Notes under the pieces: model-generated | Told to the model about the DNA's origin: nothing | What the model saw: only the letters and a program-made list of their open reading frames with translations | Databases searched by the model: none | NCBI GenBank assembly: GCA_963665095.1 | Contig: OY762069.1 | Location: 6,240,001 to 6,304,000 of the forward strand | Length of the DNA: 64,000 bases | Origin: an uncultured Desulfobacter sp. | GTDB lineage: Bacteria; Desulfobacterota; Desulfobacteria; Desulfobacterales; Desulfobacteraceae | Direction: 5' to 3' | In this document: in pieces, positions 1 through 64,000 of the stretch | How the letters are laid out: every line of letters begins with the position of its first letter | How positions within the stretch are numbered: the stretch's first letter is position 1 | Translations under genes and position numbers: made by a program

Positions 1-86
1 TATACCTTCTCTGTAGGATGAAATCAAGAAAAAGCCAACATTGAAATACATCTGAGGCCAAAGGCCGTCGCGACTGGCTGCCTTTA

Positions 87-1268
87 TCAGGAGAGCAGCT
101 TGAGCATCAGCGGCAGGGCGGTCATGGTGCCAATGGAGGATCCCAGATTTGTAAATACCACCACCAGAAGAATCCTTGTTACATTATTCCGCCAGAAGCC
201 TTTCACCGAAGTGATATCCTGAGGGATGGCTTCAAGATCCCTTACTTTAGGCTTGCGTGCAAATGCCTCAACCAGACCTGCCACCCATCCGGCAGCTATC
301 ATGGGGTTCAGGGAAGTCAGGGGGGCTGCAATGATGGATGAAACGATGGTATAGGGATGAGCCAGGGCAATCAGGGCACCGATGCCGGCAAAAATGCCAT
401 TGGCCAGTACCCAGATCCAGATCATGTCGGTTCCGGCACTTTTCCCTTCCATGAGGAATCCGGCAATAAAAAGTATGAGAATCAAGGCAGGGATCAGCCA
501 CTTAAGGATTTTGCCTGCTTTGCCGGGCGGGGGAAGCTCTTTAAGCGCTGCTATATCAATGGGAGTAGCCTGTTTAATATAACGGCGTATACCCGGAACA
601 TGAGCAGCCCCCACCACTGCCACAATTTTGGGGCCTGGTGCGGACCGGATGTTCTCAGCCAGAAACTGGTCCCGCTCGTCGATCAGGGCTTTCCCGATAA
701 TGGGGTGATCCTCTTTAATCTCTGAGAGCAATGACTGCAGAATATCCTGATGCTTCATTTTTTCAATATCCGCCTCTTCAATTTCATCGGACTGGCCAAA
801 AGAAAATACCATGGAGACCATCAGCTTTGTTTTTTCCCAGAACCCCATTCCCCGCCAGACCCGTGACAGGGTTGTCTGGATTTCCCGGTCCGCAGGGATA
901 ATTGCGGCATTAACCTTTTCTGCCGCGGTAATGGCATTCATCATCTCCTGGCCCGGTTTAATGCCGAATTTGTCTGCTATTTTTTTCTGGAAAGAGGCCA
1001 GCAAAAGGTTCATGAAGAGCATCAGGGCTTTTTTTTCTTTGATAACCTTGACGATGTCCATGTTACGCCACCTGTCGGCGTCCCGGATAGATGAGAGGCG
1101 GTTGGTACATAACTCCACACACACTGTGTCCGGCTGTTCCTTCTCTATTGTGTCCGATACGAGCTCAGCGCTGTGCCGGGAGACATGCGCGGTGCCGATA
1201 AGAATGATTTTTTTATCTTCCCAGTCAAGGGTGTGGATGTCGTTATGATCTGTTGGCGTTTCATTCAT
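87..1268 (-). CDS. TraB/GumN family (pheromone-shutdown-like) membrane protein
   Basis: 393 aa; GTAHVS, VCVELC, LIDERD and VVGAAH motifs, followed by C-terminal TM helices. Confidence 0.85.
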   Translation of the reverse strand: MNETPTDHNDIHTLDWEDKKIILIGTAHVSRHSAELVSDTIEKEQPDTVCVELCTNRLSSIRDADRWRNMDIVKVIKEKKALMLFMNLLLASFQKKIADKFGIKPGQEMMNAITAAEKVNAAIIPADREIQTTLSRVWRGMGFWEKTKLMVSMVFSFGQSDEIEEADIEKMKHQDILQSLLSEIKEDHPIIGKALIDERDQFLAENIRSAPGPKIVAVVGAAHVPGIRRYIKQATPIDIAALKELPPPGKAGKILKWLIPALILILFIAGFLMEGKSAGTDMIWIWVLANGIFAGIGALIALAHPYTIVSSIIAAPLTSLNPMIAAGWVAGLVEAFARKPKVRDLEAIPQDITSVKGFWRNNVTRILLVVVFTNLGSSIGTMTALPLMLKLLS

Positions 1269-1394
1269 TATTTAAACCGGCCTTATAGTTAAATTCAAAA
1301 AAGAAAAAATTATTATAACCATTTAAATATCCATGGCAATACAAAATAAGCGCAAATCTTGACCTGGTTAAACGGTTCTGGTATTCAGCATTCT

Positions 1395-1583
1395 ATGAAA
1401 TCTGCTGACGAACAAATATTAAGAGCAACCAAGGAAATCATAGTCAAGTTCATTGAAATGGGGCGGTTGTCGCCTTCCAACGTCCATGAATCTTTCAAGG
1501 ATGTTTATAAGACGGTCAATGATACAGTAAAAAAAAACCTGGACTCGCCTCAAGATGACGCATCCGGAACCAATAAATCCTGA
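1395..1583 (+). CDS. small hypothetical protein (62 aa)
   Basis: ATG at 1395; protein-like sequence DEQILRATKEIIVKFIEMGRLSP; overlaps the next gene. Confidence 0.7.
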   Translation: MKSADEQILRATKEIIVKFIEMGRLSPSNVHESFKDVYKTVNDTVKKNLDSPQDDASGTNKS

Positions 1584-2556
1584 AGTATCGCAGTTCGGTC
1601 GTGCCCGGACGGCTGTCAGCCAGGGCGTGAAAAAAGGATGGGGCGGCCTGATATGGCTTTTAAAGATTCTTGTGCCGATCTCCTTTGCAACAACCCTGAT
1701 GGTTCATTTTGAACTTTTACACCACCTGGATTTTTTTTTGCAGCCGCTGATGACCCTGATTCATCTGCCGGCATCTGCTGCCGTAGTTCTGGTTATCGGC
1801 ATTTTTACAGGCATCTACGGTACTGTCGCGGCACTGTCTGTTATGTCCTTTTCCATGGATCATATGACCCTGATAGCTGTTTTTACCCTGATTTCCCATA
1901 ATTTGCTCCAGGAGAGCCTGGTGCAGGCTAAATCCGGTTTTAAGTTTTCAACGGCTGTGGTGTTCCGGCTGATCATGGCTTTCATTGTCACCATGATCTG
2001 CGGGTGGATTATGGGGATCAGCCCGGAAGGCGTGGCAGCTGGAGGGGTTTGCGGTCAGCCTGTGGCCGCCGTATCCTTTGGTGCAATGCTGGCAGACTGG
2101 GCTAAGGGCACCTTTTTTTTATGTTTGCAGATATTCTGTATCATCATGCCTTTGATGGTTACCATGGAGCTGGCAAAGACCTTCCATGTTATTGAGGCTG
2201 TGACACACGCCTGCGCTCCTCTGTTAAGGCTTATGGGGCTCGATCGTTCCTGTGCTCTGTTATGGATGACGGCTGCGGTTTTCGGTCTGGCCTACGGGGC
2301 GGCAGTTATCGTGGAGGAGACAAAAAACAATACCCACGACCGGGATGCACTGACCCGGCTTCATCTTTCCATCGGCGTCAACCATGCCATGATTGAGGAT
2401 CCCTCGTTGTTTCTGCCTCTGGGACTGCCGGTATTCTGGCTCTGGATTCCCAGGCTTGTGGCGGCTATAGCCGCAGCCTGGATGCACATGGGTTACTCTT
2501 CGACAAGGAGACTGTATGCTGCACGCCCTGGGCATAAAAAATTTTGCGATCATTGA
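1555..2556 (+). CDS. nucleoside-recognition (Gate) domain membrane protein
   Basis: 333 aa, multi-TM, two similar halves with SHNLLQES and NHAMIED motifs. Confidence 0.7.
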   Translation: MTHPEPINPEVSQFGRARTAVSQGVKKGWGGLIWLLKILVPISFATTLMVHFELLHHLDFFLQPLMTLIHLPASAAVVLVIGIFTGIYGTVAALSVMSFSMDHMTLIAVFTLISHNLLQESLVQAKSGFKFSTAVVFRLIMAFIVTMICGWIMGISPEGVAAGGVCGQPVAAVSFGAMLADWAKGTFFLCLQIFCIIMPLMVTMELAKTFHVIEAVTHACAPLLRLMGLDRSCALLWMTAAVFGLAYGAAVIVEETKNNTHDRDALTRLHLSIGVNHAMIEDPSLFLPLGLPVFWLWIPRLVAAIAAAWMHMGYSSTRRLYAARPGHKKFCDH

Positions 2557-4216
2557 GGACCTGCGTATTGAGTTCGGTGCCGGCCTCTCTGTGCTGACAG
2601 GAGAAACCGGCGCGGGGAAATCAATCATTATCCAGGCGGTGAATCTGCTTTTAGGGTCAAGGGCCTCGGCCGATCTGGTGCGTACCGGAAAACAGAGTGC
2701 AGAACTGGAAGCTGTTTTCGATATTGCGCCCGATTCTCATGCCGCCCGGGTAATGGCGGAACAGGATCTGGATAGTGAAGAGGGACTCATTATTCGAAGA
2801 ATTATTTCTGCCTCGGGAAAAAGCCGGATTTTTGTCAATTCCCGGATAGTGACATTGGAATTTTTAAAACAGGTGACTGAAAACCTGGCCGGGGTCTCCA
2901 GCCAGCATGCCCATCAGGGACTGCTGAAAGAGGAACAACACCTGGATATTCTGGATGAATTTTCCCGTACCGTGGATTTACGCAATGATGTTTTAAGGCT
3001 TTACCAGCAGATTGTCCCGTTGAAAAATGAAATTGCCCGGCTGAAGGACAGAAAAGACAATGCCCAGAAAGAGCTGGAACTTTTACAGTTTCAGGTGGAT
3101 GAAATTGAAGCCGCCCATATCCGGCCCGGGGAGGACGAGGAACTGGCCCGGAAACGGGAACAGCTTCAGAATGCCGGGCAGATTTTTGAGTCGGTGAACA
3201 GGGCTGTGCATCATCTGTACGACCGGGAGGGCTCCGTGCTTGAACTGATTTCCGGCATGGCTTTAAACCTGTGCCGGTTTAGCCAGAAAGACGAGGCGCT
3301 TTCACCCATGGCCCGCCGTCTGGATGAAATTTCTTATGAACTCCAGGATCTGGTTACTGAGCTTCGCAATTATGCCACAGGCATTGACCTGGATCCCGAG
3401 TCTTTGGATCAGGTGGATCAGCGCATGGATCAGATTGCCAAACTTAAACGCAAATACGGGGGCAGTCTGGAGAGTGTGCTTGAACAGTATCAGGCCATGT
3501 CGAGTGACGTAAGTGACATCCAGGGACTGGAAGTGCAGATCAAAGGGCTGGAAGAAAAAGAGAAAGAGCTGGTGGAAAGTATCCGCCGGAAGGTCAAAGC
3601 CCTTTCCATGCGGCGCCGGAAGGAAGCCTTAACCCTTGCAAAACTGGCAACCGATGAGCTGGGTGCTTTGGAGATGGGCCGGGCAACCTTTGAAGTGGAA
3701 TTTTCCACCCGCCAAAGTGATGGTCCTGATGAGCTTGCGACCGAAGAGCAGGAAAAAATAACCGCCACAGGCATGGACCGGGTTCGTTTCCTGCTTAGCC
3801 CCAATCCGGGCGAGGCTGCCAGGCCACTTTCCAAAATTGCATCTGGTGGCGAACTTTCCCGCATTGTTTTGGCGCTTAAGGCTGTTCTGTCCTTAGGCCA
3901 CTGCGTTGAAACCCTGATTTTTGATGAGGTAGATGCCGGCATTGGCGGGGCTACATCAGACAAAGTAGGGATCAAGCTTAAGGCGCTTGGCCGGGTTCAC
4001 CAGGTGATCTGCATTACCCATCTGGCCCAGATTGCCAGGTATGGAAATCAGCAGTTTAGAATTGCCAAACAGGTATCCGCAGGCCGGACTGCCACCCGTA
4101 TCACACCTTTAATCTGCCCGGAAGATCGGGTTAAAGAGATAGCCAGAATGATCGGCGGCACCGATATCACAGACGCCACGCTTGCCCATGCCAGAGAACT
4201 TCTTGAAACAGCCTGA
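2516..4216 (+). CDS. recN: DNA repair protein RecN
   Basis: GETGAGKS Walker A, coiled coil, SGGELSR signature, FDEVDAG, ITHLAQIA. Confidence 0.95.
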   Translation: MLHALGIKNFAIIEDLRIEFGAGLSVLTGETGAGKSIIIQAVNLLLGSRASADLVRTGKQSAELEAVFDIAPDSHAARVMAEQDLDSEEGLIIRRIISASGKSRIFVNSRIVTLEFLKQVTENLAGVSSQHAHQGLLKEEQHLDILDEFSRTVDLRNDVLRLYQQIVPLKNEIARLKDRKDNAQKELELLQFQVDEIEAAHIRPGEDEELARKREQLQNAGQIFESVNRAVHHLYDREGSVLELISGMALNLCRFSQKDEALSPMARRLDEISYELQDLVTELRNYATGIDLDPESLDQVDQRMDQIAKLKRKYGGSLESVLEQYQAMSSDVSDIQGLEVQIKGLEEKEKELVESIRRKVKALSMRRRKEALTLAKLATDELGALEMGRATFEVEFSTRQSDGPDELATEEQEKITATGMDRVRFLLSPNPGEAARPLSKIASGGELSRIVLALKAVLSLGHCVETLIFDEVDAGIGGATSDKVGIKLKALGRVHQVICITHLAQIARYGNQQFRIAKQVSAGRTATRITPLICPEDRVKEIARMIGGTDITDATLAHARELLETA

Positions 4217-4219
4217 GTC

Positions 4220-4247
4220 TTGACAAATCCCTTTTTCTGCTTATATT
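4220..4247 (+). promoter_or_regulatory. sigma70-type promoter upstream of the zinc-ribbon gene
   Basis: TTGACA-N16-TATATT. Confidence 0.5.
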
Positions 4248-4395
4248 AGTAAGTTATTGTAAATTTGATTCAGAGCTGCTTTTCTCAGGTAACGCCCTGG
4301 ATTAACCCGGAATTGATTCAGGACGGCTCAGAGTTGTAATCACCCCATTTGGTGGGTCAGCCGTCCGTCCAGTATACAAACCGCAAGGAGTGATT

Positions 4396-4644
4396 ATGCC
4401 GATATATGAATTCAAATGCAGTAAATGCGAGGAGTTTTTTGAAGTGATCGTGATGGGGTCGGATGGAGATCGGGAAGTGGCCTGCCCCAAGTGCCAGTCC
4501 AAAGAGTTCCAGCGAGTGGTTTCCACTACCAATTATGCCATGGGGGCTTCAGGGCCAGCCTCAAAAGGGGTTTATACCCAGGAGCGTACCTGCTCAACCG
4601 GGTCCTGCAAAACCTACACCATTCCAGGAGGAACAAACGGTTAG
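4396..4644 (+). CDS. FmdB-family zinc-ribbon protein
   Basis: MPIYEFKCSKC...CPKCQS; AAGGAG RBS upstream. Confidence 0.85.
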   Translation: MPIYEFKCSKCEEFFEVIVMGSDGDREVACPKCQSKEFQRVVSTTNYAMGASGPASKGVYTQERTCSTGSCKTYTIPGGTNG

Positions 4645-4757
4645 CACCCTTGTTTTTTTGAATTGTTAATGTGCAAGATTTGTATTTGATCATGAGTCCG
4701 GAATATTTGCAGCGCTGATATAGTGGATGACCCGGGGCCTGTGCAAAAGGAGAATTT

Positions 4758-6059
4758 ATGGAAATGACGGCAAAGCTGATAATTGATGGCAAAGAATACT
4801 TGCTGCCTGTTTTTGAAGGCACTGAAGGTGACTGTGCCATTGACATCAGAAATTTGAGAAGAGAAACGGGCCTGATTACGTTTGATCCGGGATTCGGGAA
4901 TACTGGTTCATGTAAAAGCAGCATTACTTTCATGGACGGAGAACAGGGTATTCTTCGGTACAGGGGCATTCCCATTGAACAACTGGCGGAAAAATCCACC
5001 TTTGTGGAAACCGCTTATTTGTTGATTGCCGGCAAGCTGCCCACCCGGGATGAGTTGACAAGAACTTCCGTGTTTCTGAATGACTTTTCCCCGATTCATG
5101 AAAATATGAAAAGCTTTTATCGAAACTATCCTGCCAAGGCCCATCCCATGGGTATTCTGTCTGCCATGGTAAATGCCATGAGGAGCTTTTATCCGGAATT
5201 GGTGGATCTTGAGGAGGAGATGAATACAACCTTTCTGCGCATTATTTCTAAAATTCGGACCATGGCAGCCATGGCCTACAGGATTTCAATGGGTCAGATG
5301 GTGGTTTATCCCCGGCCGGATTTGTGCTACTGCTCCAATTTTCTGAACATGATGTTTGACTCTCCGGTTGTGCCGTATCATATTGATCCGGATCTCGTTC
5401 GGGCATTGAATGTGTTCTGGATTCTACATGCCGATCATGAACAGAATTGTTCCACCACCGCGGTGCGGGTTGTGGGGTCCAGCAAAGTGAATATTTATGC
5501 TGCTATTTCCACGGGAATTTCCGCCTTATGGGGGCCGCTGCACGGTGGTGCCAATCAGGCTGTAATAACGATGCTTGAGTCAGTTGAAAAAGCAGGGATG
5601 ACTATTGAGCAGTGTATTGCAAAGGCTAAGGATAAACAGGATCCTTTCCGGCTCATGGGATTTGGGCACCGGGTTTACAAGACCTACGATCCCCGTGCCA
5701 AAATTATGAAAAAGATGTGCGACATAGTTCTTTCAAAGGTAAAAAGAAAGGATCCTTTACTGGACATTGCTTTGCGGCTTGAAGAGGCAGCCCTTGAAGA
5801 TCCCTATTTCAAGGAAAAAAATCTGTATCCCAATGTGGATTTCTATTCAGGTATTGTGCTGCGGGCTATTGGGATTCCCACCAATATGTTTACCGTTATG
5901 TTCGCCATTGGCCGCCTTCCCGGATGGATTGCCCAGTGGAAAGAAGATACCATAGATCCTGAAATGAAGATTACACGGCCCAGGCAGATATATACCGGGG
6001 CCACTATCAACGATTATACCCCTATTGGTCAACGGACCACCGATGATCCGGTCTATTGA
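4758..6059 (+). CDS. gltA: citrate synthase
   Basis: HADHEQN, GPLHGGAN, GFGHRVYK and YPNVDFYSG motifs. Confidence 0.97.
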   Translation: MEMTAKLIIDGKEYLLPVFEGTEGDCAIDIRNLRRETGLITFDPGFGNTGSCKSSITFMDGEQGILRYRGIPIEQLAEKSTFVETAYLLIAGKLPTRDELTRTSVFLNDFSPIHENMKSFYRNYPAKAHPMGILSAMVNAMRSFYPELVDLEEEMNTTFLRIISKIRTMAAMAYRISMGQMVVYPRPDLCYCSNFLNMMFDSPVVPYHIDPDLVRALNVFWILHADHEQNCSTTAVRVVGSSKVNIYAAISTGISALWGPLHGGANQAVITMLESVEKAGMTIEQCIAKAKDKQDPFRLMGFGHRVYKTYDPRAKIMKKMCDIVLSKVKRKDPLLDIALRLEEAALEDPYFKEKNLYPNVDFYSGIVLRAIGIPTNMFTVMFAIGRLPGWIAQWKEDTIDPEMKITRPRQIYTGATINDYTPIGQRTTDDPVY

Positions 6060-6894
6060 AATAATCGCCCACCGCGGGGCCAGAAGCCTGGCCCCGGAAA
6101 ATACCTTGGCAGCTGCCCGCCTCGGGCATGAGCTTGGCGCCCATCGATGGGAGACTGATGCCAGCCTGACCCGGGACGGGCAGATGGTTTTGTTTCATGA
6201 TCATACCCTTACCCGGTGTACCAATGCAGTCCAGGTGCTGGGGTATGATCCGGATCATCCTGAAAAGTTGGTCTGGCCGGGTCCCGGCACCATCGACCGT
6301 CTGGACAGTCATTTCCTGACCGATTTGGAAATCCTGGATGCCGGCAGTTGGTTCGAACAGGCAGATCCTTTTTCAACGGTATCTGAAATTGATCCGGAGA
6401 CCCTTGAAGGATTCAAGGGTGTTGGTATACCAACCCTTTATGAAGGTCTCGTACTGACAAAGGAGCTTGGCTGGTGTATCAATGTTGAACTTAAAGACCA
6501 TGAAAATGAGCCGGAACCCAATTTTCATCCATCCCGGGTTTTGGTCGAACTGGTCCGGTCCGGCATTACGCCTCAACAGGTGACGCTCTCTTCATTTAAC
6601 CATGGCTGGCTCAGATGGCTGCGGCAAAGAGCTCCTGAATATGAACTCCAGGCCCTGGTTGGGGATCGGGATGACGAACCTTTAGATTTTGATGATCCTG
6701 TGTTTACCAGCCATGAATTTGAAGTGCTTAATGTCAACGCCCTGCTGATTACATCTAAGCAAATCCGGTGTCTGACAGAGGCCGGAAAGCGCATCAATCT
6801 GTTCACAGTGAATGACCCCCATGATTATATGCGCTTTGTCAGTGCCGGAGCCAGCGGAATTTTCACTGATTTCCCTCAGCGTTTCACTGCCTGA
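6043..6894 (+). CDS. glycerophosphodiester phosphodiesterase family protein
   Basis: IIAHRGARSLAPENT, ETD, FHD, NVELK, GIFTDFP; ATG at 6043 overlaps the end of gltA. Confidence 0.9.
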   Translation: MIRSIEIIAHRGARSLAPENTLAAARLGHELGAHRWETDASLTRDGQMVLFHDHTLTRCTNAVQVLGYDPDHPEKLVWPGPGTIDRLDSHFLTDLEILDAGSWFEQADPFSTVSEIDPETLEGFKGVGIPTLYEGLVLTKELGWCINVELKDHENEPEPNFHPSRVLVELVRSGITPQQVTLSSFNHGWLRWLRQRAPEYELQALVGDRDDEPLDFDDPVFTSHEFEVLNVNALLITSKQIRCLTEAGKRINLFTVNDPHDYMRFVSAGASGIFTDFPQRFTA

Positions 6895-7031
6895 TTTTAT
6901 TGTTTTAGGTTCATAGACTGAATCAGATCTAATTCCTTCGGTATTGTTGTCTGAGCCTGTTTCTTTTATTGGACTCTTTGGGTTGCTGGCCCGTGTCTTC
7001 AGTCTTTCGGGGAGCAGCATCCGATCCGGTT

Positions 7032-8039
7032 TTAATGGCAGTAAAAAGAGTGGAACGCTTCTATCGTCTGGTCAATATCCTCAACCGAAATATCCAGATG
7101 GGTAACCAGGCGAAGATGTCCGGACCGGTCAATGAGAATCCCTTTGTTGCTCATGTGATCGGCCAGGGCGGGTGCGTCTTTTCCCACATCTGCAAATATC
7201 ATATTTGTCTGGACAGTATCTGGGTTAACATGCAGGCAGGGAATATCCGCAATGCCTCTGGCCAGCCGAAGGGCGTTATCATGATCCTGGGAGAGCCTTT
7301 GAACATGGTTATCCAGGGCATAAATGCCGGCTGCGGCCAGCATGCCTGCCTGACGCATCCCCCCTCCAAGCATTTTACGCCATTTTTTTGCCTCTTTGAT
7401 AAACGGGGCCGGTCCGCACAGAACAGACCCCACTGGTGCACCAAGGCCTTTGGATAAGCAGCAGGACACGGTATCAAACAGGCTGGTAATATTTTTTACA
7501 TCAATTTGTAGTTTAACTGCTGCATTAAATACCCTGGCCCCGTCCAGATGCCTTGCAAGCCGATGGACATTAGCAAACTGGCTGGCGGACTTAAGATAAT
7601 CCATGGGCAGCACTTTGCCTGCCTGGGTGTTTTCCAGGCATAACAACCGGGTTCTGGCAAAATGAAAGTCATCAGGTTTAATCGCATTTTCTACTTTTTT
7701 AAGGTCCAGGGTGCCGTCAGGTTCAAGGTCTATAGGCTGAGGCTGAATACTGCCCAATACAGCTGCACCTCCGCCTTCGTATTTATATGTATGTGCTGTT
7801 TGCCCTACAATGTATTCGTCACCCCTTCGGCAATGGGTCATCAGTGCCAGTAAATTTGATTGGGTGCCTGATGTGCAGAAAAGAGCAGCTTCCATCCCTG
7901 TAATGTCAGCAATTTTTTTTTCCAGTAAATTAACAGTAGGATCCTCTTTATATACATCGTCACCTACCTCTGCTTTTACCATTGCGTCTCTCATAGGTTC
8001 GGTAGGGCGGGTTACGGTGTCGCTTCTTAAATCAATCAT
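7032..8039 (-). CDS. ltaE: low-specificity L-threonine aldolase
   Basis: IDLRSDTVT, HLDGAR, CLSKGLGAP (PLP lysine), GGGMRQAG. Confidence 0.95.
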   Translation of the reverse strand: MIDLRSDTVTRPTEPMRDAMVKAEVGDDVYKEDPTVNLLEKKIADITGMEAALFCTSGTQSNLLALMTHCRRGDEYIVGQTAHTYKYEGGGAAVLGSIQPQPIDLEPDGTLDLKKVENAIKPDDFHFARTRLLCLENTQAGKVLPMDYLKSASQFANVHRLARHLDGARVFNAAVKLQIDVKNITSLFDTVSCCLSKGLGAPVGSVLCGPAPFIKEAKKWRKMLGGGMRQAGMLAAAGIYALDNHVQRLSQDHDNALRLARGIADIPCLHVNPDTVQTNMIFADVGKDAPALADHMSNKGILIDRSGHLRLVTHLDISVEDIDQTIEAFHSFYCH

Positions 8040-8252
8040 TGTTTTTTATCCTCAATACAGTTTTTGAAAAAATTAATATGGTTTTTTTGAGATTAATCCG
8101 TCTCCCAGGGGAATTGGTTTTAATCCGTGCCCAAAGAATAAAAGTAATTAAATTATCTGTTCCTTCAATCGGTTACAGGGTGTCCCGTCTTACCACAACT
8201 TTGCTTCTGTGTGAGCAACAAAAAGAAAAAATAATTTTTATTAAAAAAAGGT

Positions 8253-8356
8253 TTGACATTCGTTAGAAAATAAACGATATTGCTTTGGCTTCTCGGGGAG
8301 CAGCAAAGTTTTCTCCGGGAAGATTTTTTTTGAGAAGTTTTTTTGATCTTTGAAAA
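8253..8356 (+). promoter_or_regulatory. rRNA operon promoter and boxA-like antitermination element
   Basis: A-rich UP-like tract, TTGACA at 8253, TGATCTTTGAAAA at ~8344; the leader is complementary to TTCACTGGCCAACTTTGAGAGATC after the 16S (processing stem). Confidence 0.55.
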
Positions 8357-8452
8357 TTGGTCAGTGAAAAAGAAAAGAGCGGGTCAATGACAATACGCTT
8401 TCAAGCTTAACAGCTTTAAGCGTAGACCTTAAAAAGTTTTAGTAAAGGATTA

Positions 8453-10012
<1,560 letters not shown>

Positions 10013-10275
10013 CAAAGGAAAGAATAAATAAAAGCTTTTTTCGGCTTCACTGGCCAACTTTGAGAGATCAAACCGATGAATCAAGTAGTCGTACTCTCTT
10101 TGTTCTTTGACAATTTGTTGTAGTAAATATCAATAGCGTTGTTGATAAAGTACCGTAGGGTGCTGAGTCAACTAAATATAAAAATGGTATGGAAGATGAA
10201 AATCAACCATCCCATGCTATGTTGAAGAAAATATTGTGAAATGGCGCTTGAACAAACTAAAGTTTCGAAACAGGT

Positions 10276-10402
10276 ATGTTTTTTGAAAATTTTAGTGAAA
10301 TTCAAGGCGCAGGCTTTTCGACTGAGTGAGTCGACCTTATGGTCGTCGATCGAAGGAGATAAAGACTGCAACGCCGAATTTCACAAAATTTTCAAAAAAC
10401 AT
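10276..10402. repeat. ~127-bp ERIC-like palindromic element in the 16S-23S spacer
   Basis: arms ATGTTTTTTGAAAATTT..GTGAAATTC and GAATTTCACAAAATTTTCAAAAAACAT; internal CAAGGCGCAG...CTGCAACGCCG. Confidence 0.6.
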
Positions 10403-10437
10403 CAAAGCGTTTAAACTTATTTGTGGAATTAAATAGT

Positions 10438-13410
<2,973 letters not shown>

Positions 13411-13544
13411 CTTTTTTCCACGAATAAATTTAGACGCTTTGATGAAGGACATAGCAAGCTTGATATAGCTACAACAGATTACATATTTGGACCCAAGGTA
13501 CATGTCATGTATAACTTTCTGAAGTACCAGGTCCGACCAGTGTA

Positions 13545-13661
13545 ACCGGTGGTAATGGCGAAGAGGCCACACCCGTACCCATCTCGAACACGGAAGTTAA
13601 GCTCTTTAGCGTCGATGGTACTGCATGGGAGACTATGTGGGAGAGTAGAACGCCGCCGGTT
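13545..13661 (+). rRNA. rrf: 5S ribosomal RNA
   Basis: CCGGTGGTAATGGCG...CCCATCTCGAACACGGAAGTTAAG...GAGAGTAGAACGCCGCCGG. Confidence 0.95.
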
Positions 13662-13668
13662 CTTCTTC

Positions 13669-13714
13669 AAAAGGCTCTGATTATCAATAAGATAGTCAGG
13701 GCCTTTTACTTTTT
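13669..13714 (+). terminator. rRNA operon intrinsic terminator (repeated twice more downstream)
   Basis: AAAAGGCTCTGATTATC-loop-GATAGTCAGGGCCTTTT followed by a T tract. Confidence 0.8.
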
Positions 13715-13718
13715 GGTG

Positions 13719-14100
13719 CCCATCTCGAACCCGGAAGACCCGATTATATGTTTTGGTCTTTAGCGTCGATGGTACTGTCATAGGAGTGTATTGTTTGGGA
13801 GAGTAGAACGCCGCCGGTTCTTCTTTGAAAGGCTCTGATTATCAATATGATAGTCAGGGCCTTTTACTTTTTGGTGCCCATCTCGAACACGGAAGAGCCG
13901 ATTATAAGTTTTGGTCTTTAGCGTCGATGGTACTGTCATAGGAGTGTATTGTTTGGGAGAGTAGAACGCCGGCGGTTCTTCTTCAAAAGGCTCTGATTAT
14001 CAATATGATAGTCAGGGCCTTTTACTTTTTGGTGCCCATCTCGAACACGGAAGAGCCGATTATAAGTTTTGGTCTTTAGCGTCGATGGTACTGCCATAGG
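13719..14100 (+). repeat. 158-bp tandem repeat of altered 5S rRNA 3' portion plus terminator (2 full copies, 1 partial)
   Basis: CCCATCTCGAAC recurs at 13578 (in 5S), 13719, 13877 and 14035. Confidence 0.9.
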
Positions 14101-14532
14101 TTAAATCATGTCAGCAATCTGTTTCCCATAATTCTGGGCCTCTTCAACGCCGTCTTCAACCCAGGATGCTTTGATCATCAAAGGCGCGGAAGCCATTTTC
14201 ATTTTAAAAATATATTGCATGGTGTCAAAGATCCGTTTATTGGCTTCACCACTCCAGCCATAGGCGCCAAAGGCCCCGGCGGGTTTGTCTTTAAGTCCTG
14301 CCTGCTCTGCCATAAACAATACCTGCTTCATGGGCGAAAGCATCTCTCCATTGTATGTAGGGGAGCCAAAAACATATGCGTCATATCCGGATAAGTCGGC
14401 GTCACTGTTAATTTCGCTGCAGTTTTTTAAGACAGCCTCTTGTCCGGTCTGGCGAACACCTTCTGCTATTAATTCTGCTATTCCCTTGGTTTCATCAACT
14501 CTGGAGGTGTATACAATCAGTACAGTTCCCAT
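14101..14532 (-). CDS. flavodoxin-domain protein
   Basis: VLIVYTS...TKGIAE, FGSPTYNG, AFGAYGWSGEA. Confidence 0.85.
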   Translation of the reverse strand: MGTVLIVYTSRVDETKGIAELIAEGVRQTGQEAVLKNCSEINSDADLSGYDAYVFGSPTYNGEMLSPMKQVLFMAEQAGLKDKPAGAFGAYGWSGEANKRIFDTMQYIFKMKMASAPLMIKASWVEDGVEEAQNYGKQIADMI

Positions 14533-14649
14533 TTTTTCTCCTTAAAATTTTAAAAATTGAATTTAATAGTTCAATTTTTTGTTCATTTGTGTCAACAATT
14601 AGTTAGCATTCCAGTGAAAAAACTGAAATCTAAACAAGGAGAATATCTC

Positions 14650-15549
14650 ATGACAGAGCCGAGAAAAATTAAAGTTTTGCTTGCTTATGACGGGTCTCAT
14701 CTTGCAGTGGATTCAGTTCAATATGTTGGAGACGTTTTCCCCAGCGAAAGGACACAGGTGGTCATCTTCTATGTTGAAACCAAGCTGCCCAAAGCTTTCT
14801 GGTGCATGGAGAAAGATCTTGATTTTCGGTTTAAGACACCGGAAATAAGGGCTGGTATGGCCGAAAGAAAGAAGAATATCAATCTTGCCATGGACAAGGC
14901 AAAAAATATTCTTTTAGATGCAGGGTTCCCTGCCGATGCAATTCAGACCAGGGTTCATATAAAAAAACACGGCATTGTTCAGGACATTGTCGAAGAGTCT
15001 TATCATGATTACGATGCCATTGTTATGGGTAGAAAGGGGAAAAGTCCGGTCAAGGATTTTTTCGTAAACAGTCTGCCTGTCAAACTTTTGGGAAGAATAA
15101 AAAATATTCCGTTAATTGTGGTGGGTAAAAAACCGGAGTACAAAAATATTCTTATAGCCTACGACGGTACCCGGGCCATTACCAAAGCCGTAAAATCTTT
15201 AAGTTCCCTTGTTAAGACAGGTCCGGGCTGTAAATTGATGTTGTGTTATTCCCAGCATAAAACCCGCCTGATTCCGGCACCAAAACAGAAGCAGTCCTCT
15301 GAGATGTTTGATCTCTCTGTGGAATATCTTATGGAAGCCGGGTTTACCAAGGAGCAGGTGGCCTTTGAAATTATTGAGGGGGAGAAAAATCCCACCTGCT
15401 GTATTCTTAATAAAGCACGGTACGGCGGCTACGGCACCATCGTCATTGGCAGACGCGGCCTGTCTACCCTGAAACGGCTATTTTTTATGCGGGTGGGGAA
15501 TAAAATTTTTAGAAATGCAGGCAACCATGTTGTCTGGGTGGTTCAATAG
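14650..15549 (+). CDS. tandem universal stress protein (USP) domain protein
   Basis: two LLAYDGS/LIAYDGT starts and IVMGRKG/IVIGRRG motifs; AAGGAG RBS before ATG 14650. Confidence 0.85.
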   Translation: MTEPRKIKVLLAYDGSHLAVDSVQYVGDVFPSERTQVVIFYVETKLPKAFWCMEKDLDFRFKTPEIRAGMAERKKNINLAMDKAKNILLDAGFPADAIQTRVHIKKHGIVQDIVEESYHDYDAIVMGRKGKSPVKDFFVNSLPVKLLGRIKNIPLIVVGKKPEYKNILIAYDGTRAITKAVKSLSSLVKTGPGCKLMLCYSQHKTRLIPAPKQKQSSEMFDLSVEYLMEAGFTKEQVAFEIIEGEKNPTCCILNKARYGGYGTIVIGRRGLSTLKRLFFMRVGNKIFRNAGNHVVWVVQ

Positions 15550-16037
15550 GTTATTTTTTAACTTGTTTTAAGCCGGCAGGTTGTAACCATAAGGCTTTAT
15601 CTGCCGGTAAAGTTAAAAATGCTATATTCGATATTTTTTCTGATTCAGGTATGAGCCGCTGTCTAAAACGAGGTTCATACCTGTCATTTCGGCATGTCTT
15701 AAAATAATAAAAAGACCAAAATCCCATTAAAATTATAAATAATTAGCAATTAATTGTTTATAATTTTAAATTGGGGCTTGATTAATATTAAAAAATCTGA
15801 AATGAATGTGTCTTTTGAAAATGAAGTGCAGATTCTGCTTTTTATTTTCACCTTTCCCGACTGTCTATTGGGCGTATTCAGCTTATGTCAGATTTTTTTA
15901 ACTGACAACTGGATATTTCTCTGGCCGCTAAATTGGCCGGCAGCCGGGAGATGTATTTAATTTTGGGATGGACTTTTTTATGCTGCCCATTATTTTACGC
16001 GATACATGGTGATCAGCAACAAGGTGTATAAGAATTT

Positions 16038-17408
16038 ATGGGTTTATTCAAATTAAAGGGATTTCCAGGCACCGGCAGTTTCCCTCATGGTGTTCACCCT
16101 CCGGACAATAAAGAGTTGGCTTGCAACGCTCCTGTTGAAGTAATGAACACGCCTAAAACTGTAACCCTGCCGCTGCTTCAGCATCTTGGCGTACCCTGCA
16201 AGCAGGTGGTCAAGTTCAAGGAACAAGTCAGTTTCGGACAGATGGTAGGTAAAGGCGAGGCCTTTGTTTCCGCGTCACTGCATTCACCTATTTCAGGTGT
16301 GGTGAAAAAGAATACAGTGGTCACCCTGCCCAATGGCAGGCGTCTTGACGCGATTACAATTGATGCTGAAGGGGAACAGGTCTCTGCTGAACAGATCTGG
16401 AACGATACAAAGGAAAGGGATTGGCCAAGAGACGGTTTTTCAAGTTATGCCCCCCACGACATTGTCAGCAAAATTCAGGAATCCGGCATTGTTGGATTGG
16501 GCGGGGCGGCATTCCCCACTCATGTAAAAGTTATGCCTAATGATACCAGGATGATTGATACCCTGATGGTTAACGGGTGTGAGTGCGAGCCCTATCTGAC
16601 CTGTGATTACAGGCTGATGCTTGAAGCGCCGCATATTGTTGTAACAGGAGCGCTTTTAACAGGCCGGGCGGTATCTGCCAGGGAGATTGTTATCTGTGTG
16701 GAAGATAACAAGCCCGAGGCGATCAGACGCCTGAAACAGGCCGCTGAGAAGACAGTGGTGCAGGTGGTTGCCTTGAAGACCAAGTACCCCCAGGGCAGTG
16801 AAAAACAGCTTGTCAAAGCCGTACTCGGTCTGGAAATACCCCTGGGCGGCCTGCCCGCCGATGCCGGGGTGGCAATGAGTAACGTGCAGACCATGGCTAC
16901 CGTGGCTCGAAGCCTTGTCAAAGGTTCTCCCCTGACCCACCGGGTTATCAGTGTGTCAGGACGGGGCATCGTCAATCCAAAAAATATTTTTGCACCCATT
17001 GGCGTCTCTTTGGCAGAGGTGGTTGATTTCTGCGGAGGCCTGACACCGGATGCAGCCCGGATTATTTCCGGCGGCCCCATGATGGGTTTTGCCTTTTCCG
17101 ATCTTTCGGCTCCGGTGACCAAGGGGACCTCCGGGTTGACCATCCTCACCCATGATGAAGTCAGAAAAAGTGAGGAAGAAACCAGTTGTGTCCGCTGCGG
17201 ACGCTGTGTGGACGCCTGTCCCATGAACCTTGTACCAACAAGACTTGCCCTTGCGGCCCGGTACAAGAACCCGGAACTGGCAAGTCAATACCATATCCGA
17301 GCCTGTGTTGAATGCGGCTGCTGTACGTATGTATGCCCGGCCAAGCTGAATCTGGTCCAGCTGATCCGCTCAGGCAAAGCCCAGGTCAATGCCTGGGAGA
17401 AACGCTGA
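16038..17408 (+). CDS. rnfC: Rnf electron transport complex subunit C
   Basis: GLGGAAFPTHVK, NGCECEPYLT, KYPQGSEKQL, two 4Fe-4S motifs. Confidence 0.95.
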   Translation: MGLFKLKGFPGTGSFPHGVHPPDNKELACNAPVEVMNTPKTVTLPLLQHLGVPCKQVVKFKEQVSFGQMVGKGEAFVSASLHSPISGVVKKNTVVTLPNGRRLDAITIDAEGEQVSAEQIWNDTKERDWPRDGFSSYAPHDIVSKIQESGIVGLGGAAFPTHVKVMPNDTRMIDTLMVNGCECEPYLTCDYRLMLEAPHIVVTGALLTGRAVSAREIVICVEDNKPEAIRRLKQAAEKTVVQVVALKTKYPQGSEKQLVKAVLGLEIPLGGLPADAGVAMSNVQTMATVARSLVKGSPLTHRVISVSGRGIVNPKNIFAPIGVSLAEVVDFCGGLTPDAARIISGGPMMGFAFSDLSAPVTKGTSGLTILTHDEVRKSEEETSCVRCGRCVDACPMNLVPTRLALAARYKNPELASQYHIRACVECGCCTYVCPAKLNLVQLIRSGKAQVNAWEKR

Positions 17409-17485
17409 TAAGACGTAGAAGACGTCGGCGTATCGGCGTTTTTGTAAATAAAAATTACCAGACTAATTGATACAAGGAACAAAAC

Positions 17486-18502
17486 GTGTCAGACACAAAT
17501 AGACAGATAGATACAACTATGCTGCCTGAAGACCAAGACGGACGTAAACCGCCTTTTATCCACGTGGCACCGTCACCTCATATTTCGGATGACAAAGCAA
17601 CCACGCGTCGGATGATGGTGGATGTCATACTCGGGCTGACGCCTGCTATAGTTGTCTCACTTTATTTATTCCGGTTTTATGCCCTTAAGCAGATTGTTGT
17701 CTGTGTGGCGGCCTGCCTTGCTGCAGAATATCTTTTTGTCCGCATGAGAGGGAAATCTTTTACCTTAAAAGACTGTTCAGCCATTGTCACCGGTGTGATT
17801 CTGGGCCTTTCTCTTCCAGGCTCCGCACCCTGGTTTGTGGGTGCGCTGGCCGGATTTGTGGGTATCGGCATCGGTAAAATCATATTTGGCGGCGTGGGCA
17901 TGAATATTTTCAACCCTGCCATGGTGGGTCGTGCCTTTGTGATGATTGCCTTTGCCTCACTCATGGGGGCAGGCGCCTATGAAAATGTCACAGGCCTGGT
18001 GGATGCCGTATCCGGTGCAACACCTTTAAGCGCATTAAAATTCAATGATGCCGCCACAGGGATTGCACCCTTGTTCTTAGGCGTCACCAATGGGTCCATT
18101 GGTGAGGTCAGTGCCATTGCCTGTCTGCTCGGCGGCATTTACCTGATCTACAGAAAAACCGCATCCTGGCAGATTCCGGTGAGCATTCTCCTCACCGTTG
18201 TCGTGATTGCGGGTGGTACCGATCTGGTCGGGGGACACAAAGGGCTTTTCCTGCTTCACCACCTGTTTGCAGGGGCCTTGATGTTCGGCGCCTTTTTCAT
18301 TGCCACGGATCCTGTGACCTCTCCGTTAACAGCCAAAGGCAAGGTGATCTTTGGTGTGGGAACCGGCTGTCTGATCATGGTAATCCGGCTTTTTTCAGGA
18401 TATCCCGAAGGTGTCATGTTTGCCGTATTGATCATGAATGCCCTGACCCCGCTGATTAACCGCTGGACCATTCCGCAACCCATGGGACAAAGAGAGGCCT
18501 GA
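17486..18502 (+). CDS. rnfD: Rnf complex subunit D
   Basis: FNPAMVGRAF, SGATPL (FMN site), ATDPVTSP, GYPEGV. Confidence 0.95.
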   Translation: MSDTNRQIDTTMLPEDQDGRKPPFIHVAPSPHISDDKATTRRMMVDVILGLTPAIVVSLYLFRFYALKQIVVCVAACLAAEYLFVRMRGKSFTLKDCSAIVTGVILGLSLPGSAPWFVGALAGFVGIGIGKIIFGGVGMNIFNPAMVGRAFVMIAFASLMGAGAYENVTGLVDAVSGATPLSALKFNDAATGIAPLFLGVTNGSIGEVSAIACLLGGIYLIYRKTASWQIPVSILLTVVVIAGGTDLVGGHKGLFLLHHLFAGALMFGAFFIATDPVTSPLTAKGKVIFGVGTGCLIMVIRLFSGYPEGVMFAVLIMNALTPLINRWTIPQPMGQREA

Positions 18503-18503
18503 T

Positions 18504-19202
18504 ATGATGTCATTGAAAAATAATAATCTGGTTCAGGCCTGGCTTGTGCTGCTGCTTGCCACGGTGTTCGGTACAGCGCTTGCCGGCATCCAGGCAAAGC
18601 TTGGGCCTGTGATTGAGGATAACAAGGTTAAAGAGACCATGGCAAAAATTCCCGGGCTGGTACTGGGAGAAGACCTGGCGGCAGAGATTGCTGCTGACAA
18701 CCAGTCTTTAACCATTAAGCCCCGGACCATTGAAGTCAACAAAAACGGCACCACTAAATATTACACTGTATATGATGCTTGGCTGCCCGACGGAAAAATG
18801 GCCGGCCATGTGGTCAAAGCAGACGGCCAGGGCTACGCCGATAAAATCGAATTGCTCATCGGCCTTGATGCCGAAGGCAAAAGCATCACAGGGCTGTTTG
18901 TCCTGGATCAGAAAGAGACGCCGGGCCTGGGTGCAAAAATTCTTGAAGATGACTGGCGGGGCCAGTTCAAGGAGAAATCCACAGCCAAGAGTCTTTCCGT
19001 TGTGAAAGGCGGCGGTGCCAAGGAAGATGAGATTGATGCCATTTCCGGTGCCACCATCTCTTCAAGAAGCGTAACAGGCATTGTCAATGCCACGGTTGCC
19101 AATATCGCTTCCCAGCTTGCGGTAACCGGCGATCCTGAAAAAAATGATACTAACCAGGCGGTTCAAGAAGAGGAACCCGGAAAAGTTGAGGAGCGTTCCT
19201 GA
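18504..19202 (+). CDS. rnfG: Rnf complex subunit G (FMN-binding)
   Basis: N-terminal TM helix, ETPGLG, DAISGATISS. Confidence 0.92.
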   Translation: MMSLKNNNLVQAWLVLLLATVFGTALAGIQAKLGPVIEDNKVKETMAKIPGLVLGEDLAAEIAADNQSLTIKPRTIEVNKNGTTKYYTVYDAWLPDGKMAGHVVKADGQGYADKIELLIGLDAEGKSITGLFVLDQKETPGLGAKILEDDWRGQFKEKSTAKSLSVVKGGGAKEDEIDAISGATISSRSVTGIVNATVANIASQLAVTGDPEKNDTNQAVQEEEPGKVEERS

Positions 19203-19819
19203 TGGCTGATCAACCTACAGCAACAGAGAGATTTGTACAGGGGATTCTGCCCGAGAACCCGGTTTACCGGCAGCTTTTGGGACTGTGTGCCACCCTGGCT
19301 GTTACCAACGGCATGAAGCCGGCTCTCACCATGGCCGTGTGTGTGGCCTTTGTTCTGGTGGGTGCCAATGTGGTGATCAGTCTGATCCGGGATCTGTTAA
19401 AACCCCATCTGCGGATCGTGGTGTTTACCCTGACCATTGCCACCTTTGTTACGGTGGCGGACCGGGCGCTTGCCGCCTACATGTTCCAGATGAGCAAAAC
19501 CCTTGGGCCCTATATCCCCCTGATTATCGTAAACTGCCTGATCATCTGCCGGTGTGAGGTCTGTGCCTCCAAGCAGAATGTGTTTGTGGCAGCTGCCGAC
19601 GGTTTAGGCCAGTCCATCGGCTTTGGTCTGGCTCTGGCAAGTATTGCCGCTGTCCGTGAAATTTTGGGCACGGGCATGCTCATGGGATTCAGGGTATTGC
19701 CTGCCTGTTGGCCGGACTGGGTTATTATGGTGCTGCCTCCGGGTGCATTTATCACTCTGGGACTGCTGCTTGGTCTGGTGAACTATTTTGATTTTAAGAG
19801 GGAAGAAGCGGGCAAATGA
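19202..19819 (+). CDS. rnfE: Rnf complex subunit E
   Basis: ENPVYRQLLGLCATLAVT, IPLIIVNC, PPGAF. Confidence 0.93.
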   Translation: MADQPTATERFVQGILPENPVYRQLLGLCATLAVTNGMKPALTMAVCVAFVLVGANVVISLIRDLLKPHLRIVVFTLTIATFVTVADRALAAYMFQMSKTLGPYIPLIIVNCLIICRCEVCASKQNVFVAAADGLGQSIGFGLALASIAAVREILGTGMLMGFRVLPACWPDWVIMVLPPGAFITLGLLLGLVNYFDFKREEAGK

Positions 19820-19891
19820 ACCTGATTGAGTGTAATCTTCATTTGTTTCAAAAGTGCTTGATGAAAATATACAAAGATTGAGGCGGGTCTA

Positions 19892-20701
19892 ATGGACTAT
19901 TTTGTGGATATCCTGCTGATTGCCCTGTCAGCATCAATAATTAATAACTTTATATTTTACTACTTTGTTGGTATCTGCCCGTTTGTGGGTGTATCCAGGA
20001 AAGTGGATATGGCCTTCGGCATGGGCTGTGCCGTGACCTTTGTCATGAGCATTGCAGCGTTTTTGTCCTGGGGCATCACCGTATTTGTTTTGATTCCGGG
20101 CGCACCGGTATCAACCTTTATTGCAAGTTTCTTTACCACACCCGAGGCTGCCGCGCAGATTGACCTGACAGTTTTAAGTTACATTGTATACATATTTGCC
20201 ATTGCCTCTTCGGTTCAGTTTGTAGAGATGTATGTCAGAAAGTTTTTTCCGCCGTTATACCAATCCTTCGGCGTGTTTCTGCCGCTGATCACCACCAACT
20301 GCGCCATCCTTTTTGCCTGTCTGACCATCATGAGTCATGTGGCCGGTGTGGATAACCCCAAAGATGTGTGGGATCTTGGCAAAGCCATGGCTCTGGCCCT
20401 TTTTGGCGGTCTTGGATTTACCATTGCCATCGTGATCATGGCAGGTATCCGGGAAGAACTCGAACTTTGCGATATCCCCAAGCCCTTCGAGGGTGCAGCC
20501 ATTACGCTGGTTATCGGCGGCATCATTGCCATTGCCTTCATGGGTTTCACCGGCGTTGATTCCGGAGTCAGAGATGCGCTGAAACCTCCGGTTGAAGCAG
20601 CCGAGAAGATCGAGACACCTGCTGCTTCTGGACAGTCACAAAGTGTTGCATTCATTGAATTCAAAGGCCATACCATTGGCCAGGGGGTGACGTTACCATG
20701 A
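19892..20701 (+). CDS. rnfA: Rnf complex subunit A
   Basis: [28 protein letters not shown]; carries a hydrophilic C-terminal tail. Confidence 0.93.
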
Positions 20702-21516
20702 TGATTTCCCTTGGAATCGCCGGCGGAAGTATGCTGGTGATGGCCGTTATTTTTTCCTATATTCTGGGATGGGCCAATAAAAAATTTCATGTTGAAGTGG
20801 ATCCTAAAATCGAAGAGGTCACCGAGGCCCTGCCCGGTGCCAACTGCGGCGGTTGCGGATACCTTGGCTGTTCTGATTATGCGGTGGCCATTGTCATGGA
20901 CCATGACCCTGTGAACAAATGTACTGTTGGCGGGGAGGCTAGCGCCAAAGCCATTGCCGATCTCATGGGTGTGGATGTGGGTGAGATGGTTCCGCCCCAT
21001 GCTGTTGTTCATTGCAGTGCGCCGGCATCCAGGCGGATCGGCATGACCGAGTACCGTGGTGAACAGCGCTGCTCATCTGCTGCCCAGGTGGCGGGTGTTC
21101 AGGCTTGCACATTCGGGTGCTTAGGCTTTGGGGATTGTGTCCAGGCGTGTAATTATGATGCCATTCATATTGTGGATGGACTGGCCCAGGTTGATTTTGA
21201 AAAATGTATTGGCTGCGGTGCCTGCACCAAGGTCTGCCCCAGGGGGATTATCTCGGTTGTCGGTTTTCAGGAACCCAGCATTCCTGTGGTGGCCTGCTCT
21301 AATAAAGACAAGGCAAAAGATGCCAAGGCGGTTTGCAAAAATGCCTGCGTTGGCTGCAAGGCCTGCGCTAAACTGTCAGATATATTTGTTGTTGCTAATA
21401 ATCTTTCCAAATGCAGCTATGATGATTACTCTGCTGAAAAGTATGAAGAGGCCCTAAAGGCAGTGGAGAAGTGCCCCACAGGCTGCATTCATTTTATGGG
21501 TAAAACCGAAGCATAA
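20698..21516 (+). CDS. rnfB: Rnf complex subunit B
   Basis: [14 protein letters not shown] and several ferredoxin motifs. Confidence 0.93.
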
Positions 21517-21567
21517 TTCTTAATAAATAAAGCAGGTATGTGGCGCCCTCTTGTCCACATTCTGTCC

Positions 21568-21612
21568 CAAATAAAAAAAGCTGATGATCGATCGTCATCA
21601 GCTTTTTTATTT
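21568..21612. terminator. bidirectional intrinsic terminator between rnfB and ppk1
   Basis: AAATAAAAAAAGCTGATGA-tcgatcg-TCATCAGCTTTTTTATTT. Confidence 0.85.
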
Positions 21613-21640
21613 GTCACAATGGCTATGGCCTGTTCAAACA

Positions 21641-23899
21641 CTATAATTTTTTTACCTTTTTTCTAACCTTATGAAACCGCTTCTGCCGGGTTTTCAGCAG
21701 CTCCGGGCGTAGGGCTGAGCCCCTGCCGGACAGGCTCGGGTTGGTCATGAAAAAGTTATGGGCGTTGAAGGGCTCTTTCCCCGGGGGCATCCGGGTATAC
21801 GTTCCGTCGGGGTTCAATATCCAGCTTTGCTCATTATCTCGTAAATTGGCCACCATGATCTGATCAAGCACCTGCTGATGAACCGTTGGATTAAGGATCG
21901 GCACCAGGGTTTCAATGCGGCGGTCAAGATTTCTGGGCATCCAGTCCGCAGAGGAAATGTAAACCTTTGCCTGGGGCGAAGGTAGCTCATATCCATTGCC
22001 AAAGCAGGCAATTCTGGAATGTTCAAGGAATCGGCCCACAATAGATTTTACCCGGATATTTTCGCTGAAGCCGGGAATCCCTGGCCGCAGGCAGCATATG
22101 CCGCGAATAACCAGATCCACATGGACCCCTGCCTGGGACGCCGCGTACAGGGCATCAATTATTTCAGGGTCAACCAGCGAGTTCATTTTTGCCCAGATCT
22201 GGGCCGGTTTCCCCTGTTGTGCAAATTCGATTTCGCGCTGGATATCGTCAAGGATGCGCGTGCGCATGGTTAATGGTGCAATATCAAGGATATCCAGGTT
22301 CACAGGCCTGGCATATCCAGTCATGTAATTGAAAATCTGCATGACTTCAGAGCAGATTTTAGGATTATGCGTAAAAAAGGAGAGGTCCGTATAAATCTTT
22401 GCTGTGATGGGATGGTAGTTTCCCGTACCAAGATGGGCGTAGGACATAAACTGCCCCTCTTCCCTGCGGACCACTAGAGAGAGCTTTGCATGGGTCTTGA
22501 GATCAATGATTCCATACACTACCTGGGCTCCGGCCAGCTCCAGCTTTCGGGCCAGTTCAATATTGGCTTCCTCGTCAAACCGCGCCTTAAGTTCCACCAT
22601 GGCAGTGACATTCTTTCCGACCTCAGCTGCTTCCACAAGGGCTTGGACTATGGGCGAATCTTTGCTGGTGCGGTACAGCGTCTGTTTGATGGAGACCACA
22701 TCCTTATCCTGGCTGGCCTGGCGGATAAACTGAACCACCACGTCAAAGCTTTCATAGGGGTGGTGGACAATGATGTCTTTTTTGGAAATAGCCTCAAAGC
22801 AATCTCCGCCAAAGTCCCGGATCCGTTCCGGGAATCTGGCATGGTATTTCGTAAACAGCAGATCGGGCCGATCGTCACAGATCACTTCACTGATGGCGGA
22901 CAATTCCACATGATCAGTTTTAAATACATCCTCCGGTACCATCTCAAACTGCTCTGTAATAAAAGCTGTCAGGTTGTCCGGCATGAACGTGTCCACCCGC
23001 AGTCGGATAACATTGCCGCGCCGCCTCCGGTTTAATGCAGACTGAAAGGTGCGCACCAGGTCTTCAGCCGCCTCATCTATTTCCAGCTCTGAATCCCGGA
23101 TCAGCTGGAATACGCCTGATTCTGCCAGTGTATAACCGGGGAACAGGTGGTCATAAAACATGCGTACCACTGACACCAGACGGATAAAGCGGATGTTCTC
23201 ACCGGGAAGCCGTATGTAACGCTTGAGCTGCTGGGGCAGGATAATCAGGGCGATCATGGCTTCTTTGTTGGAATCATCCGTGAGATCCAGAATCATGCCA
23301 TGTCCCAGGTTGGGGATAAAGGGAAAGGGGTGAGCCGGGTCCACTGCAAGGGGACTGAGCACGGGAAAAATTTTAGTTTGAAACTCCCTGAGCAGGCGCT
23401 CTTTGTCTTCTGCTGTGAGTTGCTCGGGTTTAGTAATGAAGATATTGGCAGCTTCCAGATCCCGGGTTAAATTTTGAATACAGTCCCGGGTCATCTGGTT
23501 CAGCTCTATAACTGTTTTTTCTATGGCGGCAAGCTGCTCTGCCGGGGTCATATTGTCCGGGCTTGCTGATGCCGCACCCCGGTGTATCTGGGCTTTAACG
23601 CCTGCCACCCGAACCATGAAAAATTCATCCAGGTTGGAAGCGGAAATGGAAAGAAAGCGAACCCGTTCCAACAGCGGATGGTTGGTATTCAGGGCCTCTT
23701 CAAGCACCCTGCGGTTAAACTGGAGCCAGGAGAGCTCCCTGTTGATAAAGCGTTTGGGCGGGTTCTGCTCAATAATTAGTTTCAGGTCATTTTCCACGGG
23801 GACCTGTTCTTCAGTCTCTTTCACGGGATTTCCTCTAATACGCGATTTTATCCTTTGTAATGGTTTCGGTAAAACCACTATATTCAGGTAACGAATCAT
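21641..23899 (-). CDS. ppk1: polyphosphate kinase 1
   Basis: [42 protein letters not shown]. Confidence 0.96.
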
Positions 23900-24107
23900 A
23901 ATACCATTTAATTGCTAAAATTCTGTTAGGAAGTTTTAAAAAAATGCGTTGCCATGTCGGTTGCCACGGGTTAAAAAAAGTTGGAAAAATTCGTCAATAA
24001 TAGCGGTGGAAAATTGTTGCAAAGGGCTGTTCAGCAATGCTAGATTATCTGTTTCATGGCCGTTAACTTAAAAGCCGTCAAAGCAGGCGAATGCAGAAGG
24101 AGGACAG

Positions 24108-24974
24108 ATGACAGATAAAAATATCGGGTTTATAGGGCTTGGCGTTATGGGGCAAGCCATGGCCGGCCATATTCTTAAGGCCGGATATCCTGTTAAAATA
24201 TACAACCGGACAAAGGAAAAGGCAATTGCACTGGTTAAAAAAGGAGCGGTGTGGACTGACTCCGTGGCCAAGCTTTCAGCTGCATCCGATGTGGTCATTA
24301 CCATGGTGGGATACCCGGCAGATGTGGAAGAGGTGTTCCTGGGAGGGGCAGGTATACTGGAAAATGCCGCACCAGGCACCCTGGTCATCGACATGACCAC
24401 CTCAGATCCGATGCTGGCCCGGCAATTGTGGCAGACCGGCCGGGAAAACAATATCAGTGTTCTGGACGCCCCGGTTTCCGGCGGAGATATTGGTGCGCGA
24501 AACGCTACGCTGTCCATCATGGTTGGCGGAGAACCGGAAGATGTCAGCCGGGCAATGCCCCTGTTTGAAACCATGGGGAAAAACATTGTGCACCAGGGCA
24601 AAGCCGGTTGCGGCCAGCATACCAAAATGGCCAACCAGATCGCCATTGCATCCACAATGATTTCCGTGTGTGAATCCCTGTCTTATGCCGGACATGCCGG
24701 ACTGGACCCGGAAACGGTCCTTAAAAGCATTGGCCAGGGTGCGGCTGCCTCCTGGAGTCTGAATAATCTTGGTCCGAGGATGATCCAGGGGGATGAGGCT
24801 CCAGGGTTTTTCATCCGCCATTTTATCAAGGATATGGGCATTGCACTGGCTTCGGCAAAGTCCATGGGTATTAAAACCCCGGGGTTGGAAATGGCGTATT
24901 CCCTCTATAAAAAACTTGAGGATCAGGGAGATGGGCTTAAAGGGACCCAGGCCCTTTTCAAACTGTTTAAATAG
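24108..24974 (+). CDS. NAD(P)-dependent 3-hydroxyisobutyrate dehydrogenase-family oxidoreductase
   Basis: GFIGLGVMG, DAPVSGGDIGA, KMANQ, FIKDM. Confidence 0.9.
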   Translation: MTDKNIGFIGLGVMGQAMAGHILKAGYPVKIYNRTKEKAIALVKKGAVWTDSVAKLSAASDVVITMVGYPADVEEVFLGGAGILENAAPGTLVIDMTTSDPMLARQLWQTGRENNISVLDAPVSGGDIGARNATLSIMVGGEPEDVSRAMPLFETMGKNIVHQGKAGCGQHTKMANQIAIASTMISVCESLSYAGHAGLDPETVLKSIGQGAAASWSLNNLGPRMIQGDEAPGFFIRHFIKDMGIALASAKSMGIKTPGLEMAYSLYKKLEDQGDGLKGTQALFKLFK

Positions 24975-24983
24975 TGTTTTACA

Positions 24984-25025
24984 CACAACCGGCCTGCTGG
25001 AATAGTCTCCTGCAGGCCGATTGTG
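24984..25025. terminator. stem-loop between convergent genes
   Basis: CACAACCGGCCTGC...GCAGGCCGATTGTG inverted repeat. Confidence 0.55.
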
Positions 25026-25045
25026 TTTGCCTTATATCGTAATGT

Positions 25046-26278
25046 TTATTCTTCTTTAGGTCTGGGCAGTACAACGTTCAAAAGCACACCGAGAATGCCG
25101 GCAAGACCAATGCCTGACAGCTCAAAATTGCCGAATTTGATGGCCAGGCCGCCAATGCCGGAAACCAATATCAGGGAGATGATGCTTAAATTGCGCGGTG
25201 CCACAAGATCTTCGTCTGCCTGAACAAGCGTATTTAGCCCCACCACGGCAATGGCCCCGAAAAGCAGCAGCATGATGCCGCCCATGACAGGCGATGGGAT
25301 GGTCTGCAGCAGCGCCCCCAGTTTCCCCACAAAGGCCAGCAGAATGGCGGTAATGGCAGCCCAGGTCATGATGGCCGGATTAAAGGCCCGGGTGAGGGTG
25401 ACAGCTCCGGTTACTTCGGAATAGGTGGTGTTTGGCGGACCACCCAGACATGCTGCCAGGGATGTGGCAACACCGTCACCCAGCATGGTGTTCTGGATAC
25501 CCGGCTCTTTGAGGTAATCTTTCCCGGTAACCCGGCCAATGGCCACGATGTCCCCGAAATGCTCAATGGCAGGCGCAATGGCCACAGGAAGAATATAAAA
25601 AATCGCCTGAAGATTCCATTGGGGCATGACAAAGGCGGGGAGCGCCAGCCATGGTGCCTGCACTACAGCATCAAAACTGACCATGCCCATGATCAGAGCC
25701 ACAATGTACCCTACAGCAATTCCCACCAGGATGGGGATCAGTTTTAAAATACCTTTGGCAAACAAAGAGACCAGAACAGTGGTGGCCAGAGCAATAAACG
25801 CCACGGTCATGGCGGCGGCCTTGGAATAATGATCTGACCCGCTGGTGGCCATGCCCACGGCCACTGGGGCAAGCTTCAGGCCGATGACCATGATCACGGG
25901 GCCTGTGACCACAGGCGGCAATACCCGTTGGATAATCTCACTGCCCTGCAGTCTGACAAGGGTGCTTAAAATAATATACACCAGGCCGGCTGCGGCCAGG
26001 CCGCACATGGTGCCCGGGATGCCCCAGGTCTGAATCCCGTACTGGATGGGGGCGATAAAGGCAAAGGAAGATGCCAGGAATATCGGCACCTTACCCCGGG
26101 TGATCAGCTGAAAAACAAGGGTACCAAGTCCTGCCGTGAAAAGCGCCACATTGGGGTTGAGCCCTGTTAAAAGCGGCACCAGCACCAATGCACCAAATGC
26201 CACAAACAGCATCTGTGCCCCAAGAAAACAGTCTTTAATCTGGAAGTTATACTCAGTGGATGAAACATTGTCGGGCAT
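25046..26278 (-). CDS. uraA: uracil/xanthine permease (NCS2 family)
   Basis: QMLFVAFGA, SSFAFI, PNTTYSEVTG; lies downstream of upp; start chosen by RBS. Confidence 0.9.
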   Translation of the reverse strand: MPDNVSSTEYNFQIKDCFLGAQMLFVAFGALVLVPLLTGLNPNVALFTAGLGTLVFQLITRGKVPIFLASSFAFIAPIQYGIQTWGIPGTMCGLAAAGLVYIILSTLVRLQGSEIIQRVLPPVVTGPVIMVIGLKLAPVAVGMATSGSDHYSKAAAMTVAFIALATTVLVSLFAKGILKLIPILVGIAVGYIVALIMGMVSFDAVVQAPWLALPAFVMPQWNLQAIFYILPVAIAPAIEHFGDIVAIGRVTGKDYLKEPGIQNTMLGDGVATSLAACLGGPPNTTYSEVTGAVTLTRAFNPAIMTWAAITAILLAFVGKLGALLQTIPSPVMGGIMLLLFGAIAVVGLNTLVQADEDLVAPRNLSIISLILVSGIGGLAIKFGNFELSGIGLAGILGVLLNVVLPRPKEE

Positions 26279-26347
26279 TTTTTTTGTCCTTTCATTTGTG
26301 AAATTTACTGTCATTCATGCTGAATATTTTTGGTTGAGCCTTGCACG

Positions 26348-26473
26348 ATGCTTGGACGGGAAATTGCCCAGGTGCAAGGCGCAAAAAAAGTTAAAACCGG
26401 AGCATACTGTGGTATGTGAGGATTTTAATTTTTTACAGCAACACCGCAGATGGGTGATTTCCCGTTCAAACAT
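26348..26473. repeat. 126-bp ERIC-like palindromic element between upp and uraA
   Basis: arms ATGCTTGGACGGGAAATTGCCCA and TGGGTGATTTCCCGTTCAAACAT; core GCAAGGCGCA...GGAGCATACTGTGGTATGTGAGGA...GCAACACCGC. Confidence 0.7.
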
Positions 26474-27099
26474 TATTTTGTGCCGAAAATTTTATCTCCG
26501 GCATCCCCAAGCCCGGGAAGGATGTACCCAACATCATTGAGCCGTTCATCCACGCTGGCTGTATAAATGTCCACATCCGGATGCTTTGCTTCCAGCGCGG
26601 CAATGCCTTCAGGTGCTGCCACAAGAAACAGCCCTTTGATGGTTTTGCATCCGGCCTCTTTAAGCAGGTCAATGGTGGCGATCAGGGTGCCGCCCGTGGC
26701 CAGCATGGGGTCCAGGATAAGCGCTGTCCGCTCTTCCATGGCAGAGGCGGTTTTAAAATAATACTGAACCGGTTTCAGGGTCTCTTCATTCCTGTAAAAA
26801 CCCACCACAGAAACCTTGGCAGACGGAATCAGATCAAGCACGCCGTCCATCATACCTAAGCCTGCTCTCAAAATAGGCACAATGGTGATTTTTTTCCCTT
26901 TAATTTTCTGGACCTCAACTTCTCCGGCCCAGCCTTCTATGGTTTCTTTTTCGGTTTCAAGGTCGTGGGTAGCCTCATAGGTAAGCAGGCGTGCCACTTC
27001 CGAAGACAGGTCCCTGAAATCCTTGGTACTGATGTCCTTTTGTCTCATCAGTCCGAGCTTATGCTTGATAAGCGGATGGTCCTCTACATATACGGCCAT
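26473..27099 (-). CDS. upp: uracil phosphoribosyltransferase
   Basis: [39 protein letters not shown]. Confidence 0.97.
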
Positions 27100-27253
27100 A
27101 TCGTCTCCTTTTGTTCGGGTAAATTGATATCGATAGGTAAATCCTGCAAAGATTAGTAAACGTCTCTTTTTTAGTCAAGAATATTTATAGGGCAGTTGGG
27201 GCATCTTATTTGCCATCCTTTATGAGTTGAAATTCATCATTTTATCCTGCAGA

Positions 27254-29683
27254 ATGGCCAGCATGATTTCCACAGATTACATTGAGGTGGGCGTTACCCT
27301 GCCGCTTAACCAGACCTTTGTCTACCAGATACCTGATGAGTTCAAGGCAGCTGCCTGTCCGGGCATGCGGGTGCTGGTTCCCTTTGGCCGGCGCAGGGTT
27401 ACCGGGTATATCCTTGAAGAAAAAAAAGATTGCGGACCCTATAAAGCCAGGCCGGTAGCCGACTTGCTGGATGACCATCCCCTGTTTCCGGAAACCGACG
27501 TTGCTTTTTTTAAATGGGTGGCAGGTTATTATATTCACCCTTTGGGGGAGACCATCAAAACTGCGCTTCCCACAGGGCTGGAATGCATGGATGTCGCCTG
27601 TGTGTTTGTCACGTCAAAGGGCAGAAACGCCCTTGATGGGGATGGCCTGACCAGTGAAGAAGCCCGGGTGGTCAATCAGCTGCTTGAAAAGGACGGCCGG
27701 CCCCTTAAATTTTTTACCAGGAAAGATCCTGACAATGCTGCACTTGTGCGCAAACTTGAGAAAACAGATATGGTCCAGGTATCAGCTGTGCTGCAGAAAG
27801 AAAGTGCCGGGACCAAAACCGAAAAGTTTATCCGCATTGCCGGGGAAACTCCCGCAAAGCAGGTCCGTATGTCTGCCAAGCGCCTCAAAATTCTTTCCAT
27901 TGTCCGGGAAGTCAAAGAGATATCTTTAACCGATCTCAAGCGCCAGGTGCCAACCGCCCCAAGGCTGATACAGCCCTTGGCCGAAGCCGGCTGGCTGGAT
28001 GTGGAGAGCCGCCGGGTGTTTCGTGATCCCTTAGGTGATCCTGTGACCCCGGACTCCCCGCCGGAATTGACCGAAGAGCAGGCCCGGGTGGTAAAAAATA
28101 TCCAGGACCGGGGCCGGGTTTTTTCCCCCTGTCTGCTGGTGGGGGTAACAGGGTCCGGAAAAACAGAAGTGTATATGCGCCTGGTGGCAGATGCCGTGGA
28201 AAAAGGGCTGGGTGCCATTGTGCTGGTGCCTGAAATTGCCTTGATCTCCCAGACAGAGCGCCGGTTCAGGGCCAGGTTTGGCGAAAAAATTGCGGTCATC
28301 CACTCCATGCTTACCCAGGCGGAACGCCTGGACCAGTGGCGTAAGATTGCTCTGGGCAAGGTGAATATTGTTATTGGTGCGCGTTCTGCCATATTTGCCC
28401 CGGTGCGGAATATCGGCATCATCATCGTGGATGAGGAGCATGATTCTTCTTACAAACAGGAGTCTGGTCTGCGTTATAACGCCCGGGATCTGGCGGTGGT
28501 CAGGGCCCGGATGCACGCCTGTCCGGTGGTGCTGGGCTCTGCTACGCCATCGTTGCAGTCCTGCCAGAATGCCGTGTCAAACCGGTTTTTTAAACTGGAA
28601 CTGACCAGACGGGTGAACAACCAGACCCTGCCGGAGATTACCCTGGTGGATATGAAAAAGTATAAGGATTCCCGTAATACAGACCGGATTATCACACCGG
28701 AGCTGGGCCGGGCGATCCGGCGCTGTCTTGAAAAGGGCAACCAGACCCTTATTTTTTTAAACCGCCGAGGGTTTTCCACCTTTCCGCTGTGCGCCTCCTG
28801 CGGCAAAACCCTGGGCTGCCCCCATTGTGATGTCACCATGACCTTTCACCAGGCAGGCGAGCATTACAGGTGTCATCTGTGCGGCCACACCCTGCCGGCC
28901 GGCATCAAATGTCCGGATTGCGGGACCGGGAAAATCCGCAATTTCGGATTTGGTACGGAAAAGATTGAGGCCATGTTGAAACAGATGTTTCCTGACGCCC
29001 GGGTGGCCCGGATGGACCAGGATTCCACGACAAAAAAGGGCAGCACCCTGGCGCTGCTGCGTCAGATCCGCAACCGGACCGTGGATATTATTGTGGGCAC
29101 CCAGATGCTGGCCAAGGGCCATGATTTCCCCGGCATTACCCTGGTGGGGGTGATCTGTGCGGATTTAAGCTTGAGCCTGCCGGATTTCAGAGCCAGTGAG
29201 CGGACCTTCCAGCTTCTGGCCCAGGTGGCGGGCCGGGCCGGCCGCGGCAAGGAGCCGGGCCGGGTGATCATGCAGACCTTTAATCCGGACCATTTTACCA
29301 TAGAGGCCTCCCGGAACCAGGATTACCTGGAGTTTTTTGACCAGGAGATTGCCTTTAGAAAGGCATTGATGTACCCGCCGTTTTCACGGATGATCCAGCT
29401 TAAAATTTCCGGTAAAGATCCCGATAAAACCCGGGCCCATGCTATGCTGGCCGCAAAGATACTTGAACAGTTTAACACCCGGGAACCAAGAGCCCAGATC
29501 ATGGGGCCCATAGAGGCAGCGATCCAGAAGATCTCCTCACGGTACCGGTGGCAGATCCTTGTCAAAGGAGAATCTGCCGCAAACATCAGTCAAATGGTCT
29601 CAGCCATGGTTCAGACCCCTGAGATCCAGAAGGTGAAGGTGGTCTCCATTGCCATTGATGTGGATCCCTATTCTTTGATGTAA
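27254..29683 (+). CDS. priA: primosomal protein N'
   Basis: GVTGSGKT, DEEH, SATP, double Zn finger, QVAGRAGR, DVDP; start uncertain (27227, 27254 or 27263). Confidence 0.95.
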   Translation: MASMISTDYIEVGVTLPLNQTFVYQIPDEFKAAACPGMRVLVPFGRRRVTGYILEEKKDCGPYKARPVADLLDDHPLFPETDVAFFKWVAGYYIHPLGETIKTALPTGLECMDVACVFVTSKGRNALDGDGLTSEEARVVNQLLEKDGRPLKFFTRKDPDNAALVRKLEKTDMVQVSAVLQKESAGTKTEKFIRIAGETPAKQVRMSAKRLKILSIVREVKEISLTDLKRQVPTAPRLIQPLAEAGWLDVESRRVFRDPLGDPVTPDSPPELTEEQARVVKNIQDRGRVFSPCLLVGVTGSGKTEVYMRLVADAVEKGLGAIVLVPEIALISQTERRFRARFGEKIAVIHSMLTQAERLDQWRKIALGKVNIVIGARSAIFAPVRNIGIIIVDEEHDSSYKQESGLRYNARDLAVVRARMHACPVVLGSATPSLQSCQNAVSNRFFKLELTRRVNNQTLPEITLVDMKKYKDSRNTDRIITPELGRAIRRCLEKGNQTLIFLNRRGFSTFPLCASCGKTLGCPHCDVTMTFHQAGEHYRCHLCGHTLPAGIKCPDCGTGKIRNFGFGTEKIEAMLKQMFPDARVARMDQDSTTKKGSTLALLRQIRNRTVDIIVGTQMLAKGHDFPGITLVGVICADLSLSLPDFRASERTFQLLAQVAGRAGRGKEPGRVIMQTFNPDHFTIEASRNQDYLEFFDQEIAFRKALMYPPFSRMIQLKISGKDPDKTRAHAMLAAKILEQFNTREPRAQIMGPIEAAIQKISSRYRWQILVKGESAANISQMVSAMVQTPEIQKVKVVSIAIDVDPYSLM

Positions 29684-29707
29684 CCGGTCTTTTATGGGAA
29701 AAAGCTT

Positions 29708-30004
29708 TTATTTGCAGGCATCAAGGCGGCACATCCGTTTGATGTCTCCCTTGTGGATTTTATCACACAGGCTGCATTTTTTGTTTTTCAGGGCCAGCTG
29801 ATAGTAGCACCAGCCATGTACCCCGTCGGCTTTGGGCCAGTATTTAAGAATGTTCTCACAAAGTTCCGGCTGATTGCGGTCTTCAACAGTCTCTTGATAA
29901 CACCAGGGACCCGGGCGCTCGGTCTGGGCCTGGCACATATCATAGATGGGGTCCTGGCCGGCAGCCTGATCGGTCCATAACGGCCCGGCCCAGGGAAGAA
30001 CCAT
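29708..30004 (-). CDS. Cys-rich hypothetical protein, probably secreted, possibly missing its true start
   Basis: repeated WCY...C units; the frame continues upstream as a signal-peptide-like segment with no ATG. Confidence 0.55.
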   Translation of the reverse strand: MVLPWAGPLWTDQAAGQDPIYDMCQAQTERPGPWCYQETVEDRNQPELCENILKYWPKADGVHGWCYYQLALKNKKCSLCDKIHKGDIKRMCRLDACK

Positions 30005-30012
30005 TAGAGCGA

Positions 30013-30591
30013 TCAGCCAAAGACAAATGTGTGTGAATTTCCTGTCGGGCAGAAAAAATCAGCTGCCAGAAATGCAATACCTCCCACTAAAAGGAAAACC
30101 GACCGCCAAGTCATACCTGCTTCCAGGACCCCGTATTGAGGATCCTGGGGATCGTAGTATACGGTCACTTTATTACCCACAGGGTATTTGCTTATAACTT
30201 TTTGGGCCCATTTCATTTTACCGCCTGAATCTCCCGTGCCAAAGGCGATACGTGAACTGGTAAAATTGTGTCCGTCCACCTGATAGTGAAAAGCGATTTT
30301 GGGATAATACGTTGTCCTGGAGCGGCGGCGGTTCGTATCCCGGGTGACTCGTTTGGCTATATCCGACGAGCTGATTGTGCCCGGGACATTCGGCCACCCG
30401 GCGCTCTTTCTGGAACCCTTGATTTTATAGCCGCCCCAGGCAGCTAAAACAGCGCCTGCCACAAACAGGCCCAGTATCAGAAAAATCATGCCTGTATCGG
30501 CCCTGCCGCTGGTTCCAAGAAATTTGGCCGATTTTACTGGTATATCAAAGACGTCCCTATCCTTTTTGAATAAATACTTTGTTGGCTTCAT
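30013..30591 (-). CDS. DUF3592-like membrane protein
   Basis: TM helix, W-x-x-V-x-G, YQVDG, YPVG..VTVYYDPQDP, second TM helix. Confidence 0.75.
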   Translation of the reverse strand: MKPTKYLFKKDRDVFDIPVKSAKFLGTSGRADTGMIFLILGLFVAGAVLAAWGGYKIKGSRKSAGWPNVPGTISSSDIAKRVTRDTNRRRSRTTYYPKIAFHYQVDGHNFTSSRIAFGTGDSGGKMKWAQKVISKYPVGNKVTVYYDPQDPQYGVLEAGMTWRSVFLLVGGIAFLAADFFCPTGNSHTFVFG

Positions 30592-31525
30592 TTTTCACCT
30601 TTTAATTCAATGATTTTTTCCACAGTCTGGCCTGACAGAATATCAATGTCCCGGATTTCCTGAACCTGATTGGGGGTCACCGAAGGATCAACTCTTCAAC
30701 ATCGTCGCAGTCTCCCTTGCGGCGATGCCCGTACGCCACCAGGCCAACGGTGGCATTGTCCGGCAGCTCTTTTATCAGGCTGGTGAGGACGTCCCTGGCA
30801 ATGGTAATCTTTGCGAAGCCCTCCACCTGGCCCCACATGGAGCCCGAGGCGTCCAGGATAAAAATGATATTGCCGGAGGCGGCCGGTGATGTTTTGCTTT
30901 TCTTGGTTTGCCCGGCAGATCCGCTGGCCCTTTTTGAGGGGCCTGCCCGGGTGTATCCCGCCGGAATGCTGAAAAGCGAGTCATCCTGGGGACTTTTTTT
31001 GATGTTTCTCAAAGCCATGGTTGCGTTGCCGTTGGTGGCATAGGCGATGGTCCTGACAGCAAAGTCCAGGGTGCCGGATGTCCAGATCCGGTATGCCACC
31101 GCCTCTTTGCCTGCCTCACGGTACTCGACAACATCGCAGGGATAGCCTTCCACCGTTTCCGTGCCCGCAGGTGTACCGGTCATGTTCCTGCGCATGAATT
31201 CCCATCCGGCCACAGGATTCATGATCATGGTTTTGACAGGCTCGCTTGCTTCCACATACTGATGTTCCCGGGGCATGAGTCCCTGGGTAACACCGGTTTC
31301 TTTGTTGTAGATGACAGGAAGGGACGGCACATTTGGGGGGCCTGCTGTCTTTTCAAGCCGCATTAAATTGTCTTTTACCTTCAGATCATAAACAAAATTT
31401 CTCCCGGGGGAGGTAATAACCAGTTCAGCACTGAATTGCACTGCATGGGAGAAGGAAAAAGGGGATATCAGAAAAGAAACAAATAAAACGACATTCCAGA
31501 CAACTGTCAATCGATGCATTACCAT
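30588..31525 (-). pseudogene. secreted DUF4412-like + VWA protein with an internal out-of-frame deletion
   Basis: signal peptide, GTETVEGYPC, DSLFSIPAGY; the VWA domain (FILDASGSM...YGHR..GDCDDVE) stops abruptly at 30677; a plausible C-terminus survives in another frame. Confidence 0.7.
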
Positions 31526-31808
31526 GGACGGCCTCCTTGCCTTTTGAATATTGCAGTTGTATCGATGCGAGATAACTTTTTGAGTTTTATATGTTTTATG
31601 ACAGGCTTTCGGCTTTTGTTAACCAAAGATTGTAATGCATGGAATACTCATGAATGCCCCGGACCGCCTGCAGGAATCTGATGATTCCATGCGCCGGGTG
31701 CGGGCATGAAACCCAATATGTTTGACAGCCCTTGGGGGTTAAGGTATTTTTTGGACGAAACTGACCATAACCTGCATCAGATCATTATAAGAAGAGGAGA
31801 AAACGCAC

Positions 31809-33683
31809 ATGAATAGCAGTTGCACTATCCGGAATCTGGCCGATATTGAAAGTCTTGAAACTGTTCCTTTATCTGAACGCGTCCCTGAGAAAAGCACGTA
31901 TGAACTGATCAAAAAAGGGGCGGATATAAACCCGGATGCCCTTGCCATGAGCTTTCTTCTTTCCGGGGATGCCTATGCGCAGCCCCAGCAGATCACTTAC
32001 CGGGATATGATGATTAAAATTAATCAGACAGCCAATATGCTGCATGATCTTGGTGTCGGCCCCACCGATGTGGTGACCTATCTTCTGCCAAGCCTGCCCC
32101 AGACCCATTATGTTTTATGGGGCTCAGAGGCTGTGGGGATTGCCAATCCCATCAATCCGCTTCTTGAGGCTGAAACCATCCGGGATATCTGTACGGCAGC
32201 CGGCACAAAAGTACTTGTGGCCCTGGGAGAATTCCCTGGTACTGACATCTGGAACAAAGTGGAAGCGATCAGAAAAGATATTCCAACCCTTACCAGTGTC
32301 ATCCGGGTATTTGGACCCAGTGACGAGGCCGAGGGTATTTACGGTTTTGAGGAAAAAGTGGAAACCTACCCGGGCGACCGTCTGATATTTGACAGGGATA
32401 TTGACCCGGATGATATTGCCTCTCTCTATCACACCGGCGGTACCACCGGCCGGCCCAAGCTTGCCAAACGCTCCCACTATAACGAGCTTTTTCTGACCTG
32501 GGATTTGAAAACCGTTACCGGCCTTGCGCCCAAAGAGACCGTCATGGTGGGGCTGCCCCTTTTTCACTGTAACGGCACCTGCATTACAGGACTTTTGCCG
32601 TTCTCTGTGGGCGGGCATGTGGTTATTCTTTCGCCCATGGGGTATCGGGATGTATCCATCATGAAAAATTTCTATAAAATCGTGGATCATTATAAACCTT
32701 CCTTTTTTTCCTGCGTGCCCACCGTACTTTCCGGCCTTATTGAAATCCCTGTGGGGGATGCGGATATCTCATCCCTGCAGTACCTGATCTGCGGGGCTGC
32801 CCCCTTGAGTGTGGAACTTTTTAACCGGTTTGAGGCCCACTCCAAAATGAAAATCCTGGAAGGCTACGGGCTCACGGAATCCACCTGTGCCTGTGCGGTA
32901 AACCCCAAGGACGGGGAGCGGAAAATCGGGAGCATCGGGATTCGCCTGCCTTACCAGGAATTGAAAGTTGTAATCACCGATGATGAAGGGAACTATGTCC
33001 GGGATGCCCAACCCAATGAGATTGGCTGCGTGTGCATTTCCGGCCCCTGCGTTTTCAAAGGCTATGTGGAAGAGGAGCACAATCAGGGTATCTGGGTGCA
33101 GGACGGGTGGTTCAACTCCGGAGATCTCGGCCGGCAGGATGAAGACGGCTACTTTTTTCTCACAGGAAGAAAAAAAGAGCTGATTATCCGCGGTGGCCAC
33201 AATATTGACCCGGTGATGATTGAGGAGCCCCTTTATAAAATGAAGGATATCAAGATGGCTGCTGCCATTGGCCGGCCGGATGCCCATGCCGGAGAAGTGC
33301 CGGTGGCCTATGTGGAGGTGAGTGAAAACTCAGGCCTTACCAGCGACGATATCATGGCATGGGCCAAAACCCATATCGGGGAGCGGGCTGCCATTCCAAA
33401 AGAGATTATCGTCACGGATCAGATTCCTTTAACCGCCGTTGGGAAGGTGTTTAAGCCCGCACTGAAATGGGATGCCATCCGCCGGGTTTACGAGCAGGAG
33501 CTGGCCGGTCTCAAAGATCTGGCACAATCTGTCACAGTAACTGTGGCCGAAGACAAGAGCCATGGCGTAAATGCCACAATAAACGTCACACCTTCCGACA
33601 GCACAACACCTGAGGAGATCCGTACAAAGATCAGCGATCTTCTGGCCCGCTACACGGTCCATTATACCGTAATCATCGATTAA
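31809..33683 (+). CDS. acyl-CoA synthetase (AMP-forming)
   Basis: YHTGGTTGRPK, EGYGLTE, SGDLG, LTAVGK. Confidence 0.93.
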   Translation: MNSSCTIRNLADIESLETVPLSERVPEKSTYELIKKGADINPDALAMSFLLSGDAYAQPQQITYRDMMIKINQTANMLHDLGVGPTDVVTYLLPSLPQTHYVLWGSEAVGIANPINPLLEAETIRDICTAAGTKVLVALGEFPGTDIWNKVEAIRKDIPTLTSVIRVFGPSDEAEGIYGFEEKVETYPGDRLIFDRDIDPDDIASLYHTGGTTGRPKLAKRSHYNELFLTWDLKTVTGLAPKETVMVGLPLFHCNGTCITGLLPFSVGGHVVILSPMGYRDVSIMKNFYKIVDHYKPSFFSCVPTVLSGLIEIPVGDADISSLQYLICGAAPLSVELFNRFEAHSKMKILEGYGLTESTCACAVNPKDGERKIGSIGIRLPYQELKVVITDDEGNYVRDAQPNEIGCVCISGPCVFKGYVEEEHNQGIWVQDGWFNSGDLGRQDEDGYFFLTGRKKELIIRGGHNIDPVMIEEPLYKMKDIKMAAAIGRPDAHAGEVPVAYVEVSENSGLTSDDIMAWAKTHIGERAAIPKEIIVTDQIPLTAVGKVFKPALKWDAIRRVYEQELAGLKDLAQSVTVTVAEDKSHGVNATINVTPSDSTTPEEIRTKISDLLARYTVHYTVIID

Positions 33684-33735
33684 GGCAGTTGGAAAACCCT
33701 GCTGCATCTGACCCATCTGCCCCACACATCAACCA

Positions 33736-33768
33736 GGGCCGGCCGTAGACATTCGGCCGGCCCGTTTT
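33736..33768 (+). terminator. intrinsic terminator after the acyl-CoA synthetase
   Basis: GGGCCGGCCG-loop-CGGCCGGCCC-GTTTT. Confidence 0.65.
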
Positions 33769-33925
33769 CATGTTTATAGTATTGCTGTTGTATTGATTCG
33801 TGAAAAGCGTTATGTGTATCGTGTCATAACGTTTTACATGCAGGTTGTATCAAGATCGCATTTTAAGGAGCATAACGGCGTTATCGTGGAGATGGCCGGA
33901 ATTTCCAGGATGGCCGTAATAGAAT

Positions 33926-36900
33926 TTGAAGATACAGGAGCGCCGGCCAGTGCCTCATAGACAATTTCATATTCCAGTGCTGCCGGATGTTCTGGCCAGA
34001 CCCAGGCTTTACCTGACGCTGTCATCCTGCCCTCACTGCCGTATTATCCTGGTGACCGGGCAGGCTGCCCAGGGAAAGTCCACCCTGGTCGCGGACTATC
34101 TGAAGCGTGAAAAGGCTCCCTGCCTCTGGTTTCACCTGAGCGCGTCCCTTTCAGACAGCGGGACGCTTTTTGATCTGATTTCCCAGGGGATGGAATCCTT
34201 AAACGGCCCTAATGGGCAGACCTCCTCGTTGCCTCATGTCTCTCTGGGAACCCGTCAGGATTTGTCCAGGCAGTCTGAAATCCTTGTCGCCGCCATGACC
34301 CGCATGCCCGGCCCCTTAAATATTGTCCTGGATGATATGGAGTCCCTCGCACCGGATGCGCCGTCCCTGGCACTTATTCAAACTTTGGTGGCGGAAAGCC
34401 CCCGCCATGTACGTTTTTTTCTGCTCTCCAGAACCCGGCTGCGACTGAATCTGAGCCGGTTCAAAATGAACCAGGAGCTTCTGGAACTTGGCAACCAGGA
34501 ACTGGCCTTTACCCTTGAGGAGATCCAGGCATTTTTTGCTGAAACCGCACAACCAGAATCCGGACCGCTTGACCTGGAAGATGCACAAAAAGTGATGACC
34601 GCAACCGGTGGCTGGGCCGGGGGCCTGATTCTGGTGTCTGAAGCGGTCCGGCAGAGCCGGAATCTTAACGGGCTCCCTGCACAGATCTCCACAGAAATTA
34701 TCTCTTATTTCAGCCAGGAGATTTACCAGAACCTGGCCGCAGATGTTCGTGCATTCCTCAGGCAGACTGCCTTGTTTGACGAGCTGGATACCCGGATGCT
34801 TTCCCTGATTTTTCCAGGGACTGACCCTGTGGAAATGCTGACCTGGCTGGAACAGCGGAATCTGTTTATCCAGAAAATCATACCCCACAGCCAGTGGCCG
34901 GTTTTCAGATACAACAACCTTTTCCGGGAGTTTCTTCTGGCAGACCTGAAACACGCCTGTAAGCGGCAGGAGATTGAGACGCTGAACCGGCAGATCGGAC
35001 AGGTCTTCTGGGAAGAGAAAGACCATGAAAAGGCCATCAGTTTTTTCATGGCTGCCGGTGCCTGTGATATGGTTGCAAAAATTTTAAGGATCAAGGGAAA
35101 GGATTATGTGATTACCGGGAGAACGGACCGTCTTGCCCGTTGGATTGATGCCCTGCCGGAACGTATTTCCCGGGAAGATCCCTGGCTGATCCTTTTTAGA
35201 ACCGTAGCCGAACGAATTCAGGGCGGTAAAAAAAATATTCAGGTCTTCAGCAGGACGCTTGAGATGTTCAGGGAACAGGGGGATATCCGGGGGGGACTGC
35301 TCAGTCTGGCTTATCTGATTGAAGCCTGCGTGTTTATCCGACGTCCGCCTTGGGAGCTGCTCAGGCATATTGAGGCCGGAGAAAAGCTCATGGCAAGTCT
35401 GGGGGGAGAATACCGTTTTACCTGGGCTAAAATTTTGCTCTGGCAGCAGATCGGGTTGGGGTATATCGCAGGCACCGGCGATATTTTCAAAGGGATCTCC
35501 GCCTGCCGCAACGCCATTCTCCTGGCCCAGGGCATCCAAAACCCGGCACTGGTGCTCAGCGCTTCGGTTATTATGACCCTGGGACTGGTTCAGTCCGGAG
35601 ATTTTGCCGCAGCCAGGGAAATATTGGGAAAAACCCGGACCATATCACAGGAGGAGAGTCAGCCTGAGTACCGGGCCCTTGAAAATATCACCAATATCGA
35701 TCTGGCTTTGAAGCGGGGGGACACCCGTCATGCAGGGGAGCTTCTTGCGCGGTCCGAGGCTGACATTGAAAAATTCGGACTGATTTTTCTTTATCCGGGG
35801 CTTGTGGAGGCCCAAGCGCTGTACCATGCCTGTTCCGGCCGGCATGGCCAGGCGGTTCAGGCGGCAGATCATCTCATTGATTTTTCCATTCTCACAGGCA
35901 ATGATTTTTATCAGGGGATTTCCCACCGGGTAAAGGCTGTGGCCTGTCTGCTCAATGGTGATCCAGGCGGCGCCTGTGCCGAAGCCGAAAACGCAGTGAA
36001 AGAACTGGGGCGTGCCCGCAGGGGGGAATTTCACATTATTCAGGCGCGGCAGATTTACGGTATTGCATTGTACCGTCAAGGGCAAAACAGGGACGCGTGT
36101 GAGGCGCTTGAACCGGTATTGGAATATTTTAGAGGCATTCACTCCAACTTAAGTTTCTGCGAAACGGCCTTTATCCTGGGTGCTGCGCTGGTTGACAGCG
36201 GTGAAAAATCCAACCGGGATGCTGCAGCCCGGTATTTTACCCAGGGATTCGAACTGGCAGTAAAAAATCAGTACAGCTATTTTCCCCTTCTTGATGCAGA
36301 ACTTATGGCCGGGGTAATAGTGAGGGCCTGGGAAACCCTTGTCTCCCCTGAAGTGCTTTTGACCTCTTTTATCACTGATTTTTTAACGCCGGAAACGCAT
36401 GCTGCGATCAGGGGCCTTTTATCGGAAATTTATGCAAAGAAAGATGCTGAACGGTTCACTCCTTTGTTCAGAGCGGCCTGCCCCAGGCTTTTCATCTCCA
36501 CGCTTGGCCCCTTCTCTGTGATCCAGGGCGGATCTGTCCTGCCCACTTCAGGGTTTGGCGGTCCCAAGCCCCTGATGTTTCTAAAAGTTCTTTTGCTCAA
36601 TGGAAGCAAAGATGTGCCCAAAGAGGTGCTGATGGATATTCTCTGGCCCGGTGCCGACGAAAGTGCCGGGGAAAAAAATTTAAAAATCAACATCCACCGC
36701 GTCAGAAAAGCCTTGGAGCCCTTTGCGGTTAAGCAGTTCGGCCACATTTATCTGATCCAGAAAGGCGGCAGGATTTCTCTGGCACCGGATCTGGTGCATG
36801 TGGATACAGAGGCATTCACCAGCCTTGTCAGCCGGGGGCGGACCCTTGAATCCGAAGGGGACAGGGACGGTGCCCTGGACTGTTATTCAAAGGCTGCCGG

Positions 36901-37240
36901 GTTTTATAAAGGGGATTACTTCAGTGATGACCCCTATCTGGAAGAAACAATCCTGGAGCGGGAAATGTATCGGAGAGCATGTATCGATATTCTGGAGCGG
37001 TCTGCAGAGATCCACAAGGCCCGCAACCTCTGGCAGAATAGGGTGGATACCTGGCTGCGGATTCTGGAGATTGATGCCTGCCATGAGGCTGCCTGTCAGA
37101 ACCTGATGATCCTGTACGGCCATGCGGGCATGAAAGCCGAAGCACGCCAGATCTATGCCAGGTGCTGTAAGGCACTTGAAGCGGAACTGGACATTGAACC
37201 GGACAACCGGACCCGGGAGATTTACAGCCGGCTGGCATAA
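33926..37240 (+). CDS. large MalT-like ATP-binding regulator with TPR region and C-terminal HTH/BTAD domain
   Basis: GQAAQGKST P-loop, IVLDD, LLSR, TGGWAGGL, FRYNNLFREFL; C-terminal LMDILWP...VDTEAF...LDIEPD. Confidence 0.85.
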   Translation: MKIQERRPVPHRQFHIPVLPDVLARPRLYLTLSSCPHCRIILVTGQAAQGKSTLVADYLKREKAPCLWFHLSASLSDSGTLFDLISQGMESLNGPNGQTSSLPHVSLGTRQDLSRQSEILVAAMTRMPGPLNIVLDDMESLAPDAPSLALIQTLVAESPRHVRFFLLSRTRLRLNLSRFKMNQELLELGNQELAFTLEEIQAFFAETAQPESGPLDLEDAQKVMTATGGWAGGLILVSEAVRQSRNLNGLPAQISTEIISYFSQEIYQNLAADVRAFLRQTALFDELDTRMLSLIFPGTDPVEMLTWLEQRNLFIQKIIPHSQWPVFRYNNLFREFLLADLKHACKRQEIETLNRQIGQVFWEEKDHEKAISFFMAAGACDMVAKILRIKGKDYVITGRTDRLARWIDALPERISREDPWLILFRTVAERIQGGKKNIQVFSRTLEMFREQGDIRGGLLSLAYLIEACVFIRRPPWELLRHIEAGEKLMASLGGEYRFTWAKILLWQQIGLGYIAGTGDIFKGISACRNAILLAQGIQNPALVLSASVIMTLGLVQSGDFAAAREILGKTRTISQEESQPEYRALENITNIDLALKRGDTRHAGELLARSEADIEKFGLIFLYPGLVEAQALYHACSGRHGQAVQAADHLIDFSILTGNDFYQGISHRVKAVACLLNGDPGGACAEAENAVKELGRARRGEFHIIQARQIYGIALYRQGQNRDACEALEPVLEYFRGIHSNLSFCETAFILGAALVDSGEKSNRDAAARYFTQGFELAVKNQYSYFPLLDAELMAGVIVRAWETLVSPEVLLTSFITDFLTPETHAAIRGLLSEIYAKKDAERFTPLFRAACPRLFISTLGPFSVIQGGSVLPTSGFGGPKPLMFLKVLLLNGSKDVPKEVLMDILWPGADESAGEKNLKINIHRVRKALEPFAVKQFGHIYLIQKGGRISLAPDLVHVDTEAFTSLVSRGRTLESEGDRDGALDCYSKAAGFYKGDYFSDDPYLEETILEREMYRRACIDILERSAEIHKARNLWQNRVDTWLRILEIDACHEAACQNLMILYGHAGMKAEARQIYARCCKALEAELDIEPDNRTREIYSRLA

Positions 37241-37774
37241 TCCGGGAAAATAGAGCGCCAACGCCGCCCTTCTGGTCTGGGCACAGGGATTTTATTCATT
37301 GCAGGCAACCCTGGCTTAAGCGCCGGATGATAGCAGGTTCAAGTTGCGTTAATACATTATTACAGGATGCATTTGCCATAAAAAAAATTATCATTAAAAC
37401 AAGTTATTCGCCTGGGCTATAGGCTATACAGGCCAGATATCATTGTGTTCATTGGGAATCTGTGAAGAACAAAATTCAGAACGAAAAACTTTCTTTGATT
37501 GTCAAATTTACATTGAAATTTTCAACTATAAATGTTTAATCTTCAGCTGGAATCTGATCCTGAACCATAAAAAGATGTCCATTTTATGTAAGCAATATGC
37601 TGCTAGGATGGAAATATAATATTCAAAATCAAAACATGGAAAATTTTCCACTCCTTTTCCACGTTTTATAGATAATATCATGATAGCTGGAAAATTAGGC
37701 CACTTATATAGATTGATATCATGACAATTTTCCATCTATCACAACTGTTAACCTAATAAAAATAAAAGCCCGTC

Positions 37775-39052
37775 ATGAATGATATTATAGCTACAGCAGA
37801 GACAGATCTTATCCCTTTAATTAATCGAGCAGTTATGAATGTCCGTGAAGATATGAGGGATAATCCATATATTTTAGAAGCAATAAAAGTATTGCCTGTC
37901 CAGGGATATCGAAGTGCAATTGGCGCTTTCTGGAATGCTGTTGTAGACGATTTGAGAAATAAAATTATCTTCAGAAGCCTGACTCTTTTCAATAAAGAAA
38001 TTCAACCTCAACGTGAAATAAAAACATACGAAGATTTCCAGAATTATATTAACGATGATCAGTTGATTGAAGGAGCATATAAAATTGGGGTTATAGGATG
38101 GGAAGCATATAAAATCCTCAAACATTCTAAAGAAACACGGCATATTTTTTCAGGCCACCCAAGAAGTAGTGAGCCTTCATTGGTAAAAGTATTAGCTGTC
38201 ATTGATGATTGTATAAAATATGTGCTAAATGAAGAATATCCGACACAAATAATTGATATTGATGATTATATTGAGACTCTAAAGGCAGAAGCGTTCGATA
38301 GAAATACATATGCAATTGAAAATGCACTAGGTGATTTACCTGAAACTTACAAGAATGAACTTATAAATAGACTGTTCAGAATCTATATCCATCCTGACTC
38401 ATCAAGTACGTTGATATCGAACATTGAGTTTGTATCACCCCTTTTATGGAAAGTTCTGCCAAAACCGATAAAAATACAAATAGTTCGCAGGCTTGATCAA
38501 GAAATCCCAAAAGGAAATGTTGAGGTAACCAACAAGGCATTTGCTTTTATCAAAATCGTGGGTGGCATGATTTATTTATCACACAATGCCAGGCAATATA
38601 AAATTCAACCACTTGTGGATCGACTCAAAGCAAATTTGGATAATTGGGAAGTTGAAAATAAATGCGTAAGGGCTTTGAGCCAATACGCTTCAGTTATAGT
38701 TGACGAATGCATTGATGATTATGTTTCAGCCTTGACATTGACATATGTCGGTTATGTTGGGGGGAGTTCAAGATTTTCTCGGACAGATTTTTATGCAAAC
38801 GGAGCAGCTTCATATATACCGGATATGTTTCAAGTTTTTAACGATAGGATGGCAGCATCATTTATCAGGACGATTAGAGAAAATTCTCTTCTCAAAGGAA
38901 GACTTCGAAGCCCATCAAAGATAAAAAGGTTAAGAAGTCTTGGATTAATTGTGGATGAAAAAGTCTCCGATGCTTTTGAGGAGAGAGAGTTACTCTCTTT
39001 ATTGGTTGATGAATCAAAAGAATCTGATTTTTTCAATGCTATAAAAGGTTAA
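37775..39052 (+). CDS. cassette 1: hypothetical protein with a HEPN-like N-terminal domain
   Basis: 425 aa, AT-rich; EAIKVL..GYRSAIGAFWNAV helix and R-x5-H (RHIFSGH); its stop codon lies in the attC R'' box. Confidence 0.7.
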   Translation: MNDIIATAETDLIPLINRAVMNVREDMRDNPYILEAIKVLPVQGYRSAIGAFWNAVVDDLRNKIIFRSLTLFNKEIQPQREIKTYEDFQNYINDDQLIEGAYKIGVIGWEAYKILKHSKETRHIFSGHPRSSEPSLVKVLAVIDDCIKYVLNEEYPTQIIDIDDYIETLKAEAFDRNTYAIENALGDLPETYKNELINRLFRIYIHPDSSSTLISNIEFVSPLLWKVLPKPIKIQIVRRLDQEIPKGNVEVTNKAFAFIKIVGGMIYLSHNARQYKIQPLVDRLKANLDNWEVENKCVRALSQYASVIVDECIDDYVSALTLTYVGYVGGSSRFSRTDFYANGAASYIPDMFQVFNDRMAASFIRTIRENSLLKGRLRSPSKIKRLRSLGLIVDEKVSDAFEERELLSLLVDESKESDFFNAIKG

Positions 39053-39063
39053 CAATCCGCTGC
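39047..39063 (+). repeat. attC site 1, left part (interrupted by group II intron 1)
   Basis: GGTTAACAATCCGCTGC; shares TAACAATCCGCT with the intact attC at 43800. Confidence 0.8.
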
Positions 39064-39368
39064 TCGTGCCCAGATTGTTGAGTCGCATTTTATCCTGACT
39101 TAAATTTTCTAATTATTTTGAACAGATTAAATCTTTTCCATATTATTTAAGACAGCTACAGAAGTCGCTGCGCTCCTTCTCAGTAGGTTTTTAAGGCATA
39201 GGCAGAACAGCTTGAATAAAGCAGAAAGGGGAAGCAGGTAATCCCCACTTCCCCTGGCGCATTATTCAATGCTGCCTGCTTCCGGCTATCCCTTACCAGG
39301 TTGCTCCTCAGCAGAGCCCGGCTCCGTTTCACCGAAATCGTAATATTCTGCTCTATGGCTGTTTTTTC

Positions 39369-40178
39369 TTAAAAAATCTCCGATGAAGCAATGCGGACAT
39401 GCTCTGCAGATACCGTCATTGATTTTTCTGCCGCAGCAGCAATCAATGAGCCTCTGGCAAGATTATTCGCCTTTCGTAAAAGGCCGCCGGAGCCTTGATG
39501 AATCGCAGTCACCGCCTGGTCAGAAAAAAAGTTGGTGTCAACACCGCATAGTTTTAAATGATGGATCAGGTAAGTTTTCATTCCAGCCACATCCAGACCA
39601 TCCAGATGGCTTTTAGCCACAATCCTGGATGCAAACGGGATTGACGTCCGGTACTGAAGCTTATCTATCAATGTCGGCTGACCTGCAAGGATCACAGGCA
39701 GCCAGGGCATGGCGTCTTTTTCAAATTGAACCAGGGTGTGAAGTTCGGCAAAGACTTCCATGCGAAGCAGAGATGCCTCATCTATAATCAAAACGGTTTT
39801 GATCTTTTTTCCCAGGACGAATTCACGTATTTCATTTTTAATAATGGAGATCATAACAGCGCGGGACGTCGATGTCCGCTCTATGCCCAGTTCTTCAACA
39901 ATCTGCCGGTAAAGTTCCATGATGGAACCGCTTGAGGCCGTAACATAAAAGACTTTGTATTCCGAAGGGTGTAGGGATGAGGCGGCATACCTTAAGGCGG
40001 TGGACTTTCCGCTGCCCACATCCCCTGTGATAACCGCACTGCAGCCAAGTCTTAAGGAATAATCAATCCGATTTTTAACGCCCGAGACCTCCGGGGTAAC
40101 CAGGATATCATTAATTTCTATCTGCGCCGGGAAGGCCTCCCTGGATAAGCCAAAAAAGGTGCGATACATTTCACTCAT
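39369..40178 (-). CDS. ExeA/TnsC-like AAA ATPase of the transposon
   Basis: GDVGSGKST, LIIDEA, ILAGQP; ATGA overlap with the transposase. Confidence 0.88.
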   Translation of the reverse strand: MSEMYRTFFGLSREAFPAQIEINDILVTPEVSGVKNRIDYSLRLGCSAVITGDVGSGKSTALRYAASSLHPSEYKVFYVTASSGSIMELYRQIVEELGIERTSTSRAVMISIIKNEIREFVLGKKIKTVLIIDEASLLRMEVFAELHTLVQFEKDAMPWLPVILAGQPTLIDKLQYRTSIPFASRIVAKSHLDGLDVAGMKTYLIHHLKLCGVDTNFFSDQAVTAIHQGSGGLLRKANNLARGSLIAAAAEKSMTVSAEHVRIASSEIF

Positions 40179-41431
40179 AACAGTTGCCCTCCCTTGTAAT
40201 TTGAGGGTTCAGGCATAATCCGGATATCATTTTCGTTCCAGCGGTGCCGCTTGACCCGGCAGTTCACAGCAAGGTCCACCGGGGTTAACAAGCCATAAGA
40301 CTTTGCTTTATAGATAACTTCAGCCTGCAAAGGGGTGTCCTCATGGTACTTTACATCCACATGTCTGCCGATCAGCGCAACCGGGGCCTCAAACATGTTG
40401 CCGTCAAGGGTTATGGTTCGGTCCTTTGCCACCTTGCGCCGGGCGGTTTTGCGGAAGTGGTCTTTCAGATCCGGTGGGGCGGTACGGATGCACTCCATGG
40501 CCGAGGTAAATCTTTTAAACGGTGATTCGCCTGTGGAGCTGTGTTTACGCTGATGGTACTCATTATGAAGCCACTTCTCAAATGCCCCATTCAGATCATC
40601 CAGGGTCTTACCTGTAAATCTTTGCAGAAACTGAAGCCGAACCGTTCTGAACCAGCGCTCGATTTTACCTTTCCCCTGGGGCTTATATGGCCTTGCATGG
40701 ATTAAAGCGATGGACAGAGACGCTGCTACATATTTTAAATGATGGGATCTGAACGCAGGACCGTTATCTACATACAGCTTGCGGGGAAGCCCACGGCTCA
40801 AAAAAGCCTGCTCCAGCACCATAAGATAGGTCTTCAGATTCTCAGATAAATAAAAACCTGCAGCCGTAACCAGCCTGGAATGATCGTCCATAATGGCAAT
40901 CAGGTACGTTTTTCTTTGCTTATCCTGAACCAGGACTGTAGGGCCGTGCATGACGTCGCTTTGCCACATATCATTGGGGTGCGGGGCTTCAAACTTTCTT
41001 CTATCCTCTGGCCGGGCCGTGTTCATTAGCCCCCGGCCGCGTAAAAAACGGTATACACTGGATGGACTGTATGTCTGGCATGTAGTTTTTTGAAGTGAAC
41101 AGATCAATGTATCGACTGTCGCATCAGGCTGGTCTAACCGGAGTTTGATTAGTTGAGATGCAGTCTCGTCATCGAATACCCTTGATTTTCCCTGGTCTGA
41201 ACGGTCTTTGGGGTAAAGAGACTCTATTCGACCGTTATACTGCCGGACCCATCCCAGAATCGTACTTCTGGAAAGCCTGGTCCTTCCAGAATACGGGATG
41301 GACCATTTGCGGGCGCACTTCTGCTGTAAAATTCGTTCTTTTTCACCGTAATCAAAATTTGTTCCGGTCACAAATTCACAAATGACCCCAAACCTGAACA
41401 CGGCAACCTCATTTTTCTGATTTTCTGTCAT
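40175..41431 (-). CDS. DDE (rve) transposase with HTH and Mu-like C-terminal domain
   Basis: WQSD, DDHSR, LYVDNG, GKIERWFRT, YHQRKHSS. Confidence 0.92.
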   Translation of the reverse strand: MTENQKNEVAVFRFGVICEFVTGTNFDYGEKERILQQKCARKWSIPYSGRTRLSRSTILGWVRQYNGRIESLYPKDRSDQGKSRVFDDETASQLIKLRLDQPDATVDTLICSLQKTTCQTYSPSSVYRFLRGRGLMNTARPEDRRKFEAPHPNDMWQSDVMHGPTVLVQDKQRKTYLIAIMDDHSRLVTAAGFYLSENLKTYLMVLEQAFLSRGLPRKLYVDNGPAFRSHHLKYVAASLSIALIHARPYKPQGKGKIERWFRTVRLQFLQRFTGKTLDDLNGAFEKWLHNEYHQRKHSSTGESPFKRFTSAMECIRTAPPDLKDHFRKTARRKVAKDRTITLDGNMFEAPVALIGRHVDVKYHEDTPLQAEVIYKAKSYGLLTPVDLAVNCRVKRHRWNENDIRIMPEPSNYKGGQLL

Positions 41432-41534
41432 ACTTCCTCCTTAAAATTTGGTTCTAAGGGCTTGTATGACAGTATGATCCTTCGGTAAATCACAGCCTTC
41501 GGTAGGGTGGTTTAAACCTGATCCAGCCCCATGG

Positions 41535-41981
41535 TTAAATTGAACTGGTAACCGGGATTTTACCCATACCGATTAGCTTGATAAAACCAGCAACCACACC
41601 TTTGTCCCAACTGTTGGACAGGTAGGCCGCTATATTTCGTTTCAATGCAGTAAACCAAAAATGCTGTCGGTTCCAGGAGAGTTCCGGCAGATACCGGTCA
41701 GTGTATAGACGACTCATAATGCTGGTAAGGATTTGCCAGATACTGGCCTGGAACCTCTTGAAAAAACCATATGGCTTCAATTTGAATACGGTTTTGCAAT
41801 AGGGGCAGCGATATCGCTTCAAATACACCCCTTGATCAAATCCATCAAAAAAGGAGAGTACAAAGCCGTGTCCCCACAGCCTGGAGTCGTTGCAATGTGG
41901 ACATCGTGACGGTTTTGGCCATGTAAAATTTTTGCCCTGCTTGAAAATTTGCTTGATATCAGCTTTGACCTTTATTATCAT
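41535..41981 (-). CDS. DUF6431-like zinc-ribbon protein of the transposon
   Basis: CPHC...LWGHGF...RYRCPYC. Confidence 0.75.
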   Translation of the reverse strand: MIIKVKADIKQIFKQGKNFTWPKPSRCPHCNDSRLWGHGFVLSFFDGFDQGVYLKRYRCPYCKTVFKLKPYGFFKRFQASIWQILTSIMSRLYTDRYLPELSWNRQHFWFTALKRNIAAYLSNSWDKGVVAGFIKLIGMGKIPVTSSI

Positions 41982-42173
41982 TTTTATGGTTGTTTTGGGA
42001 TTTTATAAATCCCGGTCTTAAGGGCGAGGCTCTGCAAAGCTTTTCGCCCTTTTCATTTTTGTCAGAATGCTTTGATCAGAACCTGTACAGGATAATTTGA
42101 GAAAAATGGAACTTTGTCAATTTAATATGAAAAATTTGGCGGGTTTTTGTTCAGGTTATTTCGGGAATCTACA

Positions 42174-43073
42174 CACGGCTTTCGTTCAAAGCACAACCAG
42201 CACATGGCTGTCGCTGAGATACGTCAAAAGTGTTACGAGCTGAATATAAACTGGATTTTAAGCGCAGATATTACCGGTCTATTCGATAATATTGACCATG
42301 GTCTACTCCGGGAGGCGATACGAATCAGGGTAAATGATGGCGGCATCTTACGGCTGGTCGGCAAGTGGCTGAACGCCGGTGTACTCGAAGGTGACAACAT
42401 TGAATATCCAGATAAAGGAACGCCCCAGGGCGGTGTGATTTCACCAGTACTCAGTAACATCTTTCTGCATTACGTGCTGGACGACTGGTATGTCAAGACG
42501 GTTCAACCGCGTATGAAGGGCAAGTGTTTCCTGATTCGATTTGCCGATGATTTTATCATCGGGTTTCAATTGGAATCAGACGCCCAAAGACTGATGGAAG
42601 TGCTGCCAAAGCGTTTTGAGCGGTATTCCCTGTCTCTTCATCCACAAAAGACACGTCTGATACCTTTTGGAAAGCCGACGCAAAAGGGTAAACCCCAAGG
42701 GACCTTTGATTTTCTTGGGTTCACATATTACTGGGGCAGAAGCCTGAAAGGCAACTGGGTGATCAAAAAGAAGACCGCGCGTAAAAGGCGCAATCGCTTT
42801 ATGCGCATGCTATGGAGTTGGTGCAAGGCAAACAGGCACGAGACCTTACGCGAGCAGCATGAAACACTGTGCAGTAAGCTTAAAGGGTATTATCAATATT
42901 TCGGAGTACGGGGTAACTATAAGGTACTGGAAGTGGTGTACGAATACGCCTTAAAAGCCTGGAAACATTGGCTTGGCAGAAGACATCGGAACGGCAAGCT
43001 CAGCTTCAGGAAGTTTGGTAAACTTCTTGCCCGCTATCCGTTACCGTCGCCACGGATTGTACACAATATCTGA
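42174..43073 (+). pseudogene. ltrA: group II intron reverse transcriptase/maturase, N-terminally truncated, no endonuclease domain
   Basis: HGFR, ADITGLFDNIDH, GTPQGGVISP, RFADD, FDFLGF, X-domain GYYQYFG. Confidence 0.9.
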
Positions 43074-43230
43074 AATGACCTGTAGGGTAGCAAAGTTATA
43101 CGCCAATCGGGGTGTCGCCTGGTTGGTTGACGGCTCGGTAAAAAGAGCCTGAATCGAGGAACCGTATGAGGGAAATCTTCACGTACGGATTTGTGGGGAG
43201 GGCGTCGGGTAACCGATGCCTTTACCCGGA

Positions 43231-43340
43231 AGCCGACCCGGGGGGCTAGCGGCTTTTCGAAAGCCCTTGGTTTTCGAAAAAACTTGGCTTCGATAACCTG
43301 CTTGGTTATATGCCCCGGCCGGCTGAGCTCCCCGTTCTCT
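43231..43340 (+). repeat. attC site 1, right part
   Basis: AGCCGACCCGGGGG...GCCCCGGCCGGCTGAGC-TCCCC-GTT; similar to attC2. Confidence 0.8.
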
Positions 43341-43355
43341 AAACGGAGGATCTAC

Positions 43356-43781
43356 ATGAAAAAAATCTTTATAATTTTAATGATGTTTATCATGTTTTTA
43401 CCGAATATTTGCATATCAGGAACATCTGACCCATATAGTTCAATCATGCATTTAGGCGAGATAGCAAGAAATGCTATCCCAAAAGAAAAACCGGGAAGAT
43501 TAAGAGCGTATCTGCTTCCTGTAGGTCAAAAAAAGAAACAATCTATAAAAGATCTGACTGAAGCCTTGAGTCTTGAAAAAGGAAGAAGTGGATATTTTGC
43601 ACTGTTGTCATATGATCAAGAAAAATTAGTATCAACAATTCTGGCAGTCCTTCCCACTATCGAAAATAGATGCTTTTGCAAACTTTCTGTAATATATGTT
43701 GGGTCTAAACGGCATAAAGATTTAATCTCAAACGCCTTTTTACATACAGGTGCTACGTTTATATTTAAAGAATATAGATAA
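43356..43781 (+). CDS. cassette 2: secreted hypothetical protein (141 aa)
   Basis: GGAGG RBS, MKKIFIILMMFIMFLP signal peptide, flanked by attC sites. Confidence 0.75.
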   Translation: MKKIFIILMMFIMFLPNICISGTSDPYSSIMHLGEIARNAIPKEKPGRLRAYLLPVGQKKKQSIKDLTEALSLEKGRSGYFALLSYDQEKLVSTILAVLPTIENRCFCKLSVIYVGSKRHKDLISNAFLHTGATFIFKEYR

Positions 43782-43796
43782 GGAATCGAAATAAAA

Positions 43797-43925
43797 ACAT
43801 AACAATCCGCTACCGGCCGACCCGGGGGGCTATCGACTTTTTGAAAGTCCTCGGTTTATGAAAGGACTTTGCTTTTACAACGCGCTCGGTAACTTGCCCC
43901 CGGTCGGCTAGGCTTATCGTTGGCT
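43797..43925 (+). repeat. attC site 2 (intact)
   Basis: ACATAAC...GCCGACCCGGGGG...CCCCCGGTCGGC...GTTGGCT. Confidence 0.8.
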
Positions 43926-43973
43926 TTCAAAATCCCGACAAAGAATCATGAATCAAATTTTCGTTTGAACTTC

Positions 43974-44006
43974 TTGACAGAATTTAAAATAAATGTACAA
44001 TTGTAC
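43974..44006 (+). promoter_or_regulatory. toxin-antitoxin cassette promoter with overlapping palindromic operator
   Basis: TTGACA-N16-TACAAT; palindrome GTACAATTGTAC over the -10 box. Confidence 0.7.
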
Positions 44007-44008
44007 TT

Positions 44009-44401
44009 ATGAGGATAATAGCAGATACAAATACATTTTTGGCAGTTACTTTATACGAACCGGAAAGAGACCGCATTATCAATCTTTCTATAGGGCATGA
44101 ACTGATCGCACCAGAAGTACTACCGTTTGAAATTGGTAATGCTTTATCTGCCATGCTGAAAAGACAAAGAATAAGCAAAGAAGAACTGCCTGATATTTGG
44201 CATGCAACTCAAAAGATACCTGTCGATCTGCGAAGTATTGATATTCCTCAAGCTCTTGAGATTGCCTCTGAATTTAATATCTATGCTTATGATGCCTATT
44301 TTCTGACATGCGCTCTTTCTCTGCACAGCCCGCTACTTACCCTTGATCGTAGAATGATCGAAGTCGCAAATAATTTAGGTATACAGACTTTGGAGGTATA
44401 A
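44009..44401 (+). CDS. vapC: cassette 3: PIN-domain (VapC-family) toxin
   Basis: IIADTN, FEIGNAL, YDAYFL, LLTLD. Confidence 0.88.
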   Translation: MRIIADTNTFLAVTLYEPERDRIINLSIGHELIAPEVLPFEIGNALSAMLKRQRISKEELPDIWHATQKIPVDLRSIDIPQALEIASEFNIYAYDAYFLTCALSLHSPLLTLDRRMIEVANNLGIQTLEV

Positions 44402-44403
44402 CA

Positions 44404-44628
44404 ATGAAAGTATTTACATACTCAGAAGCTCGACAAAAACTATCCACGGTCTTGGATATGGCACGATCTGAAGAAGTGGTGATAAAACGTCGAGGGGGAG
44501 AAATGTTTACCGTGCTATTTAAACAGGCCCCAAAATCTTCCCCATTTGATGTGCCTGGAGTAAAAACTAAAGCCTCTACAGGTGATATTCTTGATGCTAT
44601 TCGAGATTCACGCTCACGGAATATTTAA
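44404..44628 (+). CDS. cassette 3: Phd/YefM-family antitoxin
   Basis: FTYSEARQKLSTVLD...VVIKRRG; GGAGG RBS. Confidence 0.85.
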   Translation: MKVFTYSEARQKLSTVLDMARSEEVVIKRRGGEMFTVLFKQAPKSSPFDVPGVKTKASTGDILDAIRDSRSRNI

Positions 44629-44630
44629 TC

Positions 44631-44690
44631 AAATAACAAGCACACGGCATTGCACCGGACTCGCGGTGCTCGCCGGTGAATTTTACGTTA
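44631..44690 (+). repeat. attC site 3 (core site interrupted by group II intron 2)
   Basis: AAATAAC...ATT(G)CACCGG/CCGGTGAAT...GTTA; rejoining across the intron gives GTTAGAT. Confidence 0.75.
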
Positions 44691-45524
44691 TCGCGCCGAG
44701 CAAAGCTCGGCGTATCTTGCAGGGTGAAAGTCCCTGTCGGATGAAATCCAGTAATGGGTTTCAGCAAGGGTTAGCCACCCACCCGTATCGAGCCTTGGAC
44801 CCATGGCGGAGATATACCGGCTATTGTAAGTTAGGACGCTAAGTAAACTTGGCTGGAAACGAGCTGCACCCGGAATCCCGAATAAAAGTGCAGATGGACT
44901 CACCCAACTGAAAGATCAATAAAAAGGATATCGAACAAGATGGGTTAAGCGTAGGCAGAGCATCCTGTAGGCCGCAGGGGAGACCGCGTTCCCTGAAGTG
45001 CTGGTACAGCTTCGAGAGAGCAACCCGCGGACGCCGAGGGTTTTAACGGTCGCCGAAGGCAACACAGAAGCATCCGTAATCGGCGAGGATGTGAAGGTCC
45101 GCCGGAGTCAACAGGCCGTGGCATGCAGGAAGAGATACGCTGTAGAACTCGGGAAGCCCCATTGTGCTCCTGGCATGAATTATACAAAATTCAGGTGGGT
45201 CGTTGCAAAGCGGCTATATGCCATTGGGGTGTCTTATCAGGCATAGTACTCAGAGGTTGGGAAAGCCGGCCACACACATGCGTACACCATGCATGTAAGG
45301 GAAAGGACCTGACGGAAGGACGTAGCCCACAAAGGAAACTCGTGCCGGACATGTAGGGCTGGATAACATGAGCCAACCTCACTGCGGGGAATAGCAATTG
45401 GATCTTGTAACGGGTAACTGTGAAGGTCCGCGCGGAAGCGAGTCTAACCGAAGAACTGGATGCGGGAAAACCGCACGTCCGGGACTGTGCGAGGGGCGCT
45501 GGGTGACTGGCGTTCCTACCGCGA
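44691..45524 (+). ncRNA. group II intron 2, ORF-less (intron-encoded protein gene deleted)
   Basis: 5' TCGCGCCGAG, CAGGGTGAAAGTCCCTG, GCCGAG..GAAGGC domain I motifs, domain V at ~45450, domain VI ending ACCGCGA; only a PTSLRGIA ORF stub remains. Confidence 0.85.
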
Positions 45525-45597
45525 GATCTTCTAAAAACAACGTTGATGGCATAAAGTATGAGTTTAAAAAAATATGGTCTTACAATGCGGAGCAACT

Positions 45598-45903
45598 ATG
45601 GTTACTTGCTATCTAAAATATGTGATTGATCCTTATAAAATCAAAGAGTTCGAAGTTTATGCAAAAATGTGGATACCTTTGGTAAATAAATTTGGTGGAA
45701 CTCATCATGGATATTTTCTACCGCATGAAGGAGCGAATAATATTGCGGTCGCTTTATTCAGCTTCCCATCTCTTGCAGATTATGAAACCTACCGAAATAA
45801 AATGTGGAAAGATTCAGACTGCATGAAAGCATTTGAACATTCTGAAAAAACCAGATGTATCGTTAGTTATGAACGTAGTTTTATGAATCCGATTTTTGAA
45901 TAA
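45598..45903 (+). CDS. cassette 4: NIPSNAP family protein
   Basis: TCYLKYVIDP...GGTHHGYFLP...FSFPSLADYE; GGAG RBS. Confidence 0.85.
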   Translation: MVTCYLKYVIDPYKIKEFEVYAKMWIPLVNKFGGTHHGYFLPHEGANNIAVALFSFPSLADYETYRNKMWKDSDCMKAFEHSEKTRCIVSYERSFMNPIFE

Positions 45904-46015
45904 AAAAAACAAAGGGCTTAGGGCACGACGCAGTGCGGAGCAGGACAGCCAGGGTAATCACATCTTATTACTTCTGAACGTATTGAAAGGAGGGCTTGCC
46001 ATGGTCCTGCCCAAA

Positions 46016-46080
46016 GTCCAACGAAACGCTGAAGTCCGATCCGGGTAATTTAGCGGCTTTTTGAAAGGCCCTGTTGGGAC
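46016..46080 (+). repeat. degenerate/truncated attC-like site
   Basis: GTCCAAC...GTTGGGAC; TAGCGGCTTTTTGAAAG matches the attC1 interior. Confidence 0.5.
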
Positions 46081-46164
46081 CTGTCAGGCGCAAGTCCCAC
46101 ATGGGTCAATCCGGGTCCCGGTTTTTTACCCCCGGGACCTCAGATAACCGTTGAATTATCATTT

Positions 46165-47091
46165 TTACTCTAAAGAATTCCAGAACGTTTCAGCCAGGGG
46201 GAAGTACCCCTTTTCTCGGGCCTGGATTGCAAGTCCGATCATGCCCATGGCCGCAACGTCCATATTGACCGGATCAATGTGCTGACGAAGGTCAATGGTC
46301 AGAAGATAGGATTTGCATGCATTACAGACATTCACCCGCTCTCCTGCCTTGACCGGGCTGTTCTGGTCAAAAAAGTACGCCAGGCTGTCATGGTCCTTGT
46401 TACCGCACTTGGGGCAGATGTGCCGGCTGAAACGCCATTCGTGGGCGCACGCAGGACACTGGAGAAAGCGCTTCCCCCCTTCGCCGATAAGGCCTGCAAT
46501 GGCGGCGTATGATCCGCAGACCGGGCAGTATCCGTGCAGCCACTGGAGATCCTCTATCAGGGGCGCAAAGGCTTTGGCCTGGATCTCCATGAAAGGGCCG
46601 GCAATCTGTGTCAGGGCAAATTTGAAAATGTCGGGTGTCGTGCCTGCCTGTTTTGCAAGCGCCTCCATTTTTTCGGTGTCGTCGTTTACGAAGGCCTGGA
46701 CGCATTCGACCGGGTCAATGCTGTTGTCGGCAAGTGAAGTTTTAATTTTTTCAATATCGGTCCGGATGCCTGGAAATGCGTCGGCCATGGCCGGCAGAAT
46801 CATCAGGGCCGCCTGGGTTAACTCCTGGTGAAAATCCAAAAGCCCTGTAAGGGTAAACAACGGGGCACCGTTGGAAAAACGTTCAGGATCAAACTCAGGA
46901 AAATCGGTATTTTCAGCCTCTTTCAAGGGCTGGGTTTCCTTGAATTCGGCTTTTGCTACCAGCAGGGGGCCAAAGGCTGAAACAAGAGAGGATAGCGCAG
47001 GTTTGCGTGCAGCTAAGTTATCAAGGGCTCTTTTTATTCCCTTTGACGACTGTTCGTGGCAGATTCGTTCTTTCTGGTTCATGGTTGACAT
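46165..47091 (-). CDS. fdhE: formate dehydrogenase accessory protein FdhE
   Basis: CPVCGS, CPACAHEW, CPKCG and CNACKSY motifs; follows the fdh genes. Confidence 0.9.
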   Translation of the reverse strand: MSTMNQKERICHEQSSKGIKRALDNLAARKPALSSLVSAFGPLLVAKAEFKETQPLKEAENTDFPEFDPERFSNGAPLFTLTGLLDFHQELTQAALMILPAMADAFPGIRTDIEKIKTSLADNSIDPVECVQAFVNDDTEKMEALAKQAGTTPDIFKFALTQIAGPFMEIQAKAFAPLIEDLQWLHGYCPVCGSYAAIAGLIGEGGKRFLQCPACAHEWRFSRHICPKCGNKDHDSLAYFFDQNSPVKAGERVNVCNACKSYLLTIDLRQHIDPVNMDVAAMGMIGLAIQAREKGYFPLAETFWNSLE

Positions 47092-47174
47092 CCTCTTAAA
47101 CCGGTAAAGGCCGTCCACAGGATGTGACGCGGCCTTTACCCAAATTATAGGGCTGATATTGCAGCTCTTGGCGG

Positions 47175-47924
47175 TTAAATTTTCATTCCGGCATTCACCA
47201 GGGGTTTTGCAATACTCGCAAAAAACTCTTTCCTGGTCAAGAATGAGGGCACCGGTTTTGCCTGGGCCATGACATAATCGGCATAAAAATCTGGCTCATC
47301 CGTGATCAGGTAGATCACGTTGACACTCTCCTCATCCACGAGCTGGGCTTGGGGAAACTGTTTTTTCACTTCAGTCAGCCGTGAATGGGCCAGTTTGACC
47401 ATATCCTCCCTTTTGCCGTAATTCATGGTCCCGGTGGGGCAGGTGGCCACGCACATGGGCAGAAGACCGTTGCTCACACGGTCATAGCAGGCGTCGCATT
47501 TGACCACGGCACCGGTGGCAGGGTCCCTGCGGGGAATGTCATAGGGGCAGGTGTCCCGCATCTCCTGAAACTGGTCCTTGGACAGCCTGGCAGCCTTGTC
47601 CGTATAAATCACCATACCCGTGACATCATCCAGGAGGACCGCACCGTCCACATAGGCATCAGCAACGGATTTGCATGGCGCATCCGTGCAGTGCCGGCAC
47701 TGGTCCGGGAAAAAATTCCAGACCACCTGGTTCCGTTTGTCATCCTTCAGATGTTCCCTGAACCGGACCACCTTATAGTTAAAGGGGTTCAGATCCGGCG
47801 GGTTCTGATGGGTTCCTTTCTGTTTTGTCTCAATGGCCGGAAGATTATGCCACTCCTTACAGGCCACCTGGCATCCCCGGCATGCAGTGCATCTTGATAC
47901 ATCTATGAAAAAAGCATTGGCCAT
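47175..47924 (-). CDS. formate dehydrogenase beta (Fe-S) subunit
   Basis: CTACRGCQVACKEWH, QCRHC..PC, KCDAC, CVATCPTG; AAGGAG RBS. Confidence 0.92.
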   Translation of the reverse strand: MANAFFIDVSRCTACRGCQVACKEWHNLPAIETKQKGTHQNPPDLNPFNYKVVRFREHLKDDKRNQVVWNFFPDQCRHCTDAPCKSVADAYVDGAVLLDDVTGMVIYTDKAARLSKDQFQEMRDTCPYDIPRRDPATGAVVKCDACYDRVSNGLLPMCVATCPTGTMNYGKREDMVKLAHSRLTEVKKQFPQAQLVDEESVNVIYLITDEPDFYADYVMAQAKPVPSFLTRKEFFASIAKPLVNAGMKI

Positions 47925-47995
47925 TTGTATACTCCTTGTTTTGTCAGCGGACGAGACAGTGCCCGCCCGGGCTGAAATCATATTCTAAAGGCGTC

Positions 47996-50900
47996 CTATA
48001 CTGCCAGTTCCTTTAATTTGCCGGCCTTTTTAATATTAACCAGGCAGGCTTTATATTCAGGAATGGTGGTGTTGGGATCCCCTGCGGACGGGGTCAGCCG
48101 GTTGGTAGAATCCCCGACGCCCTTGGTGGTCCAGCCAAAACAGAATGGCATGCCCACTTCGTGGACTGTTTTTCCCTGGATTTTAAACGGCCGCATGCGG
48201 ATGGTCACCATGGCAATGGCCTCCACCTCTCCCCGGACGCTTTCAACCACCACGGGTTCACCGTTCTCAATGCCCTTTTCCTTTGCCAGCTCCGGGCTCA
48301 TCTCAACGTAGAGCTGGGGCTCGGCCTCAAGCAGGGGCGGTGTGTTCCTTGTTTCGCCGCCGCCGCACCAGTGCTCGGTCATGCTGTAGGTGGTCAGGAC
48401 AATGGGGAAGGCCGGGTTGCCGGCACCGCACAGTTTGTCCATCTCCCCGTCCAGAATCACCGCACACGGATTGTTGAGCTGTTTTGAGAAAGGATGCGCC
48501 TTTACAGGCGTTTCAATGGGCTCGTAATGTTCCGGGAACGGACCTTCGGCGCGTCCCGGGCCAAAGAGCTGGCCATGGCCTTCCTTGTGCATGATAAAGG
48601 GATATCTCCCCTTGCCGGAGGCTAAGGGCGGCCATCCGCCGTCGGGCACATCCCCGATCCACTTGGCACCGTCCCAGCGAATTACGGCCTTGTCCAAAGA
48701 CCAGGGCTGGCCGTTCACATCCACGGATGCCCGGTTGTAAAGGATTCTGCGGTTCACAGGCCAGCACCATGAGAAGTTGGGATAAAGGCCGATCTTTGCC
48801 TGCTCCGGGGTCTGGGAAAGGTCCCGGCGTTTGGATTTATTGACCTTGTTGCCAAGCTCCTCTTCGGTGTATCCGCCGGCATAAAGCCAGTTCAAAGAGA
48901 GCGTGGAGCCGTCATCCTTGAGCGCACCAAAGCTTGGCACCTGCTGGCCTTTTTTGTAGAGCTTTCCCTTGATGGTGGTGTCTTTGGTGAACCAGCCGTT
49001 GCACTTCTGGGCAATGCGTTCTGGGTCGTAGGTTTCAGGGAAATCAAGGTTGAGCAGGGGCTCGGGATAGGTTCCCCCTTCCTTTTTATACAGATTCCTG
49101 ACTGTATTGGTGATTTTTACGCACATATCGCCCAGGGCAAGACACTCGCCCTGGGGCTTGGTGGCCTGGTAATGCCAGAGCTGCCAGCGGCCTGAGTTGG
49201 TGATGGAGCCGTCTTTTTCCGCCCGGTTGGCGCTGGGCAGAAGGAAACACTCGGTCTTGATCTTGGACGGATCAACGCCGGGTCTGTGCCAGAAATCCGT
49301 TGACTCGGTGTGGTGCACCTCTGCAAAGCATGCCCAGTCCAGATTATCCATGGCCTTTCTCACCTTGTTGGAGTTGGGAACACTCTGGGCCGGGTTGGTA
49401 CCCCAGATGAATCCGCCCTTGATCTGGCCTTTGTACATCCGGTCAAAGATATACATATAAGAGTAATCCTCGCCGGCATCCGCCTTGGGAATCCAGTCAT
49501 ACCCGAATCCGTTCTTTTTGGTGCCCTTGTCCCCGTACCAGGCTTTAAGCAGGCTGGTGATATAGGCAGGCTTGTGCTGCCACCAGTTGGCGCTTTGGGG
49601 ATCATGACTCACCGGGGTGCATGCCTTGTTGTAGTCATCCAGGGTCTTCCACTGGGCTTTGGGCATGTTCAGGTAACCGGGAAGGATATGCCACAGGATA
49701 CAATGGTCGGTGGATCCCTGGACATTGGGCTCCCCTCTCAGGGCTTCAATGCCGCCGCCGGCCACGCCGATGTTGCCTAAAAGCAGCTGGATCAGGGCGG
49801 AGGCCCGGATGTTCTGGACACCCACGGTGTGCTGGGTCCATCCCAGTGCGTAGCAGATGGCGCCGGCCTTGCCTTTTTTGCCAGTCTCGGCAAAGGTCTG
49901 CCATACCTTGAGCAGGTCTTCCTCTGATACCCCTGTGATGTCCGATACCTTGTCAATGGTGTACCGGGAGTAATGGGTTTTCATGAGCTGGAACACCGAG
50001 CGTTTGTCCTCAAGGGTCTTATCCCTTACAGGCACTCCGTTGCCGTCGGTTTTAAAGGTCCAGGTGCTCTTGTCGTACTTTTTTTTGTCTGCGTTGTACC
50101 CGGTGAACATGCCGTCCTTGAATTCAAAGGCATCGTTGACGATAAACGAGGCATTGGTGTACTCGGTGACATAGGGGGCAAAGTACTTTTTGTTTTCAAT
50201 GATGTAATTGAGGAACCCGCCCAGGAAGGCGAGGTCGGTCCCTGATCTTAGGGGAACATGGAAATCAGCCCTGGCTGATGTCCGCGAAAATTTGGGATCT
50301 ACATGAATGATTTTTGCACCCTTGTCTTTGGCGCGAAGGATCCATTTGAAACTGACGGGGTGATGCTCTGCGGCATTACTTCCCATGATGAAGACACAAT
50401 CGGTATTTTTAAGGTCAATCCAGTGATTGGTCATTGCGCCGCGCCCAAACGACTCTGCCAGAGCCGCTACAGTTGCGCTATGTCAGATCCTGGCCTGATG
50501 ATCAAAGTGGACAAGTCCAAGCCCCCTTGCGGCCTGGTGAACCATGGCACACTCTTCATTGTCCATGATGGAGCAGCCCAGGTGGAAAATGGATTCCACG
50601 CGGTTGACGGTTTCGCCTTTGGCGTTGACCTGTTTAAAATCCCTGTCCCGGGTCTCCTTGATTCTGGCTGCCAGCCGGTTCAGGGTCCAGTCCCATGATT
50701 TTTCCTCCCACTTGCTGCTGTTCGGGGCCCGGTAAAGGGGTTTGAGCAGACGGTGGTGGCTGTTGATCATGGAGAGCTGGGCCGCACCCTTGGCACACAA
50801 GGACCCTTCACTGACCGGATAGTCCGGGTCTCCTTCCGTGCTGACGATCTGCCCGTTTTTCACATGGGCGATGTAATGGCAGGTTACCGCGCAGAAGGGA

Positions 50901-51049
50901 CAGATGGAGATAACTTCCTTTGCTCCGTCAATCTTCATGCCGGCCGCATATGTCTTCACCGGCGAAAGGTTGATTCCCAGCTGCCCGAGGGGAACCATGG
51001 CAGCCCCCATGCCTGCAAGCTTTAGAAAACGACGACGTGTAAATTGCAT
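47996..51049 (-). CDS. fdnG: formate dehydrogenase alpha subunit, selenocysteine-containing, Tat-exported
   Basis: TRRRFLK signal, CPFCAVTC...C; in-frame TGA at 50483-50485 in DHQARI-U-HSATV joins the two ORFs. Confidence 0.95.
50449..50467 (-). promoter_or_regulatory. bacterial SECIS-like hairpin
   Basis: GCGGCTC-TGGCA-GAGTCGT stem-loop starting ~16 nt after the UGA. Confidence 0.7.
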
Positions 51050-51253
51050 CTTTCCGGATCTCCTTTTTAGTTTATAGTTTCCGGGATACTTAACCAATAT
51101 GCCAAACATGCATAGCGAATCACAAAAAAAAACGATCTGTGAAAGATGCCATACCACAGGTGTGGATACAAAAAAGATACAACAAAAAGCAGCGGAAATT
51201 TCAGGTCCGGCCTGGAAGAGATTAGGGTGGAAAATTTACGCTGACAAAGCCGG

Positions 51254-53278
51254 TCACTTCGCTTTTGGCGCCACTTCCACGCGACTGCAGTGAAAGGCGC
51301 AGGTCTCTCCCTGGTCGGTCAGTCGCTGGCTGGTCAACTGGTTGATGCCCTTGCCCTTGTCCATGAATGCGGGCCAGTGCAGGCCCTCGGCCACCACCAG
51401 GCCGGGCTGGGTATCTAAAGTTATTCGGGCATCAAGAAAACATTCCCCGCGGCTGTTGAATACCCGCACAGGGGCGTCCTGGGAGATGCTGCGCTTTGCT
51501 GCATCATCCGGGTGGATCAACAGGGTTGCTCTGCCGGCAAGTTGTCTGATTTCCGGGATCTCATTAAATGCTGAGTTCAGAAACAGGGGGTGGGGCGGTG
51601 TCATCAGCTCCAGGGGGTAGGTCTCTTTGTCTTCAGGATCCCGTAAAACTTCTCCGCAGGGCAGGGGATCCAGGCCCAGGTCCTGCCAGGTTTCTGAAAA
51701 GAATTCCACTTTGCCCGAAGGGGTGTTAAAGCCCTGGGCATAGGGATTGGCCGGGATATTCAGGCGGACGGCCCGGCCCTGCATGAGCGGGTCATGGTCT
51801 GTTTCTTCCAGCGGGGGACGGCATTTTTTTAAAAAATCCTGGATAAAGTCCTCTTCACTGAGGCGGAACACTGCCTCCTTAAACCCAAGGCGTTGTGCAA
51901 GGGCCTGGAAAATAGTCAGATTGGTGCGGCTTTGCCCCACAGGCGGGATGACCGGCCGGGACAGGCGCAGGTAGTTGTGACCGTAGGCTTTGTAAATATC
52001 GCTCATCTCCAGAAAGCTTGCCGAGGGCAGGATGATGTCAGCCATCCGGGCTGTATCTGTCATGAACAGCTCATGGACCACCACAAAAAGATCCTCTCTG
52101 GCAAGTCCCTTTTGCACCAGGGCGGATTGGGGGGCCACAGCAGCCGGGTTGCTCATGAAATTATAAAACAGTTTCACCGGGGGATCATCCAGGCAGGTCA
52201 GGGCATTGCCCAGTTCCACCATGTTGATTGTCCGGGTGTCAGGGGGGCACAGATCCGGCCGGGTCAGCCGGGTGATGTCTGCGGGACCCCCGCCCAGGCT
52301 GCGGGTAATGCCGCCACCCGGTTTTTCAAATGCCCCCACCAGGGCGGGCAGGCAGGCAATGGTCCGCATGGCCATGGCGCCCCGCAGCTGGCGGGCCGGC
52401 CCCCAGCCGGTCCGGATATAAGGGGCCCGGGCTTTTCCGTATGAGAGCGCCAGATCCCGGATATCCCGGGCTGCCACCCCGCAGATGCCCGCGACCAATT
52501 CCGGCGGGTATTCAGCCGCCCGGTCTGCAAGCCGGTCATAGCCTATGGTCTGCTGTTCAATAAATTCCCGGTTGATCAAATCCTCTTTGATCAGGATGTT
52601 CATCATGCCAAGGGCCAGGGCTGCATCGCTCCCGGGCTTGACCATGAGATGCATATCGGCCTGCTTTGCCGTAGGGGTCTGGTAGGGGTCAATCACCACA
52701 ATGCGGGCCCCTTTTTTTCTGGCTTTCAGGAAAAAGGACCAGGCGTGGATATTGGTGGTCAGCGTGTTGCTGCCCCAGATGATAATGAGGTCTGAATTGA
52801 CGGATGATTCAATGTCCGTACTTGGCCCAGAGCCCAGGGTGGTTTGAAATCCTTCAGTGGCAGCCGGTCCGCAAATGGTAAGAAGCAGTTTGCTGGCCCC
52901 GAGTTTATGGAAAAAGGGCTGGCCGGCATTCCGGTGTATGATGCCCATATGGCCGGCGTAAAAATAGGGCAGGATGGCTTCCGGCCCATGGGTTTTCGCC
53001 ACGTCACAGATCCGGTCCGCGACCAGGTCCAGGGCCGCATCCCATGAGATGGGCTCAAAACGGCCTGACCCTTTGGGGCCTGTTCGTCTTAACGGGGTGA
53101 GAATCCGGTTTTCATTGTGTACATGGCCGGGAAAAAATTTTGCTTTCCTGCAGAGAAACCCCTGGGTGAACGGATGATCCGGGTCTGCCTTTACCTTTGT
53201 TATTTTCCCGTCTTCCACTTTCACAAGCAGTCCGCAGGCATCCGGGCAGTCCTTTGTACACACGGCCGGTTTCCACAT
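51254..53278 (-). CDS. molybdopterin oxidoreductase family protein
   Basis: CTKDCPDAC...C Fe-S motif, ADIILP, C-terminal molybdopterin dinucleotide-binding domain; no Tat signal. Confidence 0.9.
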   Translation of the reverse strand: MWKPAVCTKDCPDACGLLVKVEDGKITKVKADPDHPFTQGFLCRKAKFFPGHVHNENRILTPLRRTGPKGSGRFEPISWDAALDLVADRICDVAKTHGPEAILPYFYAGHMGIIHRNAGQPFFHKLGASKLLLTICGPAATEGFQTTLGSGPSTDIESSVNSDLIIIWGSNTLTTNIHAWSFFLKARKKGARIVVIDPYQTPTAKQADMHLMVKPGSDAALALGMMNILIKEDLINREFIEQQTIGYDRLADRAAEYPPELVAGICGVAARDIRDLALSYGKARAPYIRTGWGPARQLRGAMAMRTIACLPALVGAFEKPGGGITRSLGGGPADITRLTRPDLCPPDTRTINMVELGNALTCLDDPPVKLFYNFMSNPAAVAPQSALVQKGLAREDLFVVVHELFMTDTARMADIILPSASFLEMSDIYKAYGHNYLRLSRPVIPPVGQSRTNLTIFQALAQRLGFKEAVFRLSEEDFIQDFLKKCRPPLEETDHDPLMQGRAVRLNIPANPYAQGFNTPSGKVEFFSETWQDLGLDPLPCGEVLRDPEDKETYPLELMTPPHPLFLNSAFNEIPEIRQLAGRATLLIHPDDAAKRSISQDAPVRVFNSRGECFLDARITLDTQPGLVVAEGLHWPAFMDKGKGINQLTSQRLTDQGETCAFHCSRVEVAPKAK

Positions 53279-53353
53279 GTTGCACCTCCTGGTTAAGATC
53301 TTTTTTGCCTGTTTATATCATGTCCCATTTTCCGGGTGAACATCCAGGAATAT

Positions 53354-54196
53354 TTATTCAGGGCAGTATCCGTATTTTTGCCTGAGTTGTCTTAAAACGA
53401 TTGAATCAGGGGCGTACGGTATATGGGGCGGCACCGGGTCCGGCAGGTTGAGTGTCCGGAAAAAGGGCGTTTCCAGCGCTTTCATGTTGTACGCTTTGAT
53501 CATCAGGGATTCCAGATTGACCACATCTTCAATATTATAGGCCAGAAGCGTTTCAAGTATTTTTTCCTCTCCGGTCCGCCTGAACTCCTTCCAGAGCAGG
53601 ACGGCAAAATAGCCGTCCACCCCGTCCAGGTCCCCGCGGTCCAGCCCCAGGGCATTTTCACATTTTTTCAAACCCCCGGAAAACCCAAGGCTTTTTAAGA
53701 CATACCGCAGGTCAATGTGGGTCTGGTTCATGGCGATTTTGAAATAGGATTCAATATAGGGGATATCAAAGGTTTTACCGTTGTAGGTGATGATGAGATT
53801 ATATTTTTTGATATCCTTTTTGAATTCATTCAGGTTCCGGCCCTGGACATAGGTCTTGATGGTACGGCCGTCATAGGTGGCAATGGTGGTAATTTCGGCA
53901 TCCCAAAGGTCCAGACCTGTGGTTTCAATATCAAGAAACACGGCTGTGTTGCGAAATTGGGGAAACAGGCGCCAGTGCTCCCTGGACGGCAGCCTGTCGG
54001 CAAAGTATCCGGGATTATCCGCCCCAAGGTGGGCCTGTGACTCCCGGGTATATTTTTCGATACGCTGCTGCTGTTTCTCCGGTAAAAGGGCGGTGCCGGT
54101 CAGGGCCTCGTCCCAGGTGGTGACACCGCATTCCCAGATTTTCTGCTCAGATTTTTCCCCGATACCGGGAATGTGTTGAAATGAATGTATCAGCAT
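53354..54196 (-). CDS. YprB-like RNase H-fold exonuclease
   Basis: HIPGIG HhH, FLDIETTGL, TYNGKTFDIP, YNIEDV. Confidence 0.85.
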   Translation of the reverse strand: MLIHSFQHIPGIGEKSEQKIWECGVTTWDEALTGTALLPEKQQQRIEKYTRESQAHLGADNPGYFADRLPSREHWRLFPQFRNTAVFLDIETTGLDLWDAEITTIATYDGRTIKTYVQGRNLNEFKKDIKKYNLIITYNGKTFDIPYIESYFKIAMNQTHIDLRYVLKSLGFSGGLKKCENALGLDRGDLDGVDGYFAVLLWKEFRRTGEEKILETLLAYNIEDVVNLESLMIKAYNMKALETPFFRTLNLPDPVPPHIPYAPDSIVLRQLRQKYGYCPE

Positions 54197-54394
54197 TGGC
54201 CGCTTCTGCTCCTTTATATTAGTAGTGAGCCCTGTTTATCATAAAATGCAGCTAAAGTGAGGCGTAAAAACGGATCCATACCGGCCCAAAGCCAAAGCCC
54301 TCTGCCGGACCAACCGGACAAAAGGGCCTTGGGGGGAGCCGAATGCTAAATATCAGGGTAGGTCTGGTCACCAGAAACGCCGTTCAAACACTAT

Positions 54395-55465
54395 TTAGGG
54401 CAGCGGTGTCTTTGTATATGCCACATTGGCATCTGAGGATGAATGGGCAGACATGGGCTTCCCGGTTTTAAGATCATTTACAAAATCCGGATTGAGCAGG
54501 ATGGACTTGCCTGACAGGGCAATATCTGCATCGGCAATGGCTGCATCGGCCGATTTTCTGTCATAGATCCTGCCGCAGATCAGGATGGGCAGATCCGTGA
54601 CCTCCCGGGTGAGCCGGGCCATGGTGTAATCTGTGTTAAAGGCCTTTTCGCTGAAGTCATAGGTGGATACGGAGATGGCGTCCACCCCTTCTTTATCGAT
54701 GATCTCAATTCCCTTTTGCCATTCATCTGCATCGGCAAAAAGGGAAACTCCCATATCTGGAATGCCCCAGTTGGAGATGCGGAACAGCAGCATGACATCA
54801 TCGGGCACCACGGCCTTAACCGCCCGGATGATCCTTTGGGCAAACCGGAAGCGGTTTTCCACAGTGCCGCCGTATGCATCATTGCGCTGGTTGGTATGAC
54901 TGGAAAGGAATTGACTGATCAGGTACCCGTGGGCACCATGGATCTCAATGCCGTCAAAGCCCGCGGCAACCGCACCCCTGGCACTTTCAACAAACCCGGT
55001 GATAACATGGTCGATGTCAAACAGGCTCATCTCTTCAGGTACCGGATAGGGTTTTCCGGTTAAAGGGTTTGCCTGTACCGGCGCAATAGGACTCGGGGCA
55101 ATGGAGCGATGCGCCGGGTTCACTTCCGGCCAGGCCATGCGGCCGCAGTGGAAAAACTGAATTACCGCTTTTGATCCTGCCGCCTGGATCTCTTTAATCA
55201 CAGGCTTCCAGGCTTCAATCTGTTTTTCATTGGTGATTCTGGCCTGGCCGGGATACCCCTGAGCACTCTCATAGTCCGTGACCAGGGCTTCTGTGTATAC
55301 AATGCCTGCCCCGTTTCTGGCACGTGTGACCAGAAAGTCCAGAACATCCTTTCTGGGAATGCTGTTTTCATCCCCTGACATCCGTGTCATCGGGGCCACT
55401 CCAATCCTGTTTTTGATGGTATGATTTTTTATTTTAAACGGTTGAAAAAGCTTGTCTGTATTCAT
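54395..55465 (-). CDS. NADH:flavin oxidoreductase (old yellow enzyme family)
   Basis: APMTR, GFDGIEIHGAHGYL, NQRNDAYGG..ENRFRF. Confidence 0.92.
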   Translation of the reverse strand: MNTDKLFQPFKIKNHTIKNRIGVAPMTRMSGDENSIPRKDVLDFLVTRARNGAGIVYTEALVTDYESAQGYPGQARITNEKQIEAWKPVIKEIQAAGSKAVIQFFHCGRMAWPEVNPAHRSIAPSPIAPVQANPLTGKPYPVPEEMSLFDIDHVITGFVESARGAVAAGFDGIEIHGAHGYLISQFLSSHTNQRNDAYGGTVENRFRFAQRIIRAVKAVVPDDVMLLFRISNWGIPDMGVSLFADADEWQKGIEIIDKEGVDAISVSTYDFSEKAFNTDYTMARLTREVTDLPILICGRIYDRKSADAAIADADIALSGKSILLNPDFVNDLKTGKPMSAHSSSDANVAYTKTPLP

Positions 55466-55859
55466 TGTAAGTTTCCCCCGCAATATATGCCTTAATTGGG
55501 TTTTTGTCTGTTATGACATGTTTAAATGTACCACATTGTAGAAGATAATACGTAAATACAGTAAGACAAGCCATGGTGTGAAACAGCCAGGAGGCCCCTG
55601 CCTTGTCCGTCACACGCTTCCCGGGCTATTTAAAGAAAACAGGACATTGGATCAACTTCGGATAAAAATTTGACGCCTGCTGGTCAGATATAAAATCAAT
55701 GCAGGTCTTATCTAATTTTGAACTATATTATATCATTGGTATCTTGCGATGGTCAATAGATATAACTATTTAATTTTATTATATATTTTTATTTACATCT
55801 GCATTATTTTCAATTATCTTCCAGTCTGGATATCTTAAATTTTTAAGGGTATTGAGACT

Positions 55860-56582
55860 ATGGGCATGACAGATAAAACCAGATCAGGTACAGACCTGCC
55901 CCTTGGAAAATCCGTGCAGCAGATTGGCCGGATGGCCCCTGTTGAAGCTGCCGGGACCGTTGAAGGCATTGCGGACCGGTTCGGGGACCGTGCCGCGCTT
56001 GATGTTTTAGACCAGCTTTCACCGGTTGTTGTTGCTGCCATGCTGCGCCGGCATGACTTTTCCTGCCCCGCAGTTGTCAGCTATCTTGTGACCCCGCACA
56101 TGGCAGCAGAGGTGTTAAAGGCAGATCCTTTGTTCTGGCGGGATATTCCCGATCCAAAGCGCCCTGAAAATTTTAGGAAAATCCGGGAAAACGCCCTGGA
56201 ATTGATCATCATATTTATGTCGGCAGCAAAGGATATAAATGCGGAAGGTGATATCATTGATCATATCTTCAGGGATGACCGCAGCCGGAACTATCTGCTT
56301 CTGCCCTTTTCCGGGCAGGAGGGGTACCGGTTGAGCACAGGATTATTTGATGATCCTGAAACCGAAACCGGGTCCGTGGCGCACCTCTATGAAATCCTGA
56401 GAAAGGCAGCCCCGCGTGCTGCGGATCTGGTCATGGATTTTATGAACCAGAATCAGACCTCCCTCATTGATTTTGTCACAGACCTCTGGGCCGATGCCTC
56501 TTTGGGCCTGGACAGCGGTTCCCGGGATCCAGACCTGGAAGATATGATGTTTTTACCCATCCGGGTAAAGGAGCCTGCATGA
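55860..56582 (+). CDS. hypothetical protein (240 aa)
   Basis: long ORF, ATGA-coupled to the next gene. Confidence 0.7.
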   Translation: MGMTDKTRSGTDLPLGKSVQQIGRMAPVEAAGTVEGIADRFGDRAALDVLDQLSPVVVAAMLRRHDFSCPAVVSYLVTPHMAAEVLKADPLFWRDIPDPKRPENFRKIRENALELIIIFMSAAKDINAEGDIIDHIFRDDRSRNYLLLPFSGQEGYRLSTGLFDDPETETGSVAHLYEILRKAAPRAADLVMDFMNQNQTSLIDFVTDLWADASLGLDSGSRDPDLEDMMFLPIRVKEPA

Positions 56583-57100
56583 ACCAGAGTTGTGATTCCC
56601 GCAGCCTTGTGCCCGGGGACGACCGCCTGCTTGTTTTCCGCGCGCTTGACAATGGCCTTTCATCCGGTGTGATCCAGGCAGGTTTCATTTGCCGGGAAAA
56701 GGCTGTTTTGGAAGGAATGTCATTTGTCTTTGCCCGCCGCTATTACACCCTTGTGCACGAGACCTGCCTCCGACAGGCATCCCAGTGCGTCCTGGGCATT
56801 GTGAATCTGGGACTTTCGGAACGGTCTGGTGGCCGGCTTTCTGTTGCCGCAGATCTTTTAACGTCCCGGGGCAGCCTTGGGATGTTCCGGGAGGGGTGGA
56901 CCCGGGTTCTCAAACTGGTCCGGGCCGCAGGCCATGCCGCACCACACCGGTTTAAAACAGACTATGAGCTTGAGCGGGAGTTTGCTGAAGATTTCACTGC
57001 GGTTCCCGGGCGGCCATGGTGCGGCCGAAATCATTATGCGGCCACCATGCTGAAACTGTACTATATGAAAACCAGAAGCAGGGAGGAGTCGGGTAGATGA
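56579..57100 (+). CDS. hypothetical protein (173 aa)
   Basis: AAGGAG RBS; ATGA overlaps on both sides. Confidence 0.7.
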   Translation: MNQSCDSRSLVPGDDRLLVFRALDNGLSSGVIQAGFICREKAVLEGMSFVFARRYYTLVHETCLRQASQCVLGIVNLGLSERSGGRLSVAADLLTSRGSLGMFREGWTRVLKLVRAAGHAAPHRFKTDYELEREFAEDFTAVPGRPWCGRNHYAATMLKLYYMKTRSREESGR

Positions 57101-57378
57101 ATTATTTTGACATTCTTGGCGTGCCTCAGGATGCCTCACCCGCAGAGATTAAAAAAGCCTATCACAGGCTTGCGTTTCAACACCATCCCGATTATTCCGC
57201 CCGAAAACGAAAGAAAAAAGAATTTATCCGGATCATCCAGGCATATCACACCCTCATTGATCCGGTGAAACGTTCAGAATACATGAATTCACAATCTTCT
57301 GCAGTCACCTCTGCACCCCGGGATTTCCTGACAGAATACTGGAACCAACTATTCCGGCAGGGCGGCATCACTAAATAA
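57097..57378 (+). CDS. small J-domain (DnaJ-like) protein
   Basis: NYFDILGV...IKKAYHRLA..HHPD...AYHTLIDP. Confidence 0.9.
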   Translation: MNYFDILGVPQDASPAEIKKAYHRLAFQHHPDYSARKRKKKEFIRIIQAYHTLIDPVKRSEYMNSQSSAVTSAPRDFLTEYWNQLFRQGGITK

Positions 57379-57434
57379 TTGGGGTCAGAGTAAAATTAAA
57401 TTTGCAAATTTAATTTTACTCTGACCCCAATTAT
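57375..57434. repeat. perfect 60-bp palindrome between convergent genes
   Basis: ATAATTGGGGTCAGAGTAAAATTAAATTTG followed directly by its reverse complement. Confidence 0.95.
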
Positions 57435-57448
57435 ACCAATTATATTTT

Positions 57449-58222
57449 TCAGGCAGCTCTATAGGTGTCTTCCACCGGCACTACCAGGGGGTATCCCTTA
57501 TGGTGAATGATTTCAACCGGCAGCCCGTATACCTCGGTCAGCAGGTTCGGACTGATTTTGTTTATTTCTCCTGCCCCGAACACGGTGTGGTTTTTCAGAC
57601 AGATATACCGGTCTGCATACCTCAGCGCTGAATTCAGGTCGTGCATGGTCATGATCACGGCAAGGTTGTGGTCCCGGACAATGTGCCGGACCAGGCTTAA
57701 AATCCGGGTCTGGTTTTTGAGATCCAGGCTGGAAGTGGGTTCGTCCAGCAGCAGGATATCGGTTTCCTGGACCAGTGCCCGGGCAATGGCCACCTGCTGC
57801 AGTTCCCCGCCGGAGAGTTCATACAGGTTTTTCAGAGTCATGTGCGTCAGGTTTAGCTGTTCCAAAACTGATCCGACTTTTTTTAAGTCCTGTTTTGTGG
57901 CCGTGAACCGGATATGGGGGTACCGTCCCATGAGTACGGCATCAAACACCGTGATTTTTCCCGCTTCGTTATACTGGGCCACATAGCTGATTTCCCTGGC
58001 AATCTGCTGGATGTTCATTGCCTTAAGGGATTTGTCTTTTACCAGCACCTGACCATTTGAGGGAATCAGAATTTTATTCAGACATTTGAGCAGGGTTGTT
58101 TTACCCACGCCGTTGGGCCCGAGAATCACGGTGATTTTACCCCTGGGAATGGCAAAGCTGATATCCTCAAGAATTTTTGTGGATTTATACTTAAATTTAA
58201 GATTGTTTACTGTCAGGATCAT
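57449..58222 (-). CDS. FecE/BtuD-type ABC transporter ATPase
   Basis: GPNGVGKT, LSGGELQ, LLLDEPT, HDLN. Confidence 0.92.
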   Translation of the reverse strand: MILTVNNLKFKYKSTKILEDISFAIPRGKITVILGPNGVGKTTLLKCLNKILIPSNGQVLVKDKSLKAMNIQQIAREISYVAQYNEAGKITVFDAVLMGRYPHIRFTATKQDLKKVGSVLEQLNLTHMTLKNLYELSGGELQQVAIARALVQETDILLLDEPTSSLDLKNQTRILSLVRHIVRDHNLAVIMTMHDLNSALRYADRYICLKNHTVFGAGEINKISPNLLTEVYGLPVEIIHHKGYPLVVPVEDTYRAA

Positions 58223-59289
58223 CTGGGGTTGCCTTTAATAATAAGGTAAATAAAAACCGGTGCCCCTAAAAATGCTGTGAAAATGGAAACCGGCAGCACA
58301 TGGGGCAGCATGACAAGACGGGCCACCATGTCTGCGGCCAGAAGAATCACGGCCCCTGCAAGTATGGTGGCTGGCAGAAGAAACCTGTGGTCATCCCCGA
58401 TAATACGACGCACAATATGGGGGGCGGCCAGGCCCACAAAACTGATAATGCCCACAAAGCTGATGATCAAAGCGGTCATCAGGGAGGCGGCCAGCATGCC
58501 GGCCAGTCTGACCCGTTCCACCCGGATTCCAATACCTTTGGCGCTCTCATCCCCTAAAGCCATGCCGTTGTAAGATCGTGCATTCCAGAGAAAAAAGCCC
58601 AGGAGGATCACCACGCAGGGTGCCACCAGGGCAATGTCGTTCCAGTCAGCCCTTGCCAGGTCCCCGAAGGTCCAGAACACCATGGCGGCCAGCTGCACAT
58701 CATCGGCAAAAAACTGTAAAAGCATGGTGCCTGCGGTAAAAAGAGAGCCTAAGGCGACGCCGGTCAGTACCATGACCTGGGGGGAGGCCCCTTTTTTACC
58801 GGATATGAAGATGATGATCAGCGCCGTGAGAATGGAAAAGGAAAATGCCGTTGCCACAGTGATAACCGGGTTTGAAATGGCCACGGCATCACCGGAAGAC
58901 GATGCCATCACGCCTGTCCCCATAATAATCACTGACAGGGCCGCGCCAAATGCGGCCGCATGGGATATCCCCAAGGTAAAGGGCGAGGCCAGGGGATTTT
59001 TTAAGACCGACTGCATAACGGCACCGGATGCGGCAAGGCCTGCCCCGCCTAAAACAGCGATAACGGTCTGGGGCAGGCGGATATTCCATACAATCAGATC
59101 TGCCTTCCGCGACGGTGCATCCAGCATCAGTGTCTGCACCACGTCCAGCAGGGGCAGCCGCACCGCTCCCTTGCTCAGGGATACAAGGAACAACAAGACC
59201 ATCAGGCAGAAAAAGACACACAGCAGCCACGATTTTTTCCGGATATACCCGATATAAGCGTCAGGAATAACAGCGTTGTCAAAATGCAT
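58219..59289 (-). CDS. FecCD/BtuC-type ABC transporter permease
   Basis: IRLP, NPLASPFTLG, GIISFVGL..PH. Confidence 0.92.
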   Translation of the reverse strand: MHFDNAVIPDAYIGYIRKKSWLLCVFFCLMVLLFLVSLSKGAVRLPLLDVVQTLMLDAPSRKADLIVWNIRLPQTVIAVLGGAGLAASGAVMQSVLKNPLASPFTLGISHAAAFGAALSVIIMGTGVMASSSGDAVAISNPVITVATAFSFSILTALIIIFISGKKGASPQVMVLTGVALGSLFTAGTMLLQFFADDVQLAAMVFWTFGDLARADWNDIALVAPCVVILLGFFLWNARSYNGMALGDESAKGIGIRVERVRLAGMLAASLMTALIISFVGIISFVGLAAPHIVRRIIGDDHRFLLPATILAGAVILLAADMVARLVMLPHVLPVSIFTAFLGAPVFIYLIIKGNPR

Positions 59290-59294
59290 GGCAG

Positions 59295-60407
59295 TTATTT
59301 ATCCCCAAGGTCAACCGGTTTGAACGCCTTACCGTAAAACAGCTGGTCCATGTCCTTGTATACCCTTGCAGATAAAAGAAACTCATAGATGTCATCTGCT
59401 TTTTTTTCAGGATCGATATCGGCAAACTGTTCCGGATAGAGAATCTTACCCACATACCAGGCATCCGCCAGAATGGAACCGGAATTCTGGGCGTACCAGT
59501 TATAAGGCAGCACCCCGTACACCCGTCCGGCTGCCACAGCATCCAGGGCCTGGAACACGGGATCTGTTTTCAGTTCGTGGAGCCCGCCATGGTTGTCCCC
59601 CATCTGAAGGGTGGAAAGATCCAGGAAAAGGACATCCGGGTTTTCCTCCAGCAGTTTTTCCTTGGAAAAGCTGGAGTGGGATAAATTTTGTACTTTGACT
59701 TCAGATGCCCTTGCGATGTTGTCGGCATTGACAAACTCAAAGGCCGGATAGATAGGTTCGGTGGACTGGAACCCGTGGGGGCCCTTATATGCAATGCCAC
59801 CCACAAAACAGGATTTTTTATTTTTTACCGATGCCGTGCGTTGGTCCAGCTCTTTGATGTGACTGTCAAAAAACGCAATCAACTCCCTGGTGCGTTGTTC
59901 CCTTTGCAGGACCTGCCCGATAATCTTCAAGCTGTGATAAAATATATCCCTTTGAGTTGAGAGGCTGCCATATTCCAAAGACACCACAGGAATCCCAGTT
60001 TTCTGGGACAGCTTCACCGGGTCATAGCCCATGGTGGGATAGGTTTTGAAAATTACCTGGGGCTGTGTGGCGAGACCTAATATTTTTTCCGGATCATCTT
60101 TGCCCCTGAACTCCCCAAATACCGGCAGGGTTTTAAACCCGGGGTTGGCAATTTTATAGGGCCTTGCATCGAATTTCTTCCTGGCCGTTTCCATATCGTC
60201 CACTGCCACAACCATGTCCTGGGCCTTGAAATAGGTGATCAGCCGAAGTGCGCCCGGGCCGGAACAGATAATATGTGATATCTGATCCGGTACTGTCACG
60301 GTTCTGCCGGTGCTGTCTGTTACGGTTCTTGCGGCCCAGGCAGTTGCAATGAAAACCAGGCCCGCCAGGATTAAAGACGCTGTTACCAACAGTTGCTTTG
60401 CTTTCAT
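59295..60407 (-). CDS. metal-chelate (iron/cobalamin-type) ABC substrate-binding protein
   Basis: signal peptide, TVTDSTGRTVTVP, EKIL, AVAAGRVY. Confidence 0.88.
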   Translation of the reverse strand: MKAKQLLVTASLILAGLVFIATAWAARTVTDSTGRTVTVPDQISHIICSGPGALRLITYFKAQDMVVAVDDMETARKKFDARPYKIANPGFKTLPVFGEFRGKDDPEKILGLATQPQVIFKTYPTMGYDPVKLSQKTGIPVVSLEYGSLSTQRDIFYHSLKIIGQVLQREQRTRELIAFFDSHIKELDQRTASVKNKKSCFVGGIAYKGPHGFQSTEPIYPAFEFVNADNIARASEVKVQNLSHSSFSKEKLLEENPDVLFLDLSTLQMGDNHGGLHELKTDPVFQALDAVAAGRVYGVLPYNWYAQNSGSILADAWYVGKILYPEQFADIDPEKKADDIYEFLLSARVYKDMDQLFYGKAFKPVDLGDK

Positions 60408-60546
60408 ATCTTTCACTCCTTGAAATAAAAAAAGCCGTAGAAGTACAGGTCTGTTACGTTCAACAGAAGCTGAAAGCCTTCGTGGCTTAAGGATTTTGTA
60501 TATAGGGCAAAACTTACTTGTGCTGCCTTCAGACAGCGTTGAGCGT

Positions 60547-60575
60547 ATCCTATTGAACCGTCATTCAGCTGTCAA
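60547..60575 (-). promoter_or_regulatory. sigma70-type promoter of the ABC operon
   Basis: TTGACA-N17-TAGGAT on the minus strand. Confidence 0.6.
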
Positions 60576-60815
60576 GAGATCTTGGATTCAGGTGGGAAAT
60601 TAAAACCGGTAATGGGGGAAATTTAAAGATACGATCTGCTGGTTGAAAATGATTCGAATTTTAGATAAAAGACAGGAGGTTGTTGAATTTTTTGCAGGGT
60701 TTGGTGTTTTATTTCATGATTTATGATGATAAAACAAGAAGCCTGGTAAAAGAAGAGATGGCCCGACCGTGTTTTTATGTGTGAGGCTGAAAAAGAGTGA
60801 AAGGAAACGGCGATA

Positions 60816-62075
60816 GTGCCCAAAATGGAAACCTGTTTCAAATTGGATTTAACCTGTATTCAAGAAAGAACCGTGGCCCACGGTGTTTATCAGACTGGAA
60901 TTTTTGATGACCACCGGCTTCATACGGCCCTTCAGCCCATTTACAGCCTGGCCCATAAACGTATTGTCGGCCATGAGGGACTCACCCGGGTTTTCGATGC
61001 CCGGAACAATTCTGTTTCTCCGGCAGACCTTTTTACCCGGGATATTTCCGATGCCCGGATGATCCAGCTGGATCGCCTTACCCGGTGGCTGCATCTCCAG
61101 AATTTCAAGCTGCTCAATGACCCCTTGAACTGGCTGTTCCTCAATGTCACCTCCGAGACCCTTGCCTGGGGCCGGGAGTATGGTCCTTTTTTCAAGACCG
61201 CGCTGGACGCGACTGGCATTCCCGCCCACAGAATTGTGATCGAAGTAGTGGAGCATCCCTTTGAAAATGAAGATCATATCAAAGATGCGGTGGAGTGCTA
61301 CAGAGAACTGGGATGTCTTATTGCACTGGATGATTTTGGGGCCGGCCACTCCAACTTTAACCGGATATGGACCTTAAAACCCGATATTGTCAAGCTTGAC
61401 AGATCCTTTCTGACCCGGGCCGATAACAGTCAGGGGATTCGGAATATGCTGCCGGGGATCGTTTCTCTGCTACATCAGGCAGGCGCCCTGGTCCTGATGG
61501 AAGGGGTTGAAAATCAGGATCAGGCACTGCTTGCCATTGGCAGTGATGTGGATCTGGTTCAGGGATTTTACTTTGGAAAACCCTTTACCGATTTGCTTTC
61601 CCCACCGGACAGATTTGATCAGTTCGCATCCCTTATGGCTTTGTATCGACGTGAAACCAGTCAAACAGAAACCCGGTTTAAGGAAAATATTCTTAGGTAT
61701 CATGATCTGTTCAGCTGTGCTGCAGGTCGTCTCCGGGACGGAGCGTCCATGCCTGATGCCTGCAATCAACTGCTCGAAGATTCGCGTGTGGTTCGTTGTT
61801 TCAGACTGGGAACCAACGGGGTTCAGATCGGCAAAACTCTGATTGCCGAGCGGCATGCAGGATTTAATGATCAGCGTTTTAAACCCCTTGAAGATGCCAG
61901 GAGTGCCGACTGGTTTCGGCGCCACTATCTGAGAAGGGCCATATACCATCCTGAGCAGATTCAGGTCACCCGGCCATATCTTTCCATTACCGGCGCCCAC
62001 ATGTGCATCACCCTGTCCATGAAATTAACATCCCCCTCGGGCGAGAATGTCCTTTGCTGTGATCTGATGGCTTAA
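60816..62075 (+). CDS. EAL-domain c-di-GMP phosphodiesterase with a C-terminal sensor-like domain
   Basis: QPI, EGLTR, LFLNV, ALDDFGAG, KLD, EGVE, QGFY. Confidence 0.88.
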   Translation: MPKMETCFKLDLTCIQERTVAHGVYQTGIFDDHRLHTALQPIYSLAHKRIVGHEGLTRVFDARNNSVSPADLFTRDISDARMIQLDRLTRWLHLQNFKLLNDPLNWLFLNVTSETLAWGREYGPFFKTALDATGIPAHRIVIEVVEHPFENEDHIKDAVECYRELGCLIALDDFGAGHSNFNRIWTLKPDIVKLDRSFLTRADNSQGIRNMLPGIVSLLHQAGALVLMEGVENQDQALLAIGSDVDLVQGFYFGKPFTDLLSPPDRFDQFASLMALYRRETSQTETRFKENILRYHDLFSCAAGRLRDGASMPDACNQLLEDSRVVRCFRLGTNGVQIGKTLIAERHAGFNDQRFKPLEDARSADWFRRHYLRRAIYHPEQIQVTRPYLSITGAHMCITLSMKLTSPSGENVLCCDLMA

Positions 62076-62303
62076 GGCGGACCAACAGAGATTTTAAACC
62101 GGCAGGAATGATTTGATCCGTAACCTGTCTCAGCAAAATGATTGCAATCCCTTTTTCAATGGCAGAAAGTTATCCCAAACAGCCAAGCCATGGTTTGAAG
62201 CAGATGTTTGGTTCCAGGTGATTGCCTTGTTCATCCATTCTTGATAAATAGGCGGCCGTGTCCTATATAAAATTCAACAATTAAATTCAAAGTAATTGTT
62301 TTT

Positions 62304-63797
62304 ATGATACGGGAAAAACTGGACAAAGTATTAGCAGTCTCGACACTGAAACATATGGGGATAAAAAAGCCGGTTCCCGGTTTCAATATTGGAATTCCCT
62401 TGCTCTCAAGCGTATTTTTAATCCACCAGCGGGAAAAAGAGATAGTTGCATCCAACGCAGACAGGATTGAAAGATATAACAGTGAAACCCTGATGGATGA
62501 CCTGATAGACATAGGCGTCCCTGTTAATATCAACTATGCCATTGTCCTGGAGCAGATTCAAAAGGAAAACTATATCTCCATTGATGAGGATGACTGGTAC
62601 TATGAAGAACGGCTGGGGTCAATTCTAATAAGACTGTTCAGTCTCATATATCCGACCATGCCCGGGCTTGGCATTATTGCCTATTTTAACCAGACTGCAG
62701 AAGAGATAGAGTCCGGGAGAAAGTCTCTTGAACTTGCCATTGAACAGGTGAATAATCAATTACAGATTGAAGGCATTGCCCTTAACTTAACCAAACTGAA
62801 TAAAAGCTACCTGCTTGGCATTAAAAAAATTGTGCTGGCCCAGTCCAGACAGGCCCCTCCCCCAAACAGAAAACACCTGCTGGCCCGCGTGGTTGAAGAG
62901 CGGGAGAAAAAAAGGGCTCAGGCGTTAGAGACAATTTCAGATCAGATGGCCATGAGACCCTACCTGCCGGTCCTGCCTGTAAACGAGCGGCTGGTTAAAG
63001 ATCAAATTAACCAGAAATTTTCTACCAACCTTGATATTTCAGAAATCATTTTAAGTGATATGGCAATGGTTTTAAATATTTTAAAGGCAGCTAACCTGAA
63101 ATCATCTAGAAAAAAACTGGGTGCCATCTCCCACGCTATCATGCTTCTTGGGCATGAAGAGCTTAAAAATATCGTCAATAAATTTGTTTCCCTTGAAACC
63201 ATCAAAGATCCGAAATATCTTGCAGAGTTCGAAAATAACTATTTCAGCGCGTTTATGGGGTACCGTATTGCAGTCAACTATCTTTCCAGGCGCGATATAA
63301 AGGATTTTGAAGAGATTTCTATTTGCGCCATGATCCATAATCTTGGCCAGATCATTGTACTTGCGTACTACCCTGAAGCCTATTTTGAAATTAAGAATCT
63401 CATTGAATCGAAAAATATCAATAAAAGAAAAGCCGCAAGAAAAATAATTGGTACGACCTACGACAGTGTCGGTATTTACTTTGCAAACCAGTGGGGATTC
63501 CCCTTCAGAATTGTGGAAAGCCTGAAGACTTGCTACTTTAACCGCGTGGGCAAAACCAAAGAGGATGTACTGGTCAACTTCCCTTTTTGCGCCACGGAAC
63601 TTTGTGCCTTTGCAGGCGGTGTCCTGGATCAAAAGCAGACACGGCGTCTCAGGGAACTTATTAACAGCCTGAATATGTTTTCAAAAGAAATTTCAACGCT
63701 GATTGAGAAAGCCTGGGCAGACACCACCCGGTTTTCAAGCGACCATGGCATCAATTTAAAAAAGAAATTTCTATCTAAAATTGCTGCAACCGGTTAA
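62304..63797 (+). CDS. HDOD-domain protein
   Basis: ILKAAN, AIMLLG, IHNLGQI, ANQWGFP. Confidence 0.8.
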   Translation: MIREKLDKVLAVSTLKHMGIKKPVPGFNIGIPLLSSVFLIHQREKEIVASNADRIERYNSETLMDDLIDIGVPVNINYAIVLEQIQKENYISIDEDDWYYEERLGSILIRLFSLIYPTMPGLGIIAYFNQTAEEIESGRKSLELAIEQVNNQLQIEGIALNLTKLNKSYLLGIKKIVLAQSRQAPPPNRKHLLARVVEEREKKRAQALETISDQMAMRPYLPVLPVNERLVKDQINQKFSTNLDISEIILSDMAMVLNILKAANLKSSRKKLGAISHAIMLLGHEELKNIVNKFVSLETIKDPKYLAEFENNYFSAFMGYRIAVNYLSRRDIKDFEEISICAMIHNLGQIIVLAYYPEAYFEIKNLIESKNINKRKAARKIIGTTYDSVGIYFANQWGFPFRIVESLKTCYFNRVGKTKEDVLVNFPFCATELCAFAGGVLDQKQTRRLRELINSLNMFSKEISTLIEKAWADTTRFSSDHGINLKKKFLSKIAATG

Positions 63798-64000
63798 TTG
63801 TTTGGGTCGATTACATTAAAGCGGTTTGAAATTGGGGGCGTCTTGACCCGGCCTTTAATGGGTGACCCCATTGTTTTGTTCGTTGTAGATTTTTCTTGAC
63901 AAGACCAGATGGTTTGCCTAAATTTTGATTCAACACTTATAATCAAAAATATTCTTTTTTCTTCCATATTATTATTGATTATTGGATCTTTTCATTTTGG

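Follow-up and report, generated by a model that had tools for sequence, protein, structure and literature searches.

The class C introns known as group IIC-attC (S.ma.I2 and kin) lack an endonuclease and are concentrated at integron attC sites, where R′′ (TTGT/T) on the bottom strand is their insertion site and their orientation opposes that of the cassettes; they carry a CGC triad, as set out in the relevant parts of PMC3001079, PMC8876359 and PMC7923331. The review sections concerned, from 2015 and 2022, mention no attC specialists other than class C introns, and give GUGYG...AY ends with an AGC or CGC triad as near-universal. Class E fragments have been reported from a CALIN of Halorhodospira halochloris (H.ha.F1 and H.ha.F2; Sonbol and Siam 2021, PMC7923331), with attC-like structures upstream whose role in targeting the authors speculated upon. 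The fragments were treated as 5′-truncated, the printed H.ha.F1 begins inside domain I, and the passages that describe them leave the true 5′ end, the target motif, EBS1 and an ORF-less mobile form undefined. UHB.I2 (CL1/IIB1), described in the same paper, lies in sense orientation just after an attC and has the non-consensus ends UUGCG...GU; it belongs to another RT class and is a single case, for which that account reports no conserved target.

Two further systems are relevant. The ORF-less TeI3 introns of Thermosynechococcus elongatus share an ORF deletion and then spread via a driver RT acting in trans, but the published account places them in one genome, with endonuclease-bearing drivers and no link to integrons (Mohr et al. 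2010, PMC2882425); the relevant section of PMC4424553 calls ORF-less introns rare in bacteria. Group IIE ribozymes have a five-nucleotide domain V loop and an α′ at the tip of a stem-loop, both common to classes E and F, and EBS2 carries little apparent weight in them and is dispensable for splicing in vitro (Nagy et al. 2013, PMC3753933, in the parts concerned). A search of sections of that paper's text found neither UC...GA ends nor the UUA/AAC core. Our literature search for attC-targeting class E introns returned as relevant only PMC7923331 and the IIC-attC work. A search of openly accessible text for AAC triads or UCGCG starts returned nothing relevant; such class E ends may be recorded in the intron database.

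The intron described here differs from the IIC-attC group in lying on the top strand, at R′ and in sense direction, with a 5-6 bp EBS1 pairing and an AAC triad. Its boundaries, EBS1/IBS1 pairing, covarying EBS3 candidate, fixed position in attC and a scar shared with other ORF-less copies are observed. We consider it likely to be non-autonomous and to belong to a class E-type group II lineage whose RT lacks an endonuclease and whose homing target is the attC top strand. This locus contributes non-canonical ends in corrected form, a core that covaries with them, an ORF-less scar common to several bacterial families where the TeI3 deletion is confined to one genome, and a second lineage inserting at L′′.

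Locus and intron boundaries

The window, meaning the whole 64-kb stretch of DNA analysed, contains a cassette array at ~37.7-46.2 kb, in which attC sites separate a 425-aa ORF, a 141-aa ORF, a PIN/Phd pair and a NIPSNAP gene. No integron integrase hit was obtained in the 64 kb; an intact integrase gene (471.6 bits, above cut-off) is present elsewhere in the same genome, at C1:910169-911113. The first cassette (37747-39054) opens with GTTAACC and closes with GGTTAAC, two core sequences of perfect complementarity; its 425-aa product has no Pfam match and no integrase lies upstream of it. An rRNA operon (16S, 23S, 5S) occupies 8453-13661 of the window. The PIN toxin/Phd antitoxin cassette with its sigma70-like promoter spans 43974-44628 on the + strand, and the promoter (43974-44001) is a consensus match alone, at 11 of 12 sigma70 positions. 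Downstream of the intron lies the NIPSNAP gene (45574-45903, +; PF07978, E 3e-18), with a likely start codon at 45598 judged from homologue starts. Its cassette ends in an attC-like site, attC4 (46016-46156, +), which has the R′′ GTCCAAC and matches the other attC sites of the genome.

The identification of a group II intron on the + strand was borne out by a match to Rfam RF02005 at 44743-45118 (83.5 bits against a cut-off of 49). Domains V and VI matched RF00029 over 45451-45525 at 22.2 bits only, below the cut-off of 40. A domain I core, domain V and a domain VI with a bulged A are present in order. The element is an ORF-less class E-type intron of 836 nt (44691-45526, +; UCGCG...GCGAGA), and starts, as predicted, directly after the GTTA of the attC R′ box. 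Within it, α (44772-44776) pairs with α′ (45082-45086) in a terminal loop; of the 64 copies read, 58 have AGC/GCGA and 4 have AAC/GTGA. An optional domain I insertion of ~120 nt (44812-44931, +) is common to L003, L004 and L041. Domain V (45453-45485, +) has a five-nucleotide loop and the triad AAC (45454-45456), A opposite G, and domain VI (45488-45526, +) has its bulged A45518 9 nt from the end. Folding the entire intron to minimum energy (z -2.7) recovered domains V and VI, but gave no reliable domain I. No spliced junction was seen in the one RNA run assembled, which contained relatives only; RNA runs covered at most 7% of the words, and none contained this locus.

Homologues were collected by a DNA search, which matched 93 of 301 genomes of the order, and by two intron-internal pattern scans (at least 124 and at least 120 stretches). 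The matches listed comprise 303 loci with 255 distinct 5′ ends, 249 of which have at least 60 nt of flank; 213 of these start with TC and 33 with G. Named carriers among the matches listed are Thermodesulfobacteriota (43), Pseudomonadota (21) and a few from other phyla. In this genome the intron is single-copy, except for an orphan 3′ end of the same lineage (L002; part of domains V and VI) at C1:5207008-5207071. Head-to-tail tandem introns occur at L070, L105, L118, L199, L234 and L284.

The original prediction ended the intron at 45524 (834 nt), so that its removal rejoined a perfect GTTAGAT core. Five lines of evidence place the end at 45526 instead. First, at six tandem junctions the terminal GA directly abuts TCGCG. 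Second, in another genome (G406) the head of an orthologous toxin-antitoxin cassette bears an intron end, and counting GA as intron is the only way to bring the exon of this cassette into register with empty alleles. Third, assembled read contigs of other copies, which also include one tandem junction, diverge after 45526 and before 44686. Fourth, the first exon base (T 23, G 21, A 4; n=48) covaries with the EBS3 candidate described below. Fifth, the downstream R′′ fits the longer end in 13 and the shorter in 4 of 20 comparisons, a noisy count in which several of the attC calls are doubtful; an earlier R′′/R′ test on seven cases (4 vs 3) was too insensitive and was replaced by it. The A common to both junctions was assigned to the intron end because GA is retained at the end of five copies in which position -1 is G or C. 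Among 50 complete TC-start copies, 48 have a terminal GA, at a distance from the bulged A of 9 nt in 41 and 8 nt in 7, partly by construction since the rule sought GA at exactly those two positions.

The 7-nt tail counted from the bulged A would also end in GA, and the R′′ of attC4 itself fits the shorter boundary and its GAT better (2/3 vs 0/3 bases). These points, with the four short-end comparisons, are what an intron ending at 45524 and needing a GA(T/G) 3′ exon, with GTTAGAT restored, has in its favour. At the DNA level it is contradicted by the tandem junctions, the filled/empty pair, the contig divergence and the EBS3 covariation, and we regard it as extremely improbable. With GA at 45525-45526 assigned to the intron, the GTTAGAT core is a product of cutting 2 nt early; the empty site reads GTTA|TCT, and splicing would join GTTA|TCT rather than GTTA|GAT.

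Exon pairing and the attC target

The 5′ exon ends in the IBS1 CGTTA (44686-44690, +). Among the matches listed, CGTTA precedes 148/213 TC-start and 24/33 G-start copies, and GTTA precedes 162/213 TC-start copies; these counts include this copy and tandem junctions and ignore kinship. The TAACG at 45044-45048, put forward at the outset as EBS1, does lie in the EBS1 loop and is complementary to all five bases; the sixth position of UAACG(G) (45044-45049, +) is mismatched here. The EBS1 register is fixed by alignment of the loop with those of two introns that begin with the standard GUGCG, L054 and L055, in which CAUAUU pairs with the exon end AATATG. Among the matches listed, the loop reads UAACGU in 85 of 101 copies, and EBS1 pairs at five of five positions in 83 of 92 counted, nine rows having been dropped by a tandem-junction filter that also removed some GCTA-type flanks. 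Compensatory variants pair UAGCA with TGCTA (L242) and UAAUC with GATTA (L042), and in all four UAACGC loops the sixth flank position is G. Short palindromic inserts were seen in the EBS1 loop or domain V of L042, L004 and L007; that of L042 turns EBS1 into UAAUC, and the copy sits after GATTA, an apparent L′ box.

The δ′ base A45008 has U45043 as its δ partner (+), an A/U pair here and C/G in L047 and L051. The EBS3 candidate is the coordination-loop base A45110 (+), which pairs with T45527. Across copies, EBS3 and the first exon base are A/T in 15, C/G in 15, A/G in 2, C/T in 4 and A/A in 1 (Fisher p 6.6e-5, kinship ignored). An EBS2/IBS2 pairing was not accepted: the mean was 4.12 against 4.00, a value reached by 10 of 300 permutations. 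This weak signal appears in line with the dispensability of EBS2 for group IIE splicing in vitro.

The intron follows attC3 of the PIN/Phd cassette (44631-44690, +), which was recognised from its sequence, from the end of an orthologous cassette and from a near-identical paralogue, intact and empty, at C1:912513. Its L′′ (44649-44656) and L′ (44675-44681) pair, with an extra-helical base, 5-nt spacers and an R′ GTT at 44687-44689. The orthologous toxin-antitoxin cassette has the R′′ AGCCAAC, which lies 5 nt upstream of L′′. At that position attC3 reads CAAGCAC (44637-44643): two nucleotides are lost and CAC stands where AAC is expected. The nearest AAC is 11 nt upstream of L′′, and a spare TAAC occupies 44634-44637. 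The AAATAAC at 44631 is probably not the true R′′, given the spacing in the orthologue. The damage makes excision of this particular cassette doubtful, and the 2-nt loss may lock the toxin-antitoxin cassette in place.

Integron integrases cross over between G and TT of the core site. The insertion point is 3 nt past this crossover, and the crossover itself is not split: GTT is intact and R′ still starts GTTA. The intron belongs to the downstream cassette and lies in the 5′ leader of NIPSNAP, as had been proposed; travel with that cassette is doubtful here, the R′′ of the upstream attC being damaged. In a search for an empty NIPSNAP-cassette allele, 9 of 401 genomes matched, this one included, and the flanks were conserved in none. 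A search of a plasmid collection gave two records, neither covering 80%.

Flanks of the homologues were tabulated with a home-made arm-pairing score, called as attC at a conservative threshold of 6. An attC-like hairpin was found upstream of 103 of 199 intron flanks among the matches listed, compared with 24/1500 random genomic CGTTA, 26/995 shuffled flanks and 32/1239 non-coding CGTTA. About half of the flanks were not called, and attC3 of the window itself fails at 3.3. A first, strict detector (72/204 vs 11/1000) was too insensitive and was replaced. The homologues are thus not at unrelated sites, and their common GTTA position and attC-like hairpins agree with the top-strand insertion at the attC core that had been predicted. 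Selection and cassette transfer could also enrich attC-linked copies.

The consensus insertion is after RCGTTA and before T or G, and RCGTTAK occurs 983 times in this genome. Homing by sequence alone to RCGTTA|K, with wide insertion followed by purging of non-attC copies and spread of attC-linked ones with their cassettes, would fit this abundance, the uncalled half of the flanks, and the weak EBS2 signal, by which a second RNA determinant was not found. It is harder to reconcile with the scarcity of attC-like hairpins at non-coding CGTTA relative to occupied sites, and with a genome in which five copies share an identical 5′ RNA, four of them at separate sites and one in tandem. It also leaves the fixed position of a sister lineage, described next, to be accounted for, and we think it unlikely. 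The preferred reading is that 6-7 bp are too few to select attC, and that the RNP most likely recognises the attC stem-loop in addition.

The window contains a remnant of the sister lineage, TCGTG...CCCGGA, in the L′′ box of attC1 (39064-43230, +; RT remnant at 42147-43073). Its 5′ part has been replaced by an IS481-like element, with transposase, AAA ATPase and a 148-aa ORF (~39074-42174, - strand), that has at least 14 near-identical copies in the genome. Further copies or pieces of the lineage are at C1:935504, 937747 and 5173627, and a DNA search matched 54 of 301 genomes; a 12-base pattern search gave nearly all chance matches (1/30 real) and was set aside for it. These introns start TCGTG, end GGA, have the AAC triad and, in intact copies, the J2/3 UUA, and insert in L′′ on the top strand. 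Twenty-one copies have 20 different EBS1 pentamers, each pairing with its own flank (89 of 105 pairs, against a permuted mean of 53.7 reached by 0 of 2000 permutations). In 15 of the 21, AAC lies 10-11 nt upstream of the insertion. A constant position in attC combined with a variable target sequence is the best hint that these introns may read attC structure. One locus, L262, joins a 5′ half of the R′ lineage to a 3′ end of the L′′ lineage and is probably a chimera formed within an array.

Non-canonical core and the ORF-less form

The standard ends GUGYG...AY and the AGC/CGC triad are absent from the intron, which has UCGCG...GA and AAC. The full set TC/TTA/AAC/GGWC/GA was present in 42 of 57 complete copies among the matches listed. 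As the G-start relatives keep near-standard ends, the UC...GA/AAC set is a lineage variant. J2/3 is UUA (45234-45236, +), with γ as U45234, which would pair with the terminal A45526. Of 73 TC-start copies read, 70 have TTA at this position; the nine G-start copies read have GTA or GGA. γ is U when the last base is A and G when it is C. Similarly, an AGC triad (G opposite A) goes with G as the middle J2/3 base, and an AAC triad (A opposite G) with U. A triple helix between J2/3 and domain V is known in group II introns (PMC4424553). We infer that the changes in J2/3 and triad are compensating contacts of the catalytic triplex, and the core and end changes count as only one or two evolutionary events.

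Full-length relatives encode a 431-aa group II RT (TIGR04416, 349.9 bits, residues 34-394), which is without an endonuclease domain and matched no nuclease family. On the RT tree, made by a quick method and with long outgroup branches, the TC-start lineage forms one branch (SH-aLRT 96) with the G-start relatives adjacent. The RT of the L′′ lineage is on a separate branch, so UC...GA ends either arose twice or were lost again between. Preservation of attC function as the reason for the evolution of UC...GA ends was considered and rejected, as three TCGCG-start members of the L′′ lineage have no AAC in the 30 nt upstream. A non-class-C identity, as originally supposed, is supported by the AAC triad, the RF02005 domain I and the top-strand location at R′. 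The class E-type assignment is a provisional one made by eye, from likeness to H.ha.F1/F2, which the tree of PMC7923331 places in class E, our own RT tree containing no curated class references: in the printed sequences of PMC7923331 the intron-encoded protein matches the C-terminal half of the lineage RT and the start of H.ha.F1 matches domain I. The intron also has the five-nucleotide domain V loop and the α′ at the stem-loop tip.

The ORF is reduced, as first described, to the stub PTSLRGIA (45373-45396), which with the deletion scar that follows it, a putative hairpin (45400-45429), occupies 45373-45429 (+). Among the matches listed, 25 of 50 complete TC-start copies have an open frame of at least 400 aa, 17 have the shared scar, 6 are long copies whose frame is broken and 2 belong to other short forms. 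The scar sequence is present in these 17 complete ORF-less copies and in none of 28 ORF-bearing copies among the matches listed. Twenty scar-bearing copies, again among the matches listed, sit at 20 different flanks, 12 of them scored attC. Two copies that are 98.9% identical lie at different sites in one genome, where there is also a 2.4-kb relative whose RT frame is interrupted. Other ORF-less forms (L076, L263, L080, L127) have different deletion junctions, so ORF loss has recurred. In a tree of the 5′ RNA the scar-bearing copies are not one clade (5 changes). In L004 the first 480 columns match the resident full-length L041 at 96-100% identity in each 80-column block, and the remainder resembles L003, a mosaic pattern by which recombination explains at least that case of the scar.

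Full-length cognate RTs (63-81% identity) are present beside ORF-less copies in two genomes (G206, G276) and RT fragments in three (G216, G178, G406). The search for a cognate RT found none in G231, G210, G155, G233 and G145, and no full-length one in 8 of the 10 other genomes checked. None was found in the present genome (G000, assembly 97% complete), the best match being 35-39%. The expected dependence on an RT supplied in trans is supported by the homologues. In two sequencing runs (X10, X11), assembled pieces that match this intron exactly or nearly so had ~2.5x the depth of their flanks, a weak hint of extra copies in close strains, depth being different from copy number.

The ORF-less form might instead be a dead relic, its scar spread by recombination with resident introns and by cassette transfer, and its odd core the result of decay. 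The lack of a cognate RT in this genome, domains V and VI below the Rfam cut-off, the recombinant L004 and the scattering of scar-bearing copies on the tree would all suit such a history, as would the U-G pair in domain V and the sixth-position EBS1 mismatch of this copy. Decay does not account for ORF-bearing copies that combine an intact 431-aa RT with these very ends, this J2/3 and this triad, nor the relic for 20 of 20 differing flanks and the 98.9% identical pair at different sites, to which the raised depth in two other runs adds weakly. We consider a dead relic quite improbable. Mobilisation of the ORF-less group in trans is the probable alternative, judging from these comparisons, with the copy in this genome probably stranded.

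Proposed pathway and its meaning for the lineage

The following pathway is proposed for the lineage. Read-through from a promoter in the upstream cassette, here likely the sigma70-like one of the PIN/Phd cassette, would transcribe the intron in sense. The RT of a full-length relative would assist splicing, for which the rewired end contacts would be used: U1, the terminal GA, the γ U-A pair, and J2/3 UUA with the AAC triad. The intron would then reverse-splice into other attC cores and ride at the head of the next cassette. With GTT intact and no gene interrupted, insertion would be nearly neutral. The U at the start of the intron turns the filled 5′ junction, GTTA|T, into a target once more, which would explain the tandem copies. 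A broader proposal, which we hold only tentatively and rate as somewhat doubtful, is that two class E-type lineages, at R′ and L′′, find the attC top strand via the DNA stem-loop with an active site rewired around a J2/3 U-AAC triple, and include a persistent protein-less lineage that moves on cassettes and is re-mobilised by helper RTs.

For annotation, boundary prediction from the standard consensus misplaces introns of this lineage. The co-varying ends, J2/3 and triad supply natural mutants with which to probe the catalytic triplex, a structure that the spliceosome has in common with these introns, and the lineage is well suited to asking how a structured DNA site is located by a IIB-like ribozyme with only 6-7 target bp. 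These introns form a widespread environmental lineage that probably homes to attC cores in the sense direction, leaves the recombination sites intact and could ride cassettes between hosts.
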